This document shows, piece after piece, positions 1-64,000 of a DNA stretch of 64,000 bases. The notes beneath the pieces were generated by a model. The model ran no database searches, was not told the origin of the DNA, and saw nothing but the letters and a program-made list of their open reading frames with translations. This DNA comes from Rubripirellula sp. (GTDB lineage: Bacteria; Planctomycetota; Planctomycetia; Pirellulales; Pirellulaceae), in the NCBI GenBank assembly GCA_029245125.1, contig JAQWPZ010000208.1:1111-65110 (forward strand), given 5' to 3'. The translations under genes and the position numbers were made by a program. The first letter of the stretch is position 1. Every line of letters starts with the position of its first letter.

Positions 1-287
1 AGCAGCAACTGAACCGCATCCCTCATGCTGAAGACGTACCACAGACGCCTTGCTGCAAAGACCCGAACTGCCCGCACCATCATCCACGCCCTAGAATTAA
101 CGGCGGCAGCGAATCGCTGTATTATCAGAGCGATTCCTTCAACCCCACGAGGGAGATGCAGGAGTTCGAGGGAGTCGAAATCATCGCGCCCAACAGTTCT
201 TCAATCGACAAAGAATCATTGCAACCGGCACCAGAAAACTCGTTCCCTCATCTGCACGTCGATTCACCCCTAACAAATCAACCGTAG
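1..287 (+). CDS. C-terminal fragment of a hypothetical protein (runs off the left edge)
   Basis: Frame 3 is open from the window start to TAG at 285-287 (QQLNRIPHAEDVPQTPCCKDPNCPHHHPRPRING...LTNQP*). It was read manually and is absent from the ORF track. No family recognised. Confidence 0.45.
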   Translation, partial: QQLNRIPHAEDVPQTPCCKDPNCPHHHPRPRINGGSESLYYQSDSFNPTREMQEFEGVEIIAPNSSSIDKESLQPAPENSFPHLHVDSPLTNQP

Positions 288-590
288 GCATCGACGCAAA
301 GCCCGCGGAACCCCCGAAGCAAAGTCAGACACCCCCGAAAAGGAGAATGAACGGCTCCTATCTACATCACACCGAAAAACGGTTTAATGCTCGAATAACC
401 GGCAATCTATTCCACCTGCCTAGCCGGTGCAGCGACAGCAAGCTTTTTGGATCGATCTAAATCGAACTTTATAGTTCGCTCACTCGACTGACTGGCCATC
501 CCTCAGCAGCAGCAAAAAGCTGGCCTGAGAGACGGAACAAGGTGCGACAATCTCCTCAGACACTGTCTCATCATCGTTGAGCAGCTTTGT

Positions 591-621
591 TGAGCGGTTT
601 TGCTGAGCGGTTTTGCTGAGC
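591..621. repeat. 13-bp tandem duplication (TGAGCGGTTTTGC x2.4)
   Basis: Direct reading: 591-603, 604-616, then a partial TGAGC. Confidence 0.8.
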
Positions 622-684
622 TGAGCAACGGGGCCCAGGCCGCTGGCAAGACGGAGTAAGCCGCTTCTCACATTTTGCAAATCG

Positions 685-1071
685 CTATTTCGGACGTGAC
701 ATCAAATTTGTTTCACTGAAAACGCGGTGACGGGCGCCGCTTCCTGAGTCAGCTTTCACGGCAGGTACACCAATCCGCACAAACCCAATTTTCAATACCG
801 CATCCAAATCGAAGTAGGGATTAAGCGTCCACTCGAAACCAGCCGTCCAGTTCGAAGTGGTCCCAAGGCAACTTGGCATCAAAGTCTTTACCGGTGTTCT
901 CGCATAAAGCAGCATGAGAGCCCGATCGTGTTCAACATGAATGCATTCCGCCATCAGCTCAGCAAGTGAAACACTGAGACGCAGCACTAATGACCGAGCG
1001 ACCCTAAAAAGTTGCGAATAGACCAACGAGAACACTTCGTCGGCTGGCCCACTGAATGGACTTCCCATCAC
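685..1071 (-). CDS. Possible hypothetical protein (128 aa)
   Basis: ORF with protein-like composition in an otherwise unexplained region; no recognisable motif. Confidence 0.25.
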   Translation of the reverse strand: MMGSPFSGPADEVFSLVYSQLFRVARSLVLRLSVSLAELMAECIHVEHDRALMLLYARTPVKTLMPSCLGTTSNWTAGFEWTLNPYFDLDAVLKIGFVRIGVPAVKADSGSGARHRVFSETNLMSRPK

Positions 1072-1716
1072 TGGCGGCCTGATTCTTCCCTGTTTCTCGG
1101 AGGCTGATCAGTGGCCCGCCTGTCATCAACCGACCGAAGGCGCAACCCTAGCAAAAGAATCACCGACCAAGTGTGTGGACTTCTAAAAAAAGTTCTTGCT
1201 GCAGGAACCTGCCAGAACATTCTTCGCAATCAACTCATCCCATTCAATTCCTCCTCACAGATCAGACCAAAGCACAGCCCACCGACCGTAGTCCTGACGC
1301 AAATCAAGTGCCCTCGACCAATTGCTCAGTGCGATAGAGATGCTCCAGAAGATTGCGAGCGTCAGGATCCAGCATCGCAAAGACGTCAAAAACAGCGTGA
1401 AAAGCGAAGTTATAAAACTCTGATTCACGAAATCGAGTCAGATGGAACGTCATACCGGAGATCGCTCTCGAGATCGCACGGAACAGACGAACTCAACTTA
1501 GTAATCGATCGTGGGAAACCAGCTCGCCGACCTTGACCAAACTTTTTGTCGAGGAACTCTCGTAATACCTGGGGAGGCAGAATCGATTGAATCGACTGTC
1601 AGGCCTTCTGAGGCAGCGTGCTTCACCACAATCAAGTCGCTTAGCCCCCCCACTTCGCTCAATCCAAGCCCCAAGTCGAACCACATTCGGAAAGCAAGCT
1701 AGGTTTCTATAGTTGA

Positions 1717-3015
1717 TTGAGAAACACTATCCCGGCAAACCGTCCGATCGAAATGAGTCTTCCCGTCCCTTGCATCGAGAGTCGCCCGATCGCCTTCCCG
1801 GCGATCGCTAGCGAAGCTGTTGAAGCTGCTACTCGTGAACAGCAATCTGAAGATTATTACCATGTATCCCGGGATGTAAAAATCCTGATCGTCGACGATG
1901 AGCTGTCAAGCATCGCTCGGGTAAACAATCAGCTCAAAGAGGAGGGTTTTAATCACCTTTTCTCAGCCACCGACGCGACCGCCGCAGTTTCGATGCTTCG
2001 AAGCAAGCAACCAGAAGTCGTCCTGTTGAGTCATGAGTTATCGGATCACTCAGGACTCGAGCTCCTGCAACGCATCCAAAAGGAGTCGGACATTGCACCG
2101 ACGCCGGTGATCTTATTGACTGAATCGAATGATTCAAAAGAGAAGCTGGCAGCATACCAGATGGGAGCTTCGGATTTTCTTCCCAAGCCCGTTGACCCAA
2201 GCGAGTTGATGCTGAGCTTGGAAAATGTGTTGGCAGTCCAGGCCTATCGATCGCAATTGGCTGAATACTCTCAGCGACTAGAGGAACAGGTCCAACTTAG
2301 AACGCAGGAGGTTGTTCGATCTCGGCAGGAAGCTATCCACTGCTTGGCCAGAGCCGGTGAATACCGCGACGATGATACAGGGCACCACGTCATGCGTGTC
2401 GGGCGCTATTCAGCCCTGATCGCTGAAGAGCTGGGATTTTCAAAATCTGCAATCGATATGATTGAACAGGCTGCCCAATTGCATGACGTAGGGAAAATTG
2501 GCATACCCGATTCGATTCTCCATAAACCTGGTAAGCTCGATCCGAATGAGTTCGCGCTAATCCAAGAGCACTGCGATATCGGCCGGCGAATTATCAACCC
2601 GCTCAACCACGAAGAATCATCCCGTCTACGAAAACCAACACCTGACGGAAAGCAGAGCACTGGATCCACCCGATCCCCCGTGCTGAAACTCGCAGCGGTC
2701 ATTGCTGCAACTCACCACGAAAAATGGGATGGAAGCGGCTATCCGAAAGGACTGTCAGGAAACGCGATTCCCGTAGAAGGCCGGATTGTCGCCGTGGCGG
2801 ATGTGTTTGACGCTCTCTCTTCTGCTCGTCCGTACAAAAAGGCGTTTCCATTGGATAAGTGCCTCAGTATCGTACGCGACGGACGTGGCAGTCATTTTGA
2901 CCCCCGAGTCCTGGATGCATTTTTGAATCGCCTGGATGAAGTGATTCAAATCCACAACCACTATCAGGACACCGGATTCGAGCTTTGCTCTGAGTCGCCG
3001 ACTTCTGTTGTCTAA
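1717..3015 (+). CDS. REC-HD-GYP response regulator, c-di-GMP phosphodiesterase (RpfG family)
   Basis: N-terminal receiver (ILIVDD...FLPKP). HD-GYP motifs RDDDTGHH, HDVGKIG, HHEKWDGSGYP and ADVFDAL are intact. The start may lie further downstream (e.g. MSLPVP). Confidence 0.93.
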   Translation: MRNTIPANRPIEMSLPVPCIESRPIAFPAIASEAVEAATREQQSEDYYHVSRDVKILIVDDELSSIARVNNQLKEEGFNHLFSATDATAAVSMLRSKQPEVVLLSHELSDHSGLELLQRIQKESDIAPTPVILLTESNDSKEKLAAYQMGASDFLPKPVDPSELMLSLENVLAVQAYRSQLAEYSQRLEEQVQLRTQEVVRSRQEAIHCLARAGEYRDDDTGHHVMRVGRYSALIAEELGFSKSAIDMIEQAAQLHDVGKIGIPDSILHKPGKLDPNEFALIQEHCDIGRRIINPLNHEESSRLRKPTPDGKQSTGSTRSPVLKLAAVIAATHHEKWDGSGYPKGLSGNAIPVEGRIVAVADVFDALSSARPYKKAFPLDKCLSIVRDGRGSHFDPRVLDAFLNRLDEVIQIHNHYQDTGFELCSESPTSVV

Positions 3016-3335
3016 TCGAACTGGACCTTGCGACCTAAATTCTGAGTTTGCACTCGGGCTTCACGATCCAGGATGACTCCCATCAAGTGCTGCAAAGTTG
3101 CCGCGAAAGCGGACCACAATGCCACCGATTCATCTGCCACTACGAGACCACCAAGCGGCCAAAACTCTTTCCCGCCCTGCGTCTCACCCTCACCAACTCG
3201 GGTACATTTCCGGGTTCAAATCTGCCAATCGGACTTATTTTAAGTCGAAGCTCCGTGCTGAACGCGGCCAAGTTTAGCTATGATGCGTAGGGTCGATGTA
3301 CCCCGCATGCTGCTCTCTTACCGCAGGTAGTCTCC

Positions 3336-4178
3336 ATGATCCTTCGCGCTGGCGTGATATCCGCGTTCCTTTTGGCCTTTGCGGTGATTGCCCTCGGCAA
3401 CGACCCCGTGTTTTCTGGCCCTCAAATCGGTGAACCATTAGTCCCCTTCAAAGTTTTGGCCGTCGGCGGGGCGCGATCTGGGACCGAGATCGATCCTGTC
3501 GAACAGGCAGCCGGTAAGCCAACGCTTTTTGTGTTCGTCCACAAATTGACCCGGCCCGGAATGGCGTTGACCCGTGGCCTAACGAAGTACGCGACCAAGT
3601 TAGACGGAGTTGCCGCTGGCATCATCTGGTTGGACGATGACAAAAGTAAAGCCGAAGCCTATCTCAAACGCGCAAAGTCCTCTCTCAATTTCACCGCTCC
3701 AGTCGGCATCTCGATTGACGGTGGCGAGGGTCCTGGAGCCTATGGTTTGAACAGAAATATTGAACTAACCATTCTGGTCGCTAAAAACAACAAGGTGACA
3801 GCGAACTTTGCGCTCGTGCAACCGTCGTTAACAGAGGGCCCAAAAATTGCCGGAGAACTTGCGAAGTTGATTGGGAAACCTGCTCCCACCGCTGAACAAT
3901 TGGCGAAGCTTGTCAGCCCACGGGGCAACGCGATGCGGACGCGGCCTAGCACCAGTGACGATTCGATGGATCTTCGGAGAACCATGCGGCAGTTGATATC
4001 ATCTTCCGATGACAGTGAAGCCTTCGATTCGACGGTCAAAGCCGTTGAAAAGTGGGTTGGTGACGACAAAGGCCGCCGCACTCAATTGCAACGCATGTGC
4101 AAAGCCATCTTGGAACGGGACTTAGGGTCAGAGAAAGCTCAAACGCAATTCAAGCAGTGGCTTAACCTGAAAGACTAA
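3336..4178 (+). CDS. Secreted hypothetical protein with a thioredoxin/redoxin-like N-terminal region and a helical C-terminus
   Basis: Signal peptide (MILRAGVISAFLLAFAVIALG). The segment GPQIGEPLVPFKV...GKPTLFVFVH resembles redoxin N-termini but lacks CxxC. Lies 14 nt upstream of the next gene. Confidence 0.7.
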   Translation: MILRAGVISAFLLAFAVIALGNDPVFSGPQIGEPLVPFKVLAVGGARSGTEIDPVEQAAGKPTLFVFVHKLTRPGMALTRGLTKYATKLDGVAAGIIWLDDDKSKAEAYLKRAKSSLNFTAPVGISIDGGEGPGAYGLNRNIELTILVAKNNKVTANFALVQPSLTEGPKIAGELAKLIGKPAPTAEQLAKLVSPRGNAMRTRPSTSDDSMDLRRTMRQLISSSDDSEAFDSTVKAVEKWVGDDKGRRTQLQRMCKAILERDLGSEKAQTQFKQWLNLKD

Positions 4179-4192
4179 GCGGGAGCCCACAA

Positions 4193-6334
4193 TTGATGAT
4201 GTTACGATGGTCAGTCTTCACGCTGGTATTATTTGTTGCAACGATCGACAACGCCCAAGGCGATCGGCCGATCGACTTTGATACCGAAGTGATGCCAACT
4301 TTCACTCGCCAAGGGTGCAATGCAGGCTCATGTCATGGCGCCGCGATTGGCCGTGGTGGCTTCAAGTTGTCACTGCTCGGTTCAAATTCAAAATTGGATC
4401 ACGATGCCATCATCCGCCACCTAGAGGGACGCCGTGTCAACCTAAAGCGGCCCGACCGCAGCCTACTACTCCTCAAGCCGTCGGAGCAGGTTGGCCACGA
4501 GGGTGGCTTGGCGATGAGCGACGACAGCCCAAGCTACGAAAGAGTTCACCAGTGGATCTCTGAGGGTGCTTACCGCAGTGGACTTCGCCAACTCGTGAAG
4601 CTGACTGTCTCCCCACGAAAAAGCACGCTACCTCGGCCGGAATCCTCCGTATCTGTCCGCGTGAAGGCGACTTTCAACGATGGATCAACGACCGACGTAA
4701 CCCGTTGGACAGTTTTCCAAGCAGCCGATCCAGATGCGGTCTCTATTGATGCCGAGAAGGGAACGATGACAGTTCACCGGCGGGGCGCTCAGGTCGTGAT
4801 CGCTCGCTTTCTGAATCAGGTCTTACCGATTCGACTGACCGTCCCCATGCAGGATCAAGAACCACAAGCGGGTGCCAGATTGACCGAAAACAATCCGATC
4901 GATCAATTCATCAACACTCAACTGCACCGCCTTCGACTGCCCGCCTCACCAGCCGCCAACGATTGGGTATTCCTCCGCCGAGTGACACTCGACTTGACCG
5001 GCCGTCTACCGAGTGCTGAGGCCGCGATCCAATATGTCGCTAACACCTCGGACGACAAACGCCAGCAAACCATCAATGCATTATTGCAGTCTGAAGCTTT
5101 CTCAGAGTACTGGGCATTGAAATGGGCTAATGATCTCGGGATCGATTCAAAGCAACTCCAACCGCAAGGTGCACGGGCTTACCATCATTGGTTCAAACAG
5201 CAATTACAACTCGATACGGCTTGGGACCAAATGGTCGTCGAGATGCTGACGAAATCCGGAGACAGCTTTGAAAACGGTGCCGTCAACTTTCTGCGGTCTG
5301 CTGGTAACCCAGGCGAGCTAGCGGAGCGGACCAGTCGCGCATTCATGGGAGTACGACTGCAATGCGCAAACTGCCATGACCATCCGCTGGATCATTGGCA
5401 GCAAGATGACTACCACGGATTGGCAGCAATTTTCGCAAAATTGAATCGCCAACGAATCGTCGAGGTTTCGGAACGCGGTGAAGTGACCCATCCAGTCACT
5501 GGACAAGCAGCTATCCCGCGAATTCCGGGCCAACGATTCCTAACCAATACAAAGGATGGTCGTACCGAGCTCGCTGATTGGTTGACGTCACCTCAAAACC
5601 CTTACTTTGCAAAGGCGATGGTCAACCGCATCTGGTTACACCTCATGGGGCGTGGATTAGTCGATCCGGTGGATGACCTTCGCACCACCAATCCGGCCAC
5701 CCACCCCGAACTTCTGCAGTGGTTGGCTGACGATTTTGCGAATAACGGATTCCGCATCCAACACACGATCAAAACGATCTGCAACTCAGCTACGTATTCA
5801 CGTGACTCAGCACCGATTCCCGGCAACGAAACCGATGTCATTTTTTACTCCCATGCGCTTACAAAACCGCTGGAAGCAGAAGTCATCGCAGACGCCATCA
5901 CCGATATCACAGGGATCCCACTGCAGTTCAATCACACTGATCTACCACGCACAGTAACATTGACCGACAACCGGATGTTGATCCCAAGTCTAGATGTACT
6001 GGGACGGTGCGATCGTGAATCGGCATGCAGCCAAGCCGAAACCTCAGCTTCACTCGCCCGATCACTTCACTTGATCAATGGGGAATTGATCAATCAACGT
6101 CTCACCACCGCCAATGGCCGTTTGGCTCGACTCATGCGTCAGTCAACCAGCAATCAAGCGTTGCTAGATCTGATCTTTTTAGAAACATTAACGCAGCCTA
6201 GCGTTTCAGCACAAACTTACTGGCAGAAAGAACTGAACAAACTTGAAGGTGCCGCTCCTGCGGCCCAAAAAGCATTCTTTGAAGACGTTCTTTGGGGACT
6301 ACTGACGAGCCGCGCGTTCATGGCCAATCGCTAA
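4193..6334 (+). CDS. DUF1549/DUF1553 (PSD1-type) planctomycete protein with an Ig-like domain
   Basis: Signal peptide; GCNAGSCHG; FLRRVTLDLTGRLP (DUF1549); QCANCHDHP; NRIWLHLMGRGLVDPVDD and NPATHPELL (DUF1553). Confidence 0.92.
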   Translation: MMMLRWSVFTLVLFVATIDNAQGDRPIDFDTEVMPTFTRQGCNAGSCHGAAIGRGGFKLSLLGSNSKLDHDAIIRHLEGRRVNLKRPDRSLLLLKPSEQVGHEGGLAMSDDSPSYERVHQWISEGAYRSGLRQLVKLTVSPRKSTLPRPESSVSVRVKATFNDGSTTDVTRWTVFQAADPDAVSIDAEKGTMTVHRRGAQVVIARFLNQVLPIRLTVPMQDQEPQAGARLTENNPIDQFINTQLHRLRLPASPAANDWVFLRRVTLDLTGRLPSAEAAIQYVANTSDDKRQQTINALLQSEAFSEYWALKWANDLGIDSKQLQPQGARAYHHWFKQQLQLDTAWDQMVVEMLTKSGDSFENGAVNFLRSAGNPGELAERTSRAFMGVRLQCANCHDHPLDHWQQDDYHGLAAIFAKLNRQRIVEVSERGEVTHPVTGQAAIPRIPGQRFLTNTKDGRTELADWLTSPQNPYFAKAMVNRIWLHLMGRGLVDPVDDLRTTNPATHPELLQWLADDFANNGFRIQHTIKTICNSATYSRDSAPIPGNETDVIFYSHALTKPLEAEVIADAITDITGIPLQFNHTDLPRTVTLTDNRMLIPSLDVLGRCDRESACSQAETSASLARSLHLINGELINQRLTTANGRLARLMRQSTSNQALLDLIFLETLTQPSVSAQTYWQKELNKLEGAAPAAQKAFFEDVLWGLLTSRAFMANR

Positions 6335-6430
6335 GTTCACGGTCAGTGACGTGTGCAACATTTTCGCAGGACGCAACAACAACACGCCCAAATTTGCAGT
6401 TGCAGCGTCTATCCAAGCATCGCGACACGA

Positions 6431-8884
6431 TCAAATATTATTCGCGATATCAGAGCGGTCATCACCCAACGCACCCAACGCCCGATACAACTCAGGTTTT
6501 CGGACCGGCTTGGAAACGTAGTCATCCATACCGGCGGCGAGACAACGCTGCCGATCTCCTTCCATCGCATGGGCAGTCATCGCGACGATGGGGACGCGTG
6601 TCCGTGATTCCGCTTCGAGCTCACGAATCCGCCGGGTCGCCTCCAGACCGTCCATCATTGGCAATTGAACATCCATCAAAATCACATCGAAGCTTTTCTT
6701 TCGATATGCCTCCACAGCCTGATTTCCATCCTCCGCCACGTCGACTCGATGCCCCCATTTGGTGAGCAAACCGACAGCCATTGTCTGGTTTGCCTTACCA
6801 TCCTCGACTAACAAGATATGCAATGGCCGCATTGCCTGACCTGCCTGGAAGGCCTTCTTCGATATACCAGAACCCCATTCCTCGTTTGGTGTTCCAGCTG
6901 AATCTTCGTGCGTCGTCATTGCAGACAAGACGTTCACCAACTCATTGGGCTTCACCGGTTTGAACAACTGGGCAGCGACGCCAAGCTTCTTGCAGCGTTG
7001 AACATCCTCACTCCGCATGCTGGATGCCAGTAAGATCGTCGGAACCCGACTCAATACTTCATCACCGCGAATCAACTCGATCAGCTCAAAGCCGGCCATG
7101 CCATTCATTTCGGGATTACAGATCAGCACTGGTAAACGCCGTGAAACGGATTCCTTTAACGCCTTCAGCACAGATGTCGCAGATTCAAATACCGTACACG
7201 AAACACCATGCTGCTTGAGTTGGTCCGCAATTTGACGACAACTCTCTGCATCGCTATCGGCCACCAAGACCTCGAGGTGCGTAAGATCTGGCAACTCGTG
7301 AATCACTTGAGGCGTTGCGGGTTGCATATAAATGGTAAAGAAAAATGCACTCCCCTCGCCGACAGAACTCTCGACCCACAATTCGCCATCCATTGCGTGA
7401 ACGAGTCTCGCGCTAATCGCCAAGCCTAGTCCTGTTCCACCGTATCGCCGAGTGCTAGAGGTATCGGCTTGGCCGAACGCGCTGAAGATCGACTCCAACT
7501 TGTCGGGGGAGATGCCGATTCCATTGTCTCGGACACTAAACAGCAGTTTGACGCCGGTCGCATCACGCTCATCCAATTGCACGTCGACAAAGACTTCACC
7601 AAGCTCAGTAAACTTAATCCCATTACCGACTAAGTTCATCAAAATCTGTCGTACGCGAGCTGCATCGCCAGCCAACCACCGCGGTACCAATGCATCAACA
7701 TGCCAAGCCAGTTCCACTTGGCGACCATGCGCCTTGACGGACAGTGATCTTAACGTCGCACCAATGACTTCACGCACGTCAAGATCCGCTATATCGAGAT
7801 CCAAGGTACCCGAATCGATCCGTGAAAAGTCGAGCACCTGATCAAGCAAGGACATGAGGGACTCAGCCGAATCCGCAACGGTCTGCACGTAATCACGTTG
7901 GACCGCGTCCAAGCTGGTTCCCAAAACCAAATCGGTCATGCCGATAATGGCGTTCATTGGCGTCCGAATTTCGTGACTGACGTTGGCTAAAAAATCATTT
8001 TTAACCCGGCTCGCTTCCTCCGCGATATCTCTGGCACGTCGCAGTTCACGATTGGCTTCTCGCAACGAATCACGGGCACCGGTCAACTCGGCCTCGGCCG
8101 TTTTCCGCGCCGAAATATCGGCAATCGTCGCTTGCAACAGCCTTCGATCACCGTGCGGCAATGGGACCAATCGAACCTCGCAAGGGATTGGCTGGCCCGT
8201 CGAATCACGATGGACCCAATCGAACACCATTCGCTTGCCGCTGAGTGCCATTTCGATCATCTCGTTGGCAAGCTCCGGCGTGGGAACGTTACCTGGCTGG
8301 AAAGGAGGGCTGAGCTCCGCGGGATGACACTTCACAATCTGTTCCCGGCTCATTTTGAACAGTTCTTCCGCCAGCGGGTTGGCGTCGATAAAACGACCCT
8401 CATCACAATCAAGCGTCACACATGCGTCGGGTGCGTGCTTGATCAAAAGCCGAATCCTAGCCTCACTCTCGCGTAATTCGATTTCGGCAAGTTTTTTCTC
8501 GGTGATTTCACGGGTGATTCCGCAGGTCCCGATCAACTGTCCCTGAGGATCTCGCATCGGCATGTTGCTAACCAACAGCCACATGGGACGCCCATCTTTA
8601 TCCTGAAGTTCTTCTTCCTGATTGAGAATGGGATCACCAGTTCGCAATACCTCTTGCTCATTCCCAACAAACTGCTTCGCGACCTCATCGCCCCAGAGGT
8701 CAGCATCAGTCTTTCCAATGCAATCCTGCTGTGGGTACCCCACGATCTCTGCGAAAGCAGAATTAACTCCAACGAAGCGTCCGTCCCGGTCCTTCCAGAA
8801 AACCGGGTCAGGAATACTGTCGACGAGTGATTCCAGCAGGAAATGATCGCTCTGCGAGGGATCGGAATCTGGTTTTTCTGTCAT
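6431..8884 (-). CDS. PAS-PAS hybrid sensor histidine kinase with two receiver domains (BarA-like)
   Basis: Two PAS domains; H-box FLANVSHEIRTPMN; N-box NLVGNGIKFT; G-boxes DNGIGI and GGTGLGL. REC1 is degenerate (LICNPEM); REC2 is intact (ILMDVQLP). Confidence 0.95.
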   Translation of the reverse strand: MTEKPDSDPSQSDHFLLESLVDSIPDPVFWKDRDGRFVGVNSAFAEIVGYPQQDCIGKTDADLWGDEVAKQFVGNEQEVLRTGDPILNQEEELQDKDGRPMWLLVSNMPMRDPQGQLIGTCGITREITEKKLAEIELRESEARIRLLIKHAPDACVTLDCDEGRFIDANPLAEELFKMSREQIVKCHPAELSPPFQPGNVPTPELANEMIEMALSGKRMVFDWVHRDSTGQPIPCEVRLVPLPHGDRRLLQATIADISARKTAEAELTGARDSLREANRELRRARDIAEEASRVKNDFLANVSHEIRTPMNAIIGMTDLVLGTSLDAVQRDYVQTVADSAESLMSLLDQVLDFSRIDSGTLDLDIADLDVREVIGATLRSLSVKAHGRQVELAWHVDALVPRWLAGDAARVRQILMNLVGNGIKFTELGEVFVDVQLDERDATGVKLLFSVRDNGIGISPDKLESIFSAFGQADTSSTRRYGGTGLGLAISARLVHAMDGELWVESSVGEGSAFFFTIYMQPATPQVIHELPDLTHLEVLVADSDAESCRQIADQLKQHGVSCTVFESATSVLKALKESVSRRLPVLICNPEMNGMAGFELIELIRGDEVLSRVPTILLASSMRSEDVQRCKKLGVAAQLFKPVKPNELVNVLSAMTTHEDSAGTPNEEWGSGISKKAFQAGQAMRPLHILLVEDGKANQTMAVGLLTKWGHRVDVAEDGNQAVEAYRKKSFDVILMDVQLPMMDGLEATRRIRELEAESRTRVPIVAMTAHAMEGDRQRCLAAGMDDYVSKPVRKPELYRALGALGDDRSDIANNI

Positions 8885-8996
8885 GAACGAAGGGCCTTTT
8901 ATTGCCCTTCAAGTATAGCAAATTCGGCCGCGTAACGGGTATCCTCGGGCTGTGCTTTTGCGAACGTCCAGCCGAAAAGCACTCACGTCACAAACA

Positions 8997-10088
8997 CTAC
9001 TCAAAATGACCGCCTTCGGTGGCGGAAAATTCGGCGTAGACAGGCAAATGACTCGTCACGGCCTCCGCTTGGACGGTCGTTAAATCATACACCCGCATCA
9101 AGTCAATCACGCCACCACGCCCGACAAATTCACTCGTCACCGATTGACGAAACAACAAGTTGCTCGTTTGGTAGCGTCCGAAGATGTCGGTCGGTCGACT
9201 TTCGACCGAGGCCTTCATCTCCGAATCCTCGAATGTCCCCAATAAATAGGCATCATCTGCCTGAAAAAGCCCCGCTAACACGACGTCGTCTTCGCTGCGA
9301 CCATCGTTTGTCACACTTTTCATGACGGCTGGAAGCAAGGCAACTTCCTGGGGTGCCCTGGCCAAGTCAATTCGTACATTGATCAAAGAAAAAGTCCAGG
9401 CACTTGCTGGCGGTGGTGTGGCGGCTCGAAACCAGCCCACCAGCGGATCGAACGTCATTTTATTCGCCGGATCCGCGACGCTGTAAGTTTGCCTCCGATC
9501 AACGACGACCCGCTGCGTATCGAACAAAAAGGCCAACTGCTCGGGTCGATCGGCGGGGCCTGTCGGCTTGCCAATCACATAGTCATATCGCCGACCCGAT
9601 TGATTGATAAAATCTACCAAACGAGGAATCAAATCCCGTTCGATCGAGGCGACCTGTTGCAACGCGACAATGTCGAATCCACCGATCACTCGAGCAATGC
9701 TCTGCCTGCAGAGCGGGTTGCGGAGCTTGGTCGGCCCAAAACCATCGAGTGCCCAAGCCGCGATCTTCAGCGGCTTATGCCGCGTGCCCGCCGGCGGGGA
9801 ACGCGTCGATTCAGTTGGCAGCACCCGATTTCGTGCCGCCGCGAACGGGTTGTCACTCCCCCCAAGACTCATGCTGGAAGTCAATGAGAGCTCCCCAGAG
9901 CTCAAAATCGGCGGTTCGTCGCCGTAGCTGATGAAGGTGGAATCCTCCAAGTCGCTTGTCTTGGGATAAACGGTTACCTCATCTAACCCTGCCACTTCGT
10001 AGTTGTTAAAGAACCACCAACCCCCACCTGCGAGCAGCAGCACAATCACACCCATCTGGATCGGATGGCCGCGGTCAGAATCAGACAC
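8997..10088 (-). CDS. Membrane-anchored endonuclease/exonuclease/phosphatase (DNase I-like) fold protein, catalytically degenerate
   Basis: N-terminal TM segment (GVIVLLLAGGGWWFF). The DNase I-like layout is recognisable (FDIVALQQV, EQLAFLF, SHLPVYAEF) but most metal ligands are substituted. Confidence 0.82.
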   Translation of the reverse strand: MSDSDRGHPIQMGVIVLLLAGGGWWFFNNYEVAGLDEVTVYPKTSDLEDSTFISYGDEPPILSSGELSLTSSMSLGGSDNPFAAARNRVLPTESTRSPPAGTRHKPLKIAAWALDGFGPTKLRNPLCRQSIARVIGGFDIVALQQVASIERDLIPRLVDFINQSGRRYDYVIGKPTGPADRPEQLAFLFDTQRVVVDRRQTYSVADPANKMTFDPLVGWFRAATPPPASAWTFSLINVRIDLARAPQEVALLPAVMKSVTNDGRSEDDVVLAGLFQADDAYLLGTFEDSEMKASVESRPTDIFGRYQTSNLLFRQSVTSEFVGRGGVIDLMRVYDLTTVQAEAVTSHLPVYAEFSATEGGHFE

Positions 10089-10417
10089 TTTTCCGCTCCT
10101 AAGTGAGGAAGTCCGGGTGGCAAGGGGGTAGCACCGAGCGTCGACCTAACGCCCTAGTCTTCAGCATCGATCGCCCAAACAGGCAGACGTGAATGCACTC
10201 TGGGGGAATCGTGTCGTCAATCATCCGCCCGAGGGTGCATCCGTTTCCTGTCTCACAATCAAATCCTCAGGAAAATCTTGCCAATCCAGAAAACTCGCCC
10301 GATCGGCCCGGGACTTTGCTTCCTGCACGCGGCACGCTTCCGACTTTCACTTGGCCTCGGTATCTTGGAGGGATAACAACCAGCGGATTCTGCCTTCCCT
10401 TGCCGAATGGACCAACC

Positions 10418-11692
10418 GTGCCCGAAATCATTCAAGTTGAAGTCCCCAACGTCGGTGAATCAATCAGCGAAGTTCAAATCGGACAATGGCTCAAAGCCAA
10501 AGGTGATTGGGTTGATTCAGGGGAAGATCTGGTCGAAATCGAAACCGAAAAGGCGTCCGTCCAAATTCCTGCCCCCACCAATGGCTACGTGGAGTCGATC
10601 GATAAGGAGAGCGAAGAATTCGCCAACGTGGGTGATGTAATCGCATCGATCCGCGTCGCCGAGAAGCCTGCCCCGAACGCATCCGAATCCGATCCAAAGT
10701 CGGCCCCGGCGAGCAGCGACAAAACGGCACCGACGCCAGCAGGCAACGAAGCATCCTTTGTGATGCCCGCAGCACAGCGTCTGCTGGAGGAGCATGGATT
10801 GAAAGCGTCGGAAGTCCCCGCCTCAGGACCAGGGGGACGCCTGCTGAAAGAAGATGTGCTGGCATACGTTCAAAATCAAAACAAAAAATCGGCACCGGCA
10901 GCCCCAACTTCTCGACCAGCGTCTTCTGCACCAGCGACGACCGAACCGCGTCGTGCCGTCACTGGGAGCCTAATTGCCGACGCGCCATCCCATCGGCAAG
11001 AACAAGTCAAACCGCTCAGTATGCTCCGCCGCACCATTGCAGCCCGACTTGTTGAAGCACAGCAAACAGCAGCCTTGCTAACGACATTTAATGAAATCGA
11101 CATGAAACCTGTCATGTCGATTCGCAGCAAATACAAAGAGCGGTTCCTGGAAAGACACGGCGTAAAACTAGGGTTCATGTCGTTTTTCGCGAAGGCTGCC
11201 GTTGAAGCACTGCGGAAATTCCCCGCAGTGAACGCAGAGATTCGCAATAACGATATTGTCTATCGCCACTACCAAGACATTGGAATTGCGATCGGTGGCG
11301 GAAAAGGGCTCGTCGTTCCTGTTATACGTAATGTCGAACTCCTGTCGTTCGCTGGCATCGAAAGCTCCATTAGTGACTTCGCAAAACAAGCGGCCGAGAA
11401 TCGACTGCAACCAGAAGATCTGATCGGCGGAACATTCACCATCAGCAACGGTGGGATTTACGGGTCGCTGTTAAGTACCCCAATCGTCAATCCACCGCAA
11501 AGCGGCATCCTTGGCTTGCATGCCATCCAAGAGCGGCCCGTGGCAGTCGATGGGCAGGTCGTTATCCGGCCGATGATGAATGTCGCATTGACCTACGACC
11601 ATCGGATCGTCGATGGTCGCGAGGCTGTCGGCTTTTTGCGCATCATTAAAGATGTGATCGAAGACCCAGCACGTCTATTCTTGGAGCTGTAG
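10418..11692 (+). CDS. sucB: Dihydrolipoyllysine-residue succinyltransferase (E2 of 2-oxoglutarate dehydrogenase)
   Basis: Lipoyl domain ([10 protein letters not shown]...IETEKA), subunit-binding domain ([12 protein letters not shown]), and catalytic domain with [16 protein letters not shown] and DHRIVDG. Start reassigned to GTG 10418; the ORF track opens at 10193. Confidence 0.95.
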
Positions 11693-12551
11693 TCGTTTGG
11701 GACGCGTCTCAACAGATGCAAATCTCGCTTGAGAGAAAAAACAGAGTCCTTCGCTGCCAGTGAACGGGCAACAGATTGGCTCGCAGCCAACACTGCTGGC
11801 AGCCAGCAACGAGAGACTCAGCTTGGCGGATCCGGATAGCCGGCGCCTGCAGCAAGCCGCGACCTCCGCGTTGCAATCATGCGGATATTTCCTTTCAAAA
11901 CTTCAGCGATGGAAGGGTCTGCGATTGCAGTAGCGATCACCGGGACCAATGGCTCCATAAAGCCCTTACCACTGAGCCCCAATCCCAAGCCACCATTGCT
12001 TTATCCGGATTCTCGAAGACTCTTTCGACCTCGGCATTGATCGTGGCATTGATCGCGACTTTGATCTGATGAGCAATCAACAGAAAACCAGTTTTGATGG
12101 CAGGTTATCGAACCATTACGAAAGAGCTGGATAGGCGTGGAAGTCTCCACAAACCCGGTGACCAATCACCTCAAACCTCCCGTCAGTGACCCGCTTTAAA
12201 CAAGCCCTGCGAGTAGCACCCTGTTCTACGCAAGGTGAATTTCTCGCTACGCCGAAATCAGCATCCAATTGAACATGGCGACGAGGGAAGCAACTGTCGT
12301 CGATTCGGTTGCTCCCAAGGCTTGAATTGATGATCTTCGATCCTCAGTCAGATCATTACGCTCCCCGAATTCCGGAGGAACGGAGATGCCGATCGCCACA
12401 AAAAGATTCCACGCTACACGGTTACAGAAAAGTCATCCGTCAAGGTTGAGATTTTTCCTGTAACAGATCGCACCACGCGGCGTGATTGAGGCACACAACA
12501 TCGTCGAATCGTCGTCGAATCAATCGTTCACCCTATAAATCGGAGATTGCC

Positions 12552-13122
12552 ATGAAGCCTCTAACGCTGCTCCTCCCAGCTTTCTTGACAGGAGTATCCG
12601 TGTTCTTCCATACCTCGCAAATGTGCGCTCAAGATACCACCACGCGTGAATCGGATCGCATCAATGGCTTACTTGAACAGCTGCAGGATGCAGGTTGGTT
12701 GAATTCATTTCAAAGAGGTGAAGCAGAAGCGAAACTGCGGGCAACGGACCCATTTTCGATTCACGGTAAAAAAAGCAAATCGTGAGACTTCGCGTTCCAG
12801 TACGGATCGAATGCATCTGACTGAAAATGTATCGAACGAACCAGCGCAAGTTGAAATCGACGATCATTCGATCTGCATCCACCTTGAAGGCCGAGAACTC
12901 ATCGCACCTCGACTGAACAAAAATCTCAGAACCGGCAAAAAGTCGCAGCCCGAGACCGCTGACTCGATCGGTCAGGCATTGGATGCAATCGGCCGCACCG
13001 ACTGGAATCAAGCGATGCTTTATCAGCAACTTGGTTATGCCCTGATGGACTTTTCGAAGGGTGAATACCGTCGTTGGGTAGAAATCCGTCCTGGTGAACC
13101 GGCGATTCCGTTCAAATCATGA
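12552..13122 (+). pseudogene. Probable frameshifted secreted protein, split at an A7 run (12768-12774)
   Basis: GGAG plus ATG 12552 opens a signal-peptide ORF ending at 12785. An overlapping +1-frame ORF continues to 13122. Deleting one A from GGTAAAAAAAGC fuses the two. Confidence 0.4.
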
Positions 13123-13380
13123 TGGTCCATACTCGTATATTTAATGGGGAACCTTCAGGCAGCCAGCATCAAGCACAGATACCAAGGCCTCCGTGCAAAC
13201 TTCGATCACGACCGCGTGGCCGCCCCTCACGACTGCGTCGCATGGATGCCGTCGACAGAGCCTGTCACACGTGACCGGATGAAAAACACCACTCGGCAAC
13301 GGGACAACACGCACGACCGCGAACGGAGTACGATGGACCGGCTTGCATTCGGCCTGCGGCCTCCCATCGGAATCCATTGT

Positions 13381-13411
13381 TCTGCAACCAAGTTCTTCTG
13401 CAACCAAGTTC
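13381..13411. repeat. 16-bp tandem duplication (TCTGCAACCAAGTTCT) just upstream of the hydrolase start
   Basis: Direct reading: 13381-13396 and 13397-13411. Confidence 0.8.
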
Positions 13412-13417
13412 CAAATC

Positions 13418-15436
13418 ATGCGTGTTCCTTTATTTCTAATTGGCGTGTTGTTCCCCTTGTCGCTTCTGTGGGGCCAAAGCCCTCCGTTCGATTCATCCGG
13501 CGGCGATTCGTTAGTCACTGAGTACTTTCAAAAACAGACGGATGATTTGACGGCTGCGACATTTGCGGAGATCCGAACGCTCGGTGATTGGCAGTCCCGT
13601 CGTAACCAATACCGAACACAGCTATTGGAAATGCTTGGACTGGACCCTTTTCCAGAACGCACACCGCTAAACCCCGTCATCACCGGTTCTGTCGAACATG
13701 CCGAAGGGTTTATCGTCGAAAACCTTCAGTTTCAATCAATGCCAGGCGTCTACGTCACTGCAAACCTCTATCGGCCCGCGAAGCAAGACAAAGCCTTGCC
13801 AGCGATTTTGTATGTATGTGGACACGGTGCCGTCAGAAAAAATGGTGTCAGCTTCGGCAACAAAGTCAACTATCAGCATCATGGTGCATGGTTCGCACGC
13901 AATGGTTACGTCTGCCTCACAATCGACACCATTCAACTGGGTGAACTCGAAGGAATTCATCACGGAACGTATCGGGAAAAGATGTGGTGGTGGAACAACC
14001 GCGGCTACACACCTGCAGGTGTCGAAGCCTGGAACTGCGTTCGAGCATTGGACTATTTGCAAAACCGCGAAGAAGTCAACGCGGAACGGATTGGTGTAAC
14101 CGGACGCAGCGGCGGGGGAGCCTACTCTTGGTGGATCGCAGCAATCGATGAACGAATCAAAGCAGCAGTTCCTGTCGCCGGTATAACCAGCCTCAAGAAT
14201 CATGTGGTTGATGGTTGTGTCGAAGGTCATTGTGACTGCATGTACATGGTCAATACTTACCGTTGGGATTACCCAATGGTTGCAGCTTTGGTTGCGCCGC
14301 GACCGCTCCTGATTTCGAATACTGACAAGGACCGAATCTTTCCGCTCGACGGTGTCGTCGACGTCTATTCAAAAACTCGCCGCATCTATGATCTATACGA
14401 AGCAAGCGACCAACTCGGCTTGCAGATCACAGAGGGTCCTCATAAGGACACGCAGGAACTTCGGATCCATGCCTTCCGCTGGTTCAATCGATTCCTGAAA
14501 GATGATGATTCACTCATCGACAAAACAGCCGTCAAGTTCTTTGAACCCGAACAACTTAAAGTGTTCAAAGAACTTCCATCCGACGAGCGCGTCACGAATA
14601 TCCACGAAAGCTTCGTGCCGGCAGTCAATGCGAATGAATTGCCGAAACAAAGAAACGAAATACAACGCGCATCAATGGACTGGATGGAGTCACTTCAAAG
14701 CCATGTCTTTCGCGGCTGGCCCACCGTTGATGAACCGCTCGACGTTCAAATCACTTCCTCCGCGGAAAAACTGTACCGTGTCGAGTTCACCAGCCAGGCA
14801 CCTTATCGCCTGGAATGCTATTTCTATCGCCCACAAGCAAACAGCAAGGCATTATCCGTTCATGTTCTTGACCAGCAGCAATGGGAATCAATCAGCCCAG
14901 GCTTGGCGGCTGCGATGCCGGAAGCATTCACGACAACGACGCCCGACCAGGCGCGTTGGGAGCAAATCTGCGATCAACAAAATGGCAGGAATACGGCCTG
15001 GATCATACCTCGCGGTGTTGGCCCCACTGAATGGTCTCGTGATTTGAAAACCAGAACTCAGATCCGCCGACGATTTATGCAAATTGGGCAAACCGCCGCC
15101 ACCATGCAGATCTATGATGTTCGCCGAGCGATCCAAGGGCTTCGCTCAGTGCCGAATATTGAGTGGTCCAGCCTTGATGTAACTGCCAGTGGAGAAGCAG
15201 CATTCTGGACGTTGTACGCTTCACTTTGGACACCTGGAATTGACCGACTCTCTTTACTTGATTTACCAACCAAAAACCGTGACGCACCAGATCTGCTCAA
15301 CGTCAGTCGTTTCGTTGAGCTACCGCATGTTGTGCTGATGGCGGCAGAGCGAATTAAGAAAATGTCGCTCTCGAAGTCGTGGGAATCGATTCTCGGCGGT
15401 CATCCAGTCGTGGCTGAAAAGATCACATTTGAATGA
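13418..15436 (+). CDS. Secreted alpha/beta-hydrolase, acetylxylan-esterase-like
   Basis: Signal peptide from ATG 13418; LYVCGH; nucleophile elbow TGRSGGG; ALVAPRPLLI; second degenerate hydrolase-like half. Confidence 0.88.
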   Translation: MRVPLFLIGVLFPLSLLWGQSPPFDSSGGDSLVTEYFQKQTDDLTAATFAEIRTLGDWQSRRNQYRTQLLEMLGLDPFPERTPLNPVITGSVEHAEGFIVENLQFQSMPGVYVTANLYRPAKQDKALPAILYVCGHGAVRKNGVSFGNKVNYQHHGAWFARNGYVCLTIDTIQLGELEGIHHGTYREKMWWWNNRGYTPAGVEAWNCVRALDYLQNREEVNAERIGVTGRSGGGAYSWWIAAIDERIKAAVPVAGITSLKNHVVDGCVEGHCDCMYMVNTYRWDYPMVAALVAPRPLLISNTDKDRIFPLDGVVDVYSKTRRIYDLYEASDQLGLQITEGPHKDTQELRIHAFRWFNRFLKDDDSLIDKTAVKFFEPEQLKVFKELPSDERVTNIHESFVPAVNANELPKQRNEIQRASMDWMESLQSHVFRGWPTVDEPLDVQITSSAEKLYRVEFTSQAPYRLECYFYRPQANSKALSVHVLDQQQWESISPGLAAAMPEAFTTTTPDQARWEQICDQQNGRNTAWIIPRGVGPTEWSRDLKTRTQIRRRFMQIGQTAATMQIYDVRRAIQGLRSVPNIEWSSLDVTASGEAAFWTLYASLWTPGIDRLSLLDLPTKNRDAPDLLNVSRFVELPHVVLMAAERIKKMSLSKSWESILGGHPVVAEKITFE

Positions 15437-15576
15437 CGGCTCCGCTTTGGGTGGGCACGGCAAGAATGGCGAACCTATGACAGCGAACCTGCGCAGGCGA
15501 AAATCTCATTACAACTTTCGCAGCAGCAGAACTGGAACCTAGTCATGCACCCCACCTTGTGCGTTCCGTTCACTCG

Positions 15577-16158
15577 CTAGCGGTCGATCCATTGAACTTT
15601 CTCGTCAATTGGAGATCGGTCTCCGACTGGCCACTCGCAAGCCGGGTAACCAACATAGAACAGTCCAAGGGCGCGATCCTTCGCCTTCATACCAACGAAG
15701 TCCCGCATCGCATCACTGGTCGCAGCGATGTTGGTCGACCAAAAACCACCCAGCCCAAAGGCGGCTGCCGTGAGATGTAAATTCTGAACGGCACATGCGA
15801 CCGCCAATAGTTCATCCTGCTCAGAGATTTTCTCTGTTTCTTGGCGTTTCAATCCGACGGCGATCACGACGGGCGCCAGCAACGCGTTTTGACGCATCCC
15901 GTCATACTTCTTCGGTTTAAATGTTTCTGGCGTGCTCAAGGACTTGTACGTCTCTGCCAGAAACTCAGCAAGCCGCTGCCGCGCCGGCCCACTAAACACA
16001 GAGAAACGCCACGGCTCCGTCATCCCATGAGTGGGTGCCCAGTTTGCATTTTCGAGCATCGTACGAACAATCGCTGGGTCGACATCCCGAGTCGCGAAAT
16101 TCTTTGGCTTAACCGTTCTCCGATGTCGAATCACCTCGGTTATCGCTGACGGATCCAT
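15577..16158 (-). CDS. Nitroreductase family protein (YdjA-like)
   Basis: IRHRRTVK, ANWAPTHGMTEPWRF, CAVQNLHLTAAAFGLGGFWST. AGGAG lies upstream of ATG 16158. Confidence 0.9.
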   Translation of the reverse strand: MDPSAITEVIRHRRTVKPKNFATRDVDPAIVRTMLENANWAPTHGMTEPWRFSVFSGPARQRLAEFLAETYKSLSTPETFKPKKYDGMRQNALLAPVVIAVGLKRQETEKISEQDELLAVACAVQNLHLTAAAFGLGGFWSTNIAATSDAMRDFVGMKAKDRALGLFYVGYPACEWPVGDRSPIDEKVQWIDR

Positions 16159-16254
16159 GCATGATCTCCTCTTTCCTGTGCTTCCCAATTTGATTCTCCA
16201 ACCGCGACAAACCCAGGATTTGTTGATTCGGAACTCGATCCCCCAACTGGAAAA

Positions 16255-17172
16255 TCAAACACTGAATCCCAGCAGTCTGCAGGGGTTCAATCGCATCCAC
16301 TGGTCGATCTGCTGATCAGAAACACCGACTCGTTCTTTCAAGACACTAACCATCTGCGGAAAGGTGGACGCGCATCCTGCAAAGTGCGTCCGACAGGCAG
16401 ACCAAGCTGCGCCATCTTCGTCCACCTCAACCACTTGATCGGATAGTTCATACCGCCCTGGCCCCAGACCGGCAGCACTAATTGCGTCAGTCACGATCAC
16501 AACATTGGCCGAGGGTACACACTGCAAATAATTCTTTAAGGCCGGTGGTGGAACATGATGACCATCGGCGATAAAGGAAATCATTAAGCGTTCGCTCCGG
16601 CTGAGCACGCGTTGGATGATATTGTCATGCCGAGGAAGCAGGGCAGGGCACGCATTACCAAGATGCGTAAACAGACTTAATCCTTGGTCGATCGCCGCAT
16701 CAAGCTGGTCGACTGACGCATCACTATGCCCGGCCGCGACGACGATTCCCTGTTTCGCAAGTTCGCATGTCACCCGTCCCGCTGGGTCCCGTTCGGGAGC
16801 AAGCGTGACAATCTTGATGTGGCCTGCGCCCGCGCCTAGCAAGGACTTCGTAACGTCGATCGAAGCATCCATGGTAGCGTTGACGGGATGCGCGCCGGCA
16901 AACCCATCCTGATCGCTCAGGAAGGGACCCTCTACATGAATTCCGGCAACCACCGATGAGATTTCAGGACTCGAATCAATGAACCGCGCAAGACGACTGA
17001 TCCGCTGCAGCATCGCGTCCAAGGGTGCCGTAATGATCGTGGCCAGAATGCGGTCCGTTCCGTCGTCTCGTATTCGACGGCACACTCGATGCATTGATTC
17101 CTCGGTAAGCGAATCTGAGTTGAAATCGACTCCACCGTATCCATTCACCTGCAAGTCGACAAAACCAGACAT
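16255..17172 (-). CDS. nagA: N-acetylglucosamine-6-phosphate deacetylase
   Basis: GFVDLQVNG, GIHVEGPF, GHSDA, THLGNA, IADGHH, VTDA. ATG overlaps the nagB stop (TGATG). Compact form without the N-terminal beta-domain segment. Confidence 0.9.
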   Translation of the reverse strand: MSGFVDLQVNGYGGVDFNSDSLTEESMHRVCRRIRDDGTDRILATIITAPLDAMLQRISRLARFIDSSPEISSVVAGIHVEGPFLSDQDGFAGAHPVNATMDASIDVTKSLLGAGAGHIKIVTLAPERDPAGRVTCELAKQGIVVAAGHSDASVDQLDAAIDQGLSLFTHLGNACPALLPRHDNIIQRVLSRSERLMISFIADGHHVPPPALKNYLQCVPSANVVIVTDAISAAGLGPGRYELSDQVVEVDEDGAAWSACRTHFAGCASTFPQMVSVLKERVGVSDQQIDQWMRLNPCRLLGFSV

Positions 17173-17933
17173 CAAACTTGCTCCAACGAAGCACGAGTCT
17201 CGTCACCGAGCTGGCTTGCGGCAGCTTGGTCAATCACCATGATCGCATCCTGATGTTCTCGCAAGATACTGGCAGGAACCTCAGGCGATACAGGGTCTTC
17301 CAAGGTTCCGCGAACGGCTGCCGATTTACGCCCATCGGGAACACTACAGTAGATCTTGGCCGATTTCAAAATCTGCCGAACCGACATACTGATCGCGTGC
17401 GTGGGAACATCAGCAAGTGAATCAAACCAGCCTTCACCCACTTGCTGCATGCGGCAGGGCTCGTCCAATTCAACCAGTAAATAGGGTTTTTCCGTCTCAA
17501 AATCTGCCGGAGGATCATTGAAAGCCAAGTGGCCATTTTCACCAATTCCCACGAGTGCCAGATCGATTCTCGTCTTGGAGAGGCGACCACCAATGTCACC
17601 AATCGTTTCGATTGGATCCGCATCGCCACGGAGATAATGAAAGCTGGCCAAACTCAGATGATCGACAAATCGCTCCTTCAAGTAACGACAAAACGAGGCA
17701 CCGTGATCGGTTGAAATCCCAACGTATTCATCCAAGTGGAATCCGTGAACCTTGGACCAATCGATCCCTGGCTGCTGAACTAATGCCCCCAACACCTCAA
17801 ATTGGGAGGCTCCCGTGGCCACAACGATATTCGCCTCACCATGCTTGGCAATCGCCTGGCGAAGGTCTTCAGCGGCATGTTCGCCAACCCATTGCCCCAT
17901 GGCCTTGGCGTCGGTGGTTAGAATCGTACGCAT
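17172..17933 (-). CDS. nagB: Glucosamine-6-phosphate deaminase-like protein
   Basis: [31 protein letters not shown]; translationally coupled to nagA. Confidence 0.85.
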
Positions 17934-18077
17934 CGATTTTTACTCGTTTAGAGCCACAGTGTCAGATAATCCCAGTGGCTGTATTGTCGCCTTTGCACGC
18001 GAGGTATGCGAGGCCCGATATCGATGAAGAATCGAACTGAATGAGAACTCGCTGTACAACTCAAGCAATGCCCTGCA

Positions 18078-18093
18078 GAAATCTGCAGATTTC
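18078..18093. promoter_or_regulatory. Perfect 16-bp palindrome GAAATCTGCAGATTTC, candidate operator in a divergent promoter region
   Basis: Exact inverted symmetry read directly, between nagB (-) and the esterase gene (+). Confidence 0.4.
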
Positions 18094-18183
18094 CTTGAGT
18101 CCCTGCCTTTGTGAAAATGAACCGCCAATGCTTTGGCTTGGTAAAAAAATTAAACCAGCACGGTTTTACTTAAGAGGTGCGTC

Positions 18184-20388
18184 ATGAATCGTTGGATTGC
18201 TCTCAGCTTTTGCATCACCATTGCTCTCCGTGGTTATGCAGATCCTCCTGTTACACCGGAATCTAGCCAACATCGTGTCCTTGAAATTGGCGAGCAACCA
18301 AACGATGTGCGATTAAAAGAGCTAAAGACGCTTAACGACCACTTTCCCTTGCTGGTCCCAGAAAACTCTGGAGCTTGGTTTTCACGAGCGGATTTCTTGC
18401 GTCGTCGCGTACTCGTCGCAACCGGACTGTGGCCGATGCCAGAGAAGCCTCCCCTGAATTCGGTTGTGTTTGACAAAACAGAACGGGATGGGTTCACCGT
18501 CGAAAAAGTTTACTTTCAGAGTTTGCCAGGCCACTACGTAACAGGACTACTATTCCGCCCCAGCAAACCGCGATTCGACCGCGCACCCGGCGTGCTATGC
18601 CCGCACGGGCACGGTGGACGAATGCAATCACACAGCGATGAAGAAATCGCTCGTCAAATACAACAGGGCGGTGAACATTTTGAGAATTCAGGACGAACGC
18701 CCAAGTTAGCAAGGTGCGTACAATTGGCGCGGATGGGCTGCGTGAGCTTTATTTTTGACATGATCGGCTATGCCGACTCGATTCAAATCTCACATCAAGT
18801 GTCCCATCGGCACGCCAAAGCGAGGCCCGAGGAAAAGCAAAGAGGAGCCGACTGGGTATTTTTTAGCATTGATGCCGATTTGCGCAATCAATCAATCATG
18901 GGCCTACAAACCTGGAATGCCATCCGCGCACTCGACTTCTTGGCCTCACTTCCTGATGTTGATCCAAACCGCCTAGCCGTCACCGGGGGAAGCGGTGGTG
19001 GCACCCAGTCCATCCTACTTGGCGCGATCGACCAAAGGGTCAAAGCATCATTTCCAAACGGGATGGTTTCCACCGCAATGCAGGGTGGTTGCTACTGCGA
19101 AAATTGCAACCTGCTGAGGATTGATACTGGCAATGTCGAATTGGCCGCATTGTTCGCGCCACGTCCTCAAGCGATGACATCAGCAGACGACTGGACACGT
19201 GACATGATGACCGATGGATATCCCGAATTGAAATGGCTTTATGCCATGATCGGTGATCAGGCAAATGTTTACTGCCGACCCATGCTGGAATTCAAACACA
19301 ACTACAACTACATCGCGCGAGCAACGATGTACCAATGGATGAATCGGCATCTCAACCTCGGCCTCGATGATCCCGTGATCGAGCAAGATTTCGAGCCGCT
19401 TACGGAACAAGAAACCACCGTCTGGGACGATCAACACCCATCGCCATCAGAAGTCGGTGTTCCTCACGAATATGCTGTTTGTCGGTGGTTCGACCAACAA
19501 GCAACTGCGCAATTAAATGCCCTAGATCCCGAGGATGCAGAATCGCTTAAAAACTTCAGAGCGGTTGTGGGGGGTGCTTGGCAGGTTATCTTTGATCAAG
19601 GCGTGCCGAAAAACACCACCTACAGCAGTAAGAGCAAGGTGGAATCGAACGGGATCATCGTCGAACGAGGATTGATTGACGACGAGACTCGCGGAGCAAA
19701 ACTCCCCTTGCTAACGGTAAGCACCGAACAATCGATGGCAGACAGATTCACTATCTGGACAAATGCGAAAGGCAAGCAAGCCGCCTTTCAAGCGAATGGT
19801 GATCCGACTGACCAACTCGCACTACTGCTCAGCCACGGCATGACGGTACTGCTACCTGACTTGTACCAGCAAGGTGAGTTCCTCAGCGAGCGCAAAGGAA
19901 ACGAACAACAAAGAGTGATTGATGATGCACGATCTTATTCCGCATTCACCTTCGGATACAACCGAACCCTAACAGCCCACCGAACCGCTGATGTGTTGGC
20001 GGTGATCGCCCACGCCCGCCAACAAGGAGCAACACAGGTCGCCTTACTGGGAACCAGTGGAACGGCAGCGTGGGCCACTCCCGCGGCAGCTCAAGCAGGT
20101 CCATTGGTGGACCGTGCCATGATCGAAAGCGATGGTTTTCGATTCGCCAATGTTGATCATTACCGCGACCAAAATTTCGTGCCAGGTGCAGTTAAATACG
20201 GTGACTTACCCGCAATCATGGCATTACGCTCCCCTTATCCCCTTGCCGTCGTTGGCGATACCAATCTGCCCGCGATCGTACCATTGGCCTTCACTGCTGC
20301 GGGGAAAACTGATTCCTTTCAATCATTCGACTCCACTGACATTACAGCGGCAGAGATTGAGTGGCTGGTTGACAAATCGCGTGATTAA
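18184..20388 (+). CDS. Secreted alpha/beta-hydrolase, acetylxylan-esterase-like
   Basis: Signal peptide; VLCPHGH; nucleophile elbow TGGSGGGTQ; LFAPRPQ; HNYN; degenerate second hydrolase half. Confidence 0.88.
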   Translation: MNRWIALSFCITIALRGYADPPVTPESSQHRVLEIGEQPNDVRLKELKTLNDHFPLLVPENSGAWFSRADFLRRRVLVATGLWPMPEKPPLNSVVFDKTERDGFTVEKVYFQSLPGHYVTGLLFRPSKPRFDRAPGVLCPHGHGGRMQSHSDEEIARQIQQGGEHFENSGRTPKLARCVQLARMGCVSFIFDMIGYADSIQISHQVSHRHAKARPEEKQRGADWVFFSIDADLRNQSIMGLQTWNAIRALDFLASLPDVDPNRLAVTGGSGGGTQSILLGAIDQRVKASFPNGMVSTAMQGGCYCENCNLLRIDTGNVELAALFAPRPQAMTSADDWTRDMMTDGYPELKWLYAMIGDQANVYCRPMLEFKHNYNYIARATMYQWMNRHLNLGLDDPVIEQDFEPLTEQETTVWDDQHPSPSEVGVPHEYAVCRWFDQQATAQLNALDPEDAESLKNFRAVVGGAWQVIFDQGVPKNTTYSSKSKVESNGIIVERGLIDDETRGAKLPLLTVSTEQSMADRFTIWTNAKGKQAAFQANGDPTDQLALLLSHGMTVLLPDLYQQGEFLSERKGNEQQRVIDDARSYSAFTFGYNRTLTAHRTADVLAVIAHARQQGATQVALLGTSGTAAWATPAAAQAGPLVDRAMIESDGFRFANVDHYRDQNFVPGAVKYGDLPAIMALRSPYPLAVVGDTNLPAIVPLAFTAAGKTDSFQSFDSTDITAAEIEWLVDKSRD

Positions 20389-20466
20389 GATGGTTCGGAC
20401 GCGATCCGCACCAGCGGGTAAACTGGTTGAAACTTCCACACTTGCTGACAACACTCGACAACCATC

Positions 20467-22776
20467 GTGATTCGAATCCTCTTCGCAGCTCTGCTTTGCT
20501 CGCACCCGCTGCTCACCAGCGGTGGATTGCTTCAGGCCGAATCGGTTGATTTCAACCGAGATGTCCGGCCGATCTTGTCAGACCACTGCTTCGATTGCCA
20601 CGGTCCCGATCAAGCCACTGTTGCTGCTGACCTGCGGCTTGACGTAGCGGACTCTGCGACCGACGTGATCGAACCTGGGAACCCTGAAGCGAGCGAGCTG
20701 ATCCATCGCATCTTCTCCAAGGATCCTGATGACCAAATGCCTCCTCCTGACGCGAAGCGTCAGCTGACTGACACTGAGCGTGAAACCTTAGTGAAATGGA
20801 TTCGTGAAGGCGGCGAATTCGCTCAACATTGGTCGTTGGTACCGCCGCGACACTCAACTGTCCCGGAAATCGAATCCGACCGATGGCCTCGCGATCCTCT
20901 TGATGGGTTTGTTTTAACTCGTCTTCGCGACCAAGGCTTGAACCCCGCCCCACGAGCCTCCGCCGAGACACTCGTGCGACGAATCACACTCGACCTTACC
21001 GGACTACCGCCGACGGCGGCCGAAATTGATGCCTTTTTAAAAGATGAATTGGACGTCGCCATTGAGAGATTGGTGAATCGGCTGATGCAGTCGCATCGCT
21101 ATGGCGAACACATGGCATTACCGTGGCTGGAAGCTGCCCGGTATGCGGACACCGATGGTTACCAAAACGATCGCTATCGCTACCAGCATGTATGGCGAGA
21201 CTGGGTAATCGAAGCTTACAACCAACATATGCCGTATGATCAATTTGTCATCGAGCAGCTTGCTGGCGATCTTCTGCCAAACGCGACATTGCGTCAGCAA
21301 GTCGCGACTGGATTCGGTCGTAACCACCGAATCAATTCAGAGGATGGATCCATCCCCGAAGAATGGCGCACCGAGTACGTGGCTGATCGCGTCGATACTT
21401 TTGGCACTCTCTTCTTAGGGCTAACTGTTTCATGCGCTCGCTGCCACGACCACAAATATGACCCTATCACTCAGCGAGAGTATTACCAACTTTACGCCTA
21501 CTTCAACAACATTGCGGAATGGGGTGTCGGGCCAAACAATGGCAACAGTCCGCCGTTCATCAAGGTGCCTGCAAGCTGGCCCGACTTATCACCTGGCGAA
21601 GACCGAATGATCACGCCAGATCCCGTCAAGCTACACCGAGCGCGCGCCGAAGCCGGCAATGGTTTGCAGCGACCCCAAGCAGGCGATCCAAACACGGTGA
21701 TGGTCATGCATGAACTCGCCGAACCAAGGCTAACGCATGTGCTCCAGCGGGGCCAATACAACATGCCTGATCTCAGCCAACCAGTAACCGCCTCGGTCCC
21801 CGAGTCTCTCGCATCAAGCACACCAGGAATCACACCGAGCAATCGACTAGAACTCGCTAGGTGGCTGTTCCATCCCAATCATCCGTTGACTGCACGGGTT
21901 GCGGTGAATCGCCTCTGGCAGCAATTCTTTGGCGCTGGCCTTGTCGAGACGGGCGACAACTTGGGATCTCAAGGATCACTGCCTTTACATCCCGAATTGC
22001 TCGACTACTTGGCGTTAGAGTTCATTCGCGGCGGGTGGGATATCCAGGCAATTCAACGGCGAATCATCCACAGCGCGACCTACCAACAAGATTCACAAGT
22101 AACAGATCAATTACTGGAAATCGATCCGAAAAATCGCCTACTGTCGCGAGGGCCGCGATACCGCTTACCCGGCTTTATTGTTCGCGACCAAGCAATGGTC
22201 TTGAGCGGATTATTAGTCGACCAAGTTGGTGGCCCATCGACCAAGCCCTACATGCCACCCAAGATCTGGTCCGCAATTTCCAACAACAAGTACAAACAAG
22301 ATAAAGGTAGCAACCTCTATCGCCGAAGCGTTTACACCTACTGGCGCCGCACCATACCGCCCCCGATGATGATGAACTTCAATGCAGCGGCCCGAGAAGT
22401 ATGCACAGTGCAAACTGAATCGACCAATACGCCACTGCAGGCATTGACATTGATGAACAACAAGACGTTCATCGAATGCGCACGTTTCTTCGCTGAACGA
22501 ATCTTGCGAAACCATGATCAATCGTCACCAAACAAAATCACAACTGCATTCCGCGAAGCCACTGGACGGCAGCCAACTGCCGCAGAAGCAGCGGTAATCA
22601 CCGATGCACACAGCCGCTTCCTAAAACATTATTCAAATGCACCAGAAGCAGCACAACAACTACTGGCAACCGGTGAGAATCAACGTGACAAGTCACTTCC
22701 ATTGATTGAACATGCGGCCATGACGATGACTGCTTCATTGATACTGAATCTCGACGAGACCATCAGCAAGGAATAG
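20467..22776 (+). CDS. Planctomycete cytochrome c (PSCyt)-DUF1549-DUF1553 protein
   Basis: SDHCFDCHG (CxxCH), QMPP, RRITLDLTGLPP, CARCHDHKYDP, NRLWQQFFG, RRSVYTYWRRT, NTPLQAL. Confidence 0.94.
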   Translation: MIRILFAALLCSHPLLTSGGLLQAESVDFNRDVRPILSDHCFDCHGPDQATVAADLRLDVADSATDVIEPGNPEASELIHRIFSKDPDDQMPPPDAKRQLTDTERETLVKWIREGGEFAQHWSLVPPRHSTVPEIESDRWPRDPLDGFVLTRLRDQGLNPAPRASAETLVRRITLDLTGLPPTAAEIDAFLKDELDVAIERLVNRLMQSHRYGEHMALPWLEAARYADTDGYQNDRYRYQHVWRDWVIEAYNQHMPYDQFVIEQLAGDLLPNATLRQQVATGFGRNHRINSEDGSIPEEWRTEYVADRVDTFGTLFLGLTVSCARCHDHKYDPITQREYYQLYAYFNNIAEWGVGPNNGNSPPFIKVPASWPDLSPGEDRMITPDPVKLHRARAEAGNGLQRPQAGDPNTVMVMHELAEPRLTHVLQRGQYNMPDLSQPVTASVPESLASSTPGITPSNRLELARWLFHPNHPLTARVAVNRLWQQFFGAGLVETGDNLGSQGSLPLHPELLDYLALEFIRGGWDIQAIQRRIIHSATYQQDSQVTDQLLEIDPKNRLLSRGPRYRLPGFIVRDQAMVLSGLLVDQVGGPSTKPYMPPKIWSAISNNKYKQDKGSNLYRRSVYTYWRRTIPPPMMMNFNAAAREVCTVQTESTNTPLQALTLMNNKTFIECARFFAERILRNHDQSSPNKITTAFREATGRQPTAAEAAVITDAHSRFLKHYSNAPEAAQQLLATGENQRDKSLPLIEHAAMTMTASLILNLDETISKE

Positions 22777-22794
22777 ACAAGGCAGAAACGATCG

Positions 22795-24213
<1,419 letters not shown>

Positions 24214-24483
24214 CATCGAACGGTTTCTTTGCCGCGATGAACTGCGGCGTGCAGTTCTCCCCCAGCCCACTGTGACGTCCCGCCTTGCCACTTCGGAACG
24301 TCTAAACCGCAAGAGCGTCTGGAAACAGTGAGGATTTCACCAGCAGGAGATCGGTAGAATCCGCTAGATTCGAGCCGACTCTCCTTGCAGATAAATCCCA
24401 CGCAACGATCAGGGACACCACTACGATTGCAAATCACAGCTGGCGAATTGATTTGGTCCAGGCCTAGTCAAGATCGCGAACAG

Positions 24484-25779
24484 CTAGACTTCCCACCCTT
24501 TGCGATAGCTCTCACGAATCAAATCCTGCGACTGATCATTTCCTGATGTGGTTAATGCCTCGGCATCCCAATCGAAGCCACCGCCACTTCGATAAGCAAC
24601 GTTGCCCAGCAAAACAGCTTCGGCCAATGGGCCGGAATAGGAGAAATCGCAAGTCGCTGGCTCACCACCCTTGCAGGCATTGATCCACTCTTGATGAAAA
24701 CCCGGTGAATCCTTCACAAAGGGGGTGGGTGGCTTGAAGTCAGCGAACTTTTCTTCAGGCAGTAACTTCCGCTGACTGAATCCTGCTAACAACATGCCCG
24801 CCTCGCCAATGAACAGCGTGTTGTTTCCTTTCTCCGGTAACCCATGCTGGCTGAGCAACTGCTTTGGGGCGCCGTGATACCAGTGCAAATCAACCGCCGC
24901 GTTCTGATTTGATTCTGCAAAGGAATACTTGACCTGCATTGCCTTGGGTGTCCTCACTGCATCGATTGGTGGCCCCGCCCCCTCCACTCGTTGAGGATAC
25001 TTCAAGCCGAGCGACCAATAAGGAATGTCAAGAATGTGGCATCCCCAGTTACCCGTTTCACCAGTTCCAAAATCCCACCAGAATCGCCAACCGTAAGGGC
25101 AAAACGAGGGATGGTAGGGACGAAATTCTGCCGGGCCAATCCACAAATCGTAATCGAGTGTTGGCGGGACGGAGACTGTTTCGTTCGGCATCTGCGGCAT
25201 GCCACGATTACCGCCAACCCAACAATGGACTTCTCGCACCTTTCCAATCGCACCACTCTGAACAAGTTCAACTACTCGGTGCATGTTCTCCATGGCATGC
25301 CGCTGCGCGCCGAGTTGTGTTGCCAATCCCTTCTCTTTCGCAAGATCGGTCAAAGTTCGTGTTTCCCAAACATTGTGGGCAAGCGGTTTTTCCAAATAAA
25401 CATGCAGCCCCATCTGCATCGCTGCCAGTGCTGGATGAAAGTGCGCGTGATCAGGCGTACTAATCGCAACACCGTCTAAATCTTTTCCGATCTGGTCCAA
25501 CATGCGTCGAAAATCAGTGAATCTCTTGACGTTGGGATGTCGCTTGAACGAATCTGCCGCCCGTTTTTCGTCAACATCAACAAAGGCGACAAGATTTTCG
25601 CCCGCCAATCCTCGAACATTCGCTGACCCACGTCCACCAACACCAATGCATGCGACGTTTAATTTTTCGTTCGAGTTTTGTGCTGCAGAGAGGCGTCTCG
25701 ACGCACCACCGTGGACAAAACCAATGCAAGACAAAGCAGACGCGTGGAGGACCGTTCGACGTTCAAGCGGAATTGACAT
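24484..25779 (-). CDS. Gfo/Idh/MocA family oxidoreductase (Tat-exported)
   Basis: ERRTVL twin-arginine-like signal; IGVGGRG; ISTPDHAH; YLEKPL; GNWGCHILD. Start set at ATG 25779. Confidence 0.92.
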   Translation of the reverse strand: MSIPLERRTVLHASALSCIGFVHGGASRRLSAAQNSNEKLNVACIGVGGRGSANVRGLAGENLVAFVDVDEKRAADSFKRHPNVKRFTDFRRMLDQIGKDLDGVAISTPDHAHFHPALAAMQMGLHVYLEKPLAHNVWETRTLTDLAKEKGLATQLGAQRHAMENMHRVVELVQSGAIGKVREVHCWVGGNRGMPQMPNETVSVPPTLDYDLWIGPAEFRPYHPSFCPYGWRFWWDFGTGETGNWGCHILDIPYWSLGLKYPQRVEGAGPPIDAVRTPKAMQVKYSFAESNQNAAVDLHWYHGAPKQLLSQHGLPEKGNNTLFIGEAGMLLAGFSQRKLLPEEKFADFKPPTPFVKDSPGFHQEWINACKGGEPATCDFSYSGPLAEAVLLGNVAYRSGGGFDWDAEALTTSGNDQSQDLIRESYRKGWEV

Positions 25780-26415
25780 GTTGCACTCACAATCACAGGA
25801 ATGAGGATAGGCTTCGACAGATTTCAAACGATTGTCCATCACGCGTTCGAGCATCTTCTGGCTAAATCAACGTGGCAACTCAATGTTCATTTCTAAACAT
25901 CTAAATCGCGTGATGCGTTGTGATGGAAATGAAGGACGCCAAGCTTTGAACCACCGAGCATCACTAATCTTCACCAATACGGGCACGCAGCACCATCAAT
26001 TCGACGATGTCGGACAAACAAAAGCTTAACGTATTTCCGACACGCTCTTCACGATTAGACTTCCGTCCCATTTACCAACAACCGGCTCGCCGCCCACACC
26101 CCACAGCTTCGCAAAAAGCAAATGAGTGGGGGGCTCACCCTGATTAATCGCCCGAGAACGGCAGAGACAGCGGAGCTCACTAGACATGCGTGGCGGCTTA
26201 CATTGATCCTTAAAATCGACTGATTCATTTACCCTTCATGAATCCAAAATCATTAAATACACGCGTCATTTTGACGAGACGGGGCATCCCGGCTTGAGCC
26301 AGTACCAACTGTGGTTTTCAGTCAACACGATCAAGTGATTCGGCGGTTACAAACGGAATCGTCGACCCAATTGGCCCATTCCCCAAACCTGCAGGGTTTC
26401 ATTGTTAAGAGTTTT

Positions 26416-26443
26416 TTGACAGAGGAACTTTCTGCCATAGGCT
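26416..26443 (+). promoter_or_regulatory. Candidate sigma-70 promoter for the flp/tad leader (TTGACA-16 nt-TAGGCT)
   Basis: Perfect -35 at 26416-26421 and a TAnnnT -10 at 26438-26443, about 90 nt upstream of the riboswitch. Confidence 0.45.
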
Positions 26444-26532
26444 TGGGGTGGAAGTGAGCGGACCGGTGTTCGGTCCGCTGCCGTTGCGTCACGGTTCGAG
26501 AATTCGAACTTTGCTGTAGCGGTCAGCCTTGC

Positions 26533-26646
26533 TCCCAAGACAAAGGCAAACCATTCGCAAGGGTGGGACGCAAAGCTACGGGTCCTCAGGTAACGCGTAA
26601 CCATTTGGTCACGCAATGCCATTAGGATCGCCGAGCTACCGTGGGA
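26533..26646 (+). ncRNA. Cyclic di-GMP-I (GEMM) riboswitch aptamer
   Basis: GGCAAACCATTC-GCAA-GGGTGGGACGCAAAGCTACGGGTCCT...AGGATCGCCGAGCTACCG matches the class I consensus (Vc2 GGCAAACCAUUCGAAAGAGUGGGACGCAAAGCCUCCGGCCUA...UAGGUAGCGGGGUUACCG). The closing stem is TCCCA/TGGGA. Lies in the 5' leader of flp. Confidence 0.93.
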
Positions 26647-26802
26647 TATTCGTTGCGAGTGATCGCGACGAATTGCCAAGGCGTGTCAGGCGAAAGTCGG
26701 AAACGAGGCTGCCCCAGTTCGGATCTGATTCAATTTGAATCAGGTCTCTAGTCGTCGTCGCATACCGGTAACGGTATGCATCTCACTCGCGAGGAGAGAG
26801 AC

Positions 26803-26982
26803 ATGAAGAATTTCGCTAATAGCATCGTAAATTTCCTGAAGGAAGAAGATGGCCCGACCGCGGTCGAGTACGCAGTGATGCTGGCTCTGATCGTAGTCGT
26901 TTGTTTGGCTGCTGTAGGCACCATTGGTACCAACGCGAACGCTAAGTTCGAAGCTGTCGGTGCCGCGATTGCCACTAATTAG
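26803..26982 (+). CDS. flp: Flp family type IVb pilin
   Basis: GAGGAG RBS and ATG 26803. The sequence FLKEEDG/PTAVEYAVMLALIVVV has the Gly cleavage site, the E+5/Y+6 Flp motif and a hydrophobic helix; 59 aa. Confidence 0.95.
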   Translation: MKNFANSIVNFLKEEDGPTAVEYAVMLALIVVVCLAAVGTIGTNANAKFEAVGAAIATN

Positions 26983-26985
26983 TTG

Positions 26986-27060
26986 AATGCCACTGAATTC
27001 AGTGGCATTTGACAAGAGTCTCGACGCCGCTCGGCGCGGATCCCGCTTGGGATCCGTGCC
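26986..27060 (+). terminator. Two strong stem-loops after flp (24-bp perfect palindrome 26986-27009; 12-bp stem 27033-27060), likely attenuating or mRNA-stabilising
   Basis: AATGCCACTGAATTCAGTGGCATT is self-complementary. GGCGCGGATCCC-GCTT-GGGATCCGTGCC forms the second stem. Neither has a long U-tract. Confidence 0.55.
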
Positions 27061-27128
27061 GCCGCGTTGGGATTTACTTCTTCGATTCAAAACCATCACG
27101 TCTCACATCTCAGTGGGAGAGGCCGCGG

Positions 27129-27239
27129 ATGAATTATCCATTGCTCCCAGCCGACACCGCCGCCTATGCGTGGCAGATTTCTTGCTGTCTTGTGACGTTA
27201 CTGTTTGCGATGTTTAGCTGGATGATTGGGCCACGCTAA
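27129..27239 (+). CDS. 36-aa single-TM small protein in the tad operon
   Basis: GGGAGAGG upstream of ATG 27129; MNYPLLPADTAAYAWQISCCLVTLLFAMFSWMIGPR; co-directional between flp and cpaA. Confidence 0.6.
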   Translation: MNYPLLPADTAAYAWQISCCLVTLLFAMFSWMIGPR

Positions 27240-27301
27240 ACCGGAACCGTCAACTCAAGACGGGAAACCACTCATAAATCAATCACGGGGAAAAAGATAT
27301 C

Positions 27302-27859
27302 ATGTCCGCCATACTTAACGTCGTCACCGAAAATTGGGTTGTCTGGTTCGTCACCTTTGTGCTGGTGGTTGCTGCCGTCATTGACGGAGCGATTTTAAAA
27401 GTTCCCAACTGGCTGACTTTTCCATTCATCACATGCGGTTGGATTCACTGGACGATGCAGGATGGCTGGAGCGGTCTGGGCTGGAGTTTGATGGGCACCG
27501 TCGTGGGAATGATGCTCCTTCTGTTACTACGAAACGTTGGTGGGATGGGTGCTGGCGACGTGAAACTGCTTGCCGGCGTTGGTGCTTGGATGGGAACATT
27601 GGTGACACTGTGGGCGTTCGCCGCCACCGCTCTAGTCGGAGGGATAATGGCCGCATTTATGATCTGGAAGAGCGGACAATGGCAGAAGCACTTCGCAATG
27701 GCTCACCAGATTCTTAACGAATGGAAGACCGTTCGTGATCCACAAAAATTGGCGGAAATCGCTCGCGAGCGGAAGCCAAACATGTATTTGCTACCCTACG
27801 GAATTCCGATGGCAATCGGATCAATCGCCTATTTCGCACTTGCTGGAATGCTGATTTGA
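27302..27859 (+). CDS. cpaA: A24 family prepilin peptidase (CpaA/TadV)
   Basis: AAVIDG (first Asp), KVPNWLT, GMGAGDVKL (second Asp), LPYGIPMAIG; multiple TM helices. Confidence 0.93.
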   Translation: MSAILNVVTENWVVWFVTFVLVVAAVIDGAILKVPNWLTFPFITCGWIHWTMQDGWSGLGWSLMGTVVGMMLLLLLRNVGGMGAGDVKLLAGVGAWMGTLVTLWAFAATALVGGIMAAFMIWKSGQWQKHFAMAHQILNEWKTVRDPQKLAEIARERKPNMYLLPYGIPMAIGSIAYFALAGMLI

Positions 27860-28125
27860 TCACATTCGTCATGCAGTCGGGGGTGTCGATGCCCCATGCG
27901 GGCTAGGTCGAGACGGAGGCCCCTTGTCAACGGACCGCCCGCTGGCAAGACAGGAAGAATACATCAAGTTGCGCGATCAGGTCGGCAATAGGCGTCAAGC
28001 GGTGCGGGTTGCAGCAATGCCATGCCTTGATCCGAAAATACCTATGGGTTGGCATACCGCGATGTTACCTCCTGTCCGCCCATGGGATCATTCAAAGGCA
28101 GCCTTCTCACGAGGCATGAACCGCG

Positions 28126-29175
28126 ATGCGAAATAAATCACTCTATCTGTTAGTGGCGTGCGTCTGCGGAACCGTCGCGGCGATTCTAGCGAGCCAGTGG
28201 CTGAACGCCCAAGCGAACTCAGGTGGCGCGGGGACCACCACGGAGATCTACGTTTCGACGGGTAGGATCGAGATCGGCGAAAAGATTACCCCCGAAAGAA
28301 TTCAGTGTGAGCAGTGGCCGGCAGATATCGTGCCGGAGGGTGCGACCGGCGATCTTTCGGCGCTGGAAAACAAGTACGCAAAGCAGTACGTGTCGAAGGG
28401 TGAGGCGATCATCCTGGATAAGCTGATGGAGGAGAACTTCAGCACGATTCCCAAAGGTTACAAAGTTGTGTCGATGAAGGCGTCGGACGTCACGATCGCC
28501 AACTTGGTCCAACCAGGGGATCGCGTCGACGTCGTTGGCTACTTCACTCGTAGCGAACTTATCCCACGCAGCATGACCAAAGCGGTTCTGATGGGCATTC
28601 GAGTTTATTCGCTGGACGGCGACACGGACCGAAAGGTTGGCGAGGACCGTCCAGCATCATTCCGCAACATCGAGCTATTGATACACGAAAAAGATGCTGA
28701 GGCGTGGGTGTACGCAAACGAACTGGGCAACATCAGTTTGAACTTGGGCAGCAACTCGGACTACAGCAACACCGACGGATCCAATGAAGCAGGCCAAGAG
28801 TTCTTGGAGTGGCTTGAAAATTATCGTAAACAACAAGACGAGAAAGAAGAGCAGAAGGATCTCGACCAACTGCGTCCAGCGAGCCCAGCTATCAACCTGC
28901 AACAAGAAACGAAACCGGAACCGGAACCAAAAGAAGAAGGTTTCAGGATGCTTAAACTCTTCGAAGGACGAATTGTCGAATACTGGATCGTACCCGGAAA
29001 GGCCCCCGTCGTGATCGGGGAAGCAGGAGCAACCGGGGGTTACGAATCCAGTCCCAGCGAGGAATCGGGCGGAGAAATTCCGCCAATCAAATCGAGTAAC
29101 GACGATCACGAATTTCTAAACGGTGAATTCAGTCCGTTCTTTGAATCGGACGGAGACCCATCGGTGAGAAATTAG
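28126..29175 (+). CDS. cpaB: Flp pilus assembly protein CpaB/RcpC
   Basis: N-terminal TM; SAF domain (IEIGEKIT...EQWPADIVPEG); IPKGYKVVS; LVQPGDRVDVV; acidic C-terminal tail. Confidence 0.92.
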   Translation: MRNKSLYLLVACVCGTVAAILASQWLNAQANSGGAGTTTEIYVSTGRIEIGEKITPERIQCEQWPADIVPEGATGDLSALENKYAKQYVSKGEAIILDKLMEENFSTIPKGYKVVSMKASDVTIANLVQPGDRVDVVGYFTRSELIPRSMTKAVLMGIRVYSLDGDTDRKVGEDRPASFRNIELLIHEKDAEAWVYANELGNISLNLGSNSDYSNTDGSNEAGQEFLEWLENYRKQQDEKEEQKDLDQLRPASPAINLQQETKPEPEPKEEGFRMLKLFEGRIVEYWIVPGKAPVVIGEAGATGGYESSPSEESGGEIPPIKSSNDDHEFLNGEFSPFFESDGDPSVRN

Positions 29176-29328
29176 CTACCACTCCGCAAAGACCGGCCCA
29201 CAACTGGTCTTTAAGAACCGTTTATCCTTTATTGAACTGTTACCCCATGGACCGTGATCGGCCACCGAGCATTCGGTGGCCAATCGATTCGAACGGACTC
29301 GAATCGGTCCCGCAAGGATGTACCCGAG

Positions 29329-30870
29329 ATGGAAACGACTCGACTAACTGCACGCCTGACGGCCGCCATCCTATTGGCCGCCGCACTCGCTGCAACGTCT
29401 TCCAACACCGCTTCCGCGCAGTCCAATCCGGTCCAGCTAACATCCGCTGGTGCCACGGTCAGTCACAACATTTCCCAATCGGTCGAGCGTTTGGATATGT
29501 TGGTCAAGAGCAGCCGAATCCTGACGCTTGAAGCGCGAATCCCAAAATTCCAGGTTCACAACGAAGAAGTTCTGGGTGCCATCCCGGTCTCCCAAAACCA
29601 AATTCAGATCTTCGCCAAAACACCTGGGACGACCCAACTAAACCTCTGGGACACCGACGAGAAACTCTACACCGTCAACGTGACAGTGATGGCAGATGCT
29701 CGGGAAGTGGAGGGCATTTTAAGTTCACAACTGCCATTTGCTTCGTTGAAAGTGATGCCGATCAGTAATAGTGCGATCGTGACCGGCACTGTTACCAGTG
29801 TCGATGACGTCGACCGAGCAGTAGCCATTGTCGAGCAATTTTACGGCACCGTTGTCAACAACATCAAAGTGGTCGGCGTCCAACAGGTCCTGCTGCACAC
29901 ACGGATCATGGAAGTCTCTCGAACTAAATTGCGTGACCTCGGAATTGACTGGGGTACCTTCACCGGCAACTCGTTCTTTTATAATGCCCCGGGGCGGTTG
30001 CTAGACGCATCAAGCGGATCGGTAAGCGGCGCGGCCGCCACTGCAGAAGGTGTTTTATCGACCACCAACAACGTTCTGTCAGGCTCGGGAAATTTCACTG
30101 CATTGATTGCTGCACTGAGAAGGCAAGACCTGATCAAGTTCCTGGCTGAACCAACGGTCATCGCCACCCACGGACGCCCCGCTCGATTCAATGTCGGTGG
30201 ACGCGTGCCGTACATCGTCCCAACCGGTAACGGTTCGGTCTCGGTCCAATATGAGGAATACGGAACGGGAATTGATTTCCTCCCGTTTGTTGTCGGCCCT
30301 GGACGAATCCGCCTTGAAGTACGCCCTGAAGTGACCGAACCAGATGATTCACGAGGGATCACGGCAGCTGGCATTCAAGTCACCGCTTTCAGTCAGCGAT
30401 ACGTTGAAACGGCAGTGGAGCTTCAAGCTGGTCAAACTTTCGCGATCGCTGGCCTGTTGCAAAGCCGCACCGAGGCGGTGACCCAATCAACACCAATTCT
30501 TGGGGAAATCCCTTACTTCGGTGCGATGTTTCGCCGGGTGAAAGAAACTCGCAACGACATTGAATTGCTAATCACGGTCACGCCGGAATTAGTTGATGCG
30601 ATGAATCCGCATCAGGTACCGATGGGTGGACCAGGCCTGAATTCAACCTCTCCAAGCGACTGCGAGCTCTACCTCAATGGACATATTGAAGTCCCAAACA
30701 TGCTGGGCAACGAGGAACATTGCACGGTCGCAGGAGATGGCTACAGCACCTTGCACGGCCAGCCGAACAGTTTCAATGGGAGTGGTCAGATGCCAACAGC
30801 AGCCATTATCCCAACAGCTGAAGGAGTCATTGTCGGCGAAGGTGTAACGATCAGCGCACCCGCCCAATAG
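29329..30870 (+). CDS. cpaC: Secretin of the Tad pilus (CpaC/RcpA) with a BON domain
   Basis: Signal peptide; T2SS/T3SS pilus N domain; QQVLLHTRIMEVSR; LAEPTV; FNVGGRVP; GQTFAIAGL; PILGEIPYFGAMFR; ELLITVTP. Start likely ATG 29329 (the ORF opens at 29254). Confidence 0.94.
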   Translation: METTRLTARLTAAILLAAALAATSSNTASAQSNPVQLTSAGATVSHNISQSVERLDMLVKSSRILTLEARIPKFQVHNEEVLGAIPVSQNQIQIFAKTPGTTQLNLWDTDEKLYTVNVTVMADAREVEGILSSQLPFASLKVMPISNSAIVTGTVTSVDDVDRAVAIVEQFYGTVVNNIKVVGVQQVLLHTRIMEVSRTKLRDLGIDWGTFTGNSFFYNAPGRLLDASSGSVSGAAATAEGVLSTTNNVLSGSGNFTALIAALRRQDLIKFLAEPTVIATHGRPARFNVGGRVPYIVPTGNGSVSVQYEEYGTGIDFLPFVVGPGRIRLEVRPEVTEPDDSRGITAAGIQVTAFSQRYVETAVELQAGQTFAIAGLLQSRTEAVTQSTPILGEIPYFGAMFRRVKETRNDIELLITVTPELVDAMNPHQVPMGGPGLNSTSPSDCELYLNGHIEVPNMLGNEEHCTVAGDGYSTLHGQPNSFNGSGQMPTAAIIPTAEGVIVGEGVTISAPAQ

Positions 30871-30932
30871 TCGACGGAATGGTCGCAGAACCGTGACGAT
30901 CCCAAGACAGAAGGTATCGGATAACTTTCATC

Positions 30933-32150
30933 ATGAGTAATGTACTACGAATCGCCTTAGTCGATCCCAACGACGCCACACGAGAACCCCTCAAAGCAAT
31001 GCTATTGGGGATGGATACCGTGTGGCTCGAGGCTGATTGTTCGCGCTATGAGTTTTTCCCCGATGTGATCGAGCAAACGGGACCTGATGTTGGCGTGATC
31101 GCCTTGGATAGTGATCCGGGCAAAGCAACCAGCTTGATCCAGCAACTGTCAAACGATTCCCCTGACACCGCCATTCTGGCTGCGAGCGAGAACACGGACG
31201 GACAGCTAATCCTGAAAACCATTCGGGCGGGGGCAAGAGAATTCCTAACGTTGCCGGTGTCGAATGAAGATCTATCGGGCGCTCTGCAAAGGGTGAGCCA
31301 GCAAAAGTTCGGATCGTCTGAAGGAGGGGGGCGTTCCTGCGAGGTGATTTGTATCGCAGGTGCCACAGGCGGCGTCGGAACAACCAGTACGGCAGTGAAT
31401 CTCGGTTGTGTCTTGGCTGCCGACACCCAGAACAGTGTCGCACTCCTGGACATTGATCTCGCCTTGGGTGACGCCGATGTATTCCTGGATTCGATCCCTG
31501 ATTACACCTTGGCCGATGTCGTTCAGAACGTTGCCAGACTGGACATTCAGTTACTGAAACGATCACTAACCAAACACAGCAGTGGTCTCTACTTGCTGCC
31601 ACGACCTGTCGAACTGCACGACACGACAGCAATCACCGAAGAGAGCATCCGGAAGGTGATTAGCTTACTGAAAGCCTCTTTCACCCACTTAATCATTGAT
31701 CTCTCCAAGACCTACAGCCAAGTTGATATGGTTGCGATTGAGAGTTCGAGTCGGGTACTGCTGGTAACTCAACTCGATCTGCCATGTTTGAGAAACGTGG
31801 TTCGCCTGTTAATGAGTTTCGAGGAAATCGAGGGTCTCAAAAACAAGGTCGAAATCGTGGTCAACCGTGCCGGCCTTGACTCGGGGCAGATCAGCCTCAA
31901 GAAGGCAGAGGAAACGCTTGGACGAGATGTTTACGCCCTACTTCCCAACGACTACCGAACCATGGTTGAGGTACGAAACAACGGCGTACCACTGATCGTG
32001 CAGGCTCCCAAAGCAAATATCACACAGGCGATTCGAGATTTAGCCGAGAAGATATCCGGCGGCCCAGAAGAGAAAGACCAAGCGGGTGCTGCCGCAAACA
32101 AACCAACAGAAAGCAAGTGGAAAAAGTTTTGGCCCGGCACGAAGGCGTGA
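30933..32150 (+). CDS. cpaE: Pilus assembly/localisation protein CpaE/TadZ (pseudo-REC plus MinD/ParA-like ATPase)
   Basis: N-terminal receiver-like fold; deviant Walker A GATGGVGTTS; LLDIDLALGD; IIDL; LLPNDY. Confidence 0.92.
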   Translation: MSNVLRIALVDPNDATREPLKAMLLGMDTVWLEADCSRYEFFPDVIEQTGPDVGVIALDSDPGKATSLIQQLSNDSPDTAILAASENTDGQLILKTIRAGAREFLTLPVSNEDLSGALQRVSQQKFGSSEGGGRSCEVICIAGATGGVGTTSTAVNLGCVLAADTQNSVALLDIDLALGDADVFLDSIPDYTLADVVQNVARLDIQLLKRSLTKHSSGLYLLPRPVELHDTTAITEESIRKVISLLKASFTHLIIDLSKTYSQVDMVAIESSSRVLLVTQLDLPCLRNVVRLLMSFEEIEGLKNKVEIVVNRAGLDSGQISLKKAEETLGRDVYALLPNDYRTMVEVRNNGVPLIVQAPKANITQAIRDLAEKISGGPEEKDQAGAAANKPTESKWKKFWPGTKA

Positions 32151-32204
32151 TGTGCACAAAGGCGTGATGTGCACGAAGGCGTGATGTGCACGAAAGCGTG
32201 ATGC
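32137..32204. repeat. 17-bp tandem repeat x4 (GCACGAAGGCGTGATGT) starting within the cpaE stop region
   Basis: Units at 32137, 32154, 32171 and 32188, with 0-2 mismatches each. Confidence 0.92.
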
Positions 32205-32258
32205 ATCCAGACCGGTTTCCGGACGCATTTCCTGTTGATCCGAATTCGACCGTGGTGA

Positions 32259-33734
32259 TCAATCTTTTGATTCGAGCCAGTGGACGAGTGTTCGCACCAT
32301 CACGCCGGTCGCTCCGGCATCTCGATGCGATTTCGGACTTTCCGCAAACGCGGGCCCAGCGATATCAAGGTGCAGCCACGGCACATCCCCAACAAAATTC
32401 TCCAAGAACTTTGCAGCCGTAATCGCTCCGCCCCAGCGGCCCTCACCAATGTTCTTGATATCGGCGACCTTACTCTTCACTTTCTCGTCGTAGAGTTCGA
32501 ACATCGGCAATTGCCAAACCGGTTCACCTTGTCCTTCAGCTGCCTGCCGAACAGCGTCGCACAAAGCTTGATCATTGGTCATCATCCCGACCACTTCGGT
32601 ACCGAGAGCAACCATACAAGCACCGGTCAAGGTTGCTAAGTCGACAATCGCCTGCGGTTCACACTGGACAGCGACATCTAAGGTATCTGCCAACACAACG
32701 CGACCTTCAGCATCCGTGTTTAGAATCTCGATCGTTTTACCGCTTCGAGTCTCAATCACATCCCCGAGTTTGTAACTGTCACCGCTAACCATATTCTCAG
32801 CCAATCCACAAAGCCCGATCAGGTTTTTGCGCAGACCTAGCTTGGCAGCTGCGAGCATGACCCCAACGACTGTAGCGGCACCGGCCATGTCGCATTTCAT
32901 ATCTGCCATTGCGTCACTGGGCTTCAGCGACAAGCCACCGCTATCAAACGTGACGCCCTTACCGACGAGTGCTAAAGGAGCCTCGGTCCCTCCACCTTGA
33001 TAACGCATAATCACCAAACGTGGCGGCTTACTTGACCCTGCTCCCACGGCCAAGATAGCGCGACAGCCTTCCGCCTCAAGCTTATTTTCATCCCAGATCT
33101 CAACCTGAATTTCTGTCCCCTCAGCCAACTGCTCCACCCGCTCTGCAAAGCTGGCGGGGTATACCATCGCGGGTGGCTCGTTGACGAGTCGCCGTGTGTG
33201 ATTGATCGAATGACCAATCACCGTACCGCGATCGATGACTGCTTGGTCGATGCCACTAAAATCGATCGACGAGGGCACTTCGATCGGTGGATCCGATTGA
33301 TAAAGGGCCTGACCCTCGCAAGCGGAGGCTGCCCCAGCGACAATTTGTTCCTGGTACTCTGCAGGAAAAGATTCGGCGAGCGTGACAATCACACGATCCC
33401 GCTTCCGATCGACGAGCTTCCGGATTGCCGACGCCGACGACTCGAATGCATCCAAGCTCGTTGCCGGCTTATTTCCCAGACCGACGACCAGAATCATCAC
33501 TGGTCCTTCAGGGAGAGGTGAAGCGAACAACGACAATTCGCCTTGTTTGCCTCGCAGTTGACCCAATTCGATTAGTCGCGATATCCAGTTATCGGTCAAT
33601 CCATCAATGGCCGAGAGGGTGGGAGTGAGTTCCCCACTTTCGCTCAAACCAACGACCACAACATCCGCTTTCTCGGCGGCTGGAGCGGTGACAGTGCGAA
33701 ATACAGGAGTCTCAAAAGGGGTACTTTCCAGCAT
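32259..33734 (-). CDS. pepA: Leucyl aminopeptidase (M17)
   Basis: GKGVTFDSGG, MKCDMAGAA, NTDAEGRVVLAD, DLATLTG, WLHLDIAG. Confidence 0.96.
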   Translation of the reverse strand: MLESTPFETPVFRTVTAPAAEKADVVVVGLSESGELTPTLSAIDGLTDNWISRLIELGQLRGKQGELSLFASPLPEGPVMILVVGLGNKPATSLDAFESSASAIRKLVDRKRDRVIVTLAESFPAEYQEQIVAGAASACEGQALYQSDPPIEVPSSIDFSGIDQAVIDRGTVIGHSINHTRRLVNEPPAMVYPASFAERVEQLAEGTEIQVEIWDENKLEAEGCRAILAVGAGSSKPPRLVIMRYQGGGTEAPLALVGKGVTFDSGGLSLKPSDAMADMKCDMAGAATVVGVMLAAAKLGLRKNLIGLCGLAENMVSGDSYKLGDVIETRSGKTIEILNTDAEGRVVLADTLDVAVQCEPQAIVDLATLTGACMVALGTEVVGMMTNDQALCDAVRQAAEGQGEPVWQLPMFELYDEKVKSKVADIKNIGEGRWGGAITAAKFLENFVGDVPWLHLDIAGPAFAESPKSHRDAGATGVMVRTLVHWLESKD

Positions 33735-33844
33735 TGAATTGTGTCTTCAGAGGATCGGACGAAGGTGGGGTTAGTCTAGGCCCGCCGAGGCGGTTATCCT
33801 ACCCGGCTCAGCACCGTTCTTCTTCAAGCTCCCAGAGACTGAAT

Positions 33845-35674
33845 GTGAAGCATCGCAGCACTCGAGATGTAGTTGATGATCTGCGTTCTGCGGGGCGATT
33901 GATCGAGATCGACGACCCGGTAGATCCGACGCTGGAGATCGGTGAGATTCAGCGAAGAGTCTATGCCAATGGTGGTCCAGCTCTGCTGTTTAAAAACATC
34001 CAGGGTTCACACTTCCAAGCCGCTTCCAACCTTTTTGGCACGCTCGAACAGGCTCGCTATCTGTTTCGAGATACCCTCGAATCCGTTCGCCGGCTGATTG
34101 AAGTTAAAGTCGACCCAGCGGCATTACCGCGAAAGCCATTCCGGTATGCCGCCACTCCACTCACCGCGATGCGAATGCTGCCCCGCAAGACCAAACGCGG
34201 GCCGGTCCAAGCACAGCAATGCCAACTGAGCGATCTGCCGATGATCCAAAGCTGGCCAGACGACGGCGGCCCCTTCGTCACGTTGCCTCAGGTGCTGAGT
34301 GAGGATCCACTCAGCCCAGGCAACCTCATGCGGGTGAACCTTGGAATGTACAGGATTCAATTGGCCGGAAACGACTATGAACAAAATCACGAAGTCGGCC
34401 TGCATTATCAAATCCACCGCGGGATCGGCGTACACCATCGTACTGCCCTTGATAGAGGGGAACCGCTCCGCGTTGTGATCACCGTTGGAGGCTCACCTGC
34501 AATGACGCTAGCGGCCGTCATGCCACTGCCCGAAGGCCTCACCGAATTGACATTCGCCGGCGCTTTGGCGGGACGTCGCATCCGAATGATCCGAGGCAAT
34601 CATGCTCCCGTATATGCTGATGCTGACTTTGCAATCGTCGGAACGATTGACCCCAATCAGTTAAAGCCAGAGGGACCGTTCGGCGACCACCTTGGCTACT
34701 ACAGCTTGATGCATCGGTTTCCTTTTATGAAAGTTGAAAAAGTCTGGCATCGCGATAACGCGATCTGGCCTTTCACCATTGTCGGTCGACCACCGCAAGA
34801 AGACACGACCTTTGGCGAGCTGATCCACGACCTGACTGATCCAATCATTCCTTCGGTGATCCCTGGGGTCAAATCCGTGCATGCGGTCGATGCGGCAGGA
34901 GTCCACCCGCTGCTACTGGCGATTGGCAGTGAGCGATACATGCCCTACCTGGAAGAACCAGAACCGCAAGAACTTTTGACGCAGGCGAATGCGATCTTAG
35001 GCAACGGGCAATTGTCACTCGCGAAGTACCTATGGATCACCGATGATCCAGATGATCAACTTGACATCCACGACATCGAATCGTTTTTGCGTCACCTGCT
35101 GCAGCGGGTGGACTGGCGCCGGGATCTTCATTTTCAGACTCGCACAACAATCGACACTCTCGATTACAGCGGTGTCGGATTGAATAAAGGTTCAAAAGTG
35201 GTCATCGCCGCGCGGGGCAAGGCGAAAAGAGAACTCCTCACCGAACTGCCAAACGATCTCTCCTTGCCTGACGACTGGTCAAATCCTCGCATTGTGATGC
35301 CAGGGGTGCTGGCGATCACCGGAGCAAAGGTTGAAACAGAATCCAATCAAACGCTTCAGCGTCAAATCGATTCGGTGACGCTCGAATCACCGCTCAACCG
35401 ATTTCCGCTGGTAACGATTGTTGACGAGAGCAACATGGCCTCGGCTTCCCTACAAAATTGGCTATGGGTAACCTTTACCCGTAGCAATCCTGCCACGGAT
35501 ATTTACGGGGTCGCATCCGAAATGATTCACAAGCACTGGGGATGCCGCGGATCCCTGGTGATCGACGCTCGTGTCAAACCACACCACGCTCCACCTTTAA
35601 TTGAAGCACCAGAGATCACCGCGAAGGTCGATGCCCGGGCCACCCGAGGCGGACCGTTGGCCAAGTATCTATAG
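33845..35674 (+). CDS. UbiD family prFMN-dependent decarboxylase
   Basis: LIEIDDPVDP, NLFGT, WPDDGGPFVTLP, NLGMYRIQ, EGPFGDHLGYYS, GRPPQED, DTLDYS. Start set at GTG 33845. Confidence 0.9.
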   Translation: MKHRSTRDVVDDLRSAGRLIEIDDPVDPTLEIGEIQRRVYANGGPALLFKNIQGSHFQAASNLFGTLEQARYLFRDTLESVRRLIEVKVDPAALPRKPFRYAATPLTAMRMLPRKTKRGPVQAQQCQLSDLPMIQSWPDDGGPFVTLPQVLSEDPLSPGNLMRVNLGMYRIQLAGNDYEQNHEVGLHYQIHRGIGVHHRTALDRGEPLRVVITVGGSPAMTLAAVMPLPEGLTELTFAGALAGRRIRMIRGNHAPVYADADFAIVGTIDPNQLKPEGPFGDHLGYYSLMHRFPFMKVEKVWHRDNAIWPFTIVGRPPQEDTTFGELIHDLTDPIIPSVIPGVKSVHAVDAAGVHPLLLAIGSERYMPYLEEPEPQELLTQANAILGNGQLSLAKYLWITDDPDDQLDIHDIESFLRHLLQRVDWRRDLHFQTRTTIDTLDYSGVGLNKGSKVVIAARGKAKRELLTELPNDLSLPDDWSNPRIVMPGVLAITGAKVETESNQTLQRQIDSVTLESPLNRFPLVTIVDESNMASASLQNWLWVTFTRSNPATDIYGVASEMIHKHWGCRGSLVIDARVKPHHAPPLIEAPEITAKVDARATRGGPLAKYL

Positions 35675-35777
35675 TCTGTGGCCTGAACCAATTTCGGAAT
35701 TCACTGAACTTCACCATTCTCAATCCATCAGTTCAGTAAGTCACAACTCTCCCTCAGGGTGACCTGGAGACATCAAG

Positions 35778-36584
35778 ATGGCGACCCTGCAGCAAACCTT
35801 TGATTGCGATCACCCCGTAGCTTTGATCACTGGCAGCGGAGCTCCGCGAGTCGGTCGCATCGTTGCGGAGCATTTGGCCAAGGCGGGATGCCACATATCA
35901 TTGCATGCGAACAAGAGCGTTGATGCGGCCGAAAAAGCGGCCAAGCAGTTTCGCGATCAGTTCCATTGTCAAACGATTGTCACGAACGGCTCACTGGATG
36001 ATGATTCCGTCCCAGAGCGTTTGGTTGCCGAAACCCAGCAACACTTTGGCCGAATCGACATCGTGGTGAACAGTGCTGCGATCTGGCACCCCACACCGCT
36101 GAATCAGATCACACCAGCTGAAATACGCCGTTACTTTGACATCAACACACTAGCGACATTTCTAATCGCTCGGGCCGCGGGCCGTTTTATGGCTGCACAA
36201 CCATTTGGCGGCGCGGTCGTGAATCTCGGTGACTGGGCGACCGCGAGACCCTACCTCGATCATGCGGCCTACTTTCCGAGCAAGGGTGGCGTTGAAGTGT
36301 TAACAAGATCACTGGCTATCGAATTGGCTCAATTGAACCAGCGAATCCGCGTCAATTGCATCCAACCGGGCCCTGTGCTGCTGGCAGATGAGGTGAGTGA
36401 AGACGAGGCGAATCAGTTGGCACGGACGACTTTGGTCGGTCGAATTGGAACCCCAGAGGACGTTGCCCACGCAGTTCAGTTTTTATGCGAAAACAGTTTC
36501 GTGACAGGAGTCTGCTTGCCGGTCGACGGAGGTCGCACAATCTTCGCGCCCGACGGCATGCAGGTTGGGATGAACACAGGCTGA
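35778..36584 (+). CDS. Short-chain dehydrogenase, pteridine reductase (FolM/PTR1)-like
   Basis: TGSGAPRVG (Arg-containing Gly motif typical of pteridine reductases), VNSAAI, NLGD, YFPSK, VDGGR. Confidence 0.85.
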   Translation: MATLQQTFDCDHPVALITGSGAPRVGRIVAEHLAKAGCHISLHANKSVDAAEKAAKQFRDQFHCQTIVTNGSLDDDSVPERLVAETQQHFGRIDIVVNSAAIWHPTPLNQITPAEIRRYFDINTLATFLIARAAGRFMAAQPFGGAVVNLGDWATARPYLDHAAYFPSKGGVEVLTRSLAIELAQLNQRIRVNCIQPGPVLLADEVSEDEANQLARTTLVGRIGTPEDVAHAVQFLCENSFVTGVCLPVDGGRTIFAPDGMQVGMNTG

Positions 36585-36711
36585 CCATGCCGTTGTTCGC
36601 ACCTGCGAATGTTTCAGATCTTGCTGTCGTCTCAATCGCCTGTCAGTGGTTGGTTACAAACAACGTACTACTCACCACTCCTGCAACCCATCGCTGACTG
36701 CGATTCACCGC

Positions 36712-37890
36712 TCAACATTGAATCAGCTGAAACTCGTTCTCTGCCAAATCAGCGAACAGCTGTTCGACTGATGACGCAGCAGTCGACACACCTCCGAAGA
36801 CAGCGGAACAGCCAGCTCGCAACTCACCGTGCTTGCTATTTCCGAGCCCTCTGGCCCCGTTGACTGTTGCCATTTTCAAAACGTCCTCGGGCGGCAAATC
36901 GATCCGGTGATGCAACAAGTGCTGCACTTCTTTCCACAGATTCAAATCGGGATTGCTGGCTCGTGAATCAGTCCCCAAGGCAACCCGCACCCCCGCTGCC
37001 TGCAGGCGGGCAACAGGATGCTCTGAATGACGAAAAAAACAATGGGTTCGGGGGCAATAAACAACGGTCAAATTTGGATACCGTGCCATCACATCAATTT
37101 CCGAATCACTCAGGTCATTCCCGTGAATCACCAGACTTCTTCGTGTGCGCGACAAGAGCTGGAACAAACGAGTCAGCGGCTGATCACCCCAAGGGAACAA
37201 ACCATCCCGCCATACCCCAAATGACTTCAAAGAATCGGCGAACTCCCCACGCCCATACCGCAACAATTCCCGCTCGGCCGGCGATTCAGCGACGTGCATT
37301 GCAAGAGGACGGTTGGTGGAACGCGCCAAATCAACGCACCGTTCAATCAACGACCATGGTGTTGAATATGGAGCGTGTGGACTGATCCCCGCCTGACCAT
37401 TTACTTCAATCATCGCCCCCGCTGCTGCGAATCGCTCGTTACCGCGACTCGGATCCAAACCAACCACCTCGGAGAACGGAATGAGTTGTGGACTTCCATC
37501 CGGGTAGTCGCAGGGTGGCGTAGCAATTTCACCGGCCAACACAGTTCCCGTCGATGCCATTTCACGCATCCCAATTTCGACCGCCTGATGCTTCTGCAGC
37601 GAGCTGGCTTGCCCACGCGCTGCGATGACCATGCCAATCCACTGATTAAGTGAAACCCCTGGCTGCCCAATTGGTTCGGTAAACTCAGAGAATTCCAAGT
37701 GTGTATGAGCATTGACCAAACCAGGTAAGAGAGCCATCTCCCCGAGGTCCACCGCACCAAGTGGCACCGACTCACCTCCAACCTCTGTGATTTCACCACC
37801 AGCAACTCGAATCCAGCCACCTGGGATCGGTGGTGCTGTGATCGGCAGAACCCATCTCGCTGTAAACACCTGAGAGGTTTCGTTCTTCAT
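36712..37890 (-). CDS. Metal-dependent amidohydrolase, nucleoside deaminase type (aminofutalosine/SAH deaminase-like)
   Basis: PGLVNAHTHLEFS, SPHAPYS, HVAES, HGN, CPRT, GTDS...SN. The exact substrate is uncertain. Confidence 0.85.
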   Translation of the reverse strand: MKNETSQVFTARWVLPITAPPIPGGWIRVAGGEITEVGGESVPLGAVDLGEMALLPGLVNAHTHLEFSEFTEPIGQPGVSLNQWIGMVIAARGQASSLQKHQAVEIGMREMASTGTVLAGEIATPPCDYPDGSPQLIPFSEVVGLDPSRGNERFAAAGAMIEVNGQAGISPHAPYSTPWSLIERCVDLARSTNRPLAMHVAESPAERELLRYGRGEFADSLKSFGVWRDGLFPWGDQPLTRLFQLLSRTRRSLVIHGNDLSDSEIDVMARYPNLTVVYCPRTHCFFRHSEHPVARLQAAGVRVALGTDSRASNPDLNLWKEVQHLLHHRIDLPPEDVLKMATVNGARGLGNSKHGELRAGCSAVFGGVSTAASSVEQLFADLAENEFQLIQC

Positions 37891-38524
37891 GAAGACTCCA
37901 AACAAACGAGACCGTTTGCCTCGCGGGTTCTACGATCGCTCCCCAGAAATTGTCGCCCAAGAACTCCTTGGCAAAGCTCTGTTAAGAAAAAATGGCAAGA
38001 ACTGGATGGGGGGCTGGATTGTCGAAACCGAAGCCTACCTCTCCTCAGACGACTCGTCGAGCCATAGCCACCGAGGACTGACGCGAAGTAACGCATCGAT
38101 GTTCGAGCACGCCGGGACACTTTATGTCTACCCAATCCATGCCAAATATTGCCTGAATGCCGTCACCGAAAAGAAAGGGAAGGGGAGTGCGGTTTTGATC
38201 CGCGCAATCGAACCTGTCTGGGGAATCGAACAGATGACCGAACGCCGTGGCTTAGCCGACCGGCGCCGCCTTACCCGCGGCCCAGCCATGCTGTGCCAAG
38301 CACTCGCTGTCGATCGCGGTCTTGACGGTGCAGATTTGGTACGCGGCTCTGAAATCACGATCACAAACAATCAAAGACCACCTGAAACAACATCCAGTTG
38401 TCGAATCGGCATTTCCAGTGCTCAAGAGCTACCGCTCCGATTTTTCATCGATGGCAATTGGTTTGTCAGCGGGAAAGCGAGTGATCATCGACGTCGTCCG
38501 AGCAAGCCAGCCCCACGATCTTGA
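37889..38524 (+). CDS. mpg: DNA-3-methyladenine glycosylase (MPG/AAG family)
   Basis: FYDRSPEIVAQELLGK, IVETEAY, SHSHRG, MFEHAGTLYVY, AVLIRAIEP, GPAMLCQAL, RIGIS, LRFFI. Confidence 0.94.
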   Translation: MKTPNKRDRLPRGFYDRSPEIVAQELLGKALLRKNGKNWMGGWIVETEAYLSSDDSSSHSHRGLTRSNASMFEHAGTLYVYPIHAKYCLNAVTEKKGKGSAVLIRAIEPVWGIEQMTERRGLADRRRLTRGPAMLCQALAVDRGLDGADLVRGSEITITNNQRPPETTSSCRIGISSAQELPLRFFIDGNWFVSGKASDHRRRPSKPAPRS

Positions 38525-38582
38525 TCGCGGTCGAGGCGGCCTGACACAAACGACCAAACCAAAGCTCGCCTGAATATCCGCG

Positions 38583-38625
38583 GCGGGGTCGGACGTAAGG
38601 CACCGGACCAAGACGTCCGACCCGC
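38583..38625. terminator. GC-rich stem-loop downstream of mpg
   Basis: GCGGGGTCGGACGT pairs with ACGTCCGACCCGC (13 bp, one bulge) around a 16-nt loop; no U-tract. Confidence 0.35.
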
Positions 38626-39069
38626 AAAGTGCCGCTTCTCGAAAACCGCGAACTGAGGCGGGCAGTCGCTTAGCCCTCGAACTCGATCAATCTCACATAA
38701 GCAGAACACGAATCTCGATAGGTTGATCAGCCGCAATTGACGAAGCCGACCAAAGACTCCGGCGAATCGTCAAGATCGCGATGCAACCAATCTGATTTCT
38801 TTGCTGGAACTCGATGCAGAGAGGCATAGGAGAACAGTCGACCGAATTGCTCTAGCGGAGCAATGACCATGCCAATTATTAGTCTCACCAATTTCCGCTG
38901 GCTGACCTGACAACACCAGTGACACAGAATCGACCTAACGTGCCGGCAGGCTCCCTTGCTGGATTCGAAATCACCGAATGCATTCGATTGATCACGAGTG
39001 CCGGCCTGCTCGGTACAGCTACCACTGCTCTATTGCAGCGCAACTGCTTAGGATTTGAGCAGCAAGTCG

Positions 39070-40917
39070 CTAGCGAACTGCGATGGTAAACCAACCATCC
39101 TGGGCGACGATCAATTGCGGCTGGAAAACACGACCGCGAAGTGTCTCTAGTTTGGCATCCGCCGGAATCTCCAGCGTTCGATCAAGAACGGATTCAGGAA
39201 ATACCGACGAGAACTTTTTCTGAATCGTTCGCCGCAAGCCAGCCTGTGAAACGGTCAATCGCCTGCCACCGGGAAAATCGACAGCGACATCCCCCTGTCG
39301 CACCAAAGACATCACCCCGTCTCTTTCGACAGGTGCATAAACTGCAGTGATTTCCATTGACTGCTTCAACTCCCGACCACCCTGCAGAAATCGGGTTCCG
39401 CGAACCCCGACTCGAAGCGTATCGTCGCGAGCCTCAAAAATGATCGGTCGCAAGCGAGCAAAATCGATTTCAAAGGGACTCTCACGTTCTTCGTCGGCGG
39501 TGGCTGTGTCATCAGCCTGCCGTCCCGATTTTTCGAGCAATTGATTGAGTTCATCCTCTCGAACAGTCCGACCAGCCAACACAGGTGAAAATGCGTTGTC
39601 CAACGCTGATTCATGAACCTGAATCATGACGGGATAACATTCGTCAACCATCGGTCTGGGAGTAACGGTAGCAAGTTGATCGTGGCGACGAAATAAAGCT
39701 TGCAGACTCAATCTGTCTTCACTTGTACTCCAACGCTGCAACGGCTCGCTTAATGACAACCGCTTCAAGACACGACGTGCCCGATCGAGTGCAGAGGGTT
39801 CACTCCCCACCACACCCTCCGTTTCCTCAACAAATTGATCTCGCACCTGATTACGGAATTTCCCGAGAGCGATCTGATCAGCCAGAGGCTTCTGTTGTGC
39901 AGCTTTTTTCTTTGCAATTTTCCGAACCAGACCAAGAGGATGCTCGATCGCAATGATTCGACTGGACAGACTCGCATCCACCGGAATGTCCGCACTGAAC
40001 TGAACTCCAGCCGGATCGAGAATTACTTCACGTGAAATCGCCACCTGCCCATTACTGATCGTTCGCAACCGCACTGATCGGTTGTACCCAATGCTTTGCC
40101 CCTGCATTTTTGCATCCAGCGTCAGGTTGATGCGAGCATCATCAGCTGACGGCAACAGTTCAGCCGTCACACGCCCCTCAAGCAATGCCGTACCCACGAT
40201 TCGGGTGCCAAGAATGCAATCCCGCACAGGACGTGACTCATCAACCTCGCGTTCAATCGCCTGTTGGACCATCGCTTCGCTTACAACAACTGCCACATTC
40301 GGTTCATCAAAAATTTGCCGCAGAGTCTCAATTAGATCAGTGGCTTGACCTGATGATTCCAGGACGCGCATCACCGCAGCAAGTCTGGTGCTTTGCATAG
40401 GCGTTGGATTGGCATCCATTGAACGCACGATTTCCACCAACGAATTCAACTGACGAGCGATCAACTCCTTCCTGCGGTCCCGGTCACGAAACACAACTGA
40501 CGTGATCAAAGTCTCGACAGAAGTTCGCAAGTCTCCAACTGCGCGGAGTTCTAGACCTGCCGCAAAGCCGACCAAACGGACCCGCAACTTGCGGGCAGCA
40601 AGCCCAATCGCAACGGGGGACTGGTCCGAATGGATTGCATCAGCCAAGGGCTCCAGATCAAAATAGGCCATCCACGCCCCCGCATTGGCTGGATCAGTAC
40701 TGGACTGAAAATACGCCTTGGTCTGATCGATCTGCAGCAGTACGGCTTCACTGGACGATTGAAAATCCGGAAACCGACCTTCGTCGATTTGCGTGACCGC
40801 AACTTCTATTTCCGATACCAAACGCTGTTTGTCCGCGTCCGACAATTGCGCGTTGACCGACGACTGCAAGCAGAAGAAAAACAAGCAAAATGCGGTGGCA
40901 AATCCAATTCGCTGCAT
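39070..40917 (-). CDS. Large exported hypothetical protein
   Basis: Signal peptide from ATG 40917 (MQRIGFATAFCLFFFCLQSSVNA); helical N-half and beta-rich C-half; no family recognised. Confidence 0.8.
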   Translation of the reverse strand: MQRIGFATAFCLFFFCLQSSVNAQLSDADKQRLVSEIEVAVTQIDEGRFPDFQSSSEAVLLQIDQTKAYFQSSTDPANAGAWMAYFDLEPLADAIHSDQSPVAIGLAARKLRVRLVGFAAGLELRAVGDLRTSVETLITSVVFRDRDRRKELIARQLNSLVEIVRSMDANPTPMQSTRLAAVMRVLESSGQATDLIETLRQIFDEPNVAVVVSEAMVQQAIEREVDESRPVRDCILGTRIVGTALLEGRVTAELLPSADDARINLTLDAKMQGQSIGYNRSVRLRTISNGQVAISREVILDPAGVQFSADIPVDASLSSRIIAIEHPLGLVRKIAKKKAAQQKPLADQIALGKFRNQVRDQFVEETEGVVGSEPSALDRARRVLKRLSLSEPLQRWSTSEDRLSLQALFRRHDQLATVTPRPMVDECYPVMIQVHESALDNAFSPVLAGRTVREDELNQLLEKSGRQADDTATADEERESPFEIDFARLRPIIFEARDDTLRVGVRGTRFLQGGRELKQSMEITAVYAPVERDGVMSLVRQGDVAVDFPGGRRLTVSQAGLRRTIQKKFSSVFPESVLDRTLEIPADAKLETLRGRVFQPQLIVAQDGWFTIAVR

Positions 40918-41169
40918 AATCGTTGGGGGGAGTTTGAGAAACCGTCTGCGTTCGCGTAACTCGGACGTCAGCCAAATCGCCAAGCGATAACAAGCAACTT
41001 CCGCGATACACGGCAATTGGCTGAGACTTGTGGTGGCACGCCATCGGTATTTTAGGCACCCCAGGCAATCAGGGTGAATGGTGATTTCCCTAAATCGACT
41101 AGAACCAGCCAAGTTTGTCCGATTTCTCCTGCGACAAGCATAATTTTTTCGCGAGCTGCCTGCGACGAA

Positions 41170-41820
41170 TCAGCCTGATGCGTCCAGAAATCGGATGGAA
41201 TCACAGAGCTCACGCACGGCCAGATTCAATTCATCTCCACGCTGGTGGTTAACCAGAATCATGATGAGACCACGAGTCTCTTGAGCGGATTCGACAGTCG
41301 AATTCCCTCGCGGTACCAAACGCCCCAAACGCCGAGGATCCAGATCGACCCAGGCAAGTGCAGGTTGACGCACCAAGTCACCATTTCCTGAAGCTTCATC
41401 AAGGTGAATGACCCTGCGCAATTTGAGCAAGACCCAGTCCATCTCGATGTACTTAAAAAACTCTTCCTCGGCGGCGTACCCTTTCGGTGGCCAATCCTCC
41501 AGCAGGTTTGCACGCAAGCTGACAATGGACTGCGATGCTGGATGCATCAGCGTTGCAGCCGTCACCCGCGTATCTTTTGTGACCGCAAGATAGATCCACC
41601 CTTCCGGCAACGCGATTTCGACGCCCAATGCCAGAAACTGATGCGTCGAGGCCAGATGACGCTCGATTTCCAACGCCGGCTCAGGGCTAAGCGTGCGAAC
41701 ACCATTGGCTTGCCGCACGTGAGAGACAATCCCGAGCAAAACCACAACGGCCATTCCGACCCACATCGGGGCGGTCAGTTCAAGTGGTTGTGAACGTGAA
41801 TGATTGTCAGTTTTTTTCAC
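41170..41820 (-). CDS. Hypothetical membrane-anchored protein
   Basis: GTG 41820 with GAGG upstream; hydrophobic segment MWVGMAVVVLLGIV; 28 nt downstream of the cyclase gene. Confidence 0.6.
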   Translation of the reverse strand: MKKTDNHSRSQPLELTAPMWVGMAVVVLLGIVSHVRQANGVRTLSPEPALEIERHLASTHQFLALGVEIALPEGWIYLAVTKDTRVTAATLMHPASQSIVSLRANLLEDWPPKGYAAEEEFFKYIEMDWVLLKLRRVIHLDEASGNGDLVRQPALAWVDLDPRRLGRLVPRGNSTVESAQETRGLIMILVNHQRGDELNLAVRELCDSIRFLDASG

Positions 41821-41848
41821 CCGATAAACCTCTTTAGGTTGCTGATCA

Positions 41849-43639
41849 CTACTTTGGCAACTCGATGACGCCGTTCCAATGATCTGGCGGCACACGATTG
41901 TTGCTCAACACGATTGACAACAACACATCTTTGGGGCGATCCCAGGCAGGCAATTCGTGGAGACGACGATAAGCTTCTTCCCAATCGCCGTCGATGAATG
42001 CTTCCAGACCCTCTTCGTATTGTTGAATTTGTTCATCCGTAATCCGCTGAGAGGATTCAGGCGAGCGAACCATCAATTCAAATACTTCCGCCGACTTATC
42101 GAATCCGGCGGGCCGGACATGTGCCAGTCGACGGACACGAAATCGATTCTCTGTTGCATTTTGAAGAGCCTCCGCTGTCGGCTTGTCAATGATCACTTCG
42201 GCTCCGAAAACTTTCGTCAGCCCTTCCAGCCGACTGGCAAGATTTACGACGGGCCCAAACGCAGTTACCTTCACTTGATCGACTGTGCCAATTCTCCCCG
42301 CCACGGCCCGCCCAGTCGCGATCCCGATTCCGAATCGAAAGCCGCTGTTATCTACGTCACGGAAAGCCTGTCCGTTATCAGCCAAGATTTGATTCGCAGC
42401 CTCCGCAGACCGCAAAGGGGCATCAGGCTGTTCAAGCGGCCAGCCCCAAAACCCCATTGCTGCATCACCATGAAAATCGCCAATCACTCCACCATTGTCC
42501 AAGATGTGGCGGGTCATCACACCCAAGGAGTCACTGACACTCGCCAACAAGGACAGTAAATCGTTTGCCCGCCGCTCGCTTCGTTGGGAGAAGCTTCGCA
42601 AGTCACAAAACATGACGGACAGATTAGCTTCCCGAGGTGCGAGCACCTCATCGGTATCTTTTCCGGCAAGCGCTTCCATCACGACGGGCGCGAAAAAATG
42701 CCGCATGGCTGCTTGGCGGCGTTCGAGTCGACGACTCTGCCTCAGGTTGGCAAGCGTGGTCCCAACCAACTCAGCAAACTTAACATCATCTTGCAAATCA
42801 TCAGGAGCAGCCTCCAACGACTGCTCCAGATCGACACCAGCCTCCACGGTCAGTGGCCCAGTCACGTAAAGCCCCCACCCACGACAAGCCTCACTCCTCA
42901 AAGGGACACAAAATGCCCAATCAACTTCATCGCTGGCGGTAAAGGCAGCATCATCTCGATTACCAGCCCACAGATGCAGCACACTCTCTCGCTTATCGAT
43001 CGCACTCCGCGCTAAGCCAGCGCTAACAGGTGCGCCTTCGCGCCCCCCGACGCGACTGTCGTAGTGCAAAACTTCTAGCGCACCGGAATCGCAGTCATCC
43101 GCGCTAACCGCAACAATTGCCACTGCGGAAGCCGACGGAATCGCTTGCAGCATGACGCGAATCACCCGCACGAGCAACTCTTCATCGCTGCCACTGTTGG
43201 TAATCAAATCGGGCAATCGGCTGAGCACTTCGATTCTCGATGCCGCATCTCGAAAGTGTCGGCGGCGAAGTGCCGCATGGTCATAGGCGTGTTCAGTGAC
43301 GTCAACTAGATCTGACGAATCCGACGCACCAGGCCGATTGGCCAAGGTAAAGGTGGTGCTGCCGATTACAAAATGATCACCAGGCACCAGAGTGAATTGC
43401 CCAGCACGGCCACCGCAATGAAAAACAGGATTACGAGCGGCCTTCAAACGCCTCACTTGCACGCGTCCGTTGCCCAGAGGTTTTAAACCCACATGAGCCC
43501 GAGACACCTTCGTATCCCAGGGGACATTCCAATCTGCTTCAGAACGGCCGATCACGATTTCACGGCTGGTCAGCGCTGACGGCACTTCGCGGCGCCATCG
43601 ATCTTCGCTTGTTGGTCCTTGTGCGATCAAGTCAGGCAT
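41849..43639 (-). CDS. FHA-GAF-class III nucleotidyl cyclase (adenylate/guanylate cyclase family)
   Basis: FHA (IVIGRSE...VSRAH...RNP); GAF-like middle; cyclase motifs MFCDLRSFS, GDFHGD, GIGIATG and VNLASRLE; W-x-G-x4-K-like tail. Confidence 0.92.
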   Translation of the reverse strand: MPDLIAQGPTSEDRWRREVPSALTSREIVIGRSEADWNVPWDTKVSRAHVGLKPLGNGRVQVRRLKAARNPVFHCGGRAGQFTLVPGDHFVIGSTTFTLANRPGASDSSDLVDVTEHAYDHAALRRRHFRDAASRIEVLSRLPDLITNSGSDEELLVRVIRVMLQAIPSASAVAIVAVSADDCDSGALEVLHYDSRVGGREGAPVSAGLARSAIDKRESVLHLWAGNRDDAAFTASDEVDWAFCVPLRSEACRGWGLYVTGPLTVEAGVDLEQSLEAAPDDLQDDVKFAELVGTTLANLRQSRRLERRQAAMRHFFAPVVMEALAGKDTDEVLAPREANLSVMFCDLRSFSQRSERRANDLLSLLASVSDSLGVMTRHILDNGGVIGDFHGDAAMGFWGWPLEQPDAPLRSAEAANQILADNGQAFRDVDNSGFRFGIGIATGRAVAGRIGTVDQVKVTAFGPVVNLASRLEGLTKVFGAEVIIDKPTAEALQNATENRFRVRRLAHVRPAGFDKSAEVFELMVRSPESSQRITDEQIQQYEEGLEAFIDGDWEEAYRRLHELPAWDRPKDVLLSIVLSNNRVPPDHWNGVIELPK

Positions 43640-43737
43640 AATGTCGTTTTGGTCCCGCCGTTGGAATCATTGAATACTCCTCAGGCACTGACTCTTTGGT
43701 ACAGAATTTAAGAGATCGATAATTGCCACGATCGAAG

Positions 43738-44991
43738 TTACCGCTCCTCGACTGCCGCGGCAGCGGCCCCCGCGGCACGCCCAGTACTAAAAGCTGCCTG
43801 AAAGTTATACCCGCCAATTGGACCATCCACATCCAGTACCTCACCTGCGATAAACAAACCATCCGCAAGGCGGCTCCGCATCGTCTTCGGTTCGACTTCA
43901 CTCAGTTTAACACCCCCCGCGGTCACCTCAGCCTTGGGAAATCCTCGCGTGCCATGAATGTCCAGCGGTAGTTGCTTGATCCGCTGGACGAGTTCATTTC
44001 GGGACGACCGTGACATTTGCGATGCCGATGAATTCGCTTGCAAGCTCGGGTCCAAGCCAACCAACGCAGTCGCTAATCGTTGAGGCAGCCATTCAGTAAG
44101 CAACGAAGCGATTTGCTGTCGCCCACGGCCTCCTTTGCGATCGGATAGCACTTGTTGTATTTCGTCCCTCGTCAAGCCAGGAACCAAATCAACACAGAGT
44201 TGGATTTGATCGAGTGACTCGGCAGCGGTGACCGCATGGCTGATATCCATCGCGGCGGGTCCAGAAAACCCAACGTGCGTGAACAACCACGAAGAACGTC
44301 TCGATGCCAAAACAGCAGATTTGCCAGCCTTGTTACGAGCATGCACCTCGGCCACGCAATCTTCGAGGGTCAGGCCGGACAACTCATGTGTCCAATGGCT
44401 ACCCCCCGTCAATGGAACAAGCGCCGGCCGCGGCGAGACGATCGTATGGCCAAGTTTTTTCAGCCATGGGTAAGCGTCACCCGTCGTACCACATCCCGGA
44501 TAACTCATTCCACCTGCAGTAACGATCACACGATCACACGCGATCTCGTCTTGATTCAATTGCACGCGCCATCCGTGCTCGGATTGGCTAACACCAAGCA
44601 CTGGCTGTCCGATTCGTATCTTGACACCCGCTTCAATGGCGATCGCAACCAAGGCATCACGGGCGTGCAAGGCTCGATCACTGGCTGGAAAAACCTTACC
44701 CGTTGATTCCACCTTTGTGGGCACATTTGCGTGACGAAACATCGCCACCACATCGGTTGGCGAAAACGCCCCGACACTTGGTTGCAAAAATCGCTGTGCA
44801 TGTCGGAAATGCTTCGTGATCCCTTTCGCGTCGGTGTCATGCGTGAGATTGCACCGAGTCCCACCTGACATCAAGATTTTGACGCCAACTTTGTTATTCT
44901 TCTCCAACAACTGAACATCCGCATGCCGACGCGCAGCCTCTGCCGCTGCCACCAGCCCCGCCGCTCCTGCTCCAATCACGACAACTCGCAT
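43738..44991 (-). CDS. HI0933/BaiN family NAD(P)/FAD-dependent oxidoreductase
   Basis: IGAGAAG, KILMSGGTRCNLT, GKVFP, LFTHVGFSGP, VTAGGV, GEVLDVDGPIGGYNFQAAFSTG. Confidence 0.94.
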   Translation of the reverse strand: MRVVVIGAGAAGLVAAAEAARRHADVQLLEKNNKVGVKILMSGGTRCNLTHDTDAKGITKHFRHAQRFLQPSVGAFSPTDVVAMFRHANVPTKVESTGKVFPASDRALHARDALVAIAIEAGVKIRIGQPVLGVSQSEHGWRVQLNQDEIACDRVIVTAGGMSYPGCGTTGDAYPWLKKLGHTIVSPRPALVPLTGGSHWTHELSGLTLEDCVAEVHARNKAGKSAVLASRRSSWLFTHVGFSGPAAMDISHAVTAAESLDQIQLCVDLVPGLTRDEIQQVLSDRKGGRGRQQIASLLTEWLPQRLATALVGLDPSLQANSSASQMSRSSRNELVQRIKQLPLDIHGTRGFPKAEVTAGGVKLSEVEPKTMRSRLADGLFIAGEVLDVDGPIGGYNFQAAFSTGRAAGAAAAAVEER

Positions 44992-45087
44992 TTCAATCGC
45001 GCTCTCTTTGAAAGCAGATGCCAATCATCTGCACGGTCACATGCATCGTTCGCATGCCTTGGTTTGTCATCACTGAAATCTGATTCA

Positions 45088-45276
45088 TCAGTTCACTCGA
45101 GCAACCTGAATACATTTTTCAATCCTGCTGGTCACCAGCAAATCAACCTTCATTTCTCCATACGACATTCGCTTTGCTGCCTTGCCTTCAAAGACGTCTC
45201 GCATACGACCAAAAAATCGACCATATCGATTCGTGCGGCGAAATTCTCTTGTTGCGAATCCGACACGCTGATCCAC
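45088..45276 (-). CDS. Possible small basic protein (62 aa)
   Basis: AAGGA five nt before GTG 45276; MDQRVGFATREFRRTNRYGRFFGRMRDVFEGK...; no family recognised. Confidence 0.3.
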   Translation of the reverse strand: MDQRVGFATREFRRTNRYGRFFGRMRDVFEGKAAKRMSYGEMKVDLLVTSRIEKCIQVARVN

Positions 45277-45524
45277 TTTTATCCTTCGCAAAGCTGAACT
45301 CCGATGCTCGCTTAGGAAGCATGGTAGCTGATCGCCGTGACAACCCACATGCGTGGAGCAAGCACTTTGAAAAACCATCACAATGGACATTCAATCGATA
45401 GGCTGGGCTGCAAACACTTAGCTACCCCTCGAAATCGACCGCTTACCCGACCCGCATCCGATTCACCACATTTTGAACGCTGCCCCATTCAGAAAATCCC
45501 GTCAAGTCACACACCGCGGATTGC

Positions 45525-45560
45525 GATTCACAGGGGAAGCCAGATTCACAAGGGAAGCCA
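45525..45560. repeat. 18-bp tandem duplication (GATTCACAGGGGAAGCCA, one mismatch)
   Basis: Direct reading; downstream of treZ. Confidence 0.8.
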
Positions 45561-45604
45561 GCACACCGCCGTCCTTCGATTCAGCAGCAACCTGTGCATC
45601 GAAA

Positions 45605-47479
45605 TCAGGCACTCGCTGAATCGCTTGCAAACACCTTGGCATGGTTCGGCAAGATCATTCTGCAATCGGCAACTCCTTCTTTAGAGTCCAAAATAAGATC
45701 GCCTTGAATCTCCATTGGCACTGGCTCCATTGGCACTGGCTCCATCTTTCCAGCGGACTCCGGAACCAATCTCGCAACAATCGTCGCTGACTGGCCACCC
45801 ATCGCATAATCGAGGCGATACAGCCCTTTATCAAGGTCGCAGTGAACGGAAAGATTCGCATCACAAATCAACCCAGACTCCTTCCACTGCTTACGGATTG
45901 CGATTAGCGAGCGGTACCACTGCCACATCCTCTGGTCACCTGCCTGCCGCAATCCAATCTTTGAACGATGGAATGCCTCCGCGTCGATCGGCAGCACACC
46001 CTCGCCCCAGTCGTGCTGCGGGTATTCAGCTTTCCGGCCTCGCACCACGGATTCGCGGAGGTGTGAGTCACCAAAATCAACAAAGAATGGGAAAGGATTT
46101 TCGGCAGCAAATTCCTCGCCCATGAACAACATCGGAATCGCGGGCGTCATCAACAATAATGCAGCGCATGCCCGTTGTGTTTCCGAACAAGCCACTTGGT
46201 GCAAGCGTTGACCAAGTGGATGATTGCCCACGAAGTCATGCGTTTGAATGGAGTAGATCAATTGGCTCGTGTCAGCTCGCTCGCAAAGTTGCTGCCGAGC
46301 TCGCTTTTGAAACAGCGATCCTTCGTAGACATAACCAAATCGCAGAGTCTGCAAGAGGTCTGTCCCGGGCAAATACTCACGTGCACACAACCTTTCACCG
46401 GGTCGCACCACCGCGAATATGCTGTGCAAGAAATCGTCACACCATTCAGCGTCAAACCCAAAGCCACTCTGCTCTATAGGGCGAATCATCTGCGAATCAT
46501 GAACATTCGATTCCGCGATCAAGCTGACATTTCGATTTCGATGTTTCGACCATTCATCGACAACGCGACCAAGGTCTTCGACGATATGAGGTGATCGGGT
46601 ATCGCCCATGCAATGGACTGCATCGACACGCAACCCATCAAAGTGGAATTCATCCAACCAGTACAAAGCATTTGCTAAAAAGAACTGCCGCAAACCTTCT
46701 GCGTGTTGTGGACCATCGAAATTGGGAGCGGCCCCCCAAACAGTTTGGTGTTGTTCAGATAAATAAGGCCCGATCTCAGCGAGGTAGTTACCTTCAGGCC
46801 CAAGGTGGTTGTAAACCACATCCAGAAATACAGCCAATCCCCTGGCATGAGCTGCATCAACGAAGCGTCGAACGTCATCAGGCACACCATAATTGTGGTT
46901 TGGCGCAAACAAGTTGACGCCATCGTATCCCCAATTCCATCGTCCAGCCGCGTCGGCAAGAGGCATCAACTCGACTGCTGTTACTCCGAGCTCGACGAGT
47001 TCATCCAATCGTTCAATGGCAGCAAGCATCGTCCCTGCGGCGGTCCAAGACCCGATATGAAGCTCGTATATAATCCAGTCTTGACGATTAACCCCCTGCC
47101 AATCGTGATCGGTCCACCGAAAGTCATCCCCCACAACTTCACTTGGACCATGAACACCCTTGGGCTGAAACCTCGAAGCCGGATCAGGACGTGGCGGGTG
47201 ATCATCAACTTGGATCCAATATCGATCACCCGGACCAATCCCCTCGGCGATCACGGTGTGATATCCAAGTGGGTCGGGAACCATTGAAAAGTCCAGACCT
47301 CCGACAACACAAACACGAACTTGATCTGCAGTCGGTGCCCAAACGCAAAACTCAGTACGGCCGTCACGTCGTGGTCTTGCCCCCAGCCGGCAGTGTAATT
47401 CCAGTTGGCCGTTCATATCGGGATCAATCATCGTTGGTACAATCGTGGGGTAGGTGCATGGTTGGTGATCCATGCACAA
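45605..47479 (-). CDS. treZ: Malto-oligosyltrehalose trehalohydrolase (GH13)
   Basis: FCVWAP, PDPASRFQPKGVHGPS, IYELHIG, WGYDGV, DVVYNHLGPEGNYL, GLRVDAVH, QTHDFVGN, PMLFMGEE, FPFFVDF. The start may be some 16 codons downstream. Confidence 0.9.
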   Translation of the reverse strand: MCMDHQPCTYPTIVPTMIDPDMNGQLELHCRLGARPRRDGRTEFCVWAPTADQVRVCVVGGLDFSMVPDPLGYHTVIAEGIGPGDRYWIQVDDHPPRPDPASRFQPKGVHGPSEVVGDDFRWTDHDWQGVNRQDWIIYELHIGSWTAAGTMLAAIERLDELVELGVTAVELMPLADAAGRWNWGYDGVNLFAPNHNYGVPDDVRRFVDAAHARGLAVFLDVVYNHLGPEGNYLAEIGPYLSEQHQTVWGAAPNFDGPQHAEGLRQFFLANALYWLDEFHFDGLRVDAVHCMGDTRSPHIVEDLGRVVDEWSKHRNRNVSLIAESNVHDSQMIRPIEQSGFGFDAEWCDDFLHSIFAVVRPGERLCAREYLPGTDLLQTLRFGYVYEGSLFQKRARQQLCERADTSQLIYSIQTHDFVGNHPLGQRLHQVACSETQRACAALLLMTPAIPMLFMGEEFAAENPFPFFVDFGDSHLRESVVRGRKAEYPQHDWGEGVLPIDAEAFHRSKIGLRQAGDQRMWQWYRSLIAIRKQWKESGLICDANLSVHCDLDKGLYRLDYAMGGQSATIVARLVPESAGKMEPVPMEPVPMEIQGDLILDSKEGVADCRMILPNHAKVFASDSASA

Positions 47480-47552
47480 CCTTTGACATTCTGTTCCGCC
47501 GTGGCAATCCCTAATGTTCGATGTAGCCTCCGTTTCTTACTTTCGATCGGTG

Positions 47553-48683
47553 ATGGCTCGGGGCTCAGCCATAGTACTCGCTGTCGTGATAGCGGGCATT
47601 GGGCAGGCAGCCGAGCGTTCCATTCGAGTCGCCACATTCAATGCTTCGCTGTACGGCAAAACAGAGGGCCAAATCATGGAGCGGCTAGCAGACCGCTCCG
47701 ATCGCCAAGCAAAGAACATCGCCTCGATTGTGCAACATATCCGGCCTGATATTTTGCTGATCAATGAGATTGATTACGACCCACAAGGCGACGTGGCTCA
47801 ACTTCTCGCCACCAACTTCTTCGCAGTGGGACAGGACGGTCAGAAACCGATCGTCTACCCATACATTTTCGCAGTATCTAGCAACACTGGCATCGACAGT
47901 GGCATGGACTTAAACGGGAACGAAAAAAAGGATGAACCGGTCGATGCCTATGGTTATGGCACCTACCCCGGCCAGTACGCGATGGCCATCTTCAGCCGAT
48001 TCCCAATCAAGCGTGAAGCGATTCGCTCATTTCAACGGTTTCTTTGGAAAGATCTTCCCAACGCATTGTTTCCAACACACCCTGATACTGGCAAACCATA
48101 CTACAGCGATAAAGTCTGGAATCGCTTGCGACTATCCAGCAAGAATCATGTTGATGTTCCGGTTTCAATCGATGGCCAGACTCTTCACCTTTTGGCTTGC
48201 CATCCAACGCCACCAGTTTTTGATGGCATCGAAGATCACAATGGATGCCGCAATCACGATGAAATTCGTTTCTGGAGTGATTATTTACAATCTGCTCCCG
48301 CTGATTACTTGGTCGACGACGCGGGGAATTCCGGAGGCCTTGGCAAAGGGGAGTCGTTTGTAATCTTGGGAGACCTTAATTCTGATCCCACCTCTGGTGA
48401 CAGTCGTCAAGAAGCCATTCGCAACTTGCTGCTTGCCCAGCGTGTCCAAGATCCGCGTCCACAACGCATGCAGGAGGCACCACCGGCTGACCAGCAGGAT
48501 TCTAAAACCGCGTTTCACACAGCGGATTTCGGCCGCAAACGCACGATGCGGGTGGATTACGTACTACCTAGCCGAGACTTGCCCATTCGCGACAGCGGTG
48601 TTTTCTGGCCTGACAAATCAGATCGAAGACTCAAGGCGAGTGATCATCGCATGGTTTGGGTTGAGGTGAGGATACCTCAATGA
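47553..48683 (+). CDS. Secreted endonuclease/exonuclease/phosphatase family protein (intact active site)
   Basis: Signal peptide; ATFNASL, LINEIDY, RLSSKNHVD, HPTPPVFDG, GDLNSDP, RVDYVLPS, SDHRMVW. Confidence 0.9.
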   Translation: MARGSAIVLAVVIAGIGQAAERSIRVATFNASLYGKTEGQIMERLADRSDRQAKNIASIVQHIRPDILLINEIDYDPQGDVAQLLATNFFAVGQDGQKPIVYPYIFAVSSNTGIDSGMDLNGNEKKDEPVDAYGYGTYPGQYAMAIFSRFPIKREAIRSFQRFLWKDLPNALFPTHPDTGKPYYSDKVWNRLRLSSKNHVDVPVSIDGQTLHLLACHPTPPVFDGIEDHNGCRNHDEIRFWSDYLQSAPADYLVDDAGNSGGLGKGESFVILGDLNSDPTSGDSRQEAIRNLLLAQRVQDPRPQRMQEAPPADQQDSKTAFHTADFGRKRTMRVDYVLPSRDLPIRDSGVFWPDKSDRRLKASDHRMVWVEVRIPQ

Positions 48684-49822
48684 CCTGCCGAGTGATGCTG
48701 ATGGTCAGTTCGATGCGGGGTGGTGGCAGTGAGCGTCAAACCCTGCTTTTGCTGCAAAAGATCGATCGCGATAAGCTGACGCCCCATCTTTACCTAATCG
48801 ATCGGGACGGCGATCTACTGGACCAAGTGCCCAATGATGTCCCCATTCACAGCTTCGACGAAGTCTCGCGCGGCGGTGAACTTTACTTTCCAGGACGCAG
48901 GCTTCGTCAGCAGACAAACCACGTCGGCAAGGTGATTGACGAACAGGCAATCGATGTTGTCTACGACCGAACCTTTCATATGACAATGGTTGCCGGTCCG
49001 GCTTGCATGGCTAGGAACATCCCGCGAGTTTCAACGATCGTCAGCCCTCCCGATCATGCGCTGCCGTTGGTTGAGAGCCGCTTTGTCGGCCTGAAACGTC
49101 GGCGTTTGGCGAAGGCTTACCGTCAGTCACGATCCGTGATTGCCGTTAGTCAGCAAGCAGCCGATTCAGCGGAGCATTACTACGGGCTGCCGACAGGTCG
49201 AGTACAAGTCTTCCCCAACCCGGTCGATGCCGAAGCGACTCGACAACAGGCAAGTCTCTCGCAGGTCTCGCGGGACGAGCGACTAACAATCGTTTGCGTC
49301 GGCCGCATGACACCCGAAAAAGGCCACATCGATTTGATCCGTGGGCTTCACCTCTGCGAGCAGAATTGGCCGGACAACTTGCCGGCAATTCGAATTTGGC
49401 TGGTGGGTGATGGGCCGCTTCGCGGTGAACTTCAGACTTTCTGGCAGCAACACTCACGTGGAATCCACACGCTTGATTTCCTCGGGGCTCGAAACGCGGC
49501 TCCTTATATTCAATCGGCCGACGCACTGTTATTGCCTTCATTATTCGAGGGAATGCCCAACGTCGTCCTCGAAGCAATGGCATTGAAAACCCCTGTGATC
49601 GCGACACGCGCGGGCGGGACCATCGAACTTGAACGCAGCGAGCCAACCATTCAATGGCTCGAACCTGGCAATCCAAACTCAGTCGCAAATTCGATTCGGG
49701 AGTTCGCCCTCGATCGCCACTCCGCGAACCAACGCGTGACTGCAGCTTTCCGTCTCATCCAGCAGTCACATGATGTCGGGCAGCTTACACGGAAGGTCGA
49801 GGCGACGTTGCTGCAAGTGTGA
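48680..49822 (+). CDS. Glycosyltransferase family 4 (GT-B)
   Basis: GGGSERQ, VGRMTPEKG, PSLFEGMPNVVLEAMA; ATGA overlap with the upstream gene. Confidence 0.92.
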   Translation: MTCRVMLMVSSMRGGGSERQTLLLLQKIDRDKLTPHLYLIDRDGDLLDQVPNDVPIHSFDEVSRGGELYFPGRRLRQQTNHVGKVIDEQAIDVVYDRTFHMTMVAGPACMARNIPRVSTIVSPPDHALPLVESRFVGLKRRRLAKAYRQSRSVIAVSQQAADSAEHYYGLPTGRVQVFPNPVDAEATRQQASLSQVSRDERLTIVCVGRMTPEKGHIDLIRGLHLCEQNWPDNLPAIRIWLVGDGPLRGELQTFWQQHSRGIHTLDFLGARNAAPYIQSADALLLPSLFEGMPNVVLEAMALKTPVIATRAGGTIELERSEPTIQWLEPGNPNSVANSIREFALDRHSANQRVTAAFRLIQQSHDVGQLTRKVEATLLQV

Positions 49823-49842
49823 TCAACGGCAAATCGCGGTTG

Positions 49843-50691
49843 CTAATTTTTCGCCAATTGCTCCACGTAGGGCATCACATCCTCTTGGTAGCTGAACCCC
49901 GCATCAGGGCCCGCATCGACGAAGGACTTCACCAAGGCTCCGTTCTCGTCATAAATCAGAACAGCAGGAATCGAGATCAGCTTCGTTGCGGCAAAAACGT
50001 CATCACTCGGAGTTTCACTGATGAAGACTGGAAAACCGCTCGCTTGAACACTATCTAGAAATGCGATCACGCGTTCTTCGTAATAGTTTGGTGGTCGGCT
50101 TTTACGACCGTCGTAGTCCAAGTCGACCGCCATGCAACGGACCTTCGATCCATAGGTTTTGTGCAACTGCACCAAGCCCGGAAACTCTTTCAAGCACGGC
50201 TCGCATGTCAGTGACCACAGATCGACCACTGTCACTTTTCCATTCGCTGCAACCTCTTTCTGAATCGCTTCCCAGGTTGCGTATTGAATCGACGGTTTCG
50301 CGGTCGATTCACTGGAACTACTTTCCGGGATCTCCACGTTGGCCGGCATTTCAATGCCTCCCCCGCCACCATTTGATTCTTGGCTGTCTGATTCTTCGCG
50401 TTCGGGCAAGGCATCTCCAACTGGCAGTTCGAGCCCCCCACTGCCGGACGGCAATTGGACCTCATCACCCCCCGTAGGGAGTTCAATTCCTCCCGGTGCG
50501 TCTGTAGCTTCCGCCTCGATGACTCCACCTGCTGGCTCCGCAGGACCCGGTGGTGAAACGGTGATCGCTTCCGGGGAATCGGCTTCCCCGCATCCGACGG
50601 TAACCAGCATCCAACCGAAAAGGCATGAAACGACCAGGATGCGTGCCGATTGAGATTGAAATGCCGAGAAGTTTAAAAAATTGTTCATCAA
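49843..50691 (-). CDS. TlpA-family thioredoxin-like lipoprotein
   Basis: Lipobox-like LVTVGC; acidic low-complexity linker; VVDLWSLTCEPCLKEFP (CxxC); IPAVLIYD. Confidence 0.88.
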   Translation of the reverse strand: MMNNFLNFSAFQSQSARILVVSCLFGWMLVTVGCGEADSPEAITVSPPGPAEPAGGVIEAEATDAPGGIELPTGGDEVQLPSGSGGLELPVGDALPEREESDSQESNGGGGGIEMPANVEIPESSSSESTAKPSIQYATWEAIQKEVAANGKVTVVDLWSLTCEPCLKEFPGLVQLHKTYGSKVRCMAVDLDYDGRKSRPPNYYEERVIAFLDSVQASGFPVFISETPSDDVFAATKLISIPAVLIYDENGALVKSFVDAGPDAGFSYQEDVMPYVEQLAKN

Positions 50692-50842
50692 TCCTTCCTG
50701 AGTTTACTGGAGTTTTTGGTGATCCAACTATCTCCAATCGGCTAGATTGTAGCGAGTGACGAGCGTGGCCATACAATGCCAAACCGCTGCTCTCTACTTC
50801 TTTTCTCCAGCTCTCAAGGTACTCGCACCGGTGGATGGCGAC

Positions 50843-51463
50843 ATGTCAACGACCGAATTGGTTGTCGCCTCAAAGCGAGGCAACAACGAAGCGTTAGGCA
50901 GGTTGCTTGAGCAATACCACGGGTATCTGCTGATGCTATCGCACCGATACTTGTCCGAGCGATTACGGCGGCGTGTCGACCCTGCCGATATTGTGCAATT
51001 GACGTATCTCGAAGCAAAACGAGACTTACCGGCTTTTCGTGGCGAAACACCGGCGGAATTTGCTGGCTGGTTGCGAGGCATGTTGAAAAACAACGTCGCG
51101 ACCGCAGTGACGCGGCATGTGACGACGAAGAAGAGGTCCCTCAAACGCGAGGTCGATGCGTCGCCAGGGCGGCAAGGAAACGACTCGGGCGGAGGTGGGT
51201 GGATCCAACAGCTTCCCGGCAGCACCACCAGCCCCAGCGGCGTGGCCATTCGAGCAGAAGCCGTGATGGCGTTATTGGCCGCCCTCCATCAACTTCCCGA
51301 AACCCAAGCAGAAGCAATTCGATTGCGGTACATGGAAGGCTTATCACTGTCCGACATTGTGGACCGGATGGGAAAAAGTGACACGGCCGTAGCCGGTCTT
51401 CTCAAACGGGGCCTGCAAAAGCTGCGCAGCCTCCTCAATGACCAAGATTGTCCGTGGATTTAA
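50843..51463 (+). CDS. ECF sigma factor, planctomycete kinase-associated type
   Basis: ALGRLLEQYHGYL, RRRVDPADIVQ, AFRGET, GWLRGML, TTSPS, AIRLRYMEGLS, IVDRMGKS, LLKRGL. Start set at ATG 50843. Confidence 0.92.
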   Translation: MSTTELVVASKRGNNEALGRLLEQYHGYLLMLSHRYLSERLRRRVDPADIVQLTYLEAKRDLPAFRGETPAEFAGWLRGMLKNNVATAVTRHVTTKKRSLKREVDASPGRQGNDSGGGGWIQQLPGSTTSPSGVAIRAEAVMALLAALHQLPETQAEAIRLRYMEGLSLSDIVDRMGKSDTAVAGLLKRGLQKLRSLLNDQDCPWI

Positions 51464-51743
51464 TATCTTACTGCTGGAATTAGACTAGCCGCTTACACTC
51501 CAGACCCGATCTGCCCAACACCTGAAGCCTCCACAGCATTGACAAGAATGCAAGCATTTTTTCTCTCCGATGCTGCCGGCAGAAAATCCGGGATTCGAGT
51601 ACGACTTCTGCGCCTAAGTTGGGAAGATTCCCGACCTAATAATTGGCTCTCCTTGGTATCCTTGTATCGAACCTCACGCAACTGAGGAATTTTCCGCACT
51701 GGTGTTTGGGAAGCTCGCCCACCAGCAACGGCCCAATTCCCTC

Positions 51744-51769
51744 GACTCCAGGCTTTGACTCCAGGCTTA
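51744..51769. repeat. 13-bp tandem duplication (GACTCCAGGCTTT/A) abutting the kinase start codon
   Basis: Direct reading: 51744-51756 and 51757-51769; ATG at 51770. Confidence 0.8.
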
Positions 51770-53965
51770 ATGTCCGAATCTCCGCAAACCAACGATCCGC
51801 TTGACGAGGCATTTGCCGCTTACTTGCGATCCTGTGACGCAGGCGAAATTCGAAGCCGTGAGGATTTCTTGGCCCAGTTCCCTGAGCTGGCTGGTGAACT
51901 CAAGCAATTGATGGAAGCCGCCGACATGCTCGGCACCTTCACCGAACAGAAGACGGCCAGCCATGTCATCGATCCAGAAGGGAATCCATCCGACACGATC
52001 GCCACCAATGCGATAGATCACTCAGATCCTGACTTTGATCCCGAAGTCACCCTGCCCATCGCTACTCGTCAGAAGGGCGACCCAGGCCCAACACTCCCCT
52101 ACGATCTTGGTGGAAACTACCTGCTGCAAGAAGAACTCGGACGTGGCGGCATGGGGGTTGTCTACCTTGCCAAGCAACGGGAACTTGATCGTTTTGTTGC
52201 CGTCAAGATGATTCGCAGCGGTATGTTGGCCGGCAACAATGAAGTACGACGGTTCTACATCGAAGCCCAAGCAACGGCGCGACTGAGCCACCCAGGAATC
52301 GTCGGCATCCACCATTTCGGTCAACACGAAGGCCATCATTTCTTCTCGATGGAGTACATCGAGGGCACCGACCTGCAGCGTAAGATCAATACGGAAACGC
52401 TTTCACCAAAACAAGCGGCCCGCTACGTTCGAGATGTGGCGCGGGCCATCCATCATGCCCACCAAAAAGGGGTTTTGCACCGAGACCTCAAGCCTGCCAA
52501 TGTTCTAATTGATGAACAAGATTGTGTTCGCGTTACCGACTTCGGTCTGGCCAAACACATCGATACTGAGAGCAGTGTTACCGGTAGCGGTGCGGCGGTC
52601 GGCACACCGCACTACATGGCCCCCGAACAAGCCAGCGGGCACAGCGAACGCGTCTGCCGTCAAAGCGATGTCTATTCACTCGGCTCGATTCTTTTTGCTT
52701 CGGTTACCGGTCGCCCACCCATCATGGCCGACACGGTCATGCAAACACTGGTTCAAGTGATTCATGATCCGGCACCCTCCGTTCGATCAATCGGGACAGA
52801 GATCCCGGCCGACTTAGAAACGATCATCGCCAAGTGCTTGGAAAAACCGGTTGGTAAACGCTACAAATCGGCTGAAGCCTTGGCCGATGAACTCGACGCG
52901 TTTCTCGAGGGCCGCCCCATCAAAGCCAGACCTCGCTCCCGTATTGTCAAAGCATGGCACTGGATAGAAGGTGTCCCCTTGGTCGCGGGCTTGATGGGTC
53001 ATCGGATCTTACACGCATCCCCAGCACATCGCCGTTTCCAAAATGCGATGCTGTTGCTGATCCTACTGTTGACGCCCATCCTGATCGCTGGCGCCTTCAC
53101 GTTCTATCACTTCTACCGAAACGCCATTCCCGGCACGGTTCGTATCTACGGTGGCCCCGAGGGGGGGGAATACAACGACATCAGTGTCGAGATCGGCAAC
53201 CGAATTGCGAGAGCTCACGGTGTCGAAGACGATTTCTCGCGATCCAACGGCTCTTGGGCGAATCACAACGCCATTGTTGCTGGCGAAGTTGACTTAGCAC
53301 CAATGCAAGCGACCTCGATTCGTGGTGATGAACTTGGCGTAGTCGCGCCACTTTTTTACGAACTGCTGTATGTCTTGGCCCGGGAAGACTCTGACATTCA
53401 AACGATGCAGGACCTGAAGAATTGCCGGATCGCAATCGGTCCTCCCCAAAGTGGGTCCTACGCGACGGCAATGTTAGTTCTCAAATCACTTAACCTGCTC
53501 GAATCCAATCAACTTGAAGAGGGCGAGTGGGAACCACTCGCTGAACGCAAGACGCAATTGCCTGATGCAGCAATGATATGCATCGCCAGAAATAGCGATT
53601 TGATCGCCAAATTTCGGAACAGTGGTCGCTGGAGAATCATACCGATTCGAAACGGCGCCAAAATTTCTGATCGACATCCAACGCTCCGATCACAAGAAAT
53701 TCAAACGAGCGAATTTTTCGACGAGTCTCCAACGACGGCAAGCATTCCAACCATTGGAACAACCGCTTTCTTAGTCAGCTCTAAAGGTGCGTCATCCAAG
53801 TTGGTGCGAGCCTCACTCGAGGCTCTGTATTCCGATCCACCGCTTCGAGAAGATCTCATCTCGAAATCACTGGCTATCGAATTACTCGGCTTCGTCGCCT
53901 TCCACCCGGAAGCGCAACGCTACTTCACCGAACTGCTGCAAGAAAATCGCAAGTCCGTCGAATAG
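51770..53965 (+). CDS. Transmembrane Hanks-type Ser/Thr kinase with a C-terminal TAXI/NMT1-like solute-binding domain
   Basis: LGRGGMGVVY, VAVKMI, HRDLKPANV, DFGLAK and GTPHYMAPEQ, then a TM helix. C-terminal GGPEGGEY...NGSWAN...GEVDLAPMQ...APLFYELLYVLAREDSDIQTMQDLK...IGPPQSGS resembles TAXI periplasmic binding proteins. Confidence 0.9.
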   Translation: MSESPQTNDPLDEAFAAYLRSCDAGEIRSREDFLAQFPELAGELKQLMEAADMLGTFTEQKTASHVIDPEGNPSDTIATNAIDHSDPDFDPEVTLPIATRQKGDPGPTLPYDLGGNYLLQEELGRGGMGVVYLAKQRELDRFVAVKMIRSGMLAGNNEVRRFYIEAQATARLSHPGIVGIHHFGQHEGHHFFSMEYIEGTDLQRKINTETLSPKQAARYVRDVARAIHHAHQKGVLHRDLKPANVLIDEQDCVRVTDFGLAKHIDTESSVTGSGAAVGTPHYMAPEQASGHSERVCRQSDVYSLGSILFASVTGRPPIMADTVMQTLVQVIHDPAPSVRSIGTEIPADLETIIAKCLEKPVGKRYKSAEALADELDAFLEGRPIKARPRSRIVKAWHWIEGVPLVAGLMGHRILHASPAHRRFQNAMLLLILLLTPILIAGAFTFYHFYRNAIPGTVRIYGGPEGGEYNDISVEIGNRIARAHGVEDDFSRSNGSWANHNAIVAGEVDLAPMQATSIRGDELGVVAPLFYELLYVLAREDSDIQTMQDLKNCRIAIGPPQSGSYATAMLVLKSLNLLESNQLEEGEWEPLAERKTQLPDAAMICIARNSDLIAKFRNSGRWRIIPIRNGAKISDRHPTLRSQEIQTSEFFDESPTTASIPTIGTTAFLVSSKGASSKLVRASLEALYSDPPLREDLISKSLAIELLGFVAFHPEAQRYFTELLQENRKSVE

Positions 53966-54158
53966 CGAATCACCAACACCAAAAAACGCTGCACGGCAGA
54001 CAATCTTGTCCGTCACAATCGTTTCAGTTGGTATGGAAGACAGAATTGACAAATCAACCGGCGATGCCGGCAATGTTCTGGAGTCGGATCCACCGTGAAG
54101 CACTCGGGGGAAACCTAGAGTGAGGAGGACATTCAAGTAGCTCTCCCGCGGACGGTCT

Positions 54159-56075
54159 ATGACGACTTCGTACCAACCGAACGCAGGCAAGCAGCAGACG
54201 GACCTGCAAACTGCTTCTCCAAATGCTCGGTCCCATCAAGAATCTCTACGGAGCAAAATTGTACTGTCTGTGGCGGGGATTTTCTTGCTGTTTGTCGCAA
54301 TCGATGAAGTAGTCCGGCAGTATTTAATTCAACCTGAAATCGATGCCTTCGTTGAATTCAAATCAGCACAAGATGCGAATCGAGTCTTGGCGGCCTTGGA
54401 CAGCGAATCGAATCACTTGAATGTGCTCACGACAACGTGGGCCAATCAAATTCAAGCAAACGATTCCGATGCGGCCTGGAATGCTGATTTCACGAAACAA
54501 TGCTCGCCTAAAAACGCCGACTGGATCGCAACCGTTTCTCCAACCGGGCAATGGCGATGGATCGCGAAAAACAGCGAATCCAAGGTGTCTGAGTCAGCGA
54601 TCCAGGCATTTCAATCGGTCTTAGAACCAAGCAGCGATCCTCGTCGAAGTGATCCTCGTCGAAGTGGCACTCACGGCATTGCGCCACTCGGACCAGATTC
54701 GCTCGCGTTGTTTTCTCTAGCCCCGCTTCAAAAGCTTGGCAACGAACGGGGATGGCTGCTACTCGTCGCCCGAAATCTCGATGACGACTTGCTTGATGCG
54801 GTTCGAAACCAAACACAGGTCGCCTTCACCCTGCAAACGCACGCATCAGGTGATCGAGAACCAACGAGAGAGCGAAAAGATAATTCCAAACGGATCGTCG
54901 AAATACCAATTATCGCTCCCGTCGAAAACCAAGCTGGAGCATTCACTCTCGAACTCCCGCGAGAGTTCGTCGCAGGTTCGCAACGCACCACGCGTTTCGC
55001 TCGCAGCGTTTTCATCCTTGGCTCCGTGCTGGCCTTTCTGGTTCTGCTGCACAGATTGCACAGCCTCGTGATTCGACCGCTTAACACGATCCGCACAAAC
55101 ACCAATCGGTTGCCCAAAACAGAATCCAATCGCGACCCTCTGATCCACAAGGGCAACGATGAAATCAACGATCTGGCCAGGGCATTTGATGCGATGGCCA
55201 ATCGCGTTGAAGAAACAGAAAAACAACTGCACGAGCGACCAGAGGAAAACAGTTGCATTCAAGTCGCAAGCTCCGTGATCCACAATGTTGGAAACGTTCA
55301 AACGAACGTCAACAGTTTGATCGAAGCAGCTTGTGAACGAACCCGTCAACTCCGCATCTCACCACTGAAAAAACTTGCCGAACGACTTCGTTCCGAAGAG
55401 CCTGATGTGGCAATGCTCGAAGCAACACCGGATTACTTGGAACACCTCGCGGGATCGTTGCAATCAGATCAACAGTCGATCAATGAACTTCTTTGCACAC
55501 TGAATGATAACGTCCGCCATATTCGTGATATTATTCACGCGCAACAGCAACACACCGAGCCATCCTTAGAGATCTGTTCGATACCGGTCCAGGATTTGAT
55601 TGAAGAAGCCGTCGCGTGCTGCCGTGCCCGATTAGAGGCCGATGCAGTCGAGATTTCAATCAGCGGACAGCTACAAGTAGAGATTCGCAGCGATCGCTCC
55701 CTCATGCTCCAAACAATGATCAATTTAATCGGCAACGCGCGAAACGCGTTACGATCCATCGATTCCTCCAGGCGTCAGTTGCAGATTGACGTCCGTTCTG
55801 AGGGCGATCGAATCGAAATCGATTTCCAGGACAATGGTTGTGGTATCAACCCTGAAATATTGGATCGTATTTTCGATTCAAAATTTACGACACGAGATAC
55901 CGGAACTGGTCTTGGACTGCACTTCTGCGCAGTCACATTGAAAAACCTGGGTGGATCAATACGAGCTTCGAGTGGCGGATTGAATCAAGGATCTGTTTTT
56001 ACGATCGAAGTGCCGACATCCCTCGACAACCTCGTCCACTCGCCGCAGACAATTGCCTCAGGAAAGACATCATGA
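54159..56075 (+). CDS. Membrane sensor histidine kinase (CHASE4-like, HAMP, HisKA, HATPase)
   Basis: Two TM helices flank a CHASE4-like periplasmic domain. HAMP (GNDEINDLARAFDAM); H-box VIHNVGN; NLIGNA, DNGCGI, GTGLGLH. Contains an in-frame 15-bp duplication (DPRRS x2, 54636-54665). Confidence 0.92.
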   Translation: MTTSYQPNAGKQQTDLQTASPNARSHQESLRSKIVLSVAGIFLLFVAIDEVVRQYLIQPEIDAFVEFKSAQDANRVLAALDSESNHLNVLTTTWANQIQANDSDAAWNADFTKQCSPKNADWIATVSPTGQWRWIAKNSESKVSESAIQAFQSVLEPSSDPRRSDPRRSGTHGIAPLGPDSLALFSLAPLQKLGNERGWLLLVARNLDDDLLDAVRNQTQVAFTLQTHASGDREPTRERKDNSKRIVEIPIIAPVENQAGAFTLELPREFVAGSQRTTRFARSVFILGSVLAFLVLLHRLHSLVIRPLNTIRTNTNRLPKTESNRDPLIHKGNDEINDLARAFDAMANRVEETEKQLHERPEENSCIQVASSVIHNVGNVQTNVNSLIEAACERTRQLRISPLKKLAERLRSEEPDVAMLEATPDYLEHLAGSLQSDQQSINELLCTLNDNVRHIRDIIHAQQQHTEPSLEICSIPVQDLIEEAVACCRARLEADAVEISISGQLQVEIRSDRSLMLQTMINLIGNARNALRSIDSSRRQLQIDVRSEGDRIEIDFQDNGCGINPEILDRIFDSKFTTRDTGTGLGLHFCAVTLKNLGGSIRASSGGLNQGSVFTIEVPTSLDNLVHSPQTIASGKTS

Positions 56076-58033
56076 CTTCGGATGCCGAGCCAAGACGAAT
56101 ACTCATTGTCGACGAACTTCAGGAGATCCACGATTCATTCAGCCGGATTTTTGCTGAGCAAAACGAGAACAAGGCAGTTCTCTTTGACTTCGAAACGAAG
56201 TTCCTCAATGCAGGAGAGGAGCAGAAACCGGTCTTTAAAGTCGGCGAAAAGACAATCGTCTATGAATTAGATCATGCCAAATCTGGCGAACAGGCATGTG
56301 ATTTGGTTCACCTGTCGATCCAAAACAATCGACCCTACAGTGTTGCTTTCGTTGACATGCATATGCCACCAGGCATGAATGGCACAGAAACAACAGAAAC
56401 CCTTTGGGGGATCGATCCGAACCTACATGTTGTCATCTGCACAGCCTACAGCGATCACGCGTGGGAACATGTGCTCGATCGGCTGGGACACAACGATCGA
56501 TTACTGCTTTTGAAAAAGCCCTTTGAATCAGACGAAGCAAAACAACTCGCGTTAGCTCTGAGCGAGAAACACCGAATCGCATCGATCCAAGAGCGAAAAG
56601 TTTTCGACCTGGGACGCGAAGTTGAACGCCGGCGTCGCGCGGAAGAAACGATGCGGGACATGGCTCACCGAGATGCGCTCACGCAACTACCCAACCGCCC
56701 CTACCTGATCGAAAAACTGACGCAAATCGTCCAGCGACAACATCAGGACAAGTCGCCCCAACATGCCGTTCTTTTCTTGGACCTTGATCACTTCAAAATG
56801 ATCAACGACAGTTTGGGACACGATGCAGGTGATGATCTATTAAATCAGGTCGCGACCAGGCTGAAAGAATGTGTCCGCGAACAGGACACAACTGGCCGGG
56901 CCAGCGAAGAGGGTGAAACAGTGCGATTAGGTGGCGACGAGTTCGTCGTACTACTCGAATTCCTGGAAGACTCTCAGGACGCGTTGACCGTCGCGCATCG
57001 AATTGTCAAGCGAATCTCTGAACCGTTTTCTCTCGCCGGACGCTTGGTCAACGTCGGCACCAGCGTTGGCATCGCCTATATCGACGATCGCGTCTCTGAT
57101 GCTCATGAAGCACTTCGCAATGCCGACACCGCTATGTACCGTGCCAAAAACTCGGGACGCGGCCAATTTGCTGTCTTCGATCAAACAATGCACGAGGACA
57201 TCGTTGCTCGACTTGAGTTAGAAAACCAATTACGCCGCGCGGTCGAAGCCAAAGATTTCCAACTGAACTACCAACCGATTGTTAACTTAAACACCGGAAC
57301 AGTGCAGGGTGTCGAGGTTCTAGTTCGCTGGACCGCTGACAGCGGACGAGTCGTCTCACCTGCTCAATTCATTCCATTGGTCGAAGATCTTGGACTCATT
57401 TCTCAACTTGGAGAATGGGTTTTGGAACAAGCGATGAATGAGATGACCGAGTTGATGAAAGAACACGGAATCGACGATGTGTATTTGGGTGTCAATGTAT
57501 CTCAACTGCAACTAAGCGACCCCTTCTTCCTTGATCATCTGGAGCGGATCATCCAGCGAACGGGCTTTGATCGCAGCATGCTCAAAATCGAGATGAACGA
57601 ATCTGGTAACGTGCGATCCGCAGAGCAAACTTTCCACACACTACTCGAGCTGCACGATTCAGGAGTTGGCATTCAGATTGATGACTTTGGGAAAGGGCAG
57701 TCATCATTGACATGCTTCCAAACCTACCCAATCGAAGCAGTAAAAATCGACCGAAGCTTCACTGCTTCGATCGCAACAGACCATAGCCATGCGGTGATTG
57801 CCCGCGCCATCGTTCAACTGGCCCACCACCTGAACGCCAAGATCGTTGCGGAAGGTGTTGAATCCGCCAACCAACTCGAATCACTACGAATGTGGGGCTG
57901 CGACGCAGCACAAGGATTCTTGTTCTCCCCACCGCTCACAAAAAAATCACTGGGGCGACTTCTGCAGGACCCACTCCAGAGTGAAGGCGTCCGAATGCTA
58001 CGCCGCGCTGCCCGCAATGCTTTTGTCATTTAG
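56072..58033 (+). CDS. REC-GGDEF-EAL diguanylate cyclase/phosphodiesterase
   Basis: REC with AFVDMHMPPG; DALTQLPNR, FLDLDHFKMINDSLGHDAGD, RLGGDEF; EAL domain with EVL, DDFGKG, KIDRSF and AEGVE. ATGA-coupled to the kinase. Confidence 0.95.
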   Translation: MTSDAEPRRILIVDELQEIHDSFSRIFAEQNENKAVLFDFETKFLNAGEEQKPVFKVGEKTIVYELDHAKSGEQACDLVHLSIQNNRPYSVAFVDMHMPPGMNGTETTETLWGIDPNLHVVICTAYSDHAWEHVLDRLGHNDRLLLLKKPFESDEAKQLALALSEKHRIASIQERKVFDLGREVERRRRAEETMRDMAHRDALTQLPNRPYLIEKLTQIVQRQHQDKSPQHAVLFLDLDHFKMINDSLGHDAGDDLLNQVATRLKECVREQDTTGRASEEGETVRLGGDEFVVLLEFLEDSQDALTVAHRIVKRISEPFSLAGRLVNVGTSVGIAYIDDRVSDAHEALRNADTAMYRAKNSGRGQFAVFDQTMHEDIVARLELENQLRRAVEAKDFQLNYQPIVNLNTGTVQGVEVLVRWTADSGRVVSPAQFIPLVEDLGLISQLGEWVLEQAMNEMTELMKEHGIDDVYLGVNVSQLQLSDPFFLDHLERIIQRTGFDRSMLKIEMNESGNVRSAEQTFHTLLELHDSGVGIQIDDFGKGQSSLTCFQTYPIEAVKIDRSFTASIATDHSHAVIARAIVQLAHHLNAKIVAEGVESANQLESLRMWGCDAAQGFLFSPPLTKKSLGRLLQDPLQSEGVRMLRRAARNAFVI

Positions 58034-58112
58034 GATTGCTCGCTCGGGAAGCAGCCTACAATTGGGCTGACGAGGGAGGTTGCTTCGATCTCCGAGCAGA
58101 CCGATCGCCAGA

Positions 58113-58158
58113 CAGGCAGATTTGCGTTGAGCAGGCAGATTTGCGCTGAGCAGGCAGA
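58113..58158. repeat. 19-bp tandem repeat x2.4 (CAGGCAGATTTGCGYTGAG)
   Basis: Direct reading, in the gap between convergent genes. Confidence 0.8.
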
Positions 58159-58236
58159 GCACGGCAAGAATCATTGGAGAGGCAGGCGAAAGCCAATTGC
58201 CTTGGCCGGCATAACGTGGGGTCAACCACAGATTGA

Positions 58237-60741
58237 TCAAAGAATCGCCAAGGGGTCTCTTCGCGCCTCTAGTGTGCCCCGCGTGACGCCAATTCGATTG
58301 TCAGCCTGCAATCGTCGCCAGACATCGCGGCCACTGACGCGACCAGCAAGCAAATCCCGGTAGGTACTGATCGTCGATCGAATCTGCGATGGGGTTTCGT
58401 TCAATAGTTCAATGCGACAAGCCGCGACTCGCAACTGAACCAAATCGGCCAACATCTCAGCTCCACTTTGGGCCGTCGCGTTGAAGAGTGTATTCCGACA
58501 CGCAACATCCGCAACTAATGGGTGCTCAGCACCAACCCGATCGCGCAACTGAACCACCTGGTTATCACAAGGACGCCCACAATTCGTTTTGTCTGTTCCA
58601 GGTGACATGACAGCACAGTAAACGCAATGCTCCATGTGGAACATCGGCATATGTTGATGGACGACCAATTCCATCCAGCCTGGCGGCAGCGATTCAAGTA
58701 GCTCGAGCAACTGTTGTCGATTCAAGTCATAGGAGGCTGTCACGCGTGTCGCGCCAAGTTCTCTAATCCACTCGGCAGATCGGTGATTGGCAACGTTCAA
58801 CGAAAAGTCAGCGACAAACGGCAACGCTTGAGTTTGGCAAAACTGAATTGCGGCTAAGTTGCGAGCCAACATCAGATCGGGCTGATGGCGAGCAATCACT
58901 TTCAACAAACCCATTTCACCCGGCTTCTGAATTCGCACAGATGCCAAGCCGATACGCTTCTCGTGACGTCGTGCAATTTCCACTGCTTCCGCGTACTGCC
59001 GAATGTCATGAAAATCGGCATAAACGACTTCCGCATCCGTACCGCAGACCGCTTCAACCTGAGCCAAGCTACGGCAGAGCACCGTCAACAAGACATCGGA
59101 CTGATGCTCCTGACCAACGATCGGTTTCAGCAGAGAACGAGCCTTTTCCAAGTGCAGATCCCGCTCGGGACCACGGTCACACTGGCTCAGCAATGCCTCC
59201 ACCAACTCCCGACGACATTGGTTCAACATCGCCATCGGAATCATCGGGTCACCCGCAAGATCCGCTTGCAATTCGTTCAGTTCAAACGGGGTACCACCCA
59301 GACGACCGAGCTTTTCACGAAGCAACTCCATGGTCGCTGGACGTTTGCGGGCCAGCGACAATGTCTCCGACGACTCGATAGAAACCGAACCTCCATTTTC
59401 GACGCATCCAGTCAGGCGGAGCGGTTCGCCAACCCTCGCCACGACTGACAAATTGAGTGCCTGACGTCGCACCGGATCACTCACGTCAAACGACTGTCGC
59501 AACCGGCGATTCAGCTGCGGGTCATCATTTTTGTAAACGCTGTCATCGATCTGCACGAGTGACCAATCAATGTCCTCACGTCCAAAAGTGATCCAGACAG
59601 TCTCGCGAGTGGTCACCTCACGACAATCGCGACCACGCTCATCGCAGATTTCGTAAACCCGTCCCCCTTGAGTCCCCTCGGCGCATTGAACGGCAAGACC
59701 GTCACCAAGTGCCACCGGTGCCGCCAAGGCAACCTGAATCTGCTGACGAGCTTGATTTATTTCGGCGACGGTACCCAATGGGATTCCATGCTTGGCTGAA
59801 TCCAACCCTTTGACCAGCCGTTTATGGTCATTGCCTTCTAGCCAACCGGGCGAGAAACCACGAGAAAAAGACAACTCCATCTCTCGTTTGGCTTCCTCCC
59901 CAACAGTGACTACACCTGTCGTGAGTGCTTCGTCGATCGCGTCCCGGTAACGACGCGTGATGTTGGCGACATACTCTGGTGTTTTTAACCGCCCCTCGAT
60001 CTTGAGAGATGCGACACCCGCTTGAATCAGTTCCGGAATCGATGCGTAACCAGCCAAGTCTTGGGGGCTCAACAAATATTGAACATTCCCCAAATCGCGA
60101 TCCTCGCCATCGCAGATCAATTCGTAAGGCAAGCGACACGCTTGAGCACATTGCCCACGATTGGCGCTGCGGCCGCCAAGCGACTCGCTTGTCAAACATT
60201 GCCCTGAATAGGCGACGCAGAGCGCTCCATGAATAAAGACTTCCAACGGCATGTCGGTCGCCGATGCTATCTTCGAAACCTCTTTAACCGACAGTTCCCG
60301 CGCTAGAACGACTCGTGACAAACCCAACTCGCGGGCGACCTCGATTGTTTCCGCACTGGTCAGGCTCATCTGCGTCGAAGCGTGAATTTCGAGCTCAGGA
60401 CAAAGCTCATGCACCAATCGAGCGACTCCGAAATCCTGTACCAAAACCGCATCCAACCCCGAACCGGCTATTTGGTGAACCACGTCGACCAACGCGTCCA
60501 TCTCGGAGGGAAAAACGAGCGTATTGAGCGTCGCATATCCGCGAACACCACGGCGTCGCAGCATCTGACAGAGTGCCGGCAAATCCTGGAGACCAAAATT
60601 CTTGGCTCGATGCCGGGCGTTGAAACCACAATCAAGACCAAAATAGATTGCGTCGGCGCCGTTTTCGATCGCGGCGCGAGCACACTCCCAATCGCCAGCG
60701 GGGGACAGGAGCTCAATCGAAGGGGATAGTTTCGTTGTCAT
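58237..60741 (-). CDS. rlhA: Long peptidase U32 family protein with DUF3656 (RlhA-like 23S rRNA hydroxylation protein)
   Basis: ELLSPAG, GADAIYFG, HASTQ, VVLARELS, HGALCVAYSGQC, RSANRGQCAQACR, SLKIEGR, and a second U32-like C-terminal repeat with Cys cluster. Start set at ATG 60741. Confidence 0.75.
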   Translation of the reverse strand: MTTKLSPSIELLSPAGDWECARAAIENGADAIYFGLDCGFNARHRAKNFGLQDLPALCQMLRRRGVRGYATLNTLVFPSEMDALVDVVHQIAGSGLDAVLVQDFGVARLVHELCPELEIHASTQMSLTSAETIEVARELGLSRVVLARELSVKEVSKIASATDMPLEVFIHGALCVAYSGQCLTSESLGGRSANRGQCAQACRLPYELICDGEDRDLGNVQYLLSPQDLAGYASIPELIQAGVASLKIEGRLKTPEYVANITRRYRDAIDEALTTGVVTVGEEAKREMELSFSRGFSPGWLEGNDHKRLVKGLDSAKHGIPLGTVAEINQARQQIQVALAAPVALGDGLAVQCAEGTQGGRVYEICDERGRDCREVTTRETVWITFGREDIDWSLVQIDDSVYKNDDPQLNRRLRQSFDVSDPVRRQALNLSVVARVGEPLRLTGCVENGGSVSIESSETLSLARKRPATMELLREKLGRLGGTPFELNELQADLAGDPMIPMAMLNQCRRELVEALLSQCDRGPERDLHLEKARSLLKPIVGQEHQSDVLLTVLCRSLAQVEAVCGTDAEVVYADFHDIRQYAEAVEIARRHEKRIGLASVRIQKPGEMGLLKVIARHQPDLMLARNLAAIQFCQTQALPFVADFSLNVANHRSAEWIRELGATRVTASYDLNRQQLLELLESLPPGWMELVVHQHMPMFHMEHCVYCAVMSPGTDKTNCGRPCDNQVVQLRDRVGAEHPLVADVACRNTLFNATAQSGAEMLADLVQLRVAACRIELLNETPSQIRSTISTYRDLLAGRVSGRDVWRRLQADNRIGVTRGTLEARRDPLAIL

Positions 60742-60932
60742 TCGAACAAGTATGACAAGCCTCAGGTAGCTTGCCACCGCCCACAAATAAGGGGCGGCAG
60801 CCAGCCTTGGCGAAGGACAAACCAGGGCTTGAGAAAACAAGAGTTCAACATCTTGCCATAAACGATCGCTGGTAACTTTGGAACCGAGTGGAGCGAGATT
60901 CAAATCGTTCCGCAAACCAACAGCGATCCCCG

Positions 60933-62798
60933 TTACTGACCAACGATTCCCAATTCGGAGATTGAAGCCCAAGGTCCCGAATTCACTTCTGACAAGACTC
61001 GAATACGCAAATATCTTCCCGCAGTCGCCTCGCAATCAACCTCCTGTGCTTGCTTGATCTTTTTGAAAGTCGTTTTTGCAATTGGCTCGCCCCAAGTCTC
61101 CAAATCCGTCGCGAGATAAAACTCACAATCCTTGACCGCCCCATTCCATCCACCATCTTGCCGAGCCAAGTAACGAAACCCTGAAATGGTGTAAAGCTTT
61201 CCCAAATCGATGACGACTTCATGAGGGTGCTTCAGCACTTTTGGAGAAAAACTAGAATGCCAATGCGTCCGGGGATCGCCGTCGACAATTGCCTCGGCGA
61301 CGCGATTCGCTCCGGCTTGGCTGCTAACCCGCACAATCCGAAAGTCTCGGTTAGGAACCAGCCCCTCGATAGGCAAGGCGTTGGCCTGTGTGCGACGTTT
61401 GGGGCGACCACCAAACTTTGCCTGCCGATCACGCTCATGGAGCGCGGGGTTGTGAAAGGACCCCGTCACTACTGCAACATGAGCCTCATCGGCATAGTTC
61501 TGAAGGCGTTTCAAATCGCTCGGATATTTTGCTGACACTTCCTTCGCCTCGCTTGGGTCCGACCGTAGATCATAAAGTTCCCAACCACCTCGGCCTGACC
61601 GCACCGCTTTCCAAGACTCTTCACGAACAGCGATTTGATCCCCCAGTTCCCAATACAGGTACTGATGCTGGCTCTGCTTGCGGCCCGCTGCCTCCTCACC
61701 AATCAATTCGGGAACGATTGAAATCCCATCGATATCATCTGGAGTTGAAGCACCGGTCAGTTCAGCGATCGTTGGCATCACATCTGGAAAATACCACAAC
61801 AGATTACTCACTCGACTGGCAGCGATTTTCCCCGGCCATCGCATCACCATGGGGATTCTTAGTCCGCCTTCATACAGCGTTCCCTTGGTCCCACGAAATT
61901 CGACGCCTGTGAGCGGATCGCGATTGGCGCCATGAAAACCACGCGGATGATCGGCGTCGCGAAAATAGTCGTTCCCGCCGTTGTCACCACAGAAAACGAC
62001 AAGTGTATCTTCTTCGAGACCAAGCTCAGCCAGTTGATCCAGCACCTCTCCGACTTGCCTATCCACCATCGAAACCATCGCAGCATATCTCTTGGCTTGC
62101 TCCGGCCACGGTTTGTCGCGATAAAGTTCCCACGCGGGATCGCCGTCGGGAATATCAAAAATGCCATGTGGTGGAGTGATCGGCATGTAGCAAAAGAACG
62201 GCTGATCACGATTTGAGCGAATAAATTCCAACGCCGCCTTGTAGATCACATCGTGTGAATAGGTTTCTCCATCACTCAAGCCACGATTCCCTTTCAGTGG
62301 AACTTCGTCACTGTTCCGCACCAAGTAAGGCGGGTAGTAACTGTGAGCATGGACTTGGTCGTAGTATCCAAAGAACACATCAAAACCATGTTCTTCTGGG
62401 ACTCCGGTTGAACCACGGCCTCCGCAGCCCCATTTCCCGAAACCACCGGTTGCATAACCTCGTGCCTTCAAGATCGAAGCAATCGTTAGTTCGCCGCTCC
62501 GCAGAGGCGTTCCACCACCGTTACTGCGGACAGAAGTGTGCCCACTATGCTTGCCGGTCATTAGACAACAACGAGTGGGTGCACAGACGCTCGAGCCGGC
62601 CAATGCCTGAGTAAACCGAATCCCTTGACTCGCCATCTCATCGATGCGGGGCGTCTGAATGGTCGCGTTCCCCAGACACGATAACTCGTAGTAACCGAGT
62701 TCATCCGCCATGATATAAACGATGTTGGGTGTTTCAGTGGCCAACCCCCAACCGGGGAACAACATCAGGGCGGAGAGAAGAAGTAAACGCATCATCAT
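60933..62798 (-). CDS. Arylsulfatase (formylglycine-dependent) with a C-terminal F5/8 type C (discoidin) domain
   Basis: PNIVYIMADELG, CAPTRCCLMTG (CxPxR), GKWG, GDNGG, KGTLYEGGLR, ELYDL; C-terminal DGDPRTHWHS...VIDLG...GFRYLAR. Confidence 0.93.
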   Translation of the reverse strand: MMMRLLLLSALMLFPGWGLATETPNIVYIMADELGYYELSCLGNATIQTPRIDEMASQGIRFTQALAGSSVCAPTRCCLMTGKHSGHTSVRSNGGGTPLRSGELTIASILKARGYATGGFGKWGCGGRGSTGVPEEHGFDVFFGYYDQVHAHSYYPPYLVRNSDEVPLKGNRGLSDGETYSHDVIYKAALEFIRSNRDQPFFCYMPITPPHGIFDIPDGDPAWELYRDKPWPEQAKRYAAMVSMVDRQVGEVLDQLAELGLEEDTLVVFCGDNGGNDYFRDADHPRGFHGANRDPLTGVEFRGTKGTLYEGGLRIPMVMRWPGKIAASRVSNLLWYFPDVMPTIAELTGASTPDDIDGISIVPELIGEEAAGRKQSQHQYLYWELGDQIAVREESWKAVRSGRGGWELYDLRSDPSEAKEVSAKYPSDLKRLQNYADEAHVAVVTGSFHNPALHERDRQAKFGGRPKRRTQANALPIEGLVPNRDFRIVRVSSQAGANRVAEAIVDGDPRTHWHSSFSPKVLKHPHEVVIDLGKLYTISGFRYLARQDGGWNGAVKDCEFYLATDLETWGEPIAKTTFKKIKQAQEVDCEATAGRYLRIRVLSEVNSGPWASISELGIVGQ

Positions 62799-62887
62799 CC
62801 CAGTGGTTACTTGGAGAGGCAGACTGCCAACTCCCCAATGTACCTTGAACCACCTGCCGGCGTGATGATGCGGCTTACCGCGATTTA

Positions 62888-64000
62888 CTAGGAGCCCAAC
62901 TCGACATCAATCTTGGCTTCGTCCGCAGCTTCGCGGAGTTTTGTCAGGGCCCTCGCCTCCAGTTGACGAATCCGCTCCTTGGTCACTCCCATTTCCTCGC
63001 CGACCTGCTTCAACGTCAGTGGCTCCGTTCCACGCCCCAGTCCGAACCGAGCCGTAATAATCTTTTGCTCGCGTTCGTCGAGGCGATTCAGGATTTTCGA
63101 TAGTTCACGCTGACGCGATCGTTGTACGGTTTCCTCGGCGTACGGATCGCGCCGATCGTCTTGGCGGGCGACAAACAATTCTTCGGTCGTAGTGCGAAAA
63201 CGATCTCGATGTTTGAATTCACTCGGAATCGTTCGAGCGAAGTTTTTCATAATCGCCCAAGACGCGTAGGTGCTGAACTTATTGCCACGCGAGTAATCGA
63301 ATTTTTCGACGGCGCGGATCAGTGACATGTTCCCATCGCTAACTAGCGCAAAGAAGTCGTCTGTACTAGCGACGTGTCGCTTCGCAATGGAGACGACCAA
63401 TCTCAGATTACTTTGCACAACCTTGTTTTTCACCAGCACAGCGGCTTCGTAGAGATCATCAATCTCATCCATCACCGCAGTCTTGCTGCCTTGGGTCTCT
63501 TCCAGACCTTCACGCAGCCTGCTCGCCTTGTGCTTCAAATAATTCATCTTGCGAAACAAGTGATATTCTTGTTCACGCGTCAGCAGTGCGACGTCATAGA
63601 GGGCCGCCAAATAACTCGGCAAGCCCGACGGTACACGCACCTTGCGGGGCGCGGAAGCAGGTTCGGGTACTGGCCCGAGGTATTCCGCTTCGCGGGTCGC
63701 ATCCTCAAAGTCCTCGTTGTAGATGTAATCTAGGGGCAGCTCGAGAATTCGCTCCATTCGCATGTCAAGCAAAATGCGTTGAATGCTGGTTCGCGTTCGC
63801 TTGAAACGCTTGCACAGCCGTGCCACCGAAGCACCGTGCACGTGCAACTTGAAAATCGCCCGTTTGTCTTCCTCCGTCAGTACTCCACGATGGTCAGGAA
63901 AGATCGCCAAAGCTCGATTTTCAGCGTCAAAATTCTTCAGCGTATACCGAATAGTCTCGGGACTCCGTTTCATTTGCTGGGCCAGTTGCCGCGTGATTTC
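62888..64000 (-). CDS. Sigma-70 family sigma factor with N-terminal HTH repeats (5' end beyond the window)
   Basis: Region 2 NLRLVVSIAK...GNMSLIRAVEKFDYSRGNKFSTYASWAI and region 4 TLKQVGEEMGVTKERIRQLE. The frame stays open to position 64000 (EITRQLAQQMKRSPETIRY). Confidence 0.9.
   Translation of the reverse strand, partial: EITRQLAQQMKRSPETIRYTLKNFDAENRALAIFPDHRGVLTEEDKRAIFKLHVHGASVARLCKRFKRTRTSIQRILLDMRMERILELPLDYIYNEDFEDATREAEYLGPVPEPASAPRKVRVPSGLPSYLAALYDVALLTREQEYHLFRKMNYLKHKASRLREGLEETQGSKTAVMDEIDDLYEAAVLVKNKVVQSNLRLVVSIAKRHVASTDDFFALVSDGNMSLIRAVEKFDYSRGNKFSTYASWAIMKNFARTIPSEFKHRDRFRTTTEELFVARQDDRRDPYAEETVQRSRQRELSKILNRLDEREQKIITARFGLGRGTEPLTLKQVGEEMGVTKERIRQLEARALTKLREAADEAKIDVELGS

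Follow-up and report, generated by a model that had tools for sequence, protein, structure and literature searches.

A class-I c-di-GMP riboswitch predicted in the long leader preceding flp and its pilus genes in a Rubripirellula-like planctomycete

Control of a pilin gene by a c-di-GMP-sensing RNA is exemplified by the c-di-GMP-II riboswitch located upstream of pilA1 in Clostridioides difficile, reported to be an 'on' switch, which differs from the locus described here in its aptamer class, in the pilin that it controls (a type IVa pilin, not Flp) and in its terminator-based platform. In the class-I (GEMM-I) aptamer Vc2, each of the two guanines of c-di-GMP is paired, one to G20 and one to C92, and A47 provides a further contact to the ligand, which is bound with a Kd of 2.2 nM; the GEMM-Ib RNAs recognise cAMP-GMP (PMC5888326). 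The GEMM-Ib RNAs (3',3'-cGAMP) of Geobacter have the same fold and likewise control pilus and surface-related genes; they carry an A at position 20, whereas a G is found at this position in the locus considered here and an A in six related flp leaders. That GEMM RNAs are common in certain orders of Planctomycetes, with cpaA among the pilus genes that they regulate, was already described by Weinberg et al. in 2007 (PMC1950547), so that the presence of GEMM in this phylum and upstream of cpaA, on which the original prediction might have claimed novelty, is not new. The RNA class, the phylum and the operon type of that report are shared with our locus, cpaA being the first gene after the 59-codon flp which is large enough for routine annotation; the report, however, provides a list entry only and contains no analysis of the flp leader, of its alternative helices or of how it is distributed within the phylum. 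No paper treating a c-di-GMP riboswitch together with the Flp pilin was found in our literature search.

The window, i.e., the whole stretch of 64,000 nucleotides that was analysed, contains in our reading a functional class-I c-di-GMP riboswitch within the approximately 350-nt leader of a flp-cpaA-cpaB-cpaC-tadZ operon of a Rubripirellula-like planctomycete; judging from the sequence, we assign to this reading a probability of about 0.82. The aptamer resembles Vc2 of Vibrio cholerae (RF01051) in its three-helix junction, GNRA-capped P2, AAA linker, residues G20, A47 and C92 and, probably, in its position in a 5' UTR; unlike Vc2, it has a variable extension hairpin in P3 and an extended P1, and it is embedded in a leader of about 350 nt with a long-range helix competing with P1 and no terminator overlapping the aptamer. 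The regulator is thus well known and its gene context was noted in 2007, but the leader is long, conserved and more elaborate than usual. As a regulator class it is ordinary and within reach of routine annotation: contrary to the expectation that it would be missed, Rfam-based annotation at default thresholds detects the match. Its interest lies in a testable link between c-di-GMP and the production of the Tad pilin in planctomycetes, a group in which the molecular basis of attachment and of the life cycle is poorly understood.

The aptamer and the operon that it precedes

A scan with Infernal of the entire 64-kb window, on both strands and at the Rfam gathering threshold, returned a single RNA match above threshold, the GEMM-I aptamer at 26536-26644(+). 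The best model is RF03167 (c-di-GMP-I-GGC), matched over its full length with 67.9 bits against a gathering score of 59 (E = 6.4e-14); RF01051 (c-di-GMP-I), which was run on its own because overlapping members of a clan are suppressed in the scan, scores 62.5 bits at the identical site against a gathering score of 35, covering model positions 1-87 of 87. These scores lie far beyond chance, and the Infernal check proposed with the original prediction was passed, with the qualification that its class assignment is right as to c-di-GMP-I while the top-scoring model is the GGC variant and not the canonical one. The parts of the aptamer are the following.

26533-26539 with 26640-26646 (+): extended P1, from folding and covariation
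26545-26551 (+): GGCAAAC, read from the sequence
26551-26566 (+): P2 hairpin CCAUUC-GCAA-GGGUGG, in which GCAA is a GNRA loop, read from the sequence
26564-26574 (+): GGGACGCAAAG, read from the sequence
26574-26637 (+): P3 as a whole, within the GEMM-I aptamer
26574-26585 and 26625-26637 (+): P3 strands AGCUACGGGUCC and GGAUCGCCGAGCU, read from the sequence
26595-26614 (+): variable P3 extension hairpin GCGTAACCATTTGGTCACGC, modelled as an insertion in the P3 loop
26638-26641 (+): ACCG tail, read from the sequence

The hallmarks on which the original prediction was based (GGCAAAC, the GNRA-capped P2, GGGACGCAAAG, the P3 pairing and ACCG) are all found where it had placed them, and the additional hairpin that it had described in P3 is indeed an insertion relative to the model. 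The equivalents of the three ligand-contacting residues, also part of that prediction, were recovered by alignment to the model: G26545 corresponds to G20, the unpaired G preceding the G-C pair of P2; A26572 to A47, the first A after the closing G-C; and C26639 to C92, the second unpaired base 3' of P3. Covariation within the aptamer comprises changes on both sides of three pairs of P2 and of three pairs of P3. The assembly (334 contigs, 91% complete) was also scanned for GEMM-I and contains three matches, including the flp aptamer; the two additional ones, scoring 68 and 67 bits, are located on contig C138 at 9468-9557(-) (locus L001), upstream of a stand-alone CheY-like receiver-domain protein (PF00072, 2e-23), and on contig C10 at 222-302(-) (L002), upstream of a signal-peptide protein truncated at the contig end.

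The aptamer shares its strand with flp and precedes it; the claim that it is directly upstream is correct in that no gene intervenes, but a structured leader of 158 nt separates the two. The genes of interest are as follows.

26803-26982 (+): flp, 59-aa Flp/Fap prepilin (PF04964, E = 5.5e-11)
26989-27011 (+): perfect 7-bp hairpin GCCACUGAAUUCAGUGGC followed by AUUUG, directly after the flp stop codon, read from the sequence
27302-27859 (+): cpaA, A24 prepilin peptidase (PF01478, 1.3e-14)
28126-29175 (+): cpaB/rcpC (PF16976)
29254-30870 (+): cpaC secretin (PF00263 and PF13629)
30933-32150 (+): tadZ/cpaE-like ATPase (AAA_31 with TadZ_N)
32259-33734 (convergent): M17 peptidase gene, which ends the unit, from Pfam
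54159-58033 (+): CHASE4-HAMP histidine kinase, then a REC-GGDEF-EAL protein (GGDEF 4e-44, EAL 3e-70)

The identification of a Flp pilin, of a Tad pilus and of a planctomycete is borne out by PF04964, by the Cpa genes downstream and by the closest named relative, a Rubripirellula MAG (Pirellulaceae, Planctomycetota), whose Flp is 100% identical and whose leader and flp DNA are 90% identical. The gene order flp-cpaA-cpaB-cpaC-tadZ places flp at the head of the operon. The prepilin begins with MKNF and carries the processing motif EEDG/PTAVEY, of the G/xxxxEY type; an in-frame ATG at 26776 was rejected as the flp start: several congeners and other genera lack this codon, whereas the start at MKNF is conserved. 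Genes for the CpaF/TadA ATPase and for TadB/TadC were not found in this cluster, where tadZ is followed by the convergent M17 aminopeptidase and then by unrelated genes; cpaF and tadBC may be located elsewhere in the genome. The hairpin that follows flp is possibly an attenuator or a terminator and, as an attenuator, may set the ratio of pilin to assembly machinery. The proteins encoded at 54159-58033, about 27 kb from the riboswitch, probably represent a two-component module making or breaking c-di-GMP; as the window encodes a REC-GGDEF-EAL protein, c-di-GMP metabolism is present in the organism.

Distribution and architecture of the leader

Among related loci (36 congeners, with 6 other families of the order sampled), the aptamer is found above threshold upstream of flp and on the same strand in 40 of 40. 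When the DNA of 60 relatives was searched, 35 of 36 congeners and most of the remaining families of the order proved to have both the leader and flp. The gene flp is strongly conserved across Planctomycetota, and a survey of its upstream regions, which had been suggested as a check of the original prediction, detected the aptamer at most about 500 nt upstream in approximately 29 of 80 flp loci from across the phylum. Fifteen of these belong to the 20 closest loci and 14 to the 60 that are more distant, a set that includes MAGs labelled Singulisphaera, Gemmataceae, Planctomycetaceae and Adhaeretor. The association of the aptamer with flp is conserved at the level of the genus and of the order and is also seen in further orders of planctomycetes, and the link between c-di-GMP and the Tad pilin would be widespread in the Pirellulales and present in other orders of the phylum.

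Some individual loci deserve mention. One contig among the 40 loci carries two flp genes, each with its own aptamer; tandem flp genes with their own GEMM-I aptamers are seen in L049 (950-1051 and 1856-1956, minus strand) and in L052 (249-364 and 1223-1336). Planctomycete-type flp genes occur on two contigs (L062 and L077, with GEMM-I in L062) of MAGs labelled Nitrosopumilus sp. and Chitinophaga sp., and these contigs are therefore probably mis-binned. No GEMM-I match was obtained in the Pirellulaceae flp locus L059, which contains Acido-Lenti-1 RNA at 221-266(+) and 322-367(-), more than 1.1 kb upstream of flp. In the congener L034 the flp frame is seemingly disrupted, with no in-frame MKNF start and an altered C-terminus, which may reflect a frameshift or an assembly error.

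The aptamer is likely to lie within a 5' leader of about 350 nt, whose start is predicted from a promoter-like motif. This motif is shared by 32 congeners as GAGTTTTTTGAC-N-TGTCATAGGTTTC; a generic sigma-70 scan did not report it at 26416-26443 because its -10 hexamer fits three of six positions only. Its location suggests a likely transcription start near 26450, and hence an aptamer inside the transcript. The elements of the leader, apart from the aptamer itself, are listed here.

26416-26443 (+): promoter-like element, TTGACA at 26416-26421, 16-nt spacer, TAGGCT at 26438-26443, with a T-rich tract upstream
26457-26479 (+): H0, hairpin of 9 bp, 5'-terminal in the predicted transcript; paired in 99.7% of cells, with 4 pairs changed on both sides
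26480-26523 (+): Hx, GCCGUU/AGCGGU around a hairpin of variable sequence; 96.9% paired, 4 pairs changed on both sides
26524-26539 (+): switch strand CAGCCUUGCUCCCAAG, composed of the 5' flank and the P1 5' strand, with alternative partners
26649-26672 (+): variable hairpin between P1 and helix A, missing in five congeners
26677-26685 (+): helix A 3' strand CAAGGC(G)UG, pairing with 26524-26531 (GCCUUG with CAAGGC)
26689-26698 (+): small GNRA hairpin GGC-GAAA-GUC; 100% paired, nearly invariant
26699-26711 (+): helix B 3' strand GGAA-A-CGAGGCUG, pairing with 26524-26535 in competition with extended P1 and helix A
26722-26746 (+): H3, 10-bp hairpin; changes on both sides in 10 of 10 pairs
26750-26761 (+): conserved sequence AGUCGUCGUCGC preceding H4
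26760-26779 (+): H4, 8-bp hairpin with a GUAA loop; changes on both sides in 7 of 8 pairs
26781-26802 (+): UCUCACUCGCGAGGAGAGAGAC with the Shine-Dalgarno tract GGAGAGAG, folding back on UCUC/CUC in the MFE structure; sequence conserved

In an alignment of 32 genomes, pairing amounts to 92.8% for the structure composed of H0, Hx, extended P1, P2, P3, helix A, the GNRA hairpin, H3 and H4, compared with 31-45% for controls whose 3' partners were slid by 1-3 columns; 36 pairs change on both sides, and none of 500 shuffles attains the observed values. A permissive Rfam scan of the leader gave no credible second RNA family.

Alternative pairings and the possible output of the switch

The switch strand at 26524-26539 can adopt two mutually exclusive pairings, which are supported by covariation and folding, the covarying classes being clades and thus representing few independent events. 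In state 1, extended P1 (26533-26539 with 26640-26646, UCCCAAG with CGUGGGA) would be stacked on helix A (26524-26531 with 26677-26685). The third pair of extended P1 (alignment columns 123/240) is CG in 19, UG in 7 and UA in 6 of the 32 genomes, and helix A is 99% paired in the 32 leaders, its changes being mostly one-sided, with one pair changed on both sides. In state 2, helix B (26524-26535 with 26699-26711; in its CUCC/GGAG form CAGCCUUG-CUCC with GGAG-A-CGAGGCUG) would close the entire aptamer domain, with P1 cut to about 4 bp. By a register-aware count, 27 of 32 leaders have only canonical pairs at the top of helix B; it reads CUCC/GGAG in 16 and CUUUC/GAAAG in 7, i.e., a compensatory change plus one added base pair, and in the clade of the window, which has GGAA, it contains one C·A mismatch. 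The same 5' nucleotides thus retain complementarity to two different partners, as is characteristic of a two-state switch. The unconstrained MFE fold of the window does not contain helix B. A third alternative is seen in the same fold, in which GCCUU at 26526-26530 pairs with AAGGC at 26543-26547, within the core and including G20; both strands are invariant.

Compared with the free ensemble, imposing helix B costs at most 1 kcal/mol in 19 of 32 leaders, and 2.2-10 kcal/mol (median about 5) are needed to impose extended P1; the ground state is predicted to be helix B, and the cost of extended P1 is estimated to be of the same order as the energy provided by a ligand of nanomolar Kd at micromolar concentration. 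The arrangement recurs in other genera with other sequences, a different P1 strand (CAUCCUCG) matching a different purine-rich partner in the middle of the leader: pairing of P1 with its own mid-leader partner amounts to -15.8 kcal/mol against -13.8 kcal/mol for cross-genus combinations, and the observed mean is reached by none of 5000 permutations, a statistic which is inflated by relatedness. The binding of c-di-GMP would stabilise P1, move the RNA from state 2 to state 1 and free the purine-rich strand GGAAACGAGGCUG. Covarying alternatives such as helices A and B may serve as a model for the wiring of GEMM-I to gene expression without a standard terminator.

How the choice between the two states would be read out is approached by the following observations. 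No canonical intrinsic terminator was found in the leader; the accessibility of the Shine-Dalgarno tract and of the AUG does not change consistently between forced extended P1 and forced helix B, for which reason masking of these sites at equilibrium was rejected; and for the strand freed in either state a conserved partner further downstream could not be identified. Of two further candidates, the first was rejected and the second is not supported. A helix C, in which the helix A 3' strand would pair with the tail and the 3' half of H4 and thereby expose or hide the Shine-Dalgarno tract, averages -8.1 kcal/mol with own and -7.4 kcal/mol with foreign partners, and reaches only -5.0 kcal/mol in the window, its complementarity being striking in a few genomes only (L029, L043 and L046); the duplexes of a relay model, in which the freed helix B strand pairs with a local anti-Shine-Dalgarno sequence, are no better than those of shuffled controls and inconsistent in position. 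Given that there is no intrinsic terminator, no consistent change at the Shine-Dalgarno tract and no conserved downstream partner, we commit ourselves only to a ligand-dependent choice between states 1 and 2. As to the output, an action on translation initiation or mRNA fate appears slightly better than an even bet, non-canonical or Rho-dependent termination is clearly less probable, and any other output is improbable. The direction is somewhat in favour of 'on' at high c-di-GMP, 'off' being less probable though by no means unlikely; this preference derives mainly, by analogy, from further adhesion and pilus genes that c-di-GMP riboswitches control. The riboswitch may in turn be tied to holdfast formation and to the life cycle.

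Two specific mechanisms have to be weighed against this restricted reading. Transcriptional action would require helix B, or H3/H4, to be a non-canonical or Rho-dependent terminator whose formation is prevented by ligand-stabilised P1 and helix A, resulting in a classic 'on' switch, though one whose terminator stem would, unusually, form over a long range. In 78 of 322 GEMM instances the aptamer competes with a terminator (Weinberg 2007, PMC1950547), a Roseiconus leader carries GGCUGCUUUUU, and 7 of 32 congeners have at least five U in the 8 nt behind the 3' strand of helix B (e.g., GGCUGCCUAAUUUUGUU); such a U-run is, however, missing in most congeners and in the window, which has only three U in its best 8-nt stretch and no terminator-like site in its leader, and the stem would have to span a folded insert of about 170 nt, so that we regard this mechanism as a possible but doubtful one. 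Rather less probable is a direct role of the P1 5' strand as an anti-Shine-Dalgarno sequence which pairs, without ligand, to the flp ribosome-binding site about 260 nt downstream and is locked in P1 by the ligand, freeing the site. In 14 of 38 leaders the P1 strand has the Shine-Dalgarno region within the top 6% of its partners, including the window, where CUUGCUCCC/AGGAGAGAGA (-8.4 kcal/mol) belongs to the top 1%, and in L038 the duplex AUCCUCCG/CCGGAGGAA attains -13.6 kcal/mol; but CCUC-rich strands match GGAG sites anyway, so that composition alone could suffice, the mid-leader helix-B element is stronger in most leaders and is transcribed earlier, the ensembles display no consistent change in Shine-Dalgarno exposure, and class-2 congeners have no GGAG at the usual spacing.

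Ligand and variant residues

The assignment of the aptamer to a ligand is complicated by the higher score of RF03167. The consensus of this model reads GACGC-G-AAG and GCU-G-C, where the window and Vc2 have GACGC-A-AAG and GCU-A-C; its variant nucleotide, a G replacing A47 (with 'GGC' being read from the model consensus), is A26572 in the window, which is therefore of the canonical type by its contact residues, and a further feature of RF03167, a G at position 91, is common to most congeners but not to the window. RF03167 presumably outscores RF01051 through overall similarity only, if the meaning of 'GGC' is correctly taken from the model consensus. Among 73 planctomycete aptamers A47 is present in 69 and G20 in 59, and A20, the signature of GEMM-Ib, is absent from the aptamer of the window, which has G26545. 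On these grounds, the aptamer of the flp leader would be expected to bind c-di-GMP.

That it senses another ligand instead, for example 3',3'-cGAMP or whatever the 'GGC' variants bind, might be suggested by the lead of RF03167 over RF01051 (5 bits) and by the occurrence of A20 in six related flp leaders and of C20 in one; we consider it very unlikely, as the window holds the full canonical set of contact residues and an A, not the G of RF03167, in common with the large majority of planctomycete aptamers. That the sequence resembles an aptamer by chance, or is a relic without function, is hardly credible in view of an E value of about 1e-13, of the compensatory changes and of its occurrence in at least 40 genomes, in every case 5' of flp and in the same orientation. 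The reading to be retained is accordingly that of a riboswitch likely to respond to c-di-GMP, and there is some potential for novelty, limited to the extended two-helix platform and to the A20/C20 variants. It is conceivable, though we hold it only tentatively, that the Pirellulaceae flp leader represents a distinct, larger architecture, in which GEMM-I is clamped by helices A and B sharing a 5' strand, with neither a canonical terminator nor simple masking of the Shine-Dalgarno tract, and that the A/C20 subclade may answer to cGAMP instead of, or besides, c-di-GMP. Our literature search found no paper on GEMM-Ib in Planctomycetes, and the variants in orthologous leaders amount to a natural experiment on ligand specificity. 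The leaders with A20 are L019, L032, L033, L035, L056 and L062, and the one with C20 is L045; the sequence of the orthologous riboswitch before flp is AAAAGCAAACC or AAACGCAAACC in a subclade of this genus, so that position 20 is there an A, the cGAMP-type signature of GEMM-Ib, or a C, and not a G.

Follow-up and report, generated by a model that had tools for sequence, protein, structure and literature searches.

We propose, at a probability of roughly 60%, that a gene within the 64,000-nucleotide stretch of Rubripirellula sp. DNA analysed here (the window) encodes a one-pass receptor kinase whose periplasmic, two-lobed TAXI domain has been freed from its transporter and signals to the ECF sigma factor encoded alongside. 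The gene and the parts of its product are as follows.

51770..53965, + strand: whole receptor Ser/Thr kinase, TAXI domain at the C-terminus, 731 aa counted from its ATG
51770..52105, + strand: N-terminal extension, residues 6-117 in the 736-aa numbering, delimited by alignment and the full-length AlphaFold2 model
52106..52939, + strand: Hanks-type kinase domain, residues 118-395, catalytic motifs complete
53042..53110, + strand: single hydrophobic transmembrane helix, residues 430-452
53117..53944, + strand: periplasmic TAXI/NMT1_3 Venus-flytrap domain, residues 455-730

The kinase is encoded by a single open frame that ends at 53965 on the + strand. Of its two possible starts, a TTG at 51755 and an ATG at 51770, the ATG is backed by homologues and by the called 731-aa product (P0007). 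From the N- to the C-terminus the protein consists of a helical extension, the Hanks kinase, one transmembrane helix and the TAXI domain, which Pfam names NMT1_3. The Pkinase model matched residues 124-378 with an E-value of 3e-52, and the motifs GRGGMG129, VAVK151, HRD242 (in HRDLKPAN242), DFG262 and APE289 are all present. By these motifs the protein is an intact Hanks kinase, and it is predicted to be active. The membrane helix is flanked by HRR on its N-terminal side. In the AlphaFold2 model, one unbroken helix (423-456) is followed almost at once by the opening strand of the TAXI domain. The topology of the receptor is N-in/C-out, with the transmembrane helix coupled almost rigidly to the binding domain.

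The N-terminal extension comprises a conserved three-helix element (15-68), a linker that is disordered, and a proline-rich motif, TLPxxxRxxGDxGPxLP, which is conserved as well. The helices lie at 15-29, 35-41 and 43-68 in the full-length AlphaFold2 model; as the pLDDT is below 50 over 59-97, the third of them is confident only to about 58. Searches of the genome itself returned no paralogue of the extension at E≤1e-3, nor any by profile at E≤1e-5. A loose helix motif was seen by eye in other ECF-paired kinases of the genome, an observation to which we give little weight.

The identity of the C-terminal domain was examined by profile and structure searches. NMT1_3 matched residues 467-726 over model positions 4-287 of 289, at 50.7 bits, where the gathering cut-off is 27. 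The NCBIfam model TIGR02122 (TRAP_TAXI) matched residues 440-726 over positions 11-318 of 320, at 71.2 bits, short of the 84.35 that is its cut-off. A profile of the domain aligned end to end with solved TAXI proteins (1us4/8u79, E 4e-27; 8s4j/9ibo, E 4.5e-20). The AlphaFold2 model of the domain had a pLDDT of 93.6 and a pTM of 0.90, with both lobes and the hinge at high confidence. Its seven top PDB matches were all TAXI proteins (E 5e-19 to 2e-15, TM 0.70-0.76), namely VcGluP, TtGluBP, 4ddd and VCA0144, and the first fold class other than TAXI begins at E 1e-9. The two-lobed TAXI-type fold is therefore indicated by the model, by its PDB matches and by the profile alignment with 1us4. It is found at the C-terminal end of a 731-aa kinase and not as a stand-alone protein of about 300-350 aa. 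By the model, this part of the kinase is a complete and genuine TAXI-fold domain, and it is predicted to bind a ligand. The initial annotation had described an intact Hanks kinase with one transmembrane helix and an extracytoplasmic TAXI/NMT1-like domain; the first is borne out by the Pkinase match, the motifs and the helix at 430-452, and on the second the HMM and structure searches agree.

To locate the predicted ligand pocket, the residues of VcGluP that contact glutamate (PMC11574862) were carried over via the PDB profile match and their conservation was scored across 142 members of the family. Tyr45, Ser75, Gln93, Glu125 and Gly156 of VcGluP correspond to Y473 (100% conserved), S/T500 (98%), Q518 (97%), E/D536 (100%) and G567 (99%). 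Overall identity falls to about 25-35%, yet these homologues of the glutamate contacts are kept at 97-100%. Where VcGluP reads the side chain of glutamate, the residues are changed: H123 to F/Y, Y200 to I/V and D157 to S. The residues S568, W592, C609, S614, H641 and R645 are conserved specifically in the kinase-fused family. Equivalents of Tyr45 and Gln93 occur in 78% and 54%, respectively, of all TAXI proteins (PMC11574862), so they carry little information on the specific ligand. The neighbourhood in the window offers no clue to the ligand either: the neighbours encode a glycosyltransferase, an amylase-like protein, a sulfatase, a U32 peptidase and similar proteins, with no transporter and no catabolic operon among them.

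This lack of transport or catabolic neighbours, together with the modest Pfam score and a TIGR02122 score under the cut-off, could be taken to mean that the domain no longer binds a small molecule, its role now being to mediate dimerisation or contacts with a protein, or to detect a cue that is macromolecular or comes from the envelope. The near-complete retention of the ligand-contact homologues against the low overall identity argues against such a loss, as do the confidently modelled lobes and hinge, and we regard it as improbable.

The combination of Pkinase and NMT1_3 was common to all 110 homologues found, and every complete frame in 16 metagenome loci carries HRD and DFG. The architecture is present in about 65 of 200 sampled Pirellulaceae genomes, and the cultured Pirellulaceae that carry the pair include Stieleria marina and Rubripirellula species. 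No kinase-TAXI fusion was found outside Pirellulaceae, and ten long TAXI-like frames from other planctomycete families contained neither a kinase nor any other Pfam domain. In a phylogenetic tree whose membership was set by an HMM check, with about 30 fragments and unclear rows excluded, 56 kinase-fused TAXI domains formed one side of a branch with an SH-aLRT support of 97. The other side held the canonical TAXI protein of the genome and 58 "C-tail" proteins, which combine a TAXI domain with a second transmembrane helix and a conserved coiled-coil tail. These C-tail proteins are abundant and are the sister group of the kinase-fused domains. By sequence, the kinase-fused TAXI domains are a single clade, far from the transporter-linked TAXI protein of the genome.

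These data bear on the possibility that the fused domain is a membrane-tethered binding protein feeding a TRAP (or GltS-type) transporter, with the kinase reporting transport. Membrane-anchored TAXI binding proteins and TAXI-transporter fusions are known (PMC12344293), and the genome does encode one TAXI-type permease. That permease, however, lies on a different contig (C314) beside its own canonical TAXI gene, which falls on the other branch of the tree. No DctM, GltS or TRAP permease gene was found near the kinase between 43.7 and 64 kb of the window, nor by Pfam among ten further flanking ORFs of four related loci (L003-L006); the other related loci (23 in all) were probed with the window's five neighbouring proteins only, a search in which a permease is undetectable. 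We consider a transport role very improbable. The separate clade, and the window's lack of any TRAP permease gene, bear out the earlier suggestion that a transporter-type binding domain has been uncoupled from transport.

The immediate neighbours of the kinase gene are listed below.

49843..50691, - strand: divergent gene for a thioredoxin-like (TlpA/ResA-type) lipoprotein with a CEPC motif
50843..51463, + strand: ECF sigma factor, planctomycete subfamily TIGR02984, likely ATG start at 50843
54159..56075, + strand: CHASE4-HAMP histidine kinase, the downstream neighbour
56072..58033, + strand: REC-GGDEF-EAL response regulator, sharing its first 4 bp with the end of the histidine kinase gene

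The frame of the ECF sigma factor is open from a GTG at 50756. TIGR02984 was its best NCBIfam model, at 214 bits (cut-off 183.75). It lies directly upstream of the kinase gene, as had been noted before; the spacer of 306 bp is free of + strand ORFs that reach 80 aa. Of 16 related loci, 12 have the same arrangement; the other four (L003, L005, L091 and L097) lack it, and one of these (L005) has an FHA-GAF histidine kinase in place of the sigma factor. The genome contains at least nine ECF-kinase pairs. The sigma factors of the four nearest pairs scored 130-227 bits against TIGR02984, with only that of C173 exceeding 183.75, and that of a fifth pair matched weakly at 53 bits. The C-terminal parts of the other ECF-paired kinases in the genome are TPR repeats or unrecognisable, in keeping with the initial view that the sensor here is unlike the repeat type. 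The DNA ahead of the sigma gene yielded no conserved ECF-type promoter: 11 such regions aligned with MAFFT shared no conserved block, and a two-box k-mer search reached at most four of 12 sequences, equal to shuffled controls.

The published kinase-linked ECF groups of planctomycetes are ECF59, 61, 62 and 217 (PMC8999054). Neighbouring Hanks kinases have been proven to phosphorylate ECF sigma factors, at linker sites among others, in the EcfP/PknT and EcfK/PknS pairs (PMC13147305). The sigma factor in the window keeps the acidic motif DPAD in region sigma2.2, and R-R-x-D-P/A-x-D-x-V-Q is kept in every ECF orthologue readable there. As a consequence, the ECF43 mechanism of EcfP/PknT, the only one proven, is not directly transferable. 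Moreover, with DPAD kept, the sigma factor should bind core RNA polymerase unphosphorylated, and phospho-control is not demanded by the sequence. In the linker between sigma2 and sigma4, KRS is invariant and TT and S/T-S/T-S/T-P-S are conserved among 13 aligned sequences (that of the window and 12 orthologues).

The kept acidic motif leaves room for a link between kinase and sigma factor other than phosphotransfer. The sigma factor might drive the kinase gene, with the substrates of the kinase elsewhere, for example among FHA-domain proteins; alternatively, the three-helix extension of the kinase might act as an anti-sigma-like holder that releases the sigma factor on signalling. The presence of an FHA-GAF histidine kinase in the place of the ECF at L005 and of an FHA-GAF cyclase elsewhere in the window, at a distance of about 8 kb, would suit the former. 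The latter would be consistent with an N-terminal element that is conserved and confidently helical, and with the absence of a separate anti-sigma gene beside the pair in the window. It has also been pointed out in a review that ECF groups outside ECF43 may work differently (PMC8999054). On the other hand, the N-terminal element matched nothing in a Pfam search and bears no anti-sigma signature, PknS has a similar extension and nevertheless phosphorylates its sigma factor (PMC13147305), and the linker Ser/Thr motifs are conserved. [quoted passage not shown]

In the mechanism that we propose, the flytrap would be closed by a small ligand whose head group resembles an alpha-amino acid or is a carboxylate, and closure would alter the activity or the dimer state of the kinase across the membrane. 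The kinase would then phosphorylate the adjacent TIGR02984-type sigma factor, likely at the conserved Ser/Thr residues of the linker (TTxKRS and S/T-S/T-S/T-P-S) rather than in sigma2.2. The sigma factor would in turn switch on a small regulon. The divergent gene for the thioredoxin-like lipoprotein, found at the same position in nine of the 16 related loci, is plausibly a member of it. The CHASE4-HAMP histidine kinase is kept as a neighbour only in the nearest relatives (L001, L002, L085 and L089), where it and the REC-GGDEF-EAL protein could tie the output to c-di-GMP signalling. More tentatively, the TAXI-like domains of planctomycetes might constitute a transport-independent sensor family with several outputs, among them the kinase fusion with phospho-control through the linker and the C-tail proteins; the thioredoxin-like gene might then hint at an envelope thiol, redox or amino-acid ligand.

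To our knowledge, very few bacterial Hanks receptor kinases have a known ligand, and we know of not one experimental example for the kinase-linked ECF groups of Planctomycetota. Thermal-shift screens routinely yield ligands for binding-protein folds. The kinase-TAXI family would be an unusually tractable entry, with a compact, confidently modelled ectodomain and a likely output, the sigma factor, encoded adjacently. It would widen the roles of TAXI proteins from transport to signalling, and it could reveal how a kinase controls an ECF sigma factor that keeps its acidic core-binding motif. On the more tentative reading of a transport-independent sensor family, linker phosphorylation without restoration of charge in sigma2.2 would represent a second mode of ECF phospho-control.

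Compared with known systems, the domain shares its fold with VcGluP (VC0430; PDB 8S4J, 9IBO) and TtGluBP (1US4, 1US5, 8U79), with TM-scores of 0.71-0.76 and E-values of about 1e-18. It also resembles VcGluP in keeping Tyr, Ser, Gln, Glu and Gly where the amino and alpha-carboxyl groups of glutamate are held, although its identity with the two proteins is about 20%. Both of these are free or anchored subunits, whereas the TAXI domain here sits behind a kinase and a transmembrane helix with no permease gene nearby. The ECF43 pairs EcfP/PknT of Vibrio parahaemolyticus and EcfK/PknS of Xanthomonas citri are similar in that an ECF gene adjoins that of a one-pass receptor kinase without an anti-sigma gene, and further in the N-terminal extension ahead of the catalytic domain and the Ser/Thr-rich linker between sigma2 and sigma4. 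They differ in sigma2.2, where ECF43 proteins carry the uncharged STTA or QTTA (PMC13147305, PMC8999054) instead of DPAD, and in their sensors, which are TPR repeats or a domain of unknown kind as opposed to a TAXI domain.

Fusions of kinases with solute-binding proteins and ECF-kinase pairs are both already known as kinds. Apart from one supplementary table, the exact kinase-TM-TAXI architecture is undescribed: Table S8 of PMC11032199 gives it as "Architecture 57" (Pkinase; TM; NMT1-like family) for CAD76640.1, a Rhodopirellula baltica protein, and two others of the group Pirellula. That entry has the identical architecture in the same bacterial group and carries no comment on fold, pocket, partners or distribution. 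The initial annotation had allowed that the architecture might prove already characterised and widespread; it is widespread, within Pirellulaceae only, and it has been listed rather than characterised. Its novelty is nonetheless below what had been implied, because Krupa and Srinivasan reported in 2005 (PMC1262709) a Streptomyces coelicolor kinase with an extracellular solute-binding protein and a Nostoc kinase with an ANF-receptor domain. Those proteins share the order of kinase, transmembrane helix and Venus-flytrap solute-binding domain, but they belong to ABC-type binding classes rather than TAXI and to other phyla, and no ECF partner was described for them. In the GlnH/GlnX/PknG system of mycobacteria, amino acids likewise regulate a Ser/Thr kinase through a solute-binding protein; that system consists of three separate proteins with a soluble kinase, whereas the receptor kinase described here is one polypeptide.

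The kinase-TAXI gene and its neighbours in the window are listed below; residue numbers follow the 736-residue frame.

49843-50691, - strand: thioredoxin-like (TlpA/ResA-type) lipoprotein with a CEPC motif, divergent from the ECF gene
50843-51463, + strand: upstream neighbour of the kinase-TAXI gene, an ECF sigma factor in TIGR02984, a subfamily specific to planctomycetes (214 bits)
51755 or 51770 to 53965, + strand: kinase-TAXI protein, a stop-free frame of 736 or 731 residues
54159-58033, + strand: CHASE4-HAMP histidine kinase and REC-GGDEF-EAL protein, downstream of the kinase-TAXI gene

In Pfam searches, residues 124-378 matched the protein kinase family (E 3e-52), and sequence inspection found the complete set of catalytic motifs there. 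Residues 467-726 matched nearly the entire NMT1_3 model (50.7 bits; cut-off 27). TIGR02122, the NCBIfam TAXI model, aligned over positions 11-318 of 320 with 71.2 bits, its cut-off being 84.35. Residues 430-452 form the sole strongly hydrophobic stretch, and the HRR on its N-terminal side fits a predicted topology with a cytoplasmic N-terminus and the C-terminus outside. The initial annotation had noted an intact Hanks kinase, one TM helix and a TAXI-type domain at 51770-53965 with an ECF gene upstream, and all of these were confirmed. The gene is split into two frames in one MAG (L032:6989-9308, + strand; 6989-7774 and 7782-9308), and the copy in another genome has an in-frame TGA inside the TAXI domain (G519:C167:4855-5730); these are either decaying copies or assembly errors.

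The binding-protein fold that had been proposed for the C-terminal domain was recovered as TAXI by profile searches, AlphaFold2 and Foldseek. The C-terminal 301 residues alone matched solved TAXI proteins in a sequence search (E 2e-7), and a 21-sequence profile of the domain matched 1us4/8u79 (E 4e-27) and 8s4j/9ibo (E 4.5e-20) end to end, as well as 9oz4, 4ddd and 9ibp. The AlphaFold2 model built from the profile's alignment had a pLDDT of 93.6 and a pTM of 0.90. When it was compared with the PDB, the top seven Foldseek hits were TAXI chains (VcGluP, Ehrlichia 4ddd, TtGluBP and VCA0144; E 5e-19 to 2e-15, TM 0.70-0.76), and other binding-protein families started only at E 1e-9. The full-length model (pLDDT 83.3) shows a three-helix element at residues 15-68, whose last residues are of low confidence, followed by a disordered linker and the kinase. 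Since the single long membrane-crossing helix (423-456) ends four residues ahead of the TAXI domain's first strand, the cytoplasmic and outer sides look tightly coupled in this model.

The ligand contacts of VcGluP could be mapped onto the protein using HMMER alignments and PMC11574862, since the numbering of the PDB chain and that of the paper differ by 28.

Counterparts of VcGluP residues in the kinase-TAXI protein, with conservation among 142 kinase-fused members where given
Y45: Y473 (Y in 100%)
S75: S500 (S/T in 98%)
Q93: Q518 (Q in 97%)
E125: E536 (E/D in 100%)
G156: G567 (G in 99%)
D157: S568
H123: F534
Y200: I608
M201: C609

In VcGluP the first five residues bind glutamate by its amino and alpha-carboxyl groups (PMC11574862). 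Those surrounding the glutamate side chain are not the same in the kinase-TAXI protein. Whole-domain identity to the window's protein drops to about 25-35% among the kinase-fused members. S568, W592, C609, S614, H641 and R645 are conserved in this family and are not common to its sister group. Since 78% of all TAXI proteins have an equivalent of the Tyr and 54% one of the Gln (PMC11574862), we read the pocket as retained binding rather than as identification of the ligand. The kinase-fused domain probably still binds a ligand, one with an amino-acid-like or carboxylate head group.

When the C-terminal part served as query in a word-seeded search, 110 proteins of at least 35% identity were retrieved, all with Pkinase and NMT1_3 and nearly all of 700-830 residues, which the database annotates as kinases or TAXI receptors and nothing more. 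Named sources are Rubripirellula, Stieleria, Novipirellula, Roseiconus, Rhodopirellula, Neorhodopirellula and Allorhodopirellula. By hand count, roughly 65 of 200 sampled Pirellulaceae genomes carry the domain within an open frame of at least 640 residues, mostly one per genome. No kinase domain was found outside Pirellulaceae in the ten best long-frame candidates from 400 genomes sampled across the phylum. As far as sampled, the architecture is restricted to this one planctomycete family.

Searched exhaustively, a set of 1.84 billion cluster representatives yielded 963 matches, of which 220 had E<=1e-10. The best 150, sorted by a regular-expression test, comprised 37 apparent kinase fusions (one of which, P0201, failed a later HMM check), about 58 proteins of 400-500 residues in which the TAXI-like domain is accompanied by a second TM helix and a tail about 120 residues long, 12 binding-protein-sized proteins and 36 fragments. 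In a tree limited to HMM-verified, full-length sequences with fragments excluded, a branch (SH-aLRT 97) separated all 56 kinase-fused domains from 58 tail-bearing proteins and the long-branched canonical TAXI protein of the source genome, whose gene adjoins a DctM-type permease on a contig separate from the window. The simplest reading is a single fusion event inside a TAXI-like lineage that had already departed from transport. Further TAXI-like architectures, including two to four tandem TAXI domains, occur in the cluster representatives P0189, P0206 and P0233 and the loci L114 and L119; in P0233 a type II secretion pseudopilin (T2SSG) domain comes after a pair of TAXI domains.

The tail-bearing sister class (about 400-500 residues) starts with a short cytoplasmic N-terminus and has TM helices before and after the TAXI-like domain; it ends in a conserved coiled-coil tail with the consensus ..QKERLD.FL.ET..IE..Q....L..L.EVT.IKL.AL.ELT.E.LRGDQ.F.IFL.QC..L, to which no Pfam model matched. 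Two copies in the source genome were examined, and neither adjoins a TRAP permease:

G000:C128:28204-29589 (L082:1096-2481), - strand: tail-bearing TAXI-like protein
G000:C182:9441-10940 (L083:1297-2796), + strand: tail-bearing TAXI-like protein

This class looks like another TAXI-based receptor.

Neighbours were called at 16 related loci with enough upstream DNA. An orthologous ECF gene lies directly upstream in 12 of these (43-85% identity), mostly better conserved than the adjoining kinase, and this conserved adjacency is the sole support for a link between the kinase-TAXI protein and the sigma factor. The thioredoxin-like gene keeps its divergent position in 9/16 and is therefore a candidate sigma-factor target; its product has a long acidic Pro/Gly-rich linker. 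Only the closest relatives (L001, L002, L085 and L089; 4/16) share the downstream pair, whose genes overlap by 4 bp, indicating translational coupling; its CHASE4-HAMP kinase has no Pfam HisKA match and a candidate phospho-His within SSVIHNVGN. The remaining loci have sulfatases, PSCyt/PSD1/DUF1501 genes, a peptidase or an FHA-GAF histidine kinase replacing the ECF. The last occurs in one divergent relative (L005:5107-6801, + strand), directly upstream of the kinase-TAXI gene; as FHA domains bind phospho-Thr, the receptor there may feed a two-component kinase. The ECF-kinase spacer (51464-51769) is 306 bp in the window, with no recognisable feature seen; in relatives, L001 and L085 among them, it is about 100-120 bp. 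Elsewhere in the window, a 361-residue sigma-70 family protein (62888-63973, - strand) has a long N-terminal extension, since its region 2 begins only at residue 186.

In ECF43 members, direct phosphorylation of the ECF by the neighbouring kinase is proven; the acidic DAED motif is missing from their sigma2.2, where phospho-Thr supplies the charge, and linker residues of EcfK are likewise phosphorylated (PMC13147305, PMC8999054). We aligned the window's ECF with 12 orthologues (L004 masked in sigma2.2). Unlike ECF43, these proteins retain an acidic-type sigma2.2 motif, R-R-x-D-P/A-x-D-x-V-Q, so the ECF43 switch cannot simply be transferred to the window's ECF. Across the 13 sequences, KRS is invariant in the extended sigma2-sigma4 linker, which also has conserved TT and S/T-S/T-S/T-P-S motifs. 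The most economical hypothesis for sigma control is that the kinase would phosphorylate this linker in the adjacent ECF. Reviews describe the planctomycete kinase-linked groups ECF59, 61, 62 and 217 as experimentally untested and possibly different in mechanism (PMC8999054).

The source genome has 63 Hanks-kinase ORFs, with at least nine ECF-kinase neighbours. The ECFs of the four nearest other pairs scored 130-227 bits against TIGR02984, only that on contig C173 exceeding the 183.75 cut-off, and that of a fifth pair matched weakly. Among seven kinases examined, the four other ECF-paired ones have either TPR repeats or a C-terminal part in which no domain could be recognised. The kinase-TAXI protein alone among the ECF-paired kinases examined has a recognisable small-molecule-binding sensor, in agreement with the earlier view that its sensor differs from the repeat types.

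Co-option of a transporter binding domain as a sensor, as the initial annotation had proposed, is well supported by the fold, pocket conservation, phylogeny and gene context. A term search of the main text of PMC11032199 found no mention of 'Architecture 57', the Pkinase, TM and NMT1-like entry of its Table S8. No further paper among those searched pairs the Pfam names Pkinase and NMT1_3, and recent papers on TAXI proteins are silent on kinase fusions. A 2021 review on the signalling roles of binding proteins gives GlnH/GlnX/PknG as the sole characterised Ser/Thr kinase stimulated by a binding protein. The kinase-TAXI protein brings together two themes already known, the Hanks kinase fused to a binding protein and the ECF-kinase pair; the finding would not surprise a specialist, yet it offers a good experimental handle on a planctomycete class of sigma-factor control.
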